Of a DNA stretch of 5,876 nucleotides, positions 1-5,876 are shown one piece after another. This DNA is from a virus (taxonomy: Duplodnaviria; Heunggongvirae; Uroviricota; Caudoviricetes). Made by a program: the position numbers and the translations under genes. The notes beneath the pieces are model-generated. The model had not been told where the DNA came from. It saw only the letters and a list, made by a program, of their open reading frames with translations, and did no database searches. The stretch's first letter is position 1. Each line of letters starts with the position of its first letter. The stretch lies in the IMG/VR virus record IMGVR_UViG_3300028481_000068. The stretch is one strand, 5' to 3'.

Positions 1-480
1 ATCCTGCTCCCACAATGGAGAGTTACGCACTCCGGCTTGCGCCATACTGATGGTAAGCTCACGGGGTTCTGCTTCTCCTTTAAGAACTGCTGACACAGTT
101 ACCGTCAGATTCGGTGATTTATCTGTTTTTCCGTTAACATTCGACCAGTCACCGCTCCAGCGATAATTCAGGCGTGTCGCTAGCAGGATGGAAGAGGATA
201 CGACCGCGTTTACCAACTGTGCTTCGTAGCCTAACGTTCCGTTTACCACATGCGTTTTCTGCGCCACGGCGAAAGGGTTCATTCCCCATTGTGCCGCCTG
301 CATGGTCACCGCCAGACAATCGGCAGGTTTGCCTTCAAGATGTTTCGGTACAGTCGCTTTGCTTTGTGACATCAACTCCGCGAAACGCACCAGTTGATTC
401 ATGCCCTCCGGGCTGAAGATTGCCGCAGCAGTACCTACAGTTGCGCTTGGTTGTGATGTGATTGCGATATCATTGCTCAT
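1..480 (-). CDS. RecT/Redbeta-family single-strand annealing protein, N-terminal 160 codons only (C-terminus lies beyond the window start)
   Basis: Minus-strand frame from ATG at 480-478 is open to position 1; it is absent from the ORF track only because it has no stop in the window. My translation: MSNDIAITSQPSATVGTAAAIFSPEGMNQLVRFAELMSQSKATVPKHLEGKPADCLAVTMQAAQWGMNPFAVAQKTHVVNGTLGYEAQLVN... The AAQWGMNP segment resembles the ANQYGLNP core of lambda Bet as I recall it (not searched). The start ATG overlaps the TGA stop of the upstream exonuclease gene (ATGA). Confidence 0.6.
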   Translation of the reverse strand, partial: MSNDIAITSQPSATVGTAAAIFSPEGMNQLVRFAELMSQSKATVPKHLEGKPADCLAVTMQAAQWGMNPFAVAQKTHVVNGTLGYEAQLVNAVVSSSILLATRLNYRWSGDWSNVNGKTDKSPNLTVTVSAVLKGEAEPRELTISMAQAGVRNSPLWEQD

Positions 481-1298
481 ACGTACATATCCTGTTTACG
501 TGCCCAGTCAGGGCGTTTAATAATTTCCACGCCGCCCCATTCATCATTGATGCGGCATTCGTGATAGGTATTCAGATCCCGGCGGAACAGAGCGTGCCCG
601 GCATCGACATCCGGCGCATCAAGCTCGAACACGCGTACCGGATACCGACCACAATCAATGCTTTCGCTCACGGCAAGAAAGAAAAAACCATGCGGCTGAC
701 CAGTAACCCTCATTGCGCCTTCGCGGTACATTGCGTCCTGCACGTGGTAGCGGAATTCCTCGATGTGGCGTGCAAAACGGTCCATATCTGCAACCTTTTT
801 CACGTCGACGATCACGTTGTGCTCGTTCAGCCATTTGTCTGGACGAATTCGGCACAACTCACCCGTCTCTTCATCGTTCCAGTACATTGATGCTTCGCAG
901 TAACCAGGTGCTTCCAACATCCAGCGTGCCGCCGGATGAGCCATTGCGCTATCACGCATCAGCTCCAGTTTCCGCCACTGCTCGGCATCAAGTACCGTAA
1001 TCCCCATATCCGCCACATCACGAAGAAATGCCTCTTCGTCAGCTTTACCTTGTTTCGTCCGACGATCGAATTTCGGTGAAACAATGAAGCGTTTGTCGAA
1101 CTCTCCAGGCTCCAGAAGCAGACAGTGCAATGCGGTTCCCATATCCAGTGCAGACTTTTTCTCTTCGTCTTCTGGTGCTGCCTGAACCCATTTAAGAAGC
1201 GCCGGATTCTTGGCAACCATGTCCAGTTGCGACTTACTCACGCCGTCACCGGCGTGGTAGTCTTCGTTGCTGATGTCGAAATAAATTCCCGGTTTCAT
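477..1298 (-). CDS. PD-(D/E)XK-family exonuclease (RecE C-terminal domain-like / exodeoxyribonuclease VIII-like), 273 aa
   Basis: ORF-track protein MKPGIYFDISNEDYHAG... contains RIRPD ... VIVDVKKV, which fits a PD-x(n)-(D/E)-x-K nuclease motif. SD GAGGGA lies 6 nt upstream of ATG 1298. It sits directly upstream of, and is translationally coupled to, the annealase gene, the usual exonuclease/annealase pairing. Family assignment is from memory. Confidence 0.7.
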   Translation of the reverse strand: MKPGIYFDISNEDYHAGDGVSKSQLDMVAKNPALLKWVQAAPEDEEKKSALDMGTALHCLLLEPGEFDKRFIVSPKFDRRTKQGKADEEAFLRDVADMGITVLDAEQWRKLELMRDSAMAHPAARWMLEAPGYCEASMYWNDEETGELCRIRPDKWLNEHNVIVDVKKVADMDRFARHIEEFRYHVQDAMYREGAMRVTGQPHGFFFLAVSESIDCGRYPVRVFELDAPDVDAGHALFRRDLNTYHECRINDEWGGVEIIKRPDWARKQDMYV

Positions 1299-1594
1299 GC
1301 CGCGTCCCTCTGTCCATCAAGCTGATCCGCAAGATCCCAGCGGGCGATAATTGCCATTGCCTCTCGCCGATAGGCATCCATCAGTTCTTCGAACTCAGGG
1401 CTGTCTTTAGCAGCCTCCAGTACTTCCTGACGAACGCCTTTGCCTGTTACAACGTCGAAAGTTGAGGACAGTTGATGAAGTCGGATACTCTCAATCAGTT
1501 CAACTTGTCGGTCATATAGCTGTTCTGACAGGCGGTAGTCCTTGTCGAATGCCAGCATGATTTTTTGAAGATTTTTCTGCTGATTAACGTTCAT
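1295..1594 (-). CDS. Hypothetical small protein, 99 aa, in the recombination operon
   Basis: ORF-track frame 1295..1609. I prefer the internal ATG at 1594 (protein MNVNQQKNLQKIM...) because GGAGGG lies 6 nt upstream of it. The TGA stop overlaps the exonuclease ATG (ATGA). No family recognised. Confidence 0.5.
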   Translation of the reverse strand: MNVNQQKNLQKIMLAFDKDYRLSEQLYDRQVELIESIRLHQLSSTFDVVTGKGVRQEVLEAAKDSPEFEELMDAYRREAMAIIARWDLADQLDGQRDAA

Positions 1595-1596
1595 TA

Positions 1597-1749
1597 TCAG
1601 CCCTCCCATATCTCGTTATCGTTGGCCACATCGCGAGCTTCTTTGCTGACGAAAGCCCACTTAATGCCTTCCTGTAAGGTGCGGAACTTCCAGCTCATGA
1701 ATCCGCATGCAGTAACGCAGTACCAACCGTTGATGATTTTCCACTGCAT
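1597..1749 (-). CDS. Hypothetical 50-aa protein, first ORF of the leftward early operon (not in the ORF track)
   Basis: Minus-strand ATG at 1749-1747 through TGA at 1599-1597. My translation: MQWKIINGWYCVTACGFMSWKFRTLQEGIKWAFVSKEARDVANDNEIWEG. GAGGT lies about 9 nt upstream. The stop is 2 nt before the next start (TGATAATG). It is the first ORF downstream of the predicted leftward promoter. Short, so coding status is uncertain. Confidence 0.35.
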   Translation of the reverse strand: MQWKIINGWYCVTACGFMSWKFRTLQEGIKWAFVSKEARDVANDNEIWEG

Positions 1750-1768
1750 AACTTGTTACCTCGGTCTG

Positions 1769-1783
1769 TTACCGTTGAGGTAA
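1769..1783. promoter_or_regulatory. Operator-like dyad TTACC-GTTGA-GGTAA, abutting the -10 of the leftward early promoter
   Basis: Perfect 5+5 inverted-repeat half-sites with a 5-bp spacer. Member of an eight-copy family confined to intergenic regions. Confidence 0.6.
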
Positions 1784-1811
1784 TAATTATGCGTATATGG
1801 TTTGATGTCAA
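1783..1811 (-). promoter_or_regulatory. Putative leftward early promoter (pL-like): -35 TTGACA, 17-bp spacer, -10 AATTAT
   Basis: Minus-strand TTGACA at 1811-1806 and AATTAT at 1788-1783. The -10 overlaps the first base of operator 1769-1783, and a second operator lies 19 bp upstream of the -35. Hexamers were chosen by eye and the -10 is a weak match. Confidence 0.4.
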
Positions 1812-1830
1812 TAGATATGAGTTAAAAAAA

Positions 1831-1845
1831 TTACCCGTTAGGTAA
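1831..1845. promoter_or_regulatory. Operator-like dyad TTACC-CGTTA-GGTAA, upstream of the leftward promoter
   Basis: Perfect half-sites. Centre-to-centre distance to site 1769-1783 is 62 bp. Confidence 0.6.
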
Positions 1846-1855
1846 TCGAATAGGC

Positions 1856-1880
1856 AATAAAAAAGCCGCCATAAGGCGGC
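1856..1880 (-). terminator. Rho-independent terminator at the end of the repressor gene
   Basis: On the minus strand: GCCGCC-TTAT-GGCGGC hairpin (1880-1865) followed by TTTTTTATT. The plus-strand reading lacks a T-tract, so it is probably unidirectional. Confidence 0.6.
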
Positions 1881-1902
1881 TTACTTACTGAAAAATATGG
1901 TT

Positions 1903-2487
1903 TTATTGTTTGTTTTTTTCGTTTTGGTTGATGACAAATTCAATGTAACTTTCGATCTTTGCTTTCTCGGTTTCGGGTAACAATGCGTAGCGCGAGCGAT
2001 CATAGTTGATGGTCGCAGGGTCGTGCGGGTGAATCAGTAATTCATAGCCGTGACGCCCGAATGCGGATGCAACATTCTCCAGGGTGGAAATGGAAACGCT
2101 GACCTCATTGTTTAACAGGCGGCTGATTGTCACCTGGGCGACGCCGGATGCGCGGTGTAGTTTTCCCTGCGTTGAAAGGTCGCGGCTTTCGCTCATCCAG
2201 CGTTCCAGGTTGTGAGCCGCCAGCTGACCAATGTCGCTTGGTCCGACAGGCTGAAAACCTTCCTGAGAAAGCGAGCGATCGATATCAAGCCAGTTACGGG
2301 GTTTATTGGCGGCAGCTTCAATTTTTCGCGCAACCTGGTCGCCGATAACCTTCTTGCCAAGAGCCCAGCGGTTTACCAGATTTGCCTGAGTTCCAAGTTT
2401 TTCTGCCATCCGCGTCTGAACACCATTGAATTCACGGTCGATCAAGTCGTTGAGATTTTGCCTGCGGACGTCCTGGATACTTTTCAT
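1903..2487 (-). CDS. Phage repressor-like DNA-binding protein with two XRE-type HTH segments and no recognisable LexA/S24-type autocleavage domain, 194 aa
   Basis: ORF-track protein. HTH-like segments QTRMAEKLGTQANLVNRW and GVAQVTISRLLNNEVSVSISTLENVASAF. I see no Ser/Lys peptidase-like C-terminal domain. It is divergent from the Cro-like gene, with shared operators in the 154-bp intergenic region. Confidence 0.7.
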   Translation of the reverse strand: MKSIQDVRRQNLNDLIDREFNGVQTRMAEKLGTQANLVNRWALGKKVIGDQVARKIEAAANKPRNWLDIDRSLSQEGFQPVGPSDIGQLAAHNLERWMSESRDLSTQGKLHRASGVAQVTISRLLNNEVSVSISTLENVASAFGRHGYELLIHPHDPATINYDRSRYALLPETEKAKIESYIEFVINQNEKNKQ

Positions 2488-2542
2488 TTTCTGGAAAATC
2501 GCCTCATATATGAATCAGTAGATGATTCAATTTAAAGCAATA

Positions 2543-2557
2543 TTACCCAACAGGTAA
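2543..2557. promoter_or_regulatory. Operator-like dyad TTACC-CAACA-GGTAA in the divergent immunity region
   Basis: Perfect half-sites, between the repressor start (2487) and the Cro-like start (2642). Confidence 0.6.
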
Positions 2558-2559
2558 AT

Positions 2560-2574
2560 GCACCCCATAGGTAA
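2560..2574. promoter_or_regulatory. Degenerate operator-like site GCACC-CCATA-GGTAA
   Basis: 8 of 10 half-site positions match. Lies 3 bp from site 2543-2557, resembling a weak third operator in a tripartite array. Confidence 0.3.
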
Positions 2575-2587
2575 CTATCCTTGATTT

Positions 2588-2616
2588 TTGTTACCTTATG
2601 GGTGAATATTTATTAT
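2588..2616 (+). promoter_or_regulatory. Putative rightward early promoter (PR-like): -35 TTGTTA, 17-bp spacer, -10 TATTAT
   Basis: Hexamers at 2588-2593 and 2611-2616, by eye. An alternative pairing is TTGATT at 2581-2586 with GAATAT at 2604-2609. Drives the Cro-like gene. Confidence 0.35.
2591..2605. promoter_or_regulatory. Operator-like site TTACC-TTATG-GGTGA inside the rightward promoter
   Basis: 9 of 10 half-site positions match. Lies within the predicted spacer of the PR-like promoter. Confidence 0.5.
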
Positions 2617-2641
2617 CTGAAATAAATATCAGGCAATAGCT

Positions 2642-2872
2642 ATGAGCGATAACGGACATTTCGATTTCAAAAAGCACTGGCTTGCACTTACTCCGGATGA
2701 GCGTGAAGCCTTCGCACAGGAAGCCGGAACGACGAGTCACTATATCCAGACTCACTTAACAGGTAAGCGCAAAATGCCAGGTAAGGTATTGATGAATGGG
2801 CTTTTTAAAGCCTGTAAAACAAGACAATGGCTGCGCTCAAAAGCAGAACTGGCATACTTCTTCTACTCATGA
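2642..2872 (+). CDS. Cro-like small HTH DNA-binding protein, 76 aa
   Basis: ORF-track protein MSDNGHFDFKKHWLALTPDEREAFAQEAGTTSHYIQTHLTGKRK... Divergent from the repressor across the operator region and followed by an intrinsic terminator. Called Cro-like from size, position and a putative HTH; family not verified. Confidence 0.55.
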   Translation: MSDNGHFDFKKHWLALTPDEREAFAQEAGTTSHYIQTHLTGKRKMPGKVLMNGLFKACKTRQWLRSKAELAYFFYS

Positions 2873-2894
2873 TATCCAGCCACAAACCTCTGTA

Positions 2895-2916
2895 GACCGC
2901 CATCCGGCGGTCTTTT
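2895..2916 (+). terminator. Rho-independent terminator downstream of the Cro-like gene (tR1-like position)
   Basis: GACCGCC-ATCC-GGCGGTC, a 7-bp GC-rich stem, followed by TTTT. Confidence 0.5.
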
Positions 2917-2927
2917 CATATCTATTC

Positions 2928-2942
2928 GTACCTCAAAGGTAA
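2928..2942. promoter_or_regulatory. Operator-like site GTACC-TCAAA-GGTAA just after the Cro terminator
   Basis: 9 of 10 half-site positions match. Lies 17 bp upstream of a possible -35 TTGATC (2960-2965), which has a weak candidate -10 CAAAAT (2983-2988). Confidence 0.35.
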
Positions 2943-3022
2943 CAAAAAACCAAATCTGGTTGATCTTTTTTTTGTGTCAGCACAAAATAACCGTAATCCC
3001 AATACTAATAACAGGGCTTACC

Positions 3023-3223
3023 ATGGAAATCATTACACGTATTGATGCCGCAAAGCGCGGACTTAAACGCTACTACACCGGAAAACCATGTAAGCACGGA
3101 CATGACAGTGAACGCTGGGTTTACAACGGACACTGTGTTGAGTGCACCATGGAATCAAACCGTCGCATCAGGGCAGAGATTAAGCAGATCATGATTAATT
3201 CCTCCCCACAACATTCAAGCTGA
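3023..3223 (+). CDS. Small Cys/His-rich putative zinc-binding protein, 66 aa (cII-like position, function unknown)
   Basis: ATG 3023 with AGGG 6 nt upstream; I prefer this over the ORF-track TTG start at 2960. Protein MEIITRIDAAKRGLKRYYTGKPCKHGHDSERWVYNGHCVECTMESNRRIRAEIKQ... has a C-x-H-x-H ... C-x2-C arrangement. Confidence 0.5.
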   Translation: MEIITRIDAAKRGLKRYYTGKPCKHGHDSERWVYNGHCVECTMESNRRIRAEIKQIMINSSPQHSS

Positions 3224-3238
3224 TAGCGGAGATTAATC

Positions 3239-4054
3239 ATGAGCAGACATGCAACAGATTGGGCCTGGGAGACAGATCCAGGCAGCTCATCATTAAAGCT
3301 CATACTGCTCTCGATGGCTGACAGAGCCGATGAATATAACCTCTGCTACCCCAGCATAGAACGCCTCGTTAAAGACACTTGTCTGAATAAAAAAACCGTG
3401 CAGGCCGGACTTATATCGCTCATGAAAATGGGGCTTATTTCAGATACCGGAGAGAGAAAGGGAGCGACGAAAAGAGTGCGGGTTTTCTCTCTTAATATAA
3501 CCAAAAAAGGGAACATTAAAGGCAACCTAGAAGGACGTAATGAACCCGAAAACGGTAATGTTCCCGAAAACGGGAATATACCCAAAAACGGGATGTTGAA
3601 TGATCCCAAAAACGGGATGTTGAATGATCCCAAAAACGGGATCCAGAACCAGTCATATAACCAGTCATTTAACCAAGAGAGGGAGAGCAGGACAAAAACC
3701 GGGGATTCTGTGCCTCATGACCCCGGCGCAAACAACGCCGTGATGAATAACTTTGTTCCTCCTGGTGGGCCAGGGCAATTAGGCAAATTTGTCATGCATG
3801 AACAATGGCAGCCATCAGATGACTTTCTTCGGAAAAGCTCATTGCAGGGGATCTACCTGGACAGTATGCCAACGGCACAGGAACTTGCAGAGTTCAGAAT
3901 TTACTGGATGGCTGAGGGTAAGGCATACCATCAGGCACAGTGGGAGCAGAAGCTGGCAAGGCGGCTGCAGATTAGCAGACAGAAGCAATCAACATTACCT
4001 GATAACAACGTTCCGCACTGGAACAGCCCTGAAGCATGGGAGGATTTCTTGTGA
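3239..4054 (+). CDS. Replication initiator, lambda O-like: N-terminal HTH origin-binding domain, repetitive linker, C-terminal domain of the DnaT/O type; 271 aa
   Basis: ORF-track protein. SD GGAG lies 7 nt upstream of the ATG. The linker NGNVPENGNIPKNGMLNDPKNGMLNDPKNG is encoded by the iteron array, as with ori inside lambda O. It lies immediately upstream of, and overlaps, the P-like gene. Domain names are from memory. Confidence 0.75.
   Translation: MSRHATDWAWETDPGSSSLKLILLSMADRADEYNLCYPSIERLVKDTCLNKKTVQAGLISLMKMGLISDTGERKGATKRVRVFSLNITKKGNIKGNLEGRNEPENGNVPENGNIPKNGMLNDPKNGMLNDPKNGIQNQSYNQSFNQERESRTKTGDSVPHDPGANNAVMNNFVPPGGPGQLGKFVMHEQWQPSDDFLRKSSLQGIYLDSMPTAQELAEFRIYWMAEGKAYHQAQWEQKLARRLQISRQKQSTLPDNNVPHWNSPEAWEDFL
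3545..3645. repeat. Iteron array: five direct repeats of core CCC(G/A)AAAACGG(G/T)A at 18-, 18-, 24- and 24-bp spacing; putative origin of replication
   Basis: Copies start at 3545, 3563, 3581, 3605 and 3629. Copies 3 and 4 are identical over 24 bp. Each core carries a CCCG/CGGG dyad around an A-tract. Followed by the tandem AACCAGTCAT(A/T)T x2 (3647-3670). Located inside the O-like coding sequence. Confidence 0.75.
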
Positions 4055-4836
4055 ACAACGTTTTTACCGCGATACAAAACCGTGACGGAGAAGCCCTTTC
4101 TCGCATGTCAGGTTATGAGCATCAGTACACTAACAATGACAACGTGGTGAACATGTCAGCAGAGAGGCTTGTTGATGCCCTTTTCAAACAGTTGAAACAA
4201 CTGTTTCCGGCGGCAGTGGTAACCAACCTGAAGACGCCAGAGCAGGAAGTTGCTGCAAAACAGCAGTGGATTGCTGCGTTTGCCGAAGGGGGGATCCGAA
4301 CCCGTGAACAGGTTTCTGCTGGTATGCGCCACGCCCGCGCCAGTGAATCTCCGTTCTGGCCGTCGCCAGGGCAATTTATCAAGTGGTGCAAAGACAGCAA
4401 GATGGTTCTTGGCGTCACCATTGACGATGTGATGGCGGAGTTTCACCGGTACAGCAAGGAAAAAAGTTTATATCCTGGTGGTCCCGAAAGATTCCCGTGG
4501 CGGCATCCGGTTATGTACTGGGTCGTATGTGATACCCGCCGTGCAATGTATCAGCGCCAGCTTAGCGAGATTGAGGTTGAGAAACACGCGCGCAGGATGC
4601 TCGATGATTGGGCGAAAAAGGTGGCTTCCGGACAGCAGATACCCGATCCGGTGATCAGCATACAGGCAAAGCCAGAGCCCATGAGTACACCTCCGGACAC
4701 AGGGAGAGACGTTTACCATCCACCAGGGCGAAGTTTCGGGTGTATGCCTAACGCCGCCACCCTGGGGGGAATAACACCGGCGCAGTGGCTGATGGAGGAA
4801 TACAGGCGGGGAAAGGCGTCAGGATTTATCAAGTAA
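4051..4836 (+). CDS. Replication protein P-like (replicative helicase loader), 261 aa
   Basis: The segment AAKQQWIAAFAEGGIRTREQVSAGMRHARASESPFWPSPGQFIKWCKD matches my recollection of lambda P (...RRQWVLAFRENGITTMEQVNAGMRVARRQNRPFLPSPGQFVAWCRE...). I chose the GTG start at 4051: GGGAGGA lies 6 nt upstream and it overlaps the O-like stop (GTGA). The ORF-track ATG at 4036 is an alternative. Confidence 0.85.
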   Translation: MNNVFTAIQNRDGEALSRMSGYEHQYTNNDNVVNMSAERLVDALFKQLKQLFPAAVVTNLKTPEQEVAAKQQWIAAFAEGGIRTREQVSAGMRHARASESPFWPSPGQFIKWCKDSKMVLGVTIDDVMAEFHRYSKEKSLYPGGPERFPWRHPVMYWVVCDTRRAMYQRQLSEIEVEKHARRMLDDWAKKVASGQQIPDPVISIQAKPEPMSTPPDTGRDVYHPPGRSFGCMPNAATLGGITPAQWLMEEYRRGKASGFIK

Positions 4837-4841
4837 TACCA

Positions 4842-4861
4842 GCGCGATAGCGCATTTTTTT
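4842..4861 (+). terminator. Possible weak intrinsic terminator after the P-like gene
   Basis: GCGC-GATA-GCGC, only a 4-bp stem, followed by a run of seven T (4855-4861). Confidence 0.3.
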
Positions 4862-4873
4862 ACGTCTCGATAA

Positions 4874-4888
4874 TTACCTGTTGGGTAA
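4874..4888. promoter_or_regulatory. Operator-like dyad TTACC-TGTTG-GGTAA, upstream of the third promoter
   Basis: Perfect half-sites, 19 bp upstream of the -35 TTGATT. Confidence 0.6.
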
Positions 4889-4907
4889 TAAAGTGTTCTA
4901 AAATCTA

Positions 4908-4936
4908 TTGATTTCGTGTCTTATGTGGTTTTTAAT
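4908..4936 (+). promoter_or_regulatory. Putative rightward promoter downstream of the replication module: -35 TTGATT, 17-bp spacer, -10 TTTAAT
   Basis: Hexamers at 4908-4913 and 4931-4936, flanked by operator sites at 4874-4888 and 4936-4950. The spacing is identical to the pL-like module (operator, 19 bp, -35, 17 bp, -10 overlapping the second operator by 1 nt). Confidence 0.45.
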
Positions 4937-4950
4937 TACCTCAGGGGTAA
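4936..4950. promoter_or_regulatory. Operator-like dyad TTACC-TCAGG-GGTAA overlapping the -10 and the 5' leader of ORF 4954
   Basis: Perfect half-sites, ending 3 nt before ATG 4954. Confidence 0.6.
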
Positions 4951-4953
4951 ATC

Positions 4954-5298
4954 ATGAGAAAACAGATACAGGCTCTTGGTCGACTCAAAACAGGCCAGAT
5001 GAACAAAACAGAATCTGCGTATTGCCAGCACCTTGAGCTGCGTAAACGTGCAGGAGAAATCGCCTGGTATCGATTCGAGGGTATCAAGCTGCGGTTAGCT
5101 GACAACACGTTCTATACGCCCGATTTTGCTGTGATGCTCGCCACCGGCGAGATGGAACTGCACGAAGTGAAAGGTTTCTGGACCGACGACGCCAGGGTGA
5201 AAACCAAAGTCGCTGCAGATCAGTATCCGTTCAGAATCATCGGGGTAACTGTTAAGCCAAAGAAAGCAGGTGGTGGCTGGAACATCGAAGAGTTCTGA
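4954..5298 (+). CDS. Small PD-(D/E)XK-fold nuclease-like phage protein, 114 aa (possibly DUF1064-type)
   Basis: ORF-track protein with FYTPDFAV ... MELHEVKG, which fits a PD ... E-x-K motif. First gene downstream of the operator-flanked promoter. DUF1064 naming is from memory and unverified. Confidence 0.6.
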   Translation: MRKQIQALGRLKTGQMNKTESAYCQHLELRKRAGEIAWYRFEGIKLRLADNTFYTPDFAVMLATGEMELHEVKGFWTDDARVKTKVAADQYPFRIIGVTVKPKKAGGGWNIEEF

Positions 5299-5338
5299 AT
5301 CGACGATCTTTTTAGTTATCAATGTAATCAATAAGTTA

Positions 5339-5347
5339 TGTGGATAA
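5339..5347 (-). promoter_or_regulatory. Perfect DnaA-box consensus TTATCCACA (minus strand)
   Basis: Plus strand reads tgtggataa at 5339-5347, 13 bp upstream of ATG 5360 and abutting its SD. A single 9-mer may be chance. Confidence 0.25.
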
Positions 5348-5359
5348 GCGAGGGTAAAG

Positions 5360-5854
5360 ATGGAAAGTAATATCAAAGGGTTAGTTTCCGCCGGGCATGA
5401 GATGGCTTCGGAACTGAAAGCAGAATGTGGTGCCGTTGATATGCGCAGTGTGGCAAAGCTGATCAGCGATTTGGCAACGCAACTGGAAGTGCAACTGGTG
5501 CGTGCTAATGCGCTGGCCGAAGACCAACAGAAAGCGATTGAGTCAATTAAGCAGGCTGATGCGGCTGTTAAGTTGGCACACGAGAAGTTTTCAGCGCTGG
5601 CGGCGGAGAATGCAAAGCTGAAGAAGTTCTGCAAAGACGCTGCATTCGATGCCGATTACGAAGCAGAGCTAGGTATGGAGAGAGGTGGATTCAGTGATGC
5701 ACTTAACGAAATCAAAACCCCGGCCACCGACGCATTCCTGGCTGAAGTGCGGGCGCAGGGGGTAGAGATGTTTGCTGACCATCTGTTGTGCCCAGACCTT
5801 GATGACACTATCCGTGACTTTGCTGCCCAGCTTCGCAAAGGAGGCAACCAGTGA
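5360..5854 (+). CDS. Hypothetical coiled-coil phage protein, 164 aa
   Basis: ORF-track protein. SD GAGGG lies 5 nt upstream of the ATG. Ala/Glu/Lys-rich central region (ALAEDQQKAIESIKQADAAVKLAHEKFSALAAENAKLKK) suggests a coiled coil. No family recognised. Confidence 0.5.
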   Translation: MESNIKGLVSAGHEMASELKAECGAVDMRSVAKLISDLATQLEVQLVRANALAEDQQKAIESIKQADAAVKLAHEKFSALAAENAKLKKFCKDAAFDADYEAELGMERGGFSDALNEIKTPATDAFLAEVRAQGVEMFADHLLCPDLDDTIRDFAAQLRKGGNQ

Positions 5855-5876
5855 GTGAGTCAAAATGCCAAATTAA

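Follow-up and report, generated by a model that had tools for sequence, protein, structure and literature searches.

SPC32H Rep is described as a non-cleavable tetrameric repressor that is inactivated by a LexA-controlled antirepressor. One secondary source has the tetramer binding palindromic DNA through N-terminal domains that pair from different dimers, and being split by Ant (PMC9638917). Another divides Rep into an N-terminal helix-turn-helix (HTH) DNA-binding domain, a middle HTH_3-like dimerization domain, and a C-terminal domain for tetramerization and Ant binding, the fold of which is linked to DNA looping (PMC9986798). When the ZX5 repressor, ORF21, was overexpressed, free phage disappeared and the mRNAs for holin and endolysin fell by 99.97 to 99.99% (PMC9782041). 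For epsilon15, the GenBank record (AY150271.2) carries the annotation "protein_bind, repressor, lysogeny" at ATTACCAAAATGGTAAT, ATTACCCAAAAGGTAAT, and ATTACCCTTTTGGTAAT and states no basis for it.

The 5,876-nucleotide stretch of viral DNA analyzed here (IMG/VR record IMGVR_UViG_3300028481_000068; "the window") comes from a phiV10/epsilon15-like temperate podophage of the genus Uetakevirus and represents its immunity and replication region. It contains eight perfect or near-perfect copies of the dyad TTACC-N5-GGTAA, which, on the strength of motif statistics, positions at conserved promoter elements, synteny, and homology, are very probably the operators of this prophage's SPC32H Rep-type lysogeny repressor. 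An initial annotation had set the motif apart from the operators of lambda, P22, and 434, which was correct, and had not recognized it; it is an epsilon15/SPC32H-type operator, a type already known from epsilon15, whose record marks this palindrome as a repressor site.

The palindrome ATTACC-N5-GGTAAT is identical in the window and in epsilon15, a phage of the same genus, and the arrangement is shared as well: a pair located upstream of the leftward early operon, three sites between rep and the cro-like gene, one site after the latter, and a pair 62 bp apart after the replication genes. The annotated epsilon15 sites are syntenic with those at 1769/1831 and at 4874 here; some copies are annotated in the epsilon15 record and none in the phiV10 record. 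Epsilon15 differs in its repressor, which is just 42% identical to that of the window, in a third site in the PL region, at a distance of 76 bp, that the window lacks, and in its A/T-rich dyad centers, compared with Y-NNN-R in the phiV10 group. The SPC32H genome carries the same motif in the same places. Its Rep resembles that of the window over the full length, with a conserved DNA-binding helix, no autocleavage domain, and a conserved C-terminal aromatic pair (F187/F190, corresponding to Y181/F184 here); however, overall identity is 42%, the linker and middle domain have diverged, and, in a further departure from SPC32H Rep/Ant, the antirepressor is located outside the window.

The region also recalls lambda CI/Cro in its divergent repressor/cro-like pair with three sites between the genes and more at the leftward early promoter, and in its palindromic sites with variable centers that overlap promoters. 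It departs from lambda in half-site sequence, in a repressor that has no S24 peptidase domain and is, by homology, tetrameric, in PL-type control through a pair of sites at a 62-bp interval instead of three side by side, and in extra operators, found in the window at a third promoter and in relatives at late, lysis, and integrase promoters. P1 C1 is likewise one immunity repressor with many operators dispersed over the phage genome and its transcription units, and it too is inactivated by antirepressor proteins; its family is unrelated, however, and C1 binds as a monomer to asymmetric 17-mer operators, whereas those here are symmetric dyads. The tetrameric looping repressors LacI (auxiliary operators) and pLS20 Rco (TetDloop domain) likewise have operator pairs placed around a promoter in a fixed helical phase, and a secondary source reports that the tetramerization domain of SPC32H Rep has the TetDloop fold also seen in Rco and p53 (PMC9986798). 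Rco, in contrast, binds direct repeats, with two operators 75 bp apart; compared with LacI and Rco, looping is something that we infer for Rep, and a 62-bp loop would lie at the short extreme.

Distribution of the dyad in the window and in relatives

Perfect dyads lie at 1769, 1831, 2543, 4874, and 4936 (n = 5) and near-perfect copies at 2591 and 2928 (one mismatch each) and 2560 (two mismatches; n = 3), exactly as given in the initial annotation; the extended consensus is A-TTACC-N5-GGTAA-T. Further claims of that annotation, that such a dyad is rare by chance and that all eight copies lie outside genes, were borne out. No perfect copy arose in 200 dinucleotide shuffles, compared with five observed, and all eight dyads fall within the 635 noncoding bases. 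When only these 635 bases were shuffled, the mean numbers of matches at zero, one, and two mismatches were 0.0004, 0.02, and 0.28; the observed counts of 5, 7, and 8 were reached in none of 5,000 shuffles. Allowing up to two mismatches adds only two matches, at 1246 and 2752, which are missing from the initial annotation. Both are intragenic, the first within the exonuclease gene and the second within the cro-like gene, and they agree with the 1.55 matches per window that chance gives at this threshold. The half-sites are constant and the central 5 bp variable, as had been noted for the window, across 112 distinct natural variants with an identical repressor.

The initial annotation had tied its reading to intergenic enrichment, and a motif scan of whole phage genomes found such enrichment to be strong, with the motif not equally common in genes. 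Six complete relatives carry 8 to 11 perfect sites per ~39 kb, compared with 0.04 expected, and 73 to 93% of their matches with at most one mismatch lie in the 6 to 8% of the DNA that is noncoding (P = 3e-8 to 4e-16). Motif copies occupy matching promoters from genome to genome among these six, and in relatives the motif is also found upstream of terminase, portal, tailspike, lysis, and integrase genes. In control-region alignments made with MAFFT and not anchored on the motif (mean column identity, 69 to 72%), invariant columns cluster on the half-sites. The motif accompanies Rep homologues in phages of Escherichia, Salmonella, Klebsiella, Enterobacter, and Serratia; beside homologues with 52 to 65% identity (E. 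coli and Serratia), no 5-N5-5 dyad other than TTACC is recurrent.

Operators and promoters of the window

Three sites separate the repressor gene (194 aa; 1903 to 2487, minus strand) from the cro-like gene (2642 to 2872, plus strand). OR site a (TTACCCAACAGGTAA, 2543 to 2557) is perfect, is kept in 80 of 80 loci with an identical repressor, and has invariant columns in an eight-genome alignment. Its right half overlaps the putative −35 element of the repressor promoter (2530 to 2558, minus strand), predicted as −10 TTAAAT (2535 to 2530) and −35 TTTACC (2558 to 2553, inside the operator); alignment A2 shows no variation in ATT.AA or GGTAAA. The consensus promoter scan, in which assignments other than PL fall below threshold, did not call this promoter. 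OR site b (GCACCCCATAGGTAA, 2560 to 2574) lies 17 bp from site a and has two mismatches in its left half; ACC...GGTAA is invariant. Nonsignificant by motif score alone, it was accepted because perfect sites of epsilon15, SPC32H, and BUCT711 align with it in register. OR site c (TTACCTTATGGGTGA, 2591 to 2605; one mismatch) is also kept in 80 of 80 identical-repressor loci and is in register in all relatives. It sits in the −35/spacer region of the cro-like gene's predicted rightward early promoter (PR-like; 2582 to 2616, plus strand). The −35 TTGATT of this promoter (2582 to 2587) is conserved, with its TTG invariant in alignment A2; the exact hexamers are putative, with −35 TTGTTA (2588 to 2593) and −10 GAATAT or TATTAT (2605 to 2616) as alternatives and TTGTTA-17-TATTAT as the scan match.

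Beyond the cro-like gene and its intrinsic terminator (2894 to 2913, plus strand; also annotated in phiV10) lies a lone operator, degenerate in its left half (GTACCTCAAAGGTAA, 2928 to 2942; one mismatch). It is present with at most one mismatch in 56 of 80 identical-repressor loci, and in six of six relatives ACC-N5-GGTAA is invariant and the left half weak. Its center precedes by ~60 bp the start of the putative promoter for the 66-aa gene and the replication operon (2960 to 2988, plus strand; predicted −35 TTGATC and −10 CAAAAT), in which GGTTGATCTTTTTT is invariant and the −10 element conserved (alignment A4).

The remaining four operators form two pairs. The predicted leftward early promoter (PL-like; 1783 to 1811, minus strand) consists of −35 TTGACA (1811 to 1806), a 17-bp spacer, and −10 AATTAT (1788 to 1783) and matches the consensus at 10 of 12 positions in the scan; CTATTGAC and the −10 element are conserved in all relatives. 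Its proximal operator (TTACCGTTGAGGTAA, 1769 to 1783) is centered at approximately +1, and its distal operator (TTACCCGTTAGGTAA, 1831 to 1845) lies 62 bp upstream of the proximal one, just 3′ of the intrinsic terminator of the repressor gene (1863 to 1882, minus strand; also annotated in phiV10). Both are perfect, and each is kept in 79 of 80 loci with an identical repressor. P3, the putative promoter of the operon 3′ of the replication genes (4908 to 4936, plus strand; predicted −35 TTGATT, 17-bp spacer, −10 TTTAAT), was missed by the consensus scan because position 2 of its −10 element is T; (C)TATTGA and the −10 element are conserved in nine relatives. Its perfect distal (TTACCTGTTGGGTAA, 4874 to 4888) and proximal (TTACCTCAGGGGTAA, 4936 to 4950) operators are again 62 bp apart, and the pair is kept in those identical-repressor loci that reach that far. 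The first base of the proximal operator is the last base of the −10 element, and the site includes the Shine-Dalgarno sequence of the DUF1064 gene (ATG at 4954). PL and P3 thus have one layout, with an operator near +1 and a second exactly 62 bp upstream, and the 62-bp spacing is present in 102 of 113 distinct pair regions.

Candidate binding proteins and a model of repression

The initial annotation had proposed the repressor, the Cro-like protein, or both as binders, and homology together with comparative evidence (Rep homology, the epsilon15 annotation, and promoter overlap) supports this. The 194-aa repressor, assigned as an SPC32H Rep homologue by phmmer, Pfam, and family alignment, matches SPC32H Rep over its full length (PDB 5d50_A; residues 1 to 190; E = 4e-42; structures 5D50/5D4Z) and is 100% identical to the ZX5 ORF21 repressor. 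A Pfam search of this protein placed HTH_3 at residues 106 to 147 and found no peptidase S24 domain. By homology with SPC32H Rep, approximately residues 1 to 70 form its N-terminal HTH DNA-binding domain, followed by the HTH_3-like middle domain for dimerization and a C-terminal domain for tetramerization and binding of Ant. The recognition helix NLVNRW is unchanged across the Rep family at 42 to 100% identity. Because half-site and helix never vary, a covariation comparison had no variation to compare, and Rep is linked to the motif by co-occurrence and position rather than by correlated change.

The 76-aa Cro-like protein (PHROG 35, "transcriptional repressor"; E = 5.6e-13) is a candidate second binder. 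It might bind the motif instead of Rep or share a subset of sites as in lambda, which we regard as possible but unlikely; in the shared version, it would occupy the rep/cro intergenic sites and shut off repressor synthesis in lytic growth. It is an HTH protein in the position of a cro analogue, divergent from rep, and its HTH region is weakly similar to the N-terminal domain of Rep (27% over 41 aa, E = 0.001). Its conservation in the family (53 to 84% identity, HTH nearly invariant, AGTTSHYIQTHLTG almost invariant) also matches the invariant half-sites as well as that of Rep does. However, its putative recognition helix, TSHYIQTH, differs from QANLVNRW in Rep, and a Cro acting in the lytic phase would be counterproductive at the relatives' terminase, portal, tailspike, lysis, and integrase sites. 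The epsilon15 record gives the sites to the repressor, and Rep overexpression by itself silences lysis genes.

Occurrence at promoters genome-wide would also fit a general activator of the phage or a transcription factor of the host. That such a factor, or another phage protein (e.g., AlpA- or PerC-like, from the left operon), recognizes the motif while Rep binds elsewhere is nonetheless improbable: the motif travels with Rep homologues across the phages of five host genera, the proximal sites are centered on +1, as befits a repressor, and there is no second recurrent dyad near rep to serve as its operator. Nor is any E. coli regulator known to recognize TTACC-N5-GGTAA. The common layout of PL and P3, including a CTATTGA −35 region, could reflect duplication of a promoter cassette in which the dyad has no protein-binding role, but we consider this scarcely credible. 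Flanking and intervening sequence has diverged freely, whereas the ten half-site bases are fixed in >100 distinct variants; the OR and post-cro sites lie in a different context, and duplication leaves unexplained both the symmetry of the dyads and their enrichment between genes (P down to 4e-16).

With the dyads as Rep operators, each palindrome would be contacted by a pair of N-terminal HTH domains through the recognition helix NLVNRW. The initial annotation's dimeric HTH protein needs a qualification, as the homologue is reported, in a secondary source, to bind palindromes as a tetramer with N-terminal domains paired from different dimers instead of as a plain dimer (PMC9638917). The proximal operators of PL and P3, starting at the last −10 base, would cover approximately −7 to +8, and RNA polymerase would therefore be blocked. 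The second operator of each pair, located 62 bp upstream at a distance of about six helical turns, would lie on the same face and most likely stabilizes binding cooperatively. One Rep tetramer may hold both sites with the promoter looped out; a 62-bp loop would be very tight, and two separate tetramers on the paired sites are equally possible. Binding at OR site c, in the spacer of the rightward promoter, would shut off the cro-like and replication genes, with a weaker single site upstream of the replication-operon promoter, and overlap of OR site a with the putative repressor −35 element may provide autoregulation.

Since Rep has no S24 peptidase domain, RecA-mediated cleavage would not be a route to induction. 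Induction would instead depend on a small antirepressor under LexA control, encoded beyond the window, that would take the Rep tetramer apart; phiV10 encodes an Ant homologue 88% identical to SPC32H Ant, with a LexA box 22 bp upstream. For phages of this family, the points that may be new are confined to the fixed 62-bp phasing of the paired operators and the genome-wide spread of the sites.

Distribution of the dyad in the window and in related phages

Over its 5,876 bases, the window is 96 to 98% identical to the immunity/replication region of Escherichia phages vB_EcoP_PAS61, phiv142-3, and phiV10, temperate podophages of the genus Uetakevirus (epsilon15-like). The minus strand encodes a RecE-like exonuclease (477-1298), two small genes (1295-1609 and 1597-1749), and a 194-amino-acid repressor (Rep; 1903-2487). 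The plus strand encodes a 76-amino-acid Cro-like helix-turn-helix (HTH) protein (2642-2872), a 66-amino-acid protein (3023-3223), a DnaT/O-like replication protein (3239-4054), a lambda-P-like protein (starting at 4036 or 4052 and ending at 4836), a DUF1064 protein (4954-5298) whose PHROG family is annotated as Holliday junction resolvase, and an Eae-like gene (5360-5854). Within the DnaT/O-like gene lies an iteron-like array (3537-3645) of five to six CCC(G/A)AAAACGG units with periods of 18 and 24 bp, within which a 24-mer is repeated 2.6 times without mismatch; by comparison with lambda gene O, this array is probably the phage replication origin.

The initial annotation reported five perfect copies of the dyad TTACC-N5-GGTAA (at 1769, 1831, 2543, 4874, and 4936) and three near-perfect copies (at 2560, 2591, and 2928), all outside coding sequence, and each of these statements was borne out. 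Not one of 200 dinucleotide-preserving shuffles contained even a single perfect copy. Allowing up to two mismatches, we found 10 matches versus 1.55 expected; eight are the reported sites, and the remaining two (1246 and 2752), each with two mismatches, are intragenic and at the chance background. All eight sites fall within the window's 635 non-coding bases, which when shuffled gave means of 0.0004, 0.02, and 0.28 matches at zero, one, and two mismatches, versus 5, 7, and 8 observed. The eight-site observation is confirmed, its sole omission being the two chance-level coding matches.

A whole-phage scan, which the initial annotation had proposed, revealed strong intergenic enrichment in all six complete genomes scanned (phiV10, PAS61, Tyrion, BUCT711, epsilon15, and SPC32H). 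Each genome of about 39 kb carries 8 to 11 perfect sites, versus 0.04 expected, and 11 to 18 sites with at most one mismatch; 73 to 93% of the latter fall in the 6 to 8% of the genome outside annotated coding sequence (binomial P, 3e-8 to 4e-16). Several of the "coding" matches reflect doubtful annotations, such as Tyrion gp39, which overlaps the region of the leftward early promoter (PL). Another is the first 60 bases of phiV10 terS, which in three relatives are intergenic. The annotated terS start of phiV10 (position 41) places copies at 87 and 105 inside the gene (region 41-122); the equivalent copies lie upstream of the gene in epsilon15, SPC32H, and Tyrion, and the terS start codons of phiV10 and PAS61 have probably been called too early.

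Site positions recur in every genome. The immunity-region set consists of a pair at PL, a triple in the rep/cro-like intergenic region (OR), a single site after the cro-like gene (the post-cro site), and a pair at P3, a promoter downstream of the replication genes. Further sites lie upstream of terS, the portal operon, and the lysis genes and in the divergent ant/tailspike region, and a GGTAT variant lies upstream of int in every genome.

The central 5 bp are variable, as first described: 112 distinct variants occur among perfect sites drawn from loci with an identical repressor, a set in which the half-sites are fixed by selection of perfect sites. The flanks vary too, with an A/T preference that extends the consensus to A-TTACC-N5-GGTAA-T. 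That the half-sites are conserved is upheld by MAFFT alignments of the control regions, which are independent of motif anchoring. Across Rep identities of 42 to 100%, mean column identity in these alignments is 69 to 72%, and the invariant columns cluster on the half-sites and promoter hexamers.

The repressor family and its annotated sites

Along its entire length, the 194-amino-acid protein is homologous to Rep of Salmonella phage SPC32H (PDB 5d50 and 5d4z; E=4e-42), and its architecture is colinear with 5d50. Secondary accounts of SPC32H Rep describe an N-terminal DNA-binding domain, a middle dimerization domain, and a C-terminal tetramerization/antirepressor-binding domain, the last with a loop-associated fold and with F187 and F190 named as tetramer-interface aromatics (PMC9986798); they also describe a Rep tetramer that binds palindromic DNA with each pair of DNA-binding domains coming from different dimers, and a tetrameric antirepressor (Ant) that splits and so inactivates it (PMC9638917). 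Given this domain order, the best Pfam HTH match in the window repressor, HTH_3 at residues 106-147, corresponds to the dimerization domain and not to the DNA-binding domain (residues 1 to about 70). As a guide to function, the "two helix-turn-helix motifs" of the phiV10 annotation are thus misleading. Pfam found only HTH families in the window repressor, and a peptidase S24 domain (RecA-dependent autocleavage) is absent. When Rep proteins of the window, Tyrion, BUCT711, epsilon15, and SPC32H are aligned (43 to 78% identity to the window Rep), the presumed recognition helix NLVNRW and the C-terminal motif I.YD..Y..LP..EK.KI are invariant, and the positions of SPC32H F187 and F190 are held by Y181 and the invariant F184 of the window protein. 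The rep start codon has no well-spaced Shine-Dalgarno sequence; GAGG lies 14 nt upstream.

ORF21 of phage ZX5 is 100% identical to the window repressor. Its overexpression abolished free phage and lowered holin and endolysin mRNA by 99.97 to 99.99%, in a study that defined no operator (PMC9782041).

The GenBank record of epsilon15 (AY150271.2) carries features labeled "protein_bind / repressor / lysogeny", the basis of the assignment being unstated in the record. Four of these features have the sequences ATTACCAAAATGGTAAT, ATTACCCAAAAGGTAAT, ATTACCAAAATGGTAA, and ATTACCCTTTTGGTAAT. They are located in the stretch that separates the repressor gene from the leftward early genes and in the region past the replication genes, and those at 32554-32570, 32616-32632, and 35906-35922 are syntenic with the window's PL pair (1769 and 1831) and P3 site 4874. 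The record also marks sites ahead of the terminase, gp3/portal, and tailspike genes. Copies at OR and at the post-cro position exist in epsilon15 without annotation there, and the phiV10 record annotates terminators and no operators. In every computationally testable respect, the window sites correspond to an epsilon15/SPC32H-type Rep operator: they are perfect or near-perfect dyads of 15 to 17 bp with TTACC half-sites 5 bp apart, they adjoin a gene for a Rep homologue with a conserved N-terminal HTH, and they are syntenic with the repressor sites annotated in epsilon15.

At least 80 IMG/VR contigs encode an identical repressor. Of 80 such loci, all have sites 2543 and 2591; sites 1769 and 1831 each occur in 79 of them and site 2928 in 56. 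Loci long enough to include P3 carry its pair. Near genes for Rep homologues of 52 to 65% identity in E. coli and Serratia chromosomes, whose helices depart a little from that of the window Rep (NLVSRW, NLISRW, and NLINRW), the TTACC dyad is the only recurrent 5-N5-5 dyad. The IMG/VR scan yielded only 100%-identical repressors and the protein search extended down to 52% identity, and among the homologues searched none had a changed half-site; the recognition helix barely varies (NLVNRW, NLVSRW, NLINRW, NLISRW, and NVISRW only), so the covariation test is uninformative. The motif always accompanies Rep, with no correlated change to exploit because the half-site is the same throughout and the helix nearly so.

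The dyad center differs by group. In position-frequency tables over all loci, phages with a phiV10-type Rep prefer TTACC-Y-NNN-R-GGTAA, while the centers of epsilon15, SPC32H, and BUCT711 are A/T-rich and their middle base is always A or T. This difference could be a specificity determinant or mere base composition. The phiV10-group core, ACCT-N3-AGGT, resembles the MqsA antitoxin palindrome, a likeness that serves as a lead only.

Layout of probable operators and putative promoters

The predicted PL, on the minus strand, has a -35 hexamer TTGACA (1811-1806), a 17-bp spacer, and a -10 hexamer AATTAT (1788-1783). Its proximal operator (1769-1783) shares a single base, the last, with the -10 hexamer and is therefore centered at about +1; the distal operator (1831-1845) lies 62 bp upstream of the proximal one and follows the rep terminator (1863-1882). 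Putative P3 repeats this arrangement on the plus strand, with a -35 hexamer TTGATT (4908-4913), a -10 hexamer TTTAAT (4931-4936), a distal operator at 4874-4888, and a proximal operator at 4936-4950. The layout of both modules is kept base for base in up to nine relatives. Over all loci, perfect neighbors less than 150 bp apart make up 113 distinct pair regions, of which 102 have a spacing of 62 bp and 107 one of 61 to 63 bp.

The P3-proximal operator has GGGG at its center (GAGG in relatives), which supplies the DUF1064 gene with its ribosome-binding site. The ATG of this gene (4954) lies 3 nt past the operator, implying an mRNA leader of only about 11 nt. Conserved A/T tracts adjoin the distal operators, GGTAATTTTTT at PL (1846-1852) and GGTAATAAAAT at P3 (4889-4897), and might bend the DNA between paired operators.

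In OR, the perfect site 2543 and sites 2560 and 2591 are in register in all eight aligned genomes, with spacings of 17 and 31 bp. Site 2591 is flanked by a conserved TTGATT and by the -10 hexamer of a putative rightward promoter. A conserved minus-strand TTTACC falls on the right half of site 2543, and a conserved TTAAAT follows 17 bp downstream of it on that strand; these hexamers plausibly form the rep promoter. The post-cro site, 2928, lies beyond the cro-like gene's terminator, and its left half is degenerate in every relative (GTACC, ATACC, or ACACC). In the aligned post-cro control region (2928-2988), it lies 25 bp upstream of the invariant 14-mer GGTTGATCTTTTTT, which is accompanied by a CAAAAT -10 hexamer; this distance places the site's center about 60 bp upstream of the putative promoter start. 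The conserved imperfection of site 2928 suggests a tuned, weaker operator. An inverted repeat with the P3 region raised the alternative that this site is the proximal operator of a leftward promoter; we rejected that role and favor an operator placed upstream of a conserved rightward promoter.

Candidate binders and possible mode of repression

The best-supported reading of these sequence comparisons is that the eight dyads are Rep operators. At PL and P3 the proximal sites would obstruct RNA polymerase, site 2591 would block the rightward promoter, site 2543 would probably autoregulate rep, and the distal sites would confer cooperativity. Since the motif also occurs at the terminase, portal, ant/tailspike, lysis, and integrase units, Rep may directly silence nearly every transcription unit.

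The Cro-like protein might bind at least a subset of the sites, as in lambda, which we regard as possible rather than probable. It is 53 to 84% identical across the family, with AGTTSHYIQTHLTG almost invariant, and because both proteins are conserved, conservation does not discriminate between it and Rep. As sole binder, the Cro-like protein is unlikely: its recognition helix differs from that of Rep, and the motif is also found at late, lysis, and integrase promoters. Assigning the motif to another regulator fits the data poorly and is improbable; mere duplication of a promoter cassette also fits them poorly and can be given almost no weight.

If Rep is the binder, one tetramer may bridge each operator pair, as suggested by the constant separation of the sites (about six helical turns), the reported "trans" arrangement of the tetramer, and the loop-associated C-terminal fold. 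A loop of 62 bp would be tight, and each pair could equally well bind two separate tetramers. Because half-sites, recognition helix, and antirepressor are conserved while Rep identity falls to 42%, the epsilon15-like phages may share one operator specificity. We put forward only tentatively, as a combined proposal that we hold to be less than even, that a Rep tetramer clamps each 62-bp pair as a micro-loop and that a single operator specificity extends across these phages; two "trans" pairs of N-terminal domains would then hold the promoter inside a loop spanning about six helical turns. With shared specificity, one repressor would directly silence early, replication, late, lysis, and integrase units, and any specificity that distinguishes one phage from another would come from the central spacer.

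Induction would depend on the antirepressor. The window itself contains no antirepressor gene; in phiV10, whose Rep is identical, p24 (20543-20837) encodes a protein 88% identical to SPC32H Ant, though the repressors are only 42% identical; 22 bp ahead of the p24 start there is a canonical LexA box, CTGTATAAATACACAG. The ant gene of SPC32H is reportedly under LexA control, a result ascribed to Kim and Ryu in 2013. The window Rep resembles that of the SPC32H-type Rep/Ant switch in having no S24 domain and in retaining the C-terminal aromatic interface positions.

The logic of the window sites is similar to that of the lambda CI/Cro operators. However, lambda-type CI has a C-terminal S24 peptidase/oligomerization domain, whereas the window repressor has none and is homologous to Rep, not CI; lambda OL and OR each consist of three adjacent 17-bp sites, whereas the window has three OR sites spaced by 17 and 31 bp and two PL sites 62 bp apart. 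Given the missing S24 domain and the different number and spacing of sites, we do not place the system in the lambda family. The phage P1 C1 repressor has dispersed operators, which resemble the window set in design only.

A full-text literature search for the motif letters found nothing relevant. Possibly new are the strictly phased 62-bp pairs and the way sites are spread over whole genomes; the preservation of half-site, recognition helix, and antirepressor across a divergence of Rep to 42% identity; and the group-specific dyad center, Y-NNN-R in the phiV10 group and A/T-rich in the epsilon15 group. The operators reveal no new kind of system; they give phiV10-type prophages, which are very common in E. 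coli, a complete map of immunity-region operators and promoters. The mode of repression of the SPC32H-type Rep/Ant switch has been called not extensively characterized (PMC9986798). For this switch, the map yields two testable predictions: that Rep would bind operator pairs cooperatively at a fixed 62-bp phase and that nearly all phage promoters would be directly repressed.

Follow-up and report, generated by a model that had tools for sequence, protein, structure and literature searches.

A phiV10-type immunity repressor without an autocleavage domain and its probable place in the SPC32H Rep/Ant antirepression system

How can a temperate phage be induced when its immunity repressor has no domain for self-cleavage? 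The question is raised by an open reading frame in the 5,876-nucleotide stretch of phage DNA analyzed here (the window), which begins with an ATG on the minus strand, occupies positions 1903..2487 and encodes an immunity repressor (Rep) of 194 aa plus the stop codon. A sequence-only reading of this DNA had described a protein with two XRE-like helix-turn-helix (HTH) segments, a short tail and no autocleavage domain, and had placed any antirepressor gene beyond the window. Our analyses indicate that the ORF is very probably the Rep of a phiV10/epsilon15-type (Uetakevirus) podophage, belonging to the Rep/Ant antirepression system of SPC32H and switched by a LexA-controlled antirepressor gene, ant.

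The repressor, its phage and the missing autocleavage domain

The window corresponds to the early/immunity region of a phiV10/epsilon15-type temperate podophage of the genus Uetakevirus. It is 98.2% identical to Escherichia phage vB_EcoP_PAS61 across 96% of its length and 96.5% identical to phiV10, and the 1.2-kb rep locus was present in 541 of 5426 complete E. coli genomes, with three plasmid places. At the left end of the window lies the 3' part only of recT, followed by the gene for a PD-(D/E)XK RecE-like exonuclease (477..1298, minus strand) and by two small genes. An intrinsic-terminator-like hairpin with a T-run (1863..1882, minus strand) lies directly downstream of rep, as it does in the annotation of phiV10. 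Divergent from rep, the rightward operon opens with a 76-aa regulator in the Cro/CII position (2642..2872, plus strand; phrog_35, "transcriptional repressor"). It is separated by a terminator-like hairpin (2894-2913) from the second gene, of 66 aa, beyond which stand a DnaT/O-like initiator gene, a lambda-P-like loader gene and a DUF1064 resolvase-like gene, in that order.

Rep is 100% identical to phiV10 p40, vB_EcoP_ZX5 ORF21 and the PAS61 repressor, and an identical Rep is also found in phiv142-3 and in O157 typing phages 9 and 10. It has thus been described before, as the immunity repressor of E. coli prophages of the phiV10/epsilon15 type. The RefSeq note to phiV10 p40 mentions [quoted passage not shown], and overexpression of ZX5 ORF21 left no free phage and lowered the transcripts of lysin (endolysin) and holin by ~99.99% (PMC9782041).

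Comparison with solved structures assigned Rep to a family. By phmmer it matched PDB entry 5D50_A ("Repressor", 199 aa) across residues 1-190 (E=4e-42, 42% identity) and 5D4Z, which holds the C-terminal two-thirds of a repressor (Rep 92-198), across residues 89-190 (E=4e-20). The entries 5D4Z and 5D50 are the Rep structures of Salmonella phage SPC32H, alone and with the antirepressor Ant. An AlphaFold2 model of Rep, built with 27 family members and having a mean pLDDT of 77.6, had the same two entries as its top Foldseek matches (5D50 at 1.5e-10; 5D4Z with a target TM of 0.73), and these PDB matches are titled "Rep-Ant complex from Salmonella-temperate phage". The genome record of SPC32H is that of a Uetakevirus with the gene order of the window's phage type, in which both rep and ant are annotated.

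The two XRE-like HTH segments described earlier were borne out, at approximately residues 20-60 and 105-150: Pfam placed HTH_3 on Rep in two stretches (E=1.2e-9, the best at 106-147) and a Cro/YdaS-type HTH at 21-61. The model was all-helical. Its N-terminal bundle of four helices (4-19, 24-31, 35-43 and 50-59) is connected through a disordered linker (74-83) to a second bundle, of five helices (83-151), after which comes a helical tail (164-193). The two HTH halves gave no BLASTP alignment with one another at E<=100, and internal duplication as their origin was rejected for want of detectable mutual similarity. According to a secondary source (PMC9986798), SPC32H Rep consists of an N-terminal DNA-binding domain (DBD), a middle dimerization domain (MDD) and a C-terminal domain (CAD, "TetDloop") that both tetramerizes and binds the antirepressor. 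Rep can be divided in the same way. Residues 1-70 (2278..2487, minus strand) form the N-terminal HTH domain, whose role in DNA binding is assigned by homology to SPC32H Rep, and residues 71-88 (2224..2277, minus strand) form a flexible linker with pLDDT values below 50 at 74-83, indels within the family and 22% identity to SPC32H Rep. Residues 89-152 (2032..2223, minus strand) form the second, HTH_3-like domain, which is homologous to the MDD. The C-terminal tail (residues 153-194; 1906..2031, minus strand) is homologous to the CAD; the short tail of the earlier description is thus real, but it is not featureless, aligning as it does with the tetramerization and Ant-binding domain of SPC32H Rep.

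Identity between the two repressors was uneven, at 54% in the N-terminal domain, 34% in the middle domain and 43% in the tail. Within the predicted recognition helix, ANLVNRW, residues N36, R40 and W41 are invariant in the family, and NLVNRW is identical in Rep and SPC32H Rep despite an overall identity of 42%. Because that overall value is just 42% (C-terminal 43%, middle 34%), the details of oligomerization and Ant binding are extrapolated from SPC32H, and statements on Rep-Ant binding and on the oligomeric states of Rep are to be taken as what the homolog and its literature would predict.

The absence of an autocleavage domain could be followed through several independent searches. A profile comparison of Peptidase_S24 with HTH families, proposed in the sequence-only reading, returned HTH only, with no PF00717 in the Pfam search. 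NCBIfam and PHROG searches of Rep for an S24 or autocleavage domain were likewise negative, the NCBIfam matches all being sub-threshold (RstR, for example, reached 19.7 bits where 80 are required). By their Pfam labels, all 86 database homologs, drawn from a collection of 5.8 billion proteins, were without an S24 domain. The Rep translation has no Cys and neither an Ala-Gly (AG) nor a Cys-Gly (CG) dipeptide, and hence nothing that could serve as the canonical LexA/CI cleavage site. No beta-rich C-terminal fold was seen in the AlphaFold2 model, and Foldseek against the PDB gave no LexA/S24-type fold for it, its matches being confined to small HTH proteins of XRE type and to the structures of SPC32H Rep. 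Together, the Pfam search, the homolog labels, the model and the Foldseek matches upheld the claim that this repressor lacks an autocleavage domain, and membership of Rep in the S24 class of lambda CI and LexA was ruled out, since Rep shows neither the domain itself nor a cleavage site nor a C-terminal fold rich in beta strands. Kim and Ryu reportedly found in 2013 that SPC32H Rep stays uncleaved, and by analogy the Rep of the window would also remain uncleaved during SOS induction.

LexA boxes and the antirepressor gene

The window had been said to hold no LexA box, and we found no exact CTGT-N8-ACAG in its 5,876 nt. Matches with one mismatch lay within genes or overlapped a putative Rep operator. 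A scan of the window with a LexA position-weight matrix gave nothing at or above 10 bits; this matrix, for which 26 E. coli boxes served as the source, is approximate, and the boxes themselves score 12.9-27 bits on it. The window's only intergenic CTG-N10-CAG, at 2617-2632, was rejected as a LexA box, as it scored 0.7 bits and had no counterpart in SPC32H.

The earlier suggestion that the antirepressor gene lies beyond the window was supported by the relatives with identical Rep, which carry a LexA-boxed ant outside the immunity region. A search for a small gene behind a LexA box, proposed earlier for the rest of the prophage and made here in these relatives, found ant and its box in all four complete genomes. 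In phiV10 the gene is p24 (85 aa; 20543..20800, minus strand), which matches 5D50_E, "Anti-repressor protein", at E=2.9e-46; on the map of phiV10, ~12 kb separate it from rep. The Ant orthologs of phiV10, ZX5, PAS61 and the E. coli 2824 prophage, which sits at guaA, are 86-87% identical to SPC32H Ant, and all four accompany an identical Rep. An exact CTGT-N8-ACAG stands ~22 bp upstream of the ant ATG in these four genomes and in SPC32H, the phiV10 box being TACTGTGTATTTATACAGTT, ~22 bp before the p24 ATG. In the three genomes scanned (phiV10, ZX5 and SPC32H), the ant boxes scored 25-28 bits, as compared with 12.9-27 for known E. coli boxes. The window itself carries no ant; from the relatives with identical Rep, its own phage would be expected to have the gene elsewhere. 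With ant under LexA control, Rep would need no self-cleavage domain.

Among complete E. coli genomes, the ant segment was found in 529 and the rep segment in 541, counts that are compared as totals, with three plasmid places each. The ant gene of phiV10, ZX5 and SPC32H stands alone, with virion genes on one side and the tailspike gene on the other, and the annotation shows no dinI beside it. Ant belongs to phrog_450, described in PHROG as "unknown function", and has no Pfam family. In the E. coli phage and prophage records examined, ant was labeled "hypothetical protein", and in PAS61 its annotated start is too far upstream, so that the ORF swallows the LexA box. Other exact CTGT-N8-ACAG sites common to phiV10, PAS61 and ZX5 (e.g., phiV10 2722 and 7264) scored at most 10.2 bits. 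These conserved sites fall below all the known boxes, and are therefore probably not LexA sites.

A second candidate for the inducer had to be considered, since the ZX5 study credits antirepression to the Bro-N protein (ZX5 ORF4, phiV10 p23), overexpression of ORF4 having cut lysogen titers ~1000-fold (PMC9782041). Our own comparisons also connected this protein with Ant, as residues 152-223 of ORF4 (its C-terminal 72) were 44% identical to Ant (E=5e-16) and matched phrog_450, the PHROG to which Ant belongs (E=4e-36). However, the Bro-N gene is frameshifted in phiV10 and absent from SPC32H, no LexA box was seen ahead of it, and the small Ant was intact and highly conserved in every genome examined. 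Based on these observations, we regard it as unlikely, though deserving of mention, that the Bro-N protein is the effective inducer, whether instead of or besides the small LexA-controlled Ant.

Operator-like palindromes and the second HTH-like domain

The 15-bp palindrome TTACC-N5-GGTAA had 10 matches in the window at two or fewer mismatches, where 1.55 would be expected and none of 200 shuffles gave more than 6, and eight of the 10 were clearly intergenic. Several occupy the early promoter regions. On the left (OL region), a leftward promoter-like site (-35 at 1811-1806, -10 at 1788-1783) is flanked by TTACCGTTGAGGTAA (1769..1783), which adjoins the -10, and TTACCCGTTAGGTAA (1831..1845), upstream of the -35. 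On the right (OR region), the rightward promoter-like site has its -35 at 2588-2593 and its -10 at 2611-2616, and three palindromes lie between rep and the rightward gene: TTACCCAACAGGTAA (2543..2557); GCACCCCATAGGTAA (2560..2574), whose left half is imperfect and which lies 17 bp from the site at 2543; and TTACCTTATGGGTGA (2591..2605), inside the promoter spacer. Further palindromes were GTACCTCAAAGGTAA (2928..2942), after the hairpin at 2894-2913 and before the 66-aa gene, TTACCTGTTGGGTAA (4874..4888), between the P-like gene and the DUF1064 gene, and TTACCTCAGGGGTAA (4936..4950), 4 bp upstream of the start of the DUF1064 gene.

In a de novo census, TTACC-N5-GGTAA was the commonest 5-N-5 palindrome in phiV10 (8 exact) and in SPC32H (10 exact), and the three-site OR layout was common to both phage types, with spacings of 17 and 31 bp in the window and 17 and 30 bp in SPC32H. 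Based on the position of these sites and on the palindrome preference reported for its homolog, Rep is the presumptive binder. The shared core is consistent with the identical recognition helix; being the same in phiV10- and SPC32H-type phages, it neither proves nor disproves Rep as the binder, and since one core occurs in two phages with differing Reps, some of them could be targets of a different conserved protein.

The palindromes also bear on what the second HTH-like domain does. It had been suggested that the two HTH units of a single chain might contact two half-sites or two operators at once, and some features of the protein would suit such an arrangement, in which both HTH-like domains of one Rep chain touch DNA at two half-sites or bridge operators. 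The best Pfam HTH_3 match is in the second domain (106-147), and Q118 and R123, in what would be its recognition helix, are invariant in 27 family members. Against this, in the crystallized homolog the N-terminal domain alone is described as DNA-binding and the second HTH-like domain dimerizes (PMC9986798, PMC9638917), and Pfam HTH_3 falls on the same middle domain in SPC32H Rep itself (109-150). The two HTH halves are also without detectable sequence similarity. The sites themselves are plain 15-bp palindromes, and their symmetry suits one reading head per half-site. A search in three genomes for a conserved flanking element beside the operator-like sites, as a target for the second HTH, found none, information content being at background directly outside the 15-17-bp palindrome. 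In the SPC32H model, contact with several sites is achieved by tetramerization and not by tandem HTHs. The suggestion was not supported by these results, and we consider it highly improbable; the invariance of Q118 and R123 is the reason for leaving a small probability that the second domain touches nucleic acid. We continue to read that domain as the probable counterpart of the MDD.

Operator-like palindromes were observed to be spread across the whole phage genome in phiV10, ZX5 and SPC32H. In these three phages they precede nearly every transcription unit (terminase, head, the tailspike/ant divergent region, lysis, integrase and nin-like), and one lies between ant and the Bro-N-fused paralog of Ant. 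We speculate, with considerable doubt, that Rep controls far more than the two early promoters, as a genome-wide silencer that possibly loops DNA through its tetramerization domain, and that the Bro-N::Ant fusion, repressed by Rep and not by LexA, is a positive-feedback latch. If Rep does bind all of these sites, such a latch would make induction irreversible once the LexA-controlled Ant had fired.

The proposed switch among known systems

The Rep/Ant switch of epsilon15-like podophages was reportedly described genetically in 2013 (by Kim and Ryu, in J Virol) and structurally in 2016 (by Kim et al., in PNAS). Applied to the phage of the window, it would work as follows. The palindromes TTACC-N5-GGTAA, which overlap both early promoters (leftward and rightward), would be read by the N-terminal HTH domain of Rep, the second HTH-like domain would join two chains into a dimer, and the C-terminal tail would couple two dimers into a DNA-binding tetramer. 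During the SOS response Rep would remain intact, and the cleavage of LexA would derepress ant (85 aa), outside the window. Tetrameric Ant would then grip the C-terminal domains of two Rep dimers, so that the tetramer would be broken and Rep would leave the DNA.

For SPC32H, a secondary source (PMC9638917) describes a Rep that binds palindromic sites as a tetramer, with paired DBDs that come from different dimers, and that is freed when tetrameric Ant binds two Rep dimers. A review (PMC7380047, after Kim & Ryu 2013) has LexA cleavage leading to synthesis of the antirepressor. The features of the SPC32H type that can be sought in sequence were all found, namely the homology and architecture of Rep, the absence of S24, a cognate Ant and a LexA box, the last two in relatives. 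The likeness to SPC32H extends to the genus Uetakevirus, the gene order, full-length Rep homology and the three-part architecture (here assigned by homology). It also takes in, from the ant of the relatives, the position of ant, the placement of its LexA box and an Ant that is 86-87% identical, together with the operator core and the three-site OR layout. Besides the Rep identity of only 42%, there are two differences. The inner operator positions in the immunity region of SPC32H are mostly TTACCA...TGGTAA, whereas those of the window are TTACC[C/G/T]..., a difference that may confer another immunity specificity, and SPC32H is without the Bro-N::Ant-like fusion gene that the E. coli phages carry.

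The sequence-only reading had likened Rep to the repressors of Gifsy prophages. Functionally the comparison is apt, as GfoR, GftR and GfhR of Gifsy-1/-2/-3 are non-cleavable and yield to small antirepressors (GfoA, GftA and GfhA) whose genes are controlled directly by LexA and lie away from the immunity region (Lemire et al. 2011, PMC3121763). It probably does not extend to family, this protein belonging with SPC32H Rep/Ant, whereas the Gifsy repressors are, by published description, of the DicA/RacR group. The genetic setting also differs: the Gifsy antirepressor gene follows the replication genes, as part of a dinI-ant-irsA operon that LexA controls, and the Ant discussed here is a different protein whose gene adjoins that of the tailspike.

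Other switches share parts of this plan. In coliphage 186 (CI/Tum) and phage N15 (AntC), a LexA-controlled antirepressor likewise binds the repressor and clears the operator, but the proteins are unrelated, Tum having 146 aa with a DinI-like half. Unlike these, according to the literature (PMC9638917, PMC9986798), Ant of the SPC32H type binds the C-terminal domain of the repressor and does not compete for its DNA-binding surface. The Rco repressor of the Bacillus plasmid pLS20 has, like Rep, an N-terminal XRE-type DBD, a C-terminal strand-helix, p53-like tetramerization module (TetDloop) and an antirepressor partner, and SPC32H Rep is explicitly classed with it in PMC9986798. However, Rco is without the middle HTH-like dimerization domain, and the relationship is structural only. 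With switches of the lambda CI/LexA type the locus has in common a divergent rep/cro-type arrangement and several palindromic operators, here operator-like, at the leftward and rightward early promoters, but the S24 domain, the cleavage site and the beta-rich C-terminal fold of those repressors are all absent from Rep. That Rep is nevertheless inactivated by non-canonical RecA-stimulated or host-protease proteolysis is scarcely credible, given that its fold is all-helical and that it lacks both an S24 domain and any Ala-Gly or Cys-Gly site, that a cognate LexA-boxed Ant is conserved alongside it, and that a review places SPC32H among the prophages induced by a LexA-controlled antirepressor (PMC7380047).

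As a discovery these results carry little weight. The non-cleavable Rep of the SPC32H Rep/Ant system is already known and is largely annotated for the identical protein; the type of switch, the two HTH motifs and the repression of lytic genes in ZX5 have all been described before. Mildly new are the recognition of the true, unannotated ant in E. coli phages, the Ant-like C-terminus of the ZX5 Bro-N "anti-repressor" and the genome-wide distribution of operator-like palindromes. The one experimental paper on an E. coli phage of this kind (ZX5, PMC9782041) credits the Bro-N protein, and the SPC32H-type Ant and its LexA box are unmentioned there. The practical value of the present analysis is one of annotation: this type of prophage is present in ~10% of complete E. 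coli genomes (541/5426), yet in the records examined its real antirepressor gene is still a "hypothetical protein".

Operator-like palindromes outside the immunity region

The TTACC-N5-GGTAA palindromes were found to extend beyond the immunity region, where they stand ahead of nearly every transcription unit. The phiV10 genome has 14 such sites, against 0.65 expected, and those outside its immunity region are at 87, 105, 3252, 20497, 20877, 24692, 26870, 35070 and 35132; in the window such sites lie at 2928, 4874 and 4936. The units preceded by these operator-like palindromes are the terminase, the head module, the divergent region of ant (the antirepressor gene) and the tailspike, the lysis module, the integrase and the DUF1064 gene, and equivalents of the phiV10 palindromes are present in the related phages SPC32H and ZX5. 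Most palindromes outside the immunity region have the form TTACCT-N3-AGGTAA, common to phiV10-type and SPC32H-type phages; the inner positions of the immunity-region palindromes differ between the two types. The palindrome 3' of ant in phiV10 is the centre of a far longer perfect inverted repeat (20480-20528, GGAGTGCTTATATTTACC ... GGTAAATATAAGCACTCC), which could be a hairpin or terminator, either instead of or besides an operator.

Antirepressor genes and LexA-box-like matches

For ZX5, phiV10 and the E. coli 2824 prophage, the annotation calls the ant product a "hypothetical protein". In PAS61 the annotated CDS (32710..33090, minus strand, 126 aa) begins too early, ahead of the LexA box; the true ant ORF is 32713..32967, encoding 85 aa with 86% identity to SPC32H Ant. 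The Bro-N "anti-repressor" of ZX5 (1078..1773, minus strand), the protein overexpressed in the ZX5 paper (PMC9782041), is, as judged by homology, a Bro-N::Ant-like fusion and thus a second Ant paralogue, because its C-terminal domain (residues 152-223) shares 44% identity with SPC32H-type Ant, the small antirepressor (blastp E=5e-16), and likewise matches phrog_450 (E=4e-36). Its phiV10 counterpart (19551..20230, minus strand) is split into p23 plus p22 by a frameshift after approximately residue 180, and the gene is absent from SPC32H.

Two more exact CTGT-N8-ACAG matches, at phiV10 2722 and 7264, are kept in PAS61 and ZX5. Their spacers are G+C-rich. On our LexA weight matrix they scored low (10.2 and <10 bits, respectively), and they are therefore probably not functional LexA boxes.

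The repressor and the replication and recombination genes

In NCBIfam, residues 106-192 of Rep, the immunity repressor (its middle and C-terminal part, window 1906-2226), matched RstR, a family of CTXphi-type repressors, but weakly and below threshold (E=7.7e-4; 19.7 bits, with the cut-off at 80). In the window, recT and the RecE-like exonuclease gene are predicted to be separate genes because the recT start overlaps the exonuclease stop (ATGA, 477-480, minus strand), whereas the phiV10 record has a single RecE-RecT fusion CDS. Within the DnaT/O-like replication-initiator gene there are six direct repeats (window 3493-3645; core CCC[G/A]AAAACGG, 18-24-nt spacing) and an additional 12-nt tandem pair (3647-3670). 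The six repeats are iteron-like, and their position inside the initiator gene resembles that of the lambda origin, which is located within gene O.

Follow-up and report, generated by a model that had tools for sequence, protein, structure and literature searches.

Within the window, by which we mean the whole stretch of 5,876 nucleotides analysed here, a repressor gene and the small helix-turn-helix (HTH) gene gp41 diverge across a cluster of operators. A terminator, a repressor site, a second palindrome and a predicted promoter then separate gp41 from gp42, which is followed by an O-like and a P-like replication gene (Table 1). The DNA is 98-99% identical to that of phage phiV10 (Uetakevirus), and the gene order is that of genes 40-44 of phiV10 (DQ126339.2) and genes 38-42 of Salmonella phage epsilon15. 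By its sequence, the region belongs to a common E. coli prophage of the phiV10/epsilon15 type, in which it forms the early control region. Similar DNA was found in 541 of 5,426 complete E. coli genomes (about 10%), yet no mapped transcript starts or ends for this phage group were found in the literature.

Table 1. Genes and control elements of the early region, with their positions in the window
Feature	Position	Strand	Description
Prophage repressor Rep, 194 aa	1903-2487	-	Two HTH regions, no protease domain
OR-like operator cluster	2543-2605 (2543-2557, 2560-2574, 2591-2605)		Between rep and the Cro-like gene; overlaps the PR-like promoter
PR candidate	2588-2616		TTGTTA-17-TATTAT
gp41, Cro-like HTH protein, 76 aa	2642-2872	+	Sole gene between PR and the terminator
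Intrinsic terminator	2894-2916	+	8-bp stem, 4-nt loop, T-run (UUUUCAUAUCU in RNA)
Predicted Rep operator	2928-2942		GTACCTCAAAGGTAA; 1 mismatch to TTACC-N5-GGTAA; centre at about -60 from the predicted start
Second palindrome	2948-2961		AACCAAATCTGGTT (AACCA-N4-TGGTT); centre at about -40.5; its final TT also opens the -35
Predicted sigma-70 promoter	2960-2988	+	-35 TTGATC (2960-2965), 17-nt spacer, -10 CAAAAT (2983-2988); predicted start at about 2995
gp42, 66-aa zinc-ribbon protein	3023-3223	+	C23-x3-H27...C38-x2-C41, long helix at the C terminus; heads the replication operon
O-like replication initiator	3239-4054	+	HTH_36 and DnaT domain (Pfam, PHROG); carries five iterons
Lambda P-like helicase loader	4036-4836	+	Phage_lambda_P, E 1.4e-56; last gene of the unit

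Repressor, operators and terminator

Based on sequence searches, the repressor matches the structure of SPC32H Rep (5d50) over residues 1-189 with an E value of 1.9e-41, and its Pfam match is HTH_3. The palindrome TTACC-N5-GGTAA is presumed to be the operator of this SPC32H-type repressor. Ten matches with at most two mismatches occur in the window against 1.55 expected, a number reached in none of 200 shuffles, and the motif is found 14 times in phiV10 (0.71 expected) and 15 times in epsilon15 (0.56 expected). Nearly all of the sites are intergenic, and few intergenic control regions in phiV10 and epsilon15 lack one. As in the window, the motif also marks the annotated repressor sites of the epsilon15 record, which lists eight of them, several at other promoters. 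The three sites of the OR-like cluster carry 0, 2 and 1 mismatches, with matrix scores of 21.8, 13.9 and 18.3 bits for those starting at 2543, 2560 and 2591, respectively. Additionally, the immunity DNA of phage ZX5 is 98% identical to that of the window, and overexpression of the ZX5 repressor blocks lytic transcription, in a paper that makes no mention of operators or terminators (PMC9782041).

The product of gp41 matches phrog_35, “transcriptional repressor” (E 5.6e-13), and its AlphaFold2 model has five helices with a pLDDT of 86. A profile of gp41 homologues weakly matches the HTH of the immunity repressor 8bny (E 0.019), and the single sequence gave no match among PDB sequences. gp41 is thus a small HTH protein encoded divergently from the repressor gene across operators, and both its position and its fold suggest that it may act as Cro.

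The terminator starts 21 nt after the gp41 stop codon. Its stem arms, AGACCGCC (2894-2901) and GGCGGTCT (2906-2913), enclose the loop ATCC and are followed by TTTCATATCT; six of the eight base pairs are G-C, and the hairpin reaches -15 kcal/mol in the MFE and centroid structures alike. This GC-rich hairpin with its U-run, on the same strand as gp41 and downstream of it, corresponds to a “putative rho-independent terminator” annotated at 33078-33100 of phiV10 DQ126339.2. Terminator-like sites occur in the window at the level of shuffled sequence (7 against 6.0 expected), and the support for this one therefore comes from its position and conservation, not from number. It is kept in the Tyrion, Erwinia, Superficieibacter and Pantoea relatives, in which the loops vary and the stem differs little, each time by a G-U wobble; altogether, a hairpin of -14 to -16 kcal/mol followed by the U-run is present in six lineages. 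Epsilon15 and two Citrobacter prophages have a weaker hairpin (-11 kcal/mol) at this place with no U-run, and hence no canonical terminator, together with a degenerate left half of the adjacent operator. In these three, read-through from PR probably reaches the replication genes, which indicates that the design can do without the terminator. For the present phage, an end of the PR transcript at 2894-2916, and its efficiency, are predicted from the sequence; because the U-run consists of just four U and then a C, read-through could be substantial here too.

Predicted promoter and repressor site of the replication genes

The hexamers of TTGATC-17-CAAAAT agree with the consensus at 8 of 12 positions, which include A2 and T6 of the -10, and it is owing to this low number that a simple scan missed them. 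The same scan proposed an antisense promoter at 2896-2869, which is not conserved in Tyrion and was taken as chance. As a single sequence, the promoter scores 9.1 bits in the matrix, below the 95th percentile of shuffles (10.2 bits), so that the evidence for it comes from comparison with relatives. In all eight divergent relatives the top-scoring sigma-70 site lies at the homologous place, with 8.3-10.4 bits against 2.3-4.3 bits for the next site with a different -35, and both hexamers are kept while the spacer sequences differ. The score is also comparable to those of PR, PL and the DUF1064 promoter in the window (8.2-11.3 bits). Directly after TTGATC, two types of replication module, both starting with a gp42 homologue, meet at a recombination joint, and the promoter is thus itself a mosaic joint between module types. 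The comparison suggests that the promoter is active and that gp42 and the two replication genes behind it are probably transcribed from it. A separate promoter for these genes had been proposed in a preliminary description of this DNA; the eight relatives make it probable, whereas the single sequence by itself is not significant.

Upstream of the promoter, the palindrome at 2928-2942 scores 17.9 bits in the position weight matrix, compared with 18.3 bits for the operator at 2591. It is 15 bp long, belongs to the family enriched at control regions and has its cognate repressor encoded nearby, which makes it a candidate binding site of Rep. Seven of the eight relatives have its right half-site, GGTAA, unchanged and always 17 nt from the -35; the exception is a rearranged Pantoea prophage. 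At the PL and DUF1064 promoters the upstream operator stands 19 nt from the -35, and based on this similar spacing, we take the site at 2928-2942 to be the counterpart of their distal operator. No second Rep operator is present at +1 of the replication promoter, where the best matrix score is 0.2 bits. Since the operator is centred at about -60, does not overlap the core promoter and has no partner at +1, simple occlusion of RNA polymerase is not expected.

Three elements between gp41 and gp42 had already been pointed out in the preliminary description, namely a 7-bp GC hairpin with a T-tract behind the Cro-like gene, an operator-like site and a candidate -35/-10. The first is the terminator of Table 1, the second coincides exactly with the palindrome at 2928-2942 and belongs to the Rep operator family, and the third is present as TTGATC-17-CAAAAT at 2960-2988.

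The zinc-ribbon protein gp42 and the replication genes

The gp42 reading frame is preceded by AGGG 6 nt upstream of its ATG, and its product matches phrog_1081 with an E value of 7.7e-43. Residues C23, G26, H27 and C38 are invariant in the alignment of homologues, and C41 is present in at least 90% of the sequences; the signature G-K-x-C-x3-H...C-x2-C and the sequence homology mark the protein as a zinc-ribbon module. In the AlphaFold2 model (pLDDT 90.6), a zinc knuckle is joined to one long helix, with no HTH. A profile search matched 15,374 clusters. In phage proteins, usually two to five copies of the module stand in tandem before an HNH or endonuclease VII domain. The module matches predicted structures of HNH proteins and of a group I intron endonuclease, and it occurs in lytic phages as well. 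No Pfam model matched the module itself, abundant as it is.

gp42 is a single copy of this module, has no nuclease domain and travels with the replication module, not with the immunity module. Because the module occurs in tandem in HNH and endonuclease VII proteins, gp42 probably binds DNA; its ligand pattern and the nuclease fusions are consistent with binding of both zinc and DNA. Neither a cII family match (Pfam, PHROG) nor a cII-type HTH was found for it. The most likely role of gp42 is that of a small accessory protein that binds DNA within the replication module, and not that of an analogue of cII. The preliminary description was right to place a 66-aa protein with a zinc-ribbon-like motif, and with no cII-like HTH, where cII would be; the likeness to cII goes no further than position, however. 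The protein is a phage zinc-ribbon module recognised by homology, and the occurrence of that module in lytic phages and nucleases, together with the linkage of gp42 to the replication module, leaves nothing that points to a regulator of lysis and lysogeny.

The O-like gene contains five iterons, CCCRAAAACGG, at 3545-3639, where 0.01 would be expected. A weak hairpin (-7.4 kcal/mol) with a T7 run lies 3' of the P-like gene, and a terminator is annotated there in phiV10 (35038-35057). The layout of a terminator followed by a promoter is repeated by the other units of the window.

Transcription of the replication genes and comparison with known systems

No sign of antitermination was found. The window has three boxA-like matches against 4.5 expected, and neither the PR nor the PL leader contains one; a search of the whole window against Rfam, with E up to 10, returned just chance matches to terminator-like stems; no arginine-rich N-like frame or Q-like family match was found among the window's open reading frames; and no antiterminator is annotated in the phiV10 genome. 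The early N-like protein and the boxA with boxB hairpin of a lambda-type system are thus both missing from the window, in agreement with the preliminary description.

The best explanation of the region as a whole, and one that we consider rather probable, is that the early right arm is made of separate repressor-controlled units with their own promoters, and not of an antiterminated operon. The first unit would run from the PR-like promoter in the OR cluster as a short gp41 transcript, ending at least largely at 2894-2916. The second would begin about 80 nt beyond the terminator, at the sigma-70 promoter with its start near 2995, would carry gp42, the gene of the O-like initiator, which includes the iteron origin, and that of the P-like helicase loader, and would end at the hairpin and T-run after P. 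A third, from DUF1064 onward, would again be transcribed from a separate promoter, with an operator on either side. In a lysogen, Rep would hold the units off through the TTACC-N5-GGTAA operators at each promoter, with 2928-2942 as that of the second unit, and it would be removed by an antirepressor and not by RecA cleavage. As transcription of the replication genes most likely begins at a conserved promoter of their own, the model can do without N, nut or put. We regard this layout as ordinary modular early transcription without antitermination and as largely known from annotation, since separate units are already implied by the phiV10 and epsilon15 records. How the O-like and P-like genes are reached, which the preliminary description had left as a puzzle, is no longer one in a region that is phiV10's and whose terminator had already been annotated there, as had repressor sites with this motif at several other promoters in epsilon15. 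The internal promoter, an operator at the 2928-2942 position and the second palindrome are not annotated in either record.

The replication promoter alone scores no better than chance in AT-rich DNA and may therefore need an activator. It is possible, though we think it unlikely, that this weak promoter requires a phage protein on the second palindrome, whose centre lies at the classical position of a class II activator. That protein could be gp41, as the product of the PR transcript, or gp42, which would then act on the promoter of its own gene. Rep, at -60, would obstruct either the activator or the RNA polymerase alpha subunit, and a terminator together with a promoter that needs an activator would take over the task of the lambda terminator and N. 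Besides the weak core hexamers, the conservation of the palindrome in seven of the eight relatives, within otherwise variable DNA, favours this possibility. In phiV10, AACCA-N4-TGGTT has nine matches against 1.17 expected, five of them intergenic and each of these sharing its intergenic region with a Rep operator, and CWWATNTGGTT has nine against 0.38. Furthermore, gp41 is 76% identical between phiV10-type phages and epsilon15, and the motif is the same in both. The motif is common to the replication promoter and the late promoters; however, at the latter it lies 7 nt before a -10-like hexamer with its centre at about -26, and at the PL and DUF1064 promoters only half-sites are found, within the spacer, so that one mode of action does not fit all. 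Moreover, OR, where a Cro analogue should act, has no copy of the motif, and the Pantoea relative keeps the promoter without a clear palindrome. No discriminating signal of covariation of gp41 or gp42 with the palindrome was seen across the available relatives, because gp41, gp42 and the motif are all conserved in them. The palindrome, which adjoins the -35, was overlooked in the preliminary description, and by eye it fits neither the DnaA box nor the IHF consensus.

A broader version, which strikes us as distinctly improbable, is that Uetakeviruses replace N-type antitermination with a cascade in which gp41 or gp42, on AACCA-N4-TGGTT at -40.5, activates the replication promoter, and the same motif, as CATATRYGGTT-N7-TAnnAT, serves the -35-less head, tail-fibre and lysis promoters. 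In such a cascade gp42 could form dimers through its long helix, as Ogr does. If gp42 did act in this way, a very large orphan zinc-ribbon family would gain its first function, as a transcription factor.

That the replication genes are expressed chiefly by read-through from PR seems to us improbable. The hairpin would then be leaky or an mRNA-stabilising 3' structure, and TTGATC/CAAAAT would be minor or inactive and would owe its conservation to something else, such as a role in binding or in recombination at a hotspot. The short and interrupted U-run, the epsilon15-type relatives that have no canonical terminator at the homologous place and the unremarkable score of the promoter as a single sequence would all fit. 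However, eight lineages retain the hexamers and a spacing of 16-17 nt although the sequence in between has wholly changed, the lineages with strong terminators (U6 in Pantoea) would be left with promoterless replication genes, and the other units share the same layout. Finally, an unrecognised N-like, Q-like or put-like protein or RNA that carries PR transcripts past the terminator is hardly credible: it has general precedent in lambdoid phages and HK022 and could hide among several small open reading frames of unknown function in both early arms, but the searches above found no trace of it, and a PR leader of about 20-30 nt with a hairpin directly after gp41 leaves no room for a put-like or nut-like RNA.

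Several known systems resemble parts of this region. Ogr, Delta and 186 B are small zinc-finger activators of late genes in P2-like phages, and gp42 is likewise about 70 aa long, has four zinc ligands and is encoded by a temperate phage. It differs in having no Pfam Ogr/Delta match and in its C-x3-H...C-x2-C spacing, and its module is also found in lytic phages and nucleases; the resemblance is, therefore, best treated as a lead. The DNA-binding modules of homing endonucleases (the NUMOD-type concept) offer a parallel to the gp42 module with its tandem copies before HNH or endonuclease VII domains; the gp42 module, however, matches no Pfam model, and gp42 itself carries it once and lacks a nuclease domain.

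With regard to repression, the Rep/Ant switch of SPC32H was reportedly described by Kim and Ryu in 2013 and Kim et al. in 2016 (PDB 5d50 and 5d4z). The Rep homologue is clear here, and an antirepressor gene is present in the same phage group (phiV10 gp23; ZX5 ORF4). In this comparison, the predicted Rep site at 2928-2942 stands alone, whereas the operators of PL and of the DUF1064 promoter are paired, 62 bp apart. Repressors with many dispersed operators are also known from P1 (C1) and from mycobacteriophage L5, whose gp71 acts at “stoperators” that are asymmetric and orientation-dependent. The present repressor resembles them in its roughly 14 to 15 sites across the genome, almost all intergenic and several adjoining terminators, but its sites are palindromic and placed at promoters, and it has no homology to C1 or gp71.

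The closest likeness in gene order is to lambda PR-cro-tR1-cII-O-P, as a repressor, divergent promoters, a small HTH gene, a terminator, a small gene, an O-like gene with internal iterons and a P homologue follow one another in both. The lambda terminator tR1 is Rho-dependent. Here, by contrast, the terminator is intrinsic and is followed by a separate predicted promoter, N, boxA and boxB are missing, and the small gene encodes a zinc ribbon in place of cII. An immunity and replication region that looks like that of lambda may thus be able to function without antitermination, each unit being followed by a terminator and then by the next promoter with its own repressor site.

The early region and its probable transcription units

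Early rightward transcription in this phage is probably modular. A message from PR, the gp41 promoter inside the OR operator cluster, would stop at an intrinsic terminator; the replication operon (gp42 and the O-like and P-like genes) would start at its own promoter and stop after P; and the next unit would have its own promoter and operator pair. The repressor Rep would keep all of these units off through dispersed operators, from which an antirepressor would release them.

Between 1750 and 4100 the DNA is 98-99% identical over its full length to phiV10, vB_EcoP_PAS61, phiv142-3 and other members of Uetakevirus, the epsilon15-like temperate podoviruses, and 541 of 5,426 complete E. coli genomes contain a similar stretch. 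Five iterons of the form CCCRAAAACGG (0.01 expected) lie within the O-like gene, followed by a 12-bp repeat, and this predicted origin has the lambda-type layout. In lambda, transcription near the origin helps initiation, and origin activation could also be served by the replication promoter, which lies some 550 bp before the iterons. Rep has a match (E 1.9e-41) in 5d50, a crystal structure of the SPC32H phage repressor, and the immunity DNA of phage ZX5 is 98% identical to that of the window. Overexpression of the ZX5 repressor abolished free phage and lytic transcripts, and the ZX5 antirepressor had the opposite effect (PMC9782041).

The name "Cro-like" for gp41 is reasonable from its position and predicted fold: it matches phrog_35, a family labelled "transcriptional repressor", at E 5.6e-13, five helices are seen in its model (pLDDT 86), and its homologue profile weakly matches the HTH of the immunity repressor 8bny (E 0.019). 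An identical gp41 (100% to an E. coli prophage protein) on a 408-bp contig of coverage 0.75 in the myxobacterial assembly of Corallococcus exercitus (NZ_RAVW01000927.1) is almost certainly assembly contamination. At the left end, RecE-like (DUF3799) and RecT-like genes are separate ORFs in the window, ZX5 and Enterobacter phage Tyrion, and recET is annotated as a single fused gene in phiV10 (window 1-1298 set against positions 789-2549 of the compared locus), a fusion that may reflect a frameshift or sequencing difference.

Coordinates of predicted genes and sites in the window and of related motifs in other phages
Feature	Genome	Position	Remark
RecE-like nuclease and two small ORFs	window	leftmost genes	minus strand
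Operators, PL side	window	1769-1783, 1831-1845	strong matches, perfect
Repressor (Rep)	window	1903-2487	minus strand
Operators, gap between repressor gene and gp41	window	2543, 2560, 2591	strong matches
gp41	window	2642-2872	76-aa HTH protein
Terminator hairpin	window	2894-2913	AGACCGCC-ATCC-GGCGGTCT, then TTTCATATCT
Operator of replication promoter	window	2928-2942	GTACCTCAAAGGTAA
Second palindrome	window	2948-2961	AACCAAATCTGGTT
-35 and -10 of replication promoter	window	2960-2965, 2983-2988	TTGATC, CAAAAT
gp42	window	3023-3223	66-aa Cys/His protein
O-like initiator	window	3239-4054	DnaT domain
Iterons	window	3545-3639	
12-bp repeat	window	3647-3675	
Lambda-P homologue	window	4036-4836	
Operators before DUF1064	window	4874-4888, 4936-4950	strong matches, perfect
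DUF1064 nuclease-like gene	window	4954-5298	
Operators	phiV10	87, 105, 3252, 20497, 20877, 24692, 26870, 31953, 32015, 32727, 32775, 33112, 35070, 35132	
62-bp operator pairs	epsilon15	32555/32617, 35907/35969	
Late-promoter-like motif	phiV10	3305-3318, 20918-20931, 24736-24749	
Late-promoter-like motif	epsilon15	2985-2998, about 24780	
Late-promoter-like motif	Tyrion	about 4025, 21820, 26455	

Predicted promoter and operator, and a palindrome, ahead of the replication genes

The preliminary description had suggested that the 66-aa ORF and the replication genes may have their own promoter, and had pointed to TTGATC and CAAAAT hexamers and an operator-like site upstream; all are present, the hexamers 17 nt apart and the operator one mismatch from the presumed Rep motif TTACC-N5-GGTAA. 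With a simple position weight matrix TTGATC-17-CAAAAT scores 9.1 bits, below the 95th percentile of shuffles (10.2) for a spacer this rich in AT; one sequence therefore proves nothing. For this predicted promoter much stronger evidence is provided by the gp41-gp42 spacers of Tyrion, of prophages of Candidatus Erwinia dacicola, Superficieibacter electus, Pantoea ananatis, Citrobacter braakii and C. werkmanii, and of phages epsilon15 and ZX5. The top-scoring site lies at the homologous position in all eight (8.3-10.4 bits), as TTGATC or TTGATA, 16-17 nt, then CAAAAT, AAAAAT or GAAAAT; the promoter spacers are unrelated in sequence, and the next-best site with a different -35 reaches 2.3-4.3 bits. 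These scores lie within the range of the other predicted promoters of the window (PR 10.6, the leftward early promoter PL 11.3, DUF1064 8.2 bits).

A mosaic recombination joint falls at 2965/2966, directly after the -35, with near-identical sequence to its left and unrelated sequence to its right. Nine of 53 distinct viral-contig variants, as well as ZX5 and phage TL-2011b, match the window exactly as far as TTGATC and then carry a different replication module. Its first gene is again a gp42 homologue, of 70 aa, about 60% identical and with a TTG start (MKIVTRMEAAKAGLNRYFTGKRCRHGH...), which is unannotated in ZX5 (MW722083.1, 4772-4984) and TL-2011b (JQ011317.1, 6424-6582). Since both module types lead with a gp42 homologue after the joint, the comparison places gp42 in the replication unit, which begins at the predicted promoter.

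The window holds ten matches to the operator motif at up to two mismatches, compared with 1.55 expected, and none of 200 shuffles reaches ten; the strong matches fall in three regulatory gaps, and the site at 2928-2942 is the remaining match. PL and the DUF1064 promoter are each bracketed by two perfect operators exactly 62 bp apart from centre to centre, one of them upstream of the -35 at a distance of 19 nt, its partner over the -10/+1 region. This spacing, which recurs in epsilon15, fits a repressor tetramer clamping both sites. The replication promoter has the upstream operator only, 17 nt from its -35, and no second operator was found around its +1 (best score 0.2 bits). The right half-site GGTAA and the 17-nt distance are invariant in seven relatives, and the left half varies. 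Control of this promoter by Rep is plausible from these alignments; since the operator is centred near -60 (given a start near 2995) and lacks a +1 partner, the mode of action cannot be simple occlusion. Rep could disturb upstream contacts of RNA polymerase, bridge as a tetramer to OR, 340-390 bp away, or block a neighbouring activator.

Between operator and -35 lies a palindrome, AACCA-N4-TGGTT, missed in the preliminary description, which is centred near -40.5 and whose last two T are the first of the -35; it is kept in seven of eight relatives. The phiV10 genome has nine matches at up to one mismatch (1.17 expected), of which five are intergenic, each sharing its intergenic region with a Rep operator, and nine matches to the looser CWWATNTGGTT (0.38 expected). 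The motif forming this palindrome also occurs ahead of three operons (portal, tail-fibre and lysis) in phiV10, epsilon15 and Tyrion. Each copy there is arranged as CATATRYGGTT, then 7 nt and a -10-like TAnnAT without a -35, and lies downstream of a Rep operator. The arrangement looks like an activator-dependent late promoter. That the replication promoter likewise depends on an activator, using the palindrome, seems unlikely to us; its register differs, with 21 nt from motif to -10.

The predicted terminator after gp41, and antitermination

The hairpin and T-run first described after the Cro-like gene are present, and the hairpin folds at -15 kcal/mol in minimum-energy and centroid structures alike. 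Terminator-like patterns are no more frequent across the window than in shuffles, and weight is therefore put on relatives. In the phiV10 record this hairpin carries the label putative rho-independent terminator, and so do the hairpins after the repressor and P-like genes. Six lineages retain both a hairpin, at -14 to -16 kcal/mol, and the UUUUCAUAUCU after it (U6 in Pantoea), with differing loops (ATCC, TTCT, GCCT, TAAA) and G-U wobbles as the stem changes; likewise, among 44 distinct E. coli variants polymorphism lies mostly in the loop, and the few stem changes are wobbles. The predicted terminator is usual, not universal, in the group, because the hairpin of epsilon15 and of both Citrobacter prophages folds less stably (-11 kcal/mol) and no U-run follows it. 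That the replication genes are reached chiefly by transcription running on from PR is, in our judgement, rather improbable.

The 11 bases 3' of the T-run (CATATCTATTC, region 2914-2927) show no change between the window, ZX5, Tyrion and Erwinia; Superficieibacter retains CATATCTATT, and Pantoea retains CATATCT, also the start of the late-promoter motif. As aligned, this conservation exceeds what would be expected of a terminator tail.

The reported lack of an N/nut system is borne out: the window has no boxA-like sequence above chance and none in the early leaders, no Rfam match and no ORF resembling N or Q, and the phiV10 genome has no annotated antiterminator. With the PR leader and the 21 nt from the gp41 stop codon to the hairpin too short for a nut-like or put-like RNA, a hidden antitermination system is very improbable indeed.

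The gp42 zinc ribbon and comparison with known systems

The 66-aa Cys/His ORF noted earlier is preceded, six bases from its ATG, by a Shine-Dalgarno-like AGGG, and homologues have N-termini consistent with this start. Its zinc-ribbon-like motif is conserved: C23, G26, H27, S29, E30, R31 and C38 never vary among the aligned homologues, and at least 90% of sequences have C41, which makes C-x3-H...C-x2-C the likely zinc ligands. It does occupy the cII position, as had been remarked, but the resemblance to cII goes no further than position, and nothing connects it with the choice between lysis and lysogeny. The AlphaFold2 model (pLDDT 90.6) has short strands forming knuckles and one long helix (residues 39-60). 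gp42 is placed in phrog_1081 (E 7.7e-43), a family without an assigned function, and matches four other PHROGs more weakly, one of them annotated endonuclease VII. No Pfam or NCBIfam family matched and no similar solved structure was found; among predicted viral structures the matches were uncharacterised phage proteins and entries labelled group I intron endonuclease, recombination endonuclease VII or HNH nuclease.

When a profile was run against 1.84 billion representative proteins, 15,374 clusters (50% identity) were returned at E <=0.001, and most of the top matches are 150-540 aa long and carry the module two to five times in tandem. Pfam HNH matches 24 of 93 such proteins and Endonuclease_7 matches 11 of the 93, and their consensus ends in an HNH motif. 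By tblastn the module is found in 196 phage records, including the lytic JenP1 and SE1Kor, where it lies among DNA-metabolism genes. The nuclease-linked tandem copies and the presence in lytic phages indicate that the module is a general zinc ribbon, probably DNA-binding, of which gp42 appears as a stand-alone copy; by profile similarity it defines a very large family, mostly of two to five tandem repeats in phage HNH/endonuclease VII proteins. An origin accessory, a regulator and a homing-nuclease remnant are the candidate roles for gp42.

In substance, the proposed modular scheme is not new: the terminator is annotated in phiV10, dispersed repressor sites in epsilon15, and a structure has been solved for the repressor family. 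No annotation exists for the predicted internal promoter, its predicted operator or the palindrome, but elements of these kinds are ordinary. The remaining interest lies in the palindrome, whose motif is shared with the late promoters, and in a very large zinc-ribbon family without a Pfam model match. Genome-wide, the operator motif occurs at 14 sites in phiV10 (0.71 expected) and 15 in epsilon15 (0.56 expected; eight annotated in its record), almost all intergenic and lying ahead of terS, the portal operon, and the tail fibre, lysis and integrase genes. Repressors with many dispersed operators are found in P1 and L5, and the pattern here resembles that of P1 C1 or L5 gp71.

Follow-up and report, generated by a model that had tools for sequence, protein, structure and literature searches.

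Does the block of short repeats inside the putative initiator gene of this phage serve as its replication origin and, if so, to what kind of origin does it belong? The window, the whole stretch of 5,876 nucleotides that was analysed (IMG/VR virus record IMGVR_UViG_3300028481_000068), had been given a preliminary description in which an iteron array within a gene likened to lambda O was read as an origin resembling ori-lambda. Database searches and a comparison of related loci lead us to consider it likely that this array, which lies inside the phage's own initiator gene, serves a phiV10-like temperate phage as its replication origin. The candidate origin would be an undescribed member of the lambda-type class, in which the origin lies within the initiator gene.

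Pfam yielded two domains for the protein encoded by the repeat-containing gene, HTH_36 at residues 18-67 (1.8e-10) and DnaT at residues 184-252 (8.2e-16), and the protein matched PHROG 1032, 'replication initiation protein' (2.2e-107). The window protein had no Phage_rep_O (PF04492) match above the gathering score, the reference score of lambda O being 123 bits, and a BLASTP comparison of the window initiator with lambda O revealed no significant similarity. The term O-like is therefore apt for the role and layout of the gene but not for its family, which is HTH_36 plus DnaT rather than Phage_rep_O. Published HHpred work places an HTH_36-like N-terminus in lambda O; neither lambda O nor the N-terminal domain of the window protein has a solved relative for comparison. 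Residues 180-265 of the initiator align with residues 85-170 of E. coli DnaT (phmmer, PDB entries 9zbt, 4ou6 and 2ru8; E 4.6e-21). The protein is not a DnaT orthologue, because the match is confined to these residues and the N-terminus is HTH_36. The downstream gene encodes a helicase loader (Pfam Phage_lambda_P, PF06992, 1.4e-56; PHROG 109, 'P-like helicase loader', 8.6e-92). The O-P segment is 97.5-98.6% identical to those of phiV10, PAS61 and related phages, and the element that hosts the initiator gene is a phiV10-like E. coli prophage; such a prophage carrying the gene was present in 424 of 5,426 E. coli genomes. Farther upstream, the promoter-like site is a candidate early rightward promoter, transcripts from which would head for the array. 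Gene order around this site agrees with phiV10, and promoter consensus matches in the window, including this one, were no commoner than in shuffled sequences.

Coordinates of the candidate origin and of neighbouring features in the window
Feature	Position	Strand	Remark
Promoter-like site 5′ of cro-like gene	2588..2616	+	Consensus scan alone
Replication initiator gene, 271 aa	3239..4054	+	ORF list; whole candidate origin inside
HTH_36 winged-helix N-terminal domain coding part	3239..3502	+	Presumed iteron-binding domain
Iteron 0, degenerate, ACCAAAAAAGGG	3500..3511	+	2 mismatches
Iteron 1, CCCGAAAACGGT	3545..3556	+	
Iteron 2, CCCGAAAACGGG	3563..3574	+	In relatives often ACCGAAAACGGG
Iteron 3, TACCCAAAAACGGGAT	3581..3592	+	Sequence includes flanks
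Iteron 4, ATCCCAAAAACGGGAT	3605..3616	+	Within 24-bp unit
Iteron 5, ATCCCAAAAACGGGAT	3629..3640	+	Final copy
Tandem 12-mers, GAACCAGTCATAT / AACCAGTCATTT / AACCAAGAGAGG	3646..3682	+	Candidate unwinding position
Purine-rich tract, about 80% A+G	3671..3700	+	Continues low-stability segment
DnaT-like C-terminal ssDNA-binding domain coding part	3776..4033	+	phmmer vs PDB
Lambda-P-family helicase loader gene	4036..4836	+	Start overlaps initiator gene end

The repeats themselves were as first described. Iterons 1 to 5 are exact matches to CCCRAAAACGGK, and a possible sixth, degenerate copy had been noted near 3501. This copy, iteron 0, reads ACCAAAAACGGG, nearer the consensus, in phiV10, BP9 and most IMG/VR relatives; because of the phiV10 and BP9 sequences we regard it as a real sixth copy. 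From iteron 0 onward the start-to-start distances are 45, 18, 18, 24 and 24 bp. When up to two mismatches were allowed, the window contained 7 matches to the iteron motif compared with an expected 1.6 ± 1.3, and none of 200 dinucleotide shuffles reached 7 or more. Tandem Repeats Finder reported an 18-bp period at 3537-3591 and a 24-bp period at 3581-3642 (2.6 copies, 100% identical), in keeping with the claim that the last two full copies are identical 24-mers. It also found the 12-bp tandem repeat that had been noted after the array (3647-3675, AACCAGTCATAT / AACCAGTCATTT), the third unit of which, AACCAAGAGAGG, has decayed. Direct reading confirmed that the cores are short dyads with a centre of four to five A residues, copies 1-2 having the arms CCCG/CGGG and copies 4-5 the arms ATCCC/GGGAT. 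All of the window iterons lie in frame 0 of the initiator ORF and encode T-K-K-G or P-E/K-N-G within residues 88-134, between the HTH_36 and DnaT domains, so that the array does encode the linker of the initiator. At least three dyad direct repeats within an ORF, between the coding parts for the N- and C-terminal domains, together with a lambda P family loader encoded directly downstream, are what a lambda-type origin presents. Two minus-strand ORFs (3346-3633 and 3516-3668) and terminator-like matches on the minus strand at 3589-3632 were rejected as by-products of the repeats.

We compared 71 loci encoding homologues of the N-terminal domain at 33-62% identity, from hosts that included Acinetobacter, Vibrio, Marinomonas, Pseudoalteromonas, Proteus, Edwardsiella and Burkholderia. 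Dyads of the CCCN6GGG type occurred at 13.8 per kb in the 330 bp after the N-terminal domain and at 2.2 per kb elsewhere. The family dyad consists of CCC, an A/T-rich 6-mer and GGG, and its copies are mostly 24, 17 or 18 bp apart, spacings of 17 bp being common; an unbiased search for enriched 6-mers recovered GTCCCA, TCCCAA, CCCAAA and AACGGG. Among full-length homologues, HTH_36 was found in all 64 and the DnaT C-terminal domain in 3. GF-2 has an N-terminal domain of the window type and the array, while its C-terminal region aligns poorly with that of the window and scores no DnaT. By eye, the C-terminal region of GF-2 looks lambda-O-like. Conversely, Tyrion, with the same DnaT C-terminal domain and P protein and another N-terminal domain, had no such array. 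HTH_36 initiators at 28% identity (Stx2a_F403 and SI5) carry a different dyad, GGGCAGGAGCTGCCC, in 2-3 copies at the same position. The repeat sequence is thus specific to, and co-inherited with, the DNA-binding domain of the initiator. These comparisons indicate that the array follows the N-terminal domain and not the C-terminal domain, and that C-terminal domains are freely swapped.

The 12-bp repeat had been treated as a side remark in the preliminary description; its presence was borne out, but it is a second, conserved element in the layout of the family. Tandem GAAYCNNYCA units lie 3′ of the last iteron in 66 of 73 family loci, at 5.0 per kb in this zone and 0.053 per kb elsewhere; the units are 12-13 bp apart and occur in each of the three frames. 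The motif was not significant in the window alone, and its weight comes solely from the family comparison. The tandem 12/13-mers were kept even where the iterons had wholly changed (Stx2a_F403, SI5), and the frames in which they are read differ. A family-wide peak of low stability begins about 15 bp past the last iteron (z +1.8). Among the 40-mers of the initiator gene in the window, 3641-3681 ranks third in instability (-50.0 kcal per 40 steps), and the least stable one, 3482-3522, lies where the array has its left edge. This segment 3′ of the iterons lies at about +1.5 sd in the window, compared with +3.3 sd for the AT-rich block of lambda, and is purine-skewed; the AT skew reaches its maximum of 0.53 at 3640-3699. 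The layout throughout the family is therefore iterons, tandem 12/13-mers, a low-stability tract and then a helicase loader or helicase gene. The earlier lambda-like reading gains from this comparison, in which the motif is kept with the N-terminal domain, in three frames and with palindromic flanks, is absent or replaced by another dyad when that domain differs, and, over the family as a whole, is followed by a less stable segment after the last repeat, as it is in lambda.

The comparative evidence speaks for linkage between a DNA site and the N-terminal domain rather than for initiation itself. Repeats bound by the initiator could instead be chiefly regulatory, serving in autoregulation, as a transcriptional roadblock, by titration of the initiator or through the exclusion of related phages, with the true origin elsewhere. 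The moderate AT-richness of the segment after the iterons in the window would suit such a role, and another location for the origin would be the AT-rich gap between genes at 5326-5347, where a consensus DnaA box and an IHF-like site occur. However, the one DnaA box is no more than chance would give (89 of 200 shuffles), and the layout conserved in the family is that of an origin rather than an operator; the equivalent layout in lambda is an origin. Against an origin stand the modest instability of the segment after the iterons in the window and the literature searched, which contained no binding, footprint, replication or marker-frequency data for the phiV10-like phage group. Circumstantial support for an origin comes from a circular E. 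coli record of 8.46 kb and a Klebsiella record of 8.6 kb, in which an initiator/P module of this type constitutes the sole recognisable replication genes. On balance we consider a primarily regulatory role improbable.

If the repeats were mere low-complexity PxNG linker peptide generated by slippage, DNA function would be unnecessary. Every copy in the window is in frame, and copy number varies by multiples of 12 or 24 bp, ranging from 4 to 10 among near-identical prophages; the scan of viral contigs gave near-identical loci only and was used just for these copy-number statistics. Furthermore, the cores are not protected from polymorphism in close relatives: in 62 near-identical arrays the cores were not less polymorphic than the spacers (6 of 72 versus 10 of 87 positions, p = 0.6). 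Across the family, however, the motif occurs in all three frames, with 142, 56 and 35 of 233 dyad sites in frames 0, 2 and 1, and encodes the unrelated peptides PKNG, SQKRN and VPKTE. In 120 cluster representatives the linker contained 187 instances of P[KE]NG, 63 of xQKR and 37 of PKT[EGD], the corresponding translations, compared with 0, 4 and 0 outside it. A single gene of L157, a Klebsiella relative, has CCCAAAAACGGG translated both as QKR and as PKNG. The amino acid of the third codon varies (N, I, F or V), whereas the CCC and GGG arms and the A/T tract persist, and the motif changes or vanishes with the N-terminal domain. The flanks of the dyad also covary palindromically (GT..AC, AT..AT, CA..TG), which fits a dimeric DNA binder. 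Flank complementarity was 0.55 and 0.61 compared with null values of 0.30 and 0.40, and the observed value was reached in none of 2000 shuffles, although such shuffle statistics overstate significance because neither the sites of one locus nor those of related loci are independent of one another. Taken together, the comparisons indicate that selection acts on the DNA and not on the peptide, and a linker devoid of DNA function is very unlikely.

We assign a similarly small chance to the repeat block being chiefly a recombination joint for the exchange of initiator modules between phages. C-terminal domains are swapped directly 3′ of the block, and the lambda record marks recombination points just to the right of the iterons. 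A joint would explain the site of shuffling but not the upkeep of a dyad specific to the N-terminal domain, its fixed spacing or the second conserved 12-mer. Recombination here is compatible with an origin and is probably a by-product of it. Finally, RNA hairpins in the early transcript, with a role such as pausing translation or stabilising the mRNA, are scarcely credible. The fold of 3490-3690 (z = -3.8 versus shuffles) owes its score to the palindromic dyads, since palindromes necessarily fold. Stem length is no more than 3-5 bp, and conservation is strongest in the A-tract, which would form the 'loop'. Symmetric flank positions have no sense-strand excess of G.U (15 vs 18, 2 vs 6, 11 vs 32), an Rfam search gave no match, and nothing would make a hairpin change in step with the DNA-binding domain that the gene encodes.

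Returning to the array as an origin, we observe the repeat anatomy, the domain architecture and the conservation, at the DNA level, of both repeat classes with the N-terminal domain. From this we infer binding, bending, unwinding and helicase loading at the array. Dimers of the N-terminal winged-helix domain would bind each dyad (ATCCC, A-tract, GGGAT). With five to six sites occupied 18-24 bp apart, the intrinsically bent A-tract centres would help fold the DNA into a complex resembling the O-some, which may strain the adjoining less stable segment, which carries the GAACCAGTCA tandem 12-mers and the purine-rich tract, until it opens. The tethered DnaT-like C-terminal domains could then capture the opened single strand and, with the neighbouring lambda-P-like loader, deliver host DnaB.

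More tentatively, and with the odds rather against it, the tandem 12/13-mers (consensus RGAAYCNNYCAW) might form a second, sequence-specific element of the origin, used as a defined site for landing or unwinding, across the very large HTH_36 phage initiator family (3,732 cluster representatives at E<=1e-3, roughly 555 clusters at E<=1e-10). If so, they would be comparable to the 13-mers of oriC or RK2 or to DnaA-trios, with one strand recognised by a conserved part of the initiator or by the host helicase/loader complex. Combined with a filament-forming, DnaT-like C-terminus, such an element would make the initiator a DnaA-like machine of two domains, one reading double-stranded DNA and the other forming filaments on single-stranded DNA.

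Among known systems the candidate most resembles ori-lambda, as found in lambda and in the Stx phages 933W and P27. Both have dyad direct repeats with C-run and G-run arms and an A-rich centre in the part of the gene that encodes the linker, 18-24 bp apart and oriented with transcription, followed, though more weakly in the window, by a purine-skewed segment of lower stability and then by a gene for a lambda-P-family loader. In gene O the iterons of lambda are found at the corresponding point, and with the sequence ATCCCTCAAAACGAGGGA they are similar to the window dyad. Lambda has 4 iterons and Stx phages have 6 (PMC7466680), and copy number varies likewise among relatives of the window. Unlike lambda O, the window initiator belongs to HTH_36 rather than Phage_rep_O and has a DnaT-like C-terminus. 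The dyad is also 3 bp shorter than in lambda, and binding geometry is not transferable from lambda because CCC and GGG are separated by 6 bp here and by 9 bp there. Moreover, the downstream segment of the window has a far lower AT content than that of lambda and contains tandem 12-mers of specific sequence.

The combination of HTH_36 with a DnaT C-terminal motif, encoded directly 5′ of a lambda-P-family gene, is that of DopC/DopE from Cellvibrionales and Oceanospirillales (PMC5509034), and the window shares both this domain architecture and the gene adjacency. DopC, whose gene is chromosomal and inherited vertically, is reported to lack iterons and to lie away from the GC-skew origin (Brezellec et al. 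2017, PMC5509034). In contrast to domesticated DopC, the window gene is a mobile prophage form with a full array. Like the iteron origins of plasmids (F RepE, R6K pi, RK2 TrfA, P1 RepA), the candidate has initiator-specific repeats beside a putative unwinding element; in RK2 this element consists of sequence-specific 13-mers (reviewed in PMC5043065). Plasmid iterons are non-palindromic, bound by monomers, usually helically phased, located outside the rep gene and accompanied by DnaA boxes and IHF sites, whereas the window sites are dyads within an ORF, spaced 17, 18 or 24 bp apart; consensus scans for DnaA boxes and IHF sites found none within 1.6 kb of the array. The location of the dyads inside an ORF thus sets the window apart from Rep_3-type iteron-plasmid origins. 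The E. coli DnaT domain aligned here forms filaments on ssDNA in the preprimosome (PMC13377028). Unlike DnaT, the window protein has an unrelated winged helix as its N-terminal half, and its gene is part of a phage replication module.

Literature searches, which did not extend to subscription journals and so leave room for a prior description, returned no account of phiV10/epsilon15 iterons or HTH_36 iterons; among literal motif strings, CCCAAAAACGGG had no occurrence and matches for the other strings were unrelated. Our reading would assign an origin to prophages of the phiV10/epsilon15 type, carried by about 8% of complete E. coli genomes, whose initiator gene has so far been annotated just as 'DnaT-like' or 'primosomal protein'. 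It would also provide an origin signature, dyad iterons followed by tandem GAAYCNNYCA units, for hundreds to thousands of initiator clusters in Gammaproteobacteria. The odd, length-variable PxNG, QKR and PKTE repeats of these proteins would be accounted for as peptide by-products of a DNA element, translated in whatever frame it happens to occupy. The array and its module offer material for mini-replicons and for incompatibility and exclusion studies, and raise the question of in what way an origin, as opposed to a stalled fork, makes use of a DnaT-type ssDNA-binding domain. The domestication story of DopC/DopE would be complemented by the form of the mobile ancestor, with its iterons intact. 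The database names 'primosomal protein I' and 'DnaT' fit only the C-terminal third of the initiator.

The window corresponds to the early region of a temperate E. coli phage of the phiV10/epsilon15-like (Uetakevirus) type, and nucleotides 3239-4836 share 97.5-98.6% identity with phiV10, PAS61, phiv142-3 and related phages. The PD-(D/E)XK (DUF3799) gene adjoins what in relatives is a RecT-family gene, and the phiV10 RefSeq record annotates this region as a RecE/RecT fusion. The cro-like gene is separated from the operon containing the small ORF and the initiator gene by a GC-rich hairpin with a T-run (2894-2913). This hairpin is a rho-independent terminator according to the phiV10 annotation, and rightward transcripts must pass through it to reach the candidate origin. 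The initiator gene was found in 424 of 5,426 complete E. coli genomes, in which its only annotation is 'DnaT-like ssDNA-binding domain-containing protein'.

Genes of the early region
Feature	Position	Strand
PD-(D/E)XK (DUF3799) nuclease-like gene	477-1298	minus
Two-HTH repressor gene	1903-2487	minus
cro-like gene	2642-2872	
Small ORF	end at 3223	
Initiator gene	3239-4054	plus
lambda-P-family loader gene (P)	4036-4836	
DUF1064 resolvase-like gene	4954-5298	

The initiator gene contains exact copies of CCCRAAAACGGK at 3545, 3563, 3581, 3605 and 3629 (iterons 1-5) and a degenerate copy at 3500-3511 (iteron 0); no dinucleotide shuffle of the window reached the observed number of such sites. Tandem Repeats Finder and a repeat finder identified periods of 18 bp (3537-3591), 24 bp (3581-3642, 100% identity) and 12 bp (3647-3675). 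The copies are all in frame and encode P-E/K-N-G, such that the array corresponds to residues 88-134, between the Pfam HTH_36 domain (aa 18-67) and a DnaT domain (aa 184-252) that matches E. coli DnaT residues 85-170 (E 4.6e-21). Thus, the descriptive statements of the preliminary description were all correct: five full copies encoding the initiator linker, the last two of them as identical 24-mers, a possible sixth degenerate copy near 3501, and a 12-bp tandem repeat just downstream. In relatives, iteron 0 most often reads ACCAAAAACGGG, and it therefore belongs to the array. On either side of iteron 1, the right flank of iteron 0 and the left flank of iteron 2 together make up a perfect inverted repeat of 10 nt, GGGAACATTA / TAATGTTCCC (3509-3518 and 3556-3565), which may simply result from the dyads.

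The 82 arrays recovered from IMG/VR and GenBank had 4-9 iterons and 1-3 12-mers. There are three 12-mers in phiV10, and BP9 has one 24-mer less. The 120 closest database proteins contained 5-10 PxNG units, and their lengths (271-311 aa) differed by steps of 4-8 residues. In 62 arrays of equal length, polymorphism was not lower in cores than in spacers (6/72 versus 10/87 positions), a population sample too shallow to inform on constraint. Among near-identical prophages, polymorphism within the array was greatest in the 45-bp gap between iterons 0 and 1 (3513-3544; GGCAACCTAGAAGGACGTAATGA); the three 24-bp units on the right showed no variation, which suggests concerted evolution.

Searching phage records by tblastn with the N-terminal domain, and scanning a single genome from each species, yielded 71 loci. 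These N-terminal domains were 33-62% identical to the query and came from Edwardsiella, Vibrio, Acinetobacter, Marinomonas, Pseudoalteromonas, Proteus, Providencia, Wohlfahrtiimonas, Burkholderia and others. The 330 bp following the domain contained CCC-N6-GGG dyads with A/T-rich centres at 13.8/kb versus 2.2/kb elsewhere, and unbiased 6-mer enrichment recovered the same words. From start to start, the dyads were most often 24 bp apart (57 cases), followed by 17 bp (19) and 18 bp (11).

HTH_36 was present in 64/64 full-length homologues, the DnaT C-terminal domain in only 3/64. Edwardsiella phage GF-2 combines this N-terminal domain with a ATCCCAAAATTGGGAT array and a downstream P gene; its C-terminal region aligns poorly with that of the window, gives no DnaT domain score, and looks lambda-O-like by eye. 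In Acinetobacter phage AB1, a DnaB-like helicase gene follows the initiator. Conversely, Enterobacter phage Tyrion, of the same genus, shares the DnaT C-terminal domain and the P gene but has an unrelated N-terminal domain, and its initiator gene contains no CCC/GGG dyad array. HTH_36 initiators with only 28% identity (Stx2a_F403/Min27-type phages and Salmonella SI5) have another dyad, GGGCAGGAGCTGCCC, in 2-3 copies spaced 21-24 bp apart at the equivalent position. That the array tracks the N-terminal domain is, at the level of sequence, the pattern expected of initiator-specific iterons. Lambdoid origins were originally tied to O proteins by the same repeat-with-initiator logic. Support for this is given in PMC7466680. 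The equivalent linker of Tyrion contains a short tandem repeat of its own, GGATCAGGGATCAGGGATCAGGGA, together with a 16-nt repeat in two copies (about 1465-1500 of record L009), and these may be the origin repeats of that phage. In the Stx2a_F403/Min27-type and SI5 records (L155, 1590-1700; L156, 1592-1680), the GGGCAGGAGCTGCCC repeats are followed by GAACCTATCA and GAACCAGTCA units, and the next gene encodes a large primase/helicase-type replication protein rather than P.

The 12-bp tandem repeat proved to be a second family-wide element. One to three plus-strand GAAYCNNYCA units, 12 or 13 bp apart, lie directly 3′ of the last iteron in 66 of 73 loci (5.0/kb in this zone versus 0.053/kb elsewhere). 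The units use all three frames, so that in Vibrio phage Her the same DNA encodes first QNQS and then EPVI, and in many loci they are followed by an A-run (AAAAATAAAAA). They are also present in a distant subfamily with different iterons; none was found in the Tyrion initiator gene or the lambda O gene. Nearest-neighbour stability averaged over 43 loci had an instability peak (z = +1.8) that began about 15 bp past the last iteron and extended for about 60 bp, which is where the AT-rich unwinding region is situated in lambda. In the window, 3641-3681 is only moderately unstable (about +1.5 sd), with a purine-rich tract continuing to 3700, and the least stable 40-mer of the initiator gene is the left edge of the array. 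Because of these two features, the unwinding position in this phage is a putative one.

The array probably functions as a lambda-type origin within the initiator gene. In lambda, O dimers bind and bend dyad iterons, the O-some destabilises the adjoining AT-rich, strand-asymmetric segment in supercoiled DNA, and O next recruits P-DnaB, with pR transcription activating the origin (PMC5043065, PMC7466680). As the locus has a sequence-level counterpart of each lambda element, with the unwinding segment a candidate one, we propose the same events: initiator dimers would bind and bend the dyad iterons as lambda O does, an O-some-like complex would destabilise the neighbouring segment, and the initiator would recruit P-DnaB, with early rightward transcription activating the origin as from pR. 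The locus departs from lambda in one respect: its C-terminal domain is homologous to the DnaT domain, which forms ssDNA filaments in the replication-restart preprimosome (PMC13377028). The opened strand may therefore be held by the iteron-bound initiators, either ahead of DnaB delivery by P or during it, in a DnaA-like division of labour. Alternatively, the repeats could be real binding sites with a regulatory or titration role and the origin could lie elsewhere, which is improbable given the conserved layout, in which iterons are followed by 12-mers, a low-stability tract and the loader gene. No DnaA box or IHF consensus was found near the array. In the intergenic gap at 5299-5359, an IHF-consensus site (AATCAATAAGTTA) adjoins a perfect minus-strand DnaA box (TTATCCACA) at 5326-5347, within a 40-mer that is among the least stable in the window; a single DnaA box in the window is at chance level (89/200 shuffles).

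What is conserved in the dyads is DNA rather than peptide, because all three frames are used, residues change while the A/T tract is kept, and the flanks are palindromic. The 233 dyad sites were divided 142, 56 and 35 among the frames; in frame 0 the third residue varies (N, I, F, V, S) with a constant A/T tract. In 120 mutually distant family proteins, the linker counts of the three motif translations P[KE]NG, xQKR and PKT[EGD] were 187, 63 and 37, versus 0, 4 and 0 outside the linker, and a Klebsiella relative of identical domain architecture translates CCCAAAAACGGG as both QKR and PKNG. The flanks vary by lineage yet remain complementary (GTCCC..GGGAC, ATCCC..GGGAT, CACCC..GGGTG, CCCCC..GGGGG), to an extent reached by 0/2000 shuffles. 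A role of the dyads as RNA hairpins lacks support, as the sense-strand G.U excess that RNA would predict was absent from the flanks. The frame and covariation data rule out a purely peptide-linker function.

The preliminary description had called the gene O-like and likened the arrangement to ori-lambda. The layout held, with the origin function a candidate one, but neither Pfam nor BLASTP placed the initiator in the lambda O family; published HHpred analysis gives lambda O an HTH_36-like N-terminus (PMC5509034). The lambda dyad is 3 bp longer than that of the window. The non-subscription literature searched yielded no account of either the iterons or the 12-mer element and no occurrence of the literal CCCAAAAACGGG, and the matches listed for other motif strings were unrelated papers. 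The likeliest place for something new is the conserved 12/13-mer element. The initiator is equal in architecture to DopC, which is domesticated in the chromosome as the partner of the P-like DopE and is reported to have lost its iterons (PMC5509034); by comparison, the window gene is a mobile form with intact iterons. Two small iteron-containing records, L158 (NZ_CP148379.1, 8,461 bp, circular, E. coli) and L157 (NZ_CP130688.1, 8.6 kb, Klebsiella), have a dicA/cro/ydaT/initiator (HTH_36 + DnaT)/P module as their sole recognisable replication genes, and may be natural lambda-dv-like circles or assembly artefacts. A complete phiV10-like genome with a 271-aa initiator, as in the window, is deposited as a circular E. 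coli plasmid (NZ_CP079771.1, 41,027 bp).

Follow-up and report, generated by a model that had tools for sequence, protein, structure and literature searches.

Background

Do the genes behind the replication genes of epsilon15-like temperate podophages possess a promoter of their own that is shut directly by the phage repressor? This question is raised by positions 4837-4953 of a window (the whole stretch of DNA that was analysed) of 5,876 nt, which is the early region of a Uetakevirus, the group of the epsilon15-like temperate podophages, and which shows 96-98% identity to the early regions of Escherichia phages PAS61, phiv142-3 and phiV10 and of other Uetakevirus. Of 5,426 complete E. coli genomes, 531 contain a match to the surrounding segment, 4700-5100. 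A first-pass annotation had read this locus as a third operator-flanked promoter with the same layout as the leftward early promoter PL, implying a third immunity-controlled early transcription unit.

The repressor concerned, Rep, has a homologue in phage SPC32H. Later papers report this homologue to be a tetramer on palindromic sites, in which the DNA-binding pairs come from different dimers; its C-terminal tetramerisation domain is of a kind linked to DNA looping, and the antirepressor Ant releases it from its sites (PMC9638917; PMC9986798). The way in which Rep represses was called "not extensively characterized" in 2023 (PMC9986798). The epsilon15-like phages are common prophages of E. coli and Salmonella, and the O-antigen is modified by phiV10 and its relatives. 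If the units under direct control of Rep were known, it would be easier to predict which prophage genes are silent and which are expressed in lysogens.

Results and discussion

The early region and its Rep repressor

The features of the window are listed in Table 1. The rep ORF matches SPC32H Rep (PDB 5D50) with an E value of 4e-42 over residues 1-190, which is the full length, at a protein identity of approximately 43%. The first gene of the unit behind the replication genes encodes a DUF1064 protein that is probably a Holliday-junction resolvase, judging from its match in the table. An Rfam search of the window with E values up to 1 returned 0 matches.

Table 1. Features of the 5,876-nt window (promoters, operators, hairpin and palindrome are predictions)
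Feature	Position	Strand	Remarks
RecT	to 480	-	
RecE-like nuclease	477-1298	-	
Two small ORFs	1295-1749	-	
PL cassette	1769-1845	-	operator 1845-1831, 19 bp, TTGACA 1811-1806, 17 bp, AATTAT 1788-1783, operator 1783-1769
Rep	1903-2487	-	repressor presumed to bind the operators; Pfam HTH_3; PDB 5D50 homology
OR operators	2543-2557 (perfect), 2560-2574 (2 mismatches), 2591-2605 (1 mismatch)	.	between rep and cro-like gene
PR	2588-2616		TTGTTA-17-TATTAT
cro-like gene	2642-2872	+	
Operator-like site after cro-like gene	2928-2942		lies approximately 60 bp before the start predicted for the candidate promoter
AACCA-N4-TGGTT palindrome	2948-2961		AACCAAATCTGGTT
Candidate promoter after cro terminator	starts 2960		TTGATC-17-CAAAAT
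66-residue ORF	3023-3223	+	
Replication initiator	3239-4054	+	DnaT domain
Lambda-P-like protein	about 4052-4836	+	
Hairpin	4842-4861	+	GCGC-GATA-GCGC (4842-4853), A, T7 (4855-4861); 6 nt after P-like stop codon
Upstream Rep operator O1 (putative)	4874-4888	.	TTACCTGTTGGGTAA; perfect motif; centre at approximately -62 from predicted start
AT-rich stretch, O1 to -35	4889-4907	+	19 bp; family consensus tAAAATaT (79-module profile and alignment)
-35 hexamer	4908-4913	+	TTGATT inside invariant word CTATTGA; PL TTGACA in same register
Conserved spacer word	4921-4930	+	TTATGTGGTT; family consensus T(G/A)TGG(T/A)T
-10 hexamer	4931-4936	+	TTTAAT; 17-bp spacing; 5/6 match, T at position 2
Downstream Rep operator O2 (putative)	4936-4950	.	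TTACCTCAGGGGTAA; centred on predicted start (about 4943)
DUF1064 protein, first gene of post-replication unit	4954-5298	+	PF06356; phrog_190 'Holliday junction resolvase', E 7e-43
ea-like protein	5360-5854	+	

Two operators bracket a promoter-like core behind the replication genes

With at most one mismatch, the palindrome TTACC-N5-GGTAA is present in seven copies in the window versus 0.13 expected, and none of 200 shuffles reached this number. The copies are centred at 1776 and 1838 (flanking PL), at 2550 and 2598 (OR), at 2935 (behind the cro terminator) and at 4881 and 4943, those at 4874-4888 and 4936-4950 being perfect, as are the ones at 1769, 1831 and 2543. The layout that had been proposed for the last pair, with its coordinates, 19-bp and 17-bp distances and 1-nt overlap, was borne out by the letters of the sequence: TTTAAT and O2 share one base, the hexamer's final T, with which O2 begins, just as the PL hexamer AATTAT overlaps operator 1783-1769 by 1 nt, and the operator centres are 62 bp apart in both modules (1776/1838 in PL and 4881/4943 in the third). 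A terminator, that of rep (1882-1863), precedes the PL cassette as well. O2 contains the Shine-Dalgarno sequence AGGGG (4943-4947) of the resolvase gene, which has its ATG at 4954, and O1, extended by two flanking bases to 17 nt, turns up in exact reverse complement as the OR operator at 2541-2557.

Comparing the 47-bp interiors of both modules, we found 24 of 47 positions to be identical in register, and 7 to 18 when the interiors were slid by 1-10 bases in either direction. This degree of identity was reached by 153 of 100,000 shuffles (0.15%), and the in-register run ATCTATTGA common to both interiors was matched in 66 of 100,000. The junction of -10 hexamer and operator, which had also been claimed to be the same in both modules, is so over the 9-mer ATTACCTCA; the 10-mer as claimed, AATTACCTCA, is found only at 4934-4943 in the third module, its PL counterpart reading TATTACCTCA.

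The predicted promoter has a weaker -10 hexamer in the window than in most relatives

A consensus promoter scan found PL and PR and missed the third promoter, because TTTAAT has a T and not an A at hexamer position 2; no -10 register in the window at a spacing of 16-19 bp combines A at position 2 with T at position 6. Measured against the sigma-70 consensus, the candidate consists of TTGATT (4/6), a 17-bp spacer and TTTAAT, which matches in 5/6 positions but carries a T at -11. In a position-weight scan it ranked 5th of 11,752 window positions, on a matrix that is only approximate, with base frequencies after published sigma-70 compilations; PL, PR, the post-cro candidate from 2960 and one other site scored higher. 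Most relatives possess the -10 hexamer TAAATT at an 18-bp spacing, with A at -11, and rank 1st to 3rd in the same type of scan, the weaker form TTTAAT/TTAATT being common to the window and phage Tyrion. The third promoter in the window may be weak or dependent on a helper. From its -10 hexamer a start is predicted at A4943 or G4944, approximately 7 nt downstream, which would give a leader of 10-11 nt that opens with the Shine-Dalgarno sequence. This close packing is conserved: of the 11 relatives in the alignment, 8 have the ATG 3 nt past O2 and three have it at a distance of 2-5 nt. By its sequence the stretch between O1 and the -35 hexamer appears to resemble an UP element.

Several other readings of the same segment were considered and rejected. 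GATAAT at 4869-4874, which abuts O1, has no -35 hexamer to act as a -10 with and is not conserved; TATGGT/TGTGGT as a -10 would leave a spacer of only 10 bp; and the conserved TGTGG stands 2 nt off the register that an extended -10 (TGn) would need. A minus-strand promoter inside the cassette would rely on unconvincing hexamers and run antisense into the P-like gene, and a LexA box over O1 is a poor match that depends on the variable N5.

A small hairpin follows the P-like gene

The evidence on the possible terminator that had been noted after the P-like gene is divided. On the one hand, GCGC-N4-GCGC-A-T7-A is invariant in 11 relatives, and in the RefSeq record of phiV10 the hairpin is the one annotated element of the cassette, as a putative rho-independent terminator. 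On the other hand, the stem is only 4 bp long, so that a terminator scan with a threshold of 5 pairs did not report it, and it lacks the stem of 5 bp or more, rich in G+C and adjoining the U tract, by which intrinsic terminators are recognised, the U7 following after one A. Its predicted energy is -8.4 kcal/mol with the outer pairs that involve the U tract included, versus -15 and -20.7 for the terminators of cro and rep, which have 8-bp stems and are far stronger. We regard the hairpin at 4842-4861 as a probable weak terminator or attenuator. Its reading as a boxB- or nut-like RNA was rejected: the loops differ without following GNRA, and the stem shows no covariation.

The cassette is conserved among relatives with different flanking genes

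The first-pass annotation had suggested comparing the architecture among related prophages. The cassette proved to be conserved across at least nine genera, and the order of its elements is the same in all relatives examined: hairpin with T7, operator, AT-rich stretch, CTATTGA, 17-bp spacer, AT-rich -10 hexamer and an operator that includes the Shine-Dalgarno sequence. Six annotated relatives (TL-2011b, ZX5, Tyrion, SPN1S, BUCT554 and Kp4865-1) have two perfect operators 62 bp apart after the replication genes, TL-2011b and ZX5 aligning to the window in two pieces with only 71-73% coverage. SPN1S and epsilon15 carry a different replication gene set upstream of the cassette, and downstream of it the place of DUF1064 is taken by a RuvC-type resolvase in Tyrion, epsilon15 and others. 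This persistence between non-homologous neighbours argues that the gene after the P-like gene has, as had been proposed, a directly repressed promoter of its own.

As the IMG/VR loci had been gathered via the operator pattern itself, the operator conservation seen in them is partly circular, and we therefore collected sets of loci on the basis of Rep only. Eight prophages ascertained by Rep, from eight species (Superficieibacter, Erwinia, Pseudocitrobacter, Pseudescherichia, Klebsiella, two Citrobacter and Scandinavium), all have the operator pair at the equivalent place, seven of them with a distance of 61-62 bp and one with 18 bp. Likewise, among the 51 unique Rep-bearing loci that extend far enough rightward, 48 have the pair at 1.6-3.5 kb from the start of rep, with a spacing of 62 bp in 44, 61 bp in one and 18 bp in three; the loci without it (L039, L096 and L011) appear to be rearranged or to possess other replication modules. 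A spacing of 61-63 bp is found in nearly all OL and third modules.

In an alignment of 11 diverse modules the operator half-sites, TATTGA, T..GG.T.T.AA before O2 and the ATG are invariant, while the central N5 of the operators and many spacer positions vary freely. TTGA of the -35 hexamer is invariant in 79 unique modules, which were not selected on TTGA. One of the 18-bp variants (L130) has lost the interior promoter and instead reads TTGCAA-17-AATTAT, with the first operator in the spacer and the second just after the -10 hexamer, as in PL. The post-replication place is thus always occupied by what reads as an operator-wrapped promoter, this variant included.

Relatives with a Rep of different half-site specificity were sought as well, and all those found keep TTACC/GGTAA, so that only the weaker signal in N5 composition could be used. 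The N5 of O1 contains on average 4.57 A or T out of 5 in SPN1S-type loci (OL/OR 4.64) and 3.42 in phiV10-type loci (OL/OR 2.97), a match with immunity type that is supportive only, because the sample is not phylogenetically independent.

These data bear on two other explanations of the locus. A chance arrangement of AT-rich sequence without regulatory role, for which the weak -10 hexamer and the weak hairpin would speak and nothing more, is already contradicted by the conservation, next to the 7 versus 0.13 motif copies and the in-register similarity of both interiors, and can hardly be credited. The other is that the operators, though functional Rep sites, do not chiefly serve to repress a promoter between them, and act as a roadblock where the replication operon ends, or as auxiliary sites that increase Rep concentration locally or loop to OR and OL, around a promoter-like interior that is a relic of a duplicated PL. 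The likeness of the two cassettes in register fits a duplication, O1 is identical to an OR operator, the -10 hexamer is poor in the window, and some of the Rep sites scattered over the genome are single without an obvious promoter. Yet a relic would be expected to decay, and at least nine genera have kept CTATTGA with its distances of 19 bp to O1 and 17 bp to an AT-rich -10 hexamer, with variable positions beside these elements. The 18-bp variant rebuilds a different and complete promoter around its operators; moreover, PR is already repressed in the lysogen, which leaves little to block. We judge this explanation to be unlikely, and prefer that of a working promoter under control of Rep.

Further predicted Rep sites and a second palindrome

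Predicted Rep sites are not confined to the early promoters. In the phiV10 genome we found 14 operator-like sites versus 0.66 expected, all in or beside intergenic regions and at least seven of them outside the window: an 18-bp pair at the start of terS, and sites before gp06, near a Bro-type antirepressor gene, before the tail-fibre gene, between oac and the lysis genes and just before int. The pair near terS is present in 7 of the 8 Rep-ascertained prophages. Scattered sites of this kind include single ones for which no promoter is obvious. Inside the window, an operator-like site and a candidate promoter follow the cro-like gene (Table 1), and therefore the cassette may be the fourth Rep-linked promoter of the window. 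To speak of a 'third' transcription unit, as in the first-pass annotation, is thus an undercount, given this post-cro candidate and the further sites of phiV10.

The conserved spacer word TTATGTGGTT is not explained by the model of a promoter repressed by Rep. Its region corresponds to one half of a second palindrome, AACCA-N4-TGGTT, of which the spacer of the third promoter holds only a half-site. Full palindromes occur in other intergenic regions of phiV10, and 10 of 14 loci have one in a constant position behind the cro-like gene. Activator-dependent promoters often have no A at -11. A second phage factor might act on T(G/A)TGG(T/A)T at a promoter that is repressed by Rep as well, which would make the unit a 'middle' rather than an immediate-early one; the family-wide conservation of the word, the palindromes elsewhere, notably behind cro, and the missing A at -11 of the third promoter are in line with such a factor. 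Against it, the third promoter has the half-site only, the excess of palindromes is modest (35 versus 17.7 expected genome-wide, at up to 2 mismatches), their position relative to the promoter hexamers differs between sites, and the protein that would bind them is still hypothetical. We consider the involvement of such a factor improbable, and continue with a promoter that answers to Rep.

A model for the post-replication cassette

Taken together, we consider it probable that positions 4837-4953 form a self-contained, Rep-repressed promoter cassette for an operon of junction-resolvase and ea-like genes. What the sequences show is the layout, its excess over chance, its conservation and the homology of the repressor; occupation of the operators by Rep, an active promoter, transcript ending at the hairpin and any bridge or loop between the operators are inferred. 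In this model, the weak hairpin and its U7 would end or attenuate transcription that arrives from the replication genes, and a sigma-70 promoter, TTGATT-17-TTTAAT with its AT-rich upstream stretch, would restart transcription at approximately 4943. The resulting transcript would be an operon of approximately 4 kb, with the resolvase (here DUF1064) first and then the ea-like genes, which in complete relatives would run to a small regulator before the terminase genes; in phiV10 the operon of approximately 4 kb reaches a small regulator (phrog_536) and, immediately ahead of terS, a strong terminator. Transcripts reading through from PR may render a separate third promoter partly redundant.

In a lysogen, Rep would occupy both operators, at approximately -62 and +1, and in this way bracket the core promoter. 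At the +1 site it would block RNA polymerase, and at -62 it would cover the UP-like stretch from the same helical face, six turns away, where it would stabilise binding, possibly by bridging. Removal of Rep from the DNA by the antirepressor would then switch the unit on. The distance of 62 bp corresponds to approximately 5.9 turns, which places the operators in helical phase around the core promoter. Combined with a Rep tetramer that has two reading heads, operators six turns apart suggest that one tetramer bridges O1 and O2.

A wider reading, which we regard as possible though doubtful, is that epsilon15-like phages do without a lambda-style antitermination cascade and are organised in short, terminator-insulated units shut by Rep, with portable clamped cassettes and a second factor for timing. 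According to this reading, the PL and post-replication cassettes may be two copies of one terminator-operator-promoter-operator unit, in which a single Rep tetramer may clamp the core promoter of approximately 47 bp in a very tight micro-loop. The putative factor recognising AACCA-N4-TGGTT may time the post-cro, structural and lysis promoters, and its half-site would be present in both clamped promoters.

Significance and prior knowledge

A Rep site after the replication genes belongs to prior, predicted knowledge, because the epsilon15 record already marks the homologue of O1. In the full texts searched we found neither a description of the cassette nor transcript data, and the ZX5 paper mentions only four unnamed predicted promoters. 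What we did not find in the sources examined is the paired, promoter-bracketing layout shared with PL, the near-universal distance of 62 bp and the persistence of the cassette among non-homologous flanking genes. No new principle is involved, dispersed operators and flanking operator pairs both being known already.

The main value of the cassette lies in the precise promoter geometry it offers for an unusual repressor: it provides a target at promoter level for the tetramer of the Rep crystal structures, with its two DNA-reading pairs, of which the repression is poorly characterised. Operator pairs with exactly the same 62-bp distance at two different promoters predict bridging by one tetramer and binding that is sensitive to helical phase. 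Moreover, the cassette could become a compact, tightly repressed promoter part that is inducible by an antirepressor.

Comparison with known systems

Among the closest known systems are those of the phages epsilon15 and SPC32H. The epsilon15 RefSeq record (NC_004775.2) annotates seven 'protein_bind: repressor' sites, which are predictions, out of 15 matches to the motif. The motif, ATTACC-N5-GGTAAT, is the same as here, and the annotated site at 35906-35922, between the replication initiation and resolvase genes, is the homologue of O1; the others lie before terS, before gp3, before the tail-fibre gene and in the OL region, a dispersal that matches the phiV10 pattern. The record has no annotation of the O2 partner (35969-35983), the OR sites, the promoter or the paired 62-bp layout shared with PL. 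With regard to the repressor, the Rep of the window is a full-length homologue of that of the SPC32H Rep/Ant lysis-lysogeny switch (PDB 5D4Z, 5D50). In a phage search SPC32H and SPN1S aligned to the same query stretch at the same identity, and SPN1S possesses the same cassette.

As in lambda, early promoters diverge next to the repressor gene, the rightward genes begin with a cro-like one, and O- and P-like replication genes are followed by a nin-like region with a resolvase. In lambda, CI and Cro act on OL and OR, which are triplets of adjacent operators, and the delayed-early genes are reached via antitermination by N. Here, by contrast, operator pairs 62 bp apart bracket a promoter, and the cro-like and P-like genes are followed by terminators, the latter a weak one, and then each by a predicted operator-linked promoter. 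An N-like gene was not recognised, and Rep is without a RecA-cleavable domain. The first-pass annotation had drawn its contrast with lambda on this very point, and the predicted own promoter after the P-like gene agrees with it; as regards the phage as a whole, lambda serves as an analogy only, this being an epsilon15-like podophage with a repressor that is inactivated by an antirepressor.

A single repressor with sites at many transcription units is also known from P1 (C1), N15 (CB) and the L5 'stoperators' (gp71). The many dispersed operator-like sites of phiV10 resemble these systems, with operators at several transcription units outside the immunity region in phiV10 (14 sites) as well as in epsilon15 (15 sites). 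The L5 stoperators are asymmetric, act in dependence of their orientation and lie inside transcribed regions, and the P1 operators are asymmetric 17-mers, whereas the sites described here are palindromic and intergenic or promoter-proximal, which sets them apart from stoperators, and the proteins are unrelated.

In gal (OE/OI), lac (O1/O3) and deo, a loop between two operators that flank the promoter brings about repression. Like these, the cassette has an operator ahead of the -35 hexamer and another at the start, both facing the same side of the helix, and a repressor that is reportedly a tetramer. The separation of 62 bp, over which Rep may loop, is much shorter than in gal, lac and deo.

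Predicted Rep-linked sites around rep and the cro-like gene

In the window, the cro-like gene is followed by a strong terminator (2894-2913), beyond which lie an operator-like site and a candidate promoter (see table), and this succession suggests that the replication genes, too, have their own promoter linked to the repressor Rep. The operator-like site would be positioned near -60 of this promoter, without a partner at +1. As the candidate promoter of the repressor gene overlaps one of the operators between rep and the cro-like gene (OR), Rep would be autoregulatory if this promoter indeed drives rep. Over 17 nt, the OR operator (2541-2557) is the exact reverse complement of the operator at 4874-4890, which is the upstream one of the third module (the operator-flanked candidate promoter behind the P-like gene), an identity that extends through the non-palindromic centre; in relatives, the two differ at at least one base.

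The position of a second palindrome, A(A/T)CCA-N4-(T/C)GGTT, is constant in 10 out of 14 loci (between +448 and +474 relative to the start of rep), and phiV10 has further copies ahead of its genes for lysis, head and tail fibre. Half-palindromes are present in promoter spacers in identical register, the left half in the leftward counterpart PL and the right half in the third promoter.

Coordinates of features in the window and in comparison loci (L140, phiV10)
Feature	Locus	Position	Strand	Remarks
Candidate rep promoter, TTTACC-18-TAAATT	window	2529-2558	-	overlaps operator 2543-2557
Operator-like site, GTACCTCAAAGGTAA	window	2928-2942		3' of post-cro terminator
Second palindrome	window	2948-2961		6 nt past post-cro operator-like site
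Candidate promoter, TTGATC-17-CAAAAT	window	from 2960		promoter score ranks 3rd in window
Direct repeats, core CCC(G/A)AAAACGGGA	window	3493-3645		5-6 repeats of 18-24 bp, inside DnaT-domain replication initiator gene
DUF1064 protein (phrog_190)	window	4954-5298		first gene behind cassette
First gene behind cassette	L003	6359-6823
First gene behind cassette	L141	7988-8452
Rep operator-like sites	L140	87-119; 3252-3266; 20497-20511; 20877-20891; 24692-24706; 26870-26884
Second palindrome copies	L140	24736-24749; 33132-33145; 3305-3318; 20918-20931

Operator-like sites across the phiV10 genome

In phiV10, 14 Rep operator-like sites (0.66 expected) are dispersed genome-wide. Some of them lie upstream of head, tail-fibre, lysis or integrase genes, and one is close to the gene of the Bro-type antirepressor. 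The start of terS carries a predicted operator pair 18 bp apart, with the Shine-Dalgarno sequence within the operator here too, as in the third module. The pre-int site TTACCTTAAAGGTAT was found again in six of the eight prophages collected through Rep protein alone.

Variation of the cassette

A variant cassette with operators 18 bp apart is present in a Pseudescherichia vulneris prophage (L130, 7320-7428, minus strand), where the promoter TTGCAA-17-AATTAT straddles the first operator; this form occurs in 3/51 unique loci. No operator pair was found right of rep in the Rep-bearing IMG/VR loci L039, L096 and L011. Since the next operator site in L039 is the counterpart of the phiV10 pre-tail-fibre site, a deletion or rearrangement right of rep is suggested for this locus. 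Depending on the locus, the first gene after the cassette encodes the DUF1064 protein or an unrelated RuvC-type resolvase, as if one junction resolvase had been exchanged for a non-orthologous one while the regulatory cassette in front of it stayed the same.

Repeats within the replication initiator gene

The direct repeats in the initiator gene fall into two families, D1 and D2, and are probably origin iterons, comparable to those located inside the O gene of lambda.

Follow-up and report, generated by a model that had tools for sequence, protein, structure and literature searches.

The gene at positions 4954-5298 (plus strand) raises the question of what its small product does for the phage that carries it, and of how its expression is controlled. 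The original prediction had described an open reading frame (ORF) of 114 amino acids at this position, and translation of the window (the whole 5,876-nucleotide stretch of DNA analyzed here) bears out the coordinates and the length of the product and shows an ATG start codon.

Phage Type and Gene Order

The 5.9-kb window comprises the immunity and early region of a temperate podovirus of the phiV10/epsilon15 type (genus Uetakevirus). Genes on the minus strand comprise a RecE-like PD-(D/E)XK exonuclease, two small ORFs, and a repressor (1903-2487). Those on the plus strand comprise, in order, a cro-like gene, a small gene, a DnaT/O-like initiator, a lambda-P-like helicase loader, the gene of interest (hereafter the DUF1064 gene), and an Eae-like gene (5360-5854). 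The last two are separated by a conserved plus-strand spacer (5299-5359) that is near-identical in epsilon15. Over positions 4800-5400, identity is 95-97% with phiV10, TL-2011b, vB_EcoP_ZX5, and their relatives, and ~83% with the Salmonella phages SPN1S/SPC32H and with Enterobacter phage BUCT554. At least 80% of the window was found in 361 of 5426 complete Escherichia coli genomes.

On the minus strand, an ORF of 179 aa with a TTG start codon (5095-5634) runs antisense to the 3' end of the DUF1064 gene and to part of the Eae-like gene; it is probably a side effect of how the sense genes are composed. Further upstream, the O/DnaT-like initiator gene contains tandem repeats at 3537-3675, in 18-bp units (3.1 copies), 12-bp units (2.4 copies), and perfect 24-bp units (2.6 copies; CCCAAAAACGGGATGTTGAATGAT). 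These repeats look like origin iterons positioned inside an initiator gene, in a lambda-like arrangement.

Family, Fold, and Active Site

The 114-aa protein was assigned to the Pfam family DUF1064 (PF06356) with a score of 31.0 bits relative to a gathering cut-off of 24.7 (E = 3.7e-7; residues 18-92). Its database homologs likewise carry PF06356, and the protein itself matched phrog_190 at 7e-43. The DUF1064 family comprises 4659 representatives at 50% identity (E <= 0.001). NCBIfam provided no family for the protein, and the RuvC model did not match it in the Pfam scan. Kosinski et al. (2005; PMC1189080) placed DUF1064 among the PD-(D/E)XK nucleases by prediction, and Steczkiewicz et al. (2012; PMC3424549) later described the family as being of unknown function and as co-occurring with RecT, DnaB/C, and SSB. 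A literature search revealed biochemical work on none of the DUF1064 members, and the papers that name the family are bioinformatic.

The active-site motif of PD-(D/E)XK enzymes (E ... PD ... (D/E)xK) is present in the 114-aa protein. A catalytic triad had been proposed in TPDF (residues 55-58; D57) and HEVK (residues 70-73; E71 and K73). In an alignment of 50 family representatives (47-68% identity), D57 was invariant, as were E20, G74, and K85, and E71 and K73 were at least 90% conserved. The acidic residue E20, which the original prediction overlooked, completes a predicted catalytic site composed of E20, D57, E71, and K73.

An AlphaFold2 model computed with the alignment of 50 representatives as input (pLDDT 92.2, pTM 0.82) shows an alpha-beta-beta-beta-alpha-beta core, which is the PD-(D/E)XK nuclease fold. 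Foldseek comparison with viral models (BFVD) recovered 'Endonuclease I-like' proteins and an Endonuclease I of the T7 group, and comparison with the PDB gave weak matches (best E = 4.7e-3). T7 endonuclease I itself was absent from the fold-search matches of the 114-aa protein, a likely reason being the extended shape of its chain, which is one half of a domain-swapped dimer. The T7 enzyme is a domain-swapped dimer, and a monomer model cannot reveal such a swap. Structure prediction and fold comparison return the nuclease fold that had been claimed for this protein, and we predict the product to be a compact, metal-dependent, structure-specific PD-(D/E)XK endonuclease.

Relationship to T7 Endonuclease I and Other Resolvases

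T7 endonuclease I, the gene 3 product of T7 (PDB 1M0D, 1FZR, 2PFJ) and a Holliday-junction resolving enzyme, was the top sequence match in the PDB, both with the single sequence (E = 0.22) and with the profile (E = 0.032). Alignment to T7 gene 3 with hhalign returned a probability of 94.4% (E = 8.8e-8, 85 columns) and paired E20, D57, E71, and K73 of the query with E20, D55, E65, and K67 of the T7 enzyme, the residues of its established catalytic tetrad. The conserved D/E/K triad is in this way placed on the T7 active site, as is E20. Common to both proteins are YTPDF, E-x-KG, and a subsequent W..D.R.K helix. The proposed homology to T7 endonuclease I is distant and rests on sequence profiles, and the 114-aa protein had no match to Pfam Phage_endo_I (PF05367) at E <= 0.01. 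The two proteins differ in length, the T7 enzyme being longer (149 aa), and in setting, in that T7 endonuclease I belongs to a lytic phage whereas the 114-aa protein belongs to a temperate phage and is repressor-controlled.

The phiV10 protein PhiV10p45 (PF06356; phrog_190) is 98% identical to the 114-aa protein and is encoded at the same place after the P-like gene. There is no material difference between the two, and the gene in the window is another copy of an annotated protein. Archaeal Hjc/Hje resolvases (PDB 1GEF, 2WCW, 1OB8, 1HH1) share 10-14% identity with it and gave no sequence-level match.

The characterized resolvase G44P of phage SPP1 was considered as a potential DUF1064 protein and rejected, as SPP1 gene 44 has no DUF1064 match. 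G44P is described as RusA-like (PMC3485210), and membership of the 114-aa protein in the RusA family was likewise rejected, given a BLASTP E-value of 1.1 against SPP1 gene 44, which amounts to no similarity. Since G44P is not a DUF1064 protein, the PHROG label 'Holliday junction resolvase' is not traceable to experiment.

Operators and Repressor

The motif TTACC-N5-GGTAA, with at most one mismatch, occurs seven times in the window relative to 0.13 expected, and none of 200 shuffled sequences reached seven. Matches start at 1769 and 1831 (PL), 2543 and 2591 (PR/PRM), 2928, 4874, and 4936. Both sites near the DUF1064 gene, a distal operator at 4874-4888 (TTACCTGTTGGGTAA) and a proximal operator at 4936-4950 (TTACCTCAGGGGTAA), match the motif perfectly, and their centers are 62 bp apart, which is the spacing of the PL pair (1769/1831). 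The proximal operator overlaps the end of a -10-like hexamer, the point where transcription is likely to start, and AGGGG (4943-4947), which is the Shine-Dalgarno sequence, and ends three bases upstream of the ATG at 4954. No operator site with two or fewer mismatches was found inside or downstream of the DUF1064 gene. The gene had been described as tightly bracketed by operators, and this description does not hold: both local sites are upstream of the ATG and therefore flank a promoter-like -35/-10 pair (4908-4913 and 4931-4936) rather than the gene. Apart from this operator geometry, the earlier observation is real and its interpretation is essentially correct.

The operators are presumed to be bound by the repressor encoded at 1903-2487 (minus strand), which has two helix-turn-helix regions (HTH_3 and YdaS-type) and is devoid of a peptidase domain of the LexA/S24 cleavage type. 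Over its full length, this protein is homologous to the SPC32H repressor (PDB 5D50; E = 4e-42). In summary form, a later paper presents SPC32H Rep as acting in tetrameric form, with an antirepressor taking the tetramer apart (PMC9638917). Given this homology and the lack of a cleavage domain, induction would be expected to proceed via an antirepressor. The closest known regulatory system is the Rep/operator immunity of SPC32H and epsilon15. In epsilon15, TTACC-N5-GGTAA is annotated as repressor-binding, including once before the slot that the DUF1064 gene occupies in the window; of the two sites at this promoter, the epsilon15 record marks the equivalent of the distal operator ('protein_bind: repressor').

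Additional operator-like sequences were observed in the window and in related phages. A weaker, third site (GCACCCCATAGGTAA, two mismatches) lies at 2560-2574, flanked by the OR pair and spaced 17 bp from the site at 2543, and SPN1S and BUCT711 have perfect sites at the equivalent spacing. Outside of its immunity region, phiV10 has perfect motifs near the small terminase gene, before head genes, and upstream of a Bro-N antirepressor-like gene that it encodes (downstream of PhiV10p24), at 87-101, 3252-3266, and 20497-20511; the first 30 kb of this genome contains three perfect motifs relative to 0.03 expected. Similar sites precede the terminase gene in BUCT554 (8740-8774 of locus L004) and Kp4865-1 (8440-8535 of locus L006). 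The repressor regulon may extend to late genes and to the antirepressor gene.

The Putative Promoter Cassette Ahead of the DUF1064 Gene

The P-like gene is followed by a weak intrinsic terminator (4842-4861, plus strand) that consists of a GCGC/GCGC stem, a 4-nt loop, and seven T, with a predicted RNA folding energy of -8.4 kcal/mol (z = -2.8). Its 4-bp GC stem falls below the threshold of five pairs used by the terminator scan tool. The phiV10 record lists the equivalent element as a putative rho-independent terminator. Beyond it, a -35-like hexamer, TTGATT (4908-4913, plus strand), begins 19 nt past the distal operator, as does TTGACA at PL, and is followed after a 17-nt spacer by a -10-like hexamer, TTTAAT (4931-4936, plus strand), that we assign by position. 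Counterparts of the latter in relatives are TTAAAT or ATAAAT/TATAAA.

The PL cassette (1769-1845, minus strand) has operators at 1769-1783 and 1831-1845 around TTGACA-17-AATTAT, and was called as a promoter by the scan tool. When reverse-complemented (1850-1745) and compared to 4869-4974, it yields 56 identities in 106 ungapped positions, with the operators, the -35 hexamers (TTGACA/TTGATT), and the -10 hexamers (AATTAT/TTTAAT) in a single register. We then compared the cassette among six phages picked for their similar proteins and not for the motif (the phage of the window, phiV10, SPN1S, BUCT554, BUCT711, and Kp4865-1). The upstream hairpin and T-run, the four operator half-sites, the sequence CTATTGA, and an A/T-rich -10 region were invariant in all six, with the hairpin of BUCT711 having one extra C-G pair; the five-base operator centers and the spacers vary. 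The half-sites were identical across all relatives that were retrieved. In a larger set drawn from IMG/VR (see below), all 61 distinct DUF1064-type cassettes and 18 RuvC-type cassettes among the matches listed have TTGA(T/A)N at -35, TTGA having been a selection filter.

An alternative is that there is no promoter at these operators and that transcription of the replication operon upstream simply continues into the DUF1064 gene (read-through), with the sites functioning as a roadblock or as auxiliaries for looping or cooperativity. The promoter scan made no call here because the -10 hexamer does not have the consensus A at position 2, which the tool requires, and a search by eye for alternative hexamers or an extended -10 nearby revealed nothing better. 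This poor -10, the short stem of the upstream terminator, and the tetrameric state given for Rep in summary (PMC9638917), which would allow extra sites to serve in looping, are all compatible with read-through. We nevertheless consider it unlikely. The layout copies a bona fide PL in register, down to the TTGA of the -35 and the 17-nt spacer, and both this TTGA and the A/T-rich -10 are conserved in six phages that were selected by protein similarity. Moreover, a conserved terminator lies immediately upstream, and the proximal operator is located at the expected start site. Taken as a promoter under direct repression, the element is very probably real, and we infer promoter activity and Rep binding. 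By the same reading of the sequence, it is plausible that the DUF1064 gene would be expressed only on derepression.

The original prediction ranked this as the third promoter of the window. Its directly repressed layout is supported by the PL-like register and by conservation, and the rank may be an undercount. A strong terminator (2894-2913) follows the cro-like gene, and is itself followed by an operator-like site at 2928-2942 (GTACCTCAAAGGTAA, one mismatch), 17 nt, and the element TTGATC-17-CAAAAT (2960-2988), which precedes the small gene and the replication genes. An imperfect operator is present at the position equivalent to 2928 in phiV10, BUCT554, BUCT711, and Kp4865-1. The interval 2928-2988 may be a further repressor-controlled promoter, in which case the promoter of the DUF1064 gene would be the fourth.

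Replacement by a RuvC-Like Gene in the Same Slot

Epsilon15 has in common with the window the terminator, the operator pair, the promoter, CTATTGA, the 'GGTAAATCATG' junction, and the ribosome-binding region, and the ORF that occupies the slot in this phage encodes a RuvC-like Holliday-junction resolvase (Pfam RuvC E = 1.2e-5; so annotated). This protein, gp43, has an unrelated fold (RNase H-like RuvC) and is an analog of the 114-aa protein by position rather than a homolog. In epsilon15, the RuvC-like gene is succeeded by nearly the same sequence as the spacer at 5299-5359, with an annotated IHF site, and it is at this spacer that an ORF-for-ORF swap has its right-hand boundary.

To survey the slot, IMG/VR was scanned for operator pairs spaced by 62 bp, and the first ORF behind correctly oriented promoters was classified among the matches listed. 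At least 72 such promoters directly precede a DUF1064 gene, at least one precedes a small ORF and then a DUF1064 gene, and at least 18 precede a RuvC-like gene; the rest of the matches listed are PL units. The slot in the viral contigs listed therefore contains DUF1064 in at least 73 cases and RuvC in at least 18. Among named complete phage genomes, those listed for the DUF1064 protein search and those listed for the RuvC-like protein search do not overlap, and the annotation of phiV10 includes no other resolvase.

The small ORF in the exceptional contig (L069, 7348-7700) encodes roughly 75-100 aa and separates the DUF1064 gene from the operator-flanked promoter, indicating that the DUF1064 protein is not always the first product. 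A third type of gene in the slot was considered for Salmonella phage VB_ST_SPNIS2 (L129, 1498-2000) and rejected, as this is a frame-disrupted slot of the RuvC type. Its ATG is followed by a stop after seven codons, and tblastn detected 41% identity in pieces, such that the RuvC-like gene is either a pseudogene or affected by a sequencing error.

The original prediction had proposed a role in recombination or resolution among its candidate functions, and this role gains support from the genomic context, in that epsilon15-type relatives have a RuvC-like resolvase in exactly this slot. The natural swap between DUF1064 and RuvC genes, as read from genome comparison, is the best evidence for function.

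Function of the DUF1064 Product

Together, the swap with RuvC and the relationship to T7 endonuclease I make a junction-resolving or debranching nuclease of the phage the best reading of the DUF1064 product, and we regard this as its probable function. It is from these comparisons that we infer nuclease activity and junction specificity. Lambdoid phages likewise place resolvases (Rap, RusA) just downstream of replication genes. In a lysogen, Rep of the SPC32H type would occupy both operators, 62 bp apart, and shut the promoter between them. Once Rep is inactivated, the DUF1064 gene would be transcribed as the first gene of a unit that starts past the weak terminator. The predicted nuclease would then clear branched intermediates that arise from replication and from the RecE/RecT-type recombination genes of the phage, prior to packaging.

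The product could instead be a general or differently targeted nuclease that breaks down host DNA for nucleotides, attacks competing DNA, or acts in counter-defence. This is improbable: among the matches listed, the sole replacement in the same regulatory slot is a dedicated RuvC-type resolvase, the protein of solved structure that comes nearest in sequence resolves junctions, and the PADLOC defence models gave no match to the 114-aa protein.

A different suggestion, also present in the original prediction, is that the gene is repressed because its product is toxic to the lysogen. Uncontrolled structure-specific nucleases can, as a matter of general plausibility, harm replicating chromosomes, and the operator does overlap the start site. 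The same motif, however, marks PL, PR, a site ahead of the replication genes, and another three sites in phiV10, which suggests that direct repression is the general design of the phage and is not special to the DUF1064 gene. Nothing points specifically to toxicity, and we consider this explanation very unlikely. Least likely of all is a catalytically dead DNA-binding protein that has retained the nuclease fold, since although inactive PD-(D/E)XK domains such as that of RecC are known in the superfamily (PMC3424549), divergent homologs show little or no variation at the four catalytic positions, which align with the active site of T7 endonuclease I.

Significance of the Findings

The DUF1064 gene in the window is an ordinary, catalogued gene for a small predicted phage nuclease from a common E. 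coli prophage of the phiV10/epsilon15 type. Its novelty is low because the fold assignment dates from 2005 and because a repressor site is already annotated at this slot in the epsilon15 record. As a near-identical copy of annotated DUF1064 genes, it changes little for the field. The by-product of the analysis is a concrete, testable function for a very large family of 'unknown function', with thousands of representatives. Within an identical regulatory cassette, the swap between DUF1064 and RuvC argues that DUF1064 is the junction resolvase of the phage. A broader proposal, which we judge to be evenly balanced between true and false, is that DUF1064 proteins constitute a large class of minimal Holliday-junction resolvases that resemble T7 endonuclease I, belong to temperate phages, and are interchangeable with RuvC in function, and that in Uetakeviruses they are expressed from a reusable operator-promoter-operator cassette whose two sites, spaced by 62 bp, may both be held by one Rep tetramer. 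If the resolvase role is true, thousands of phage and prophage genes could be re-annotated.
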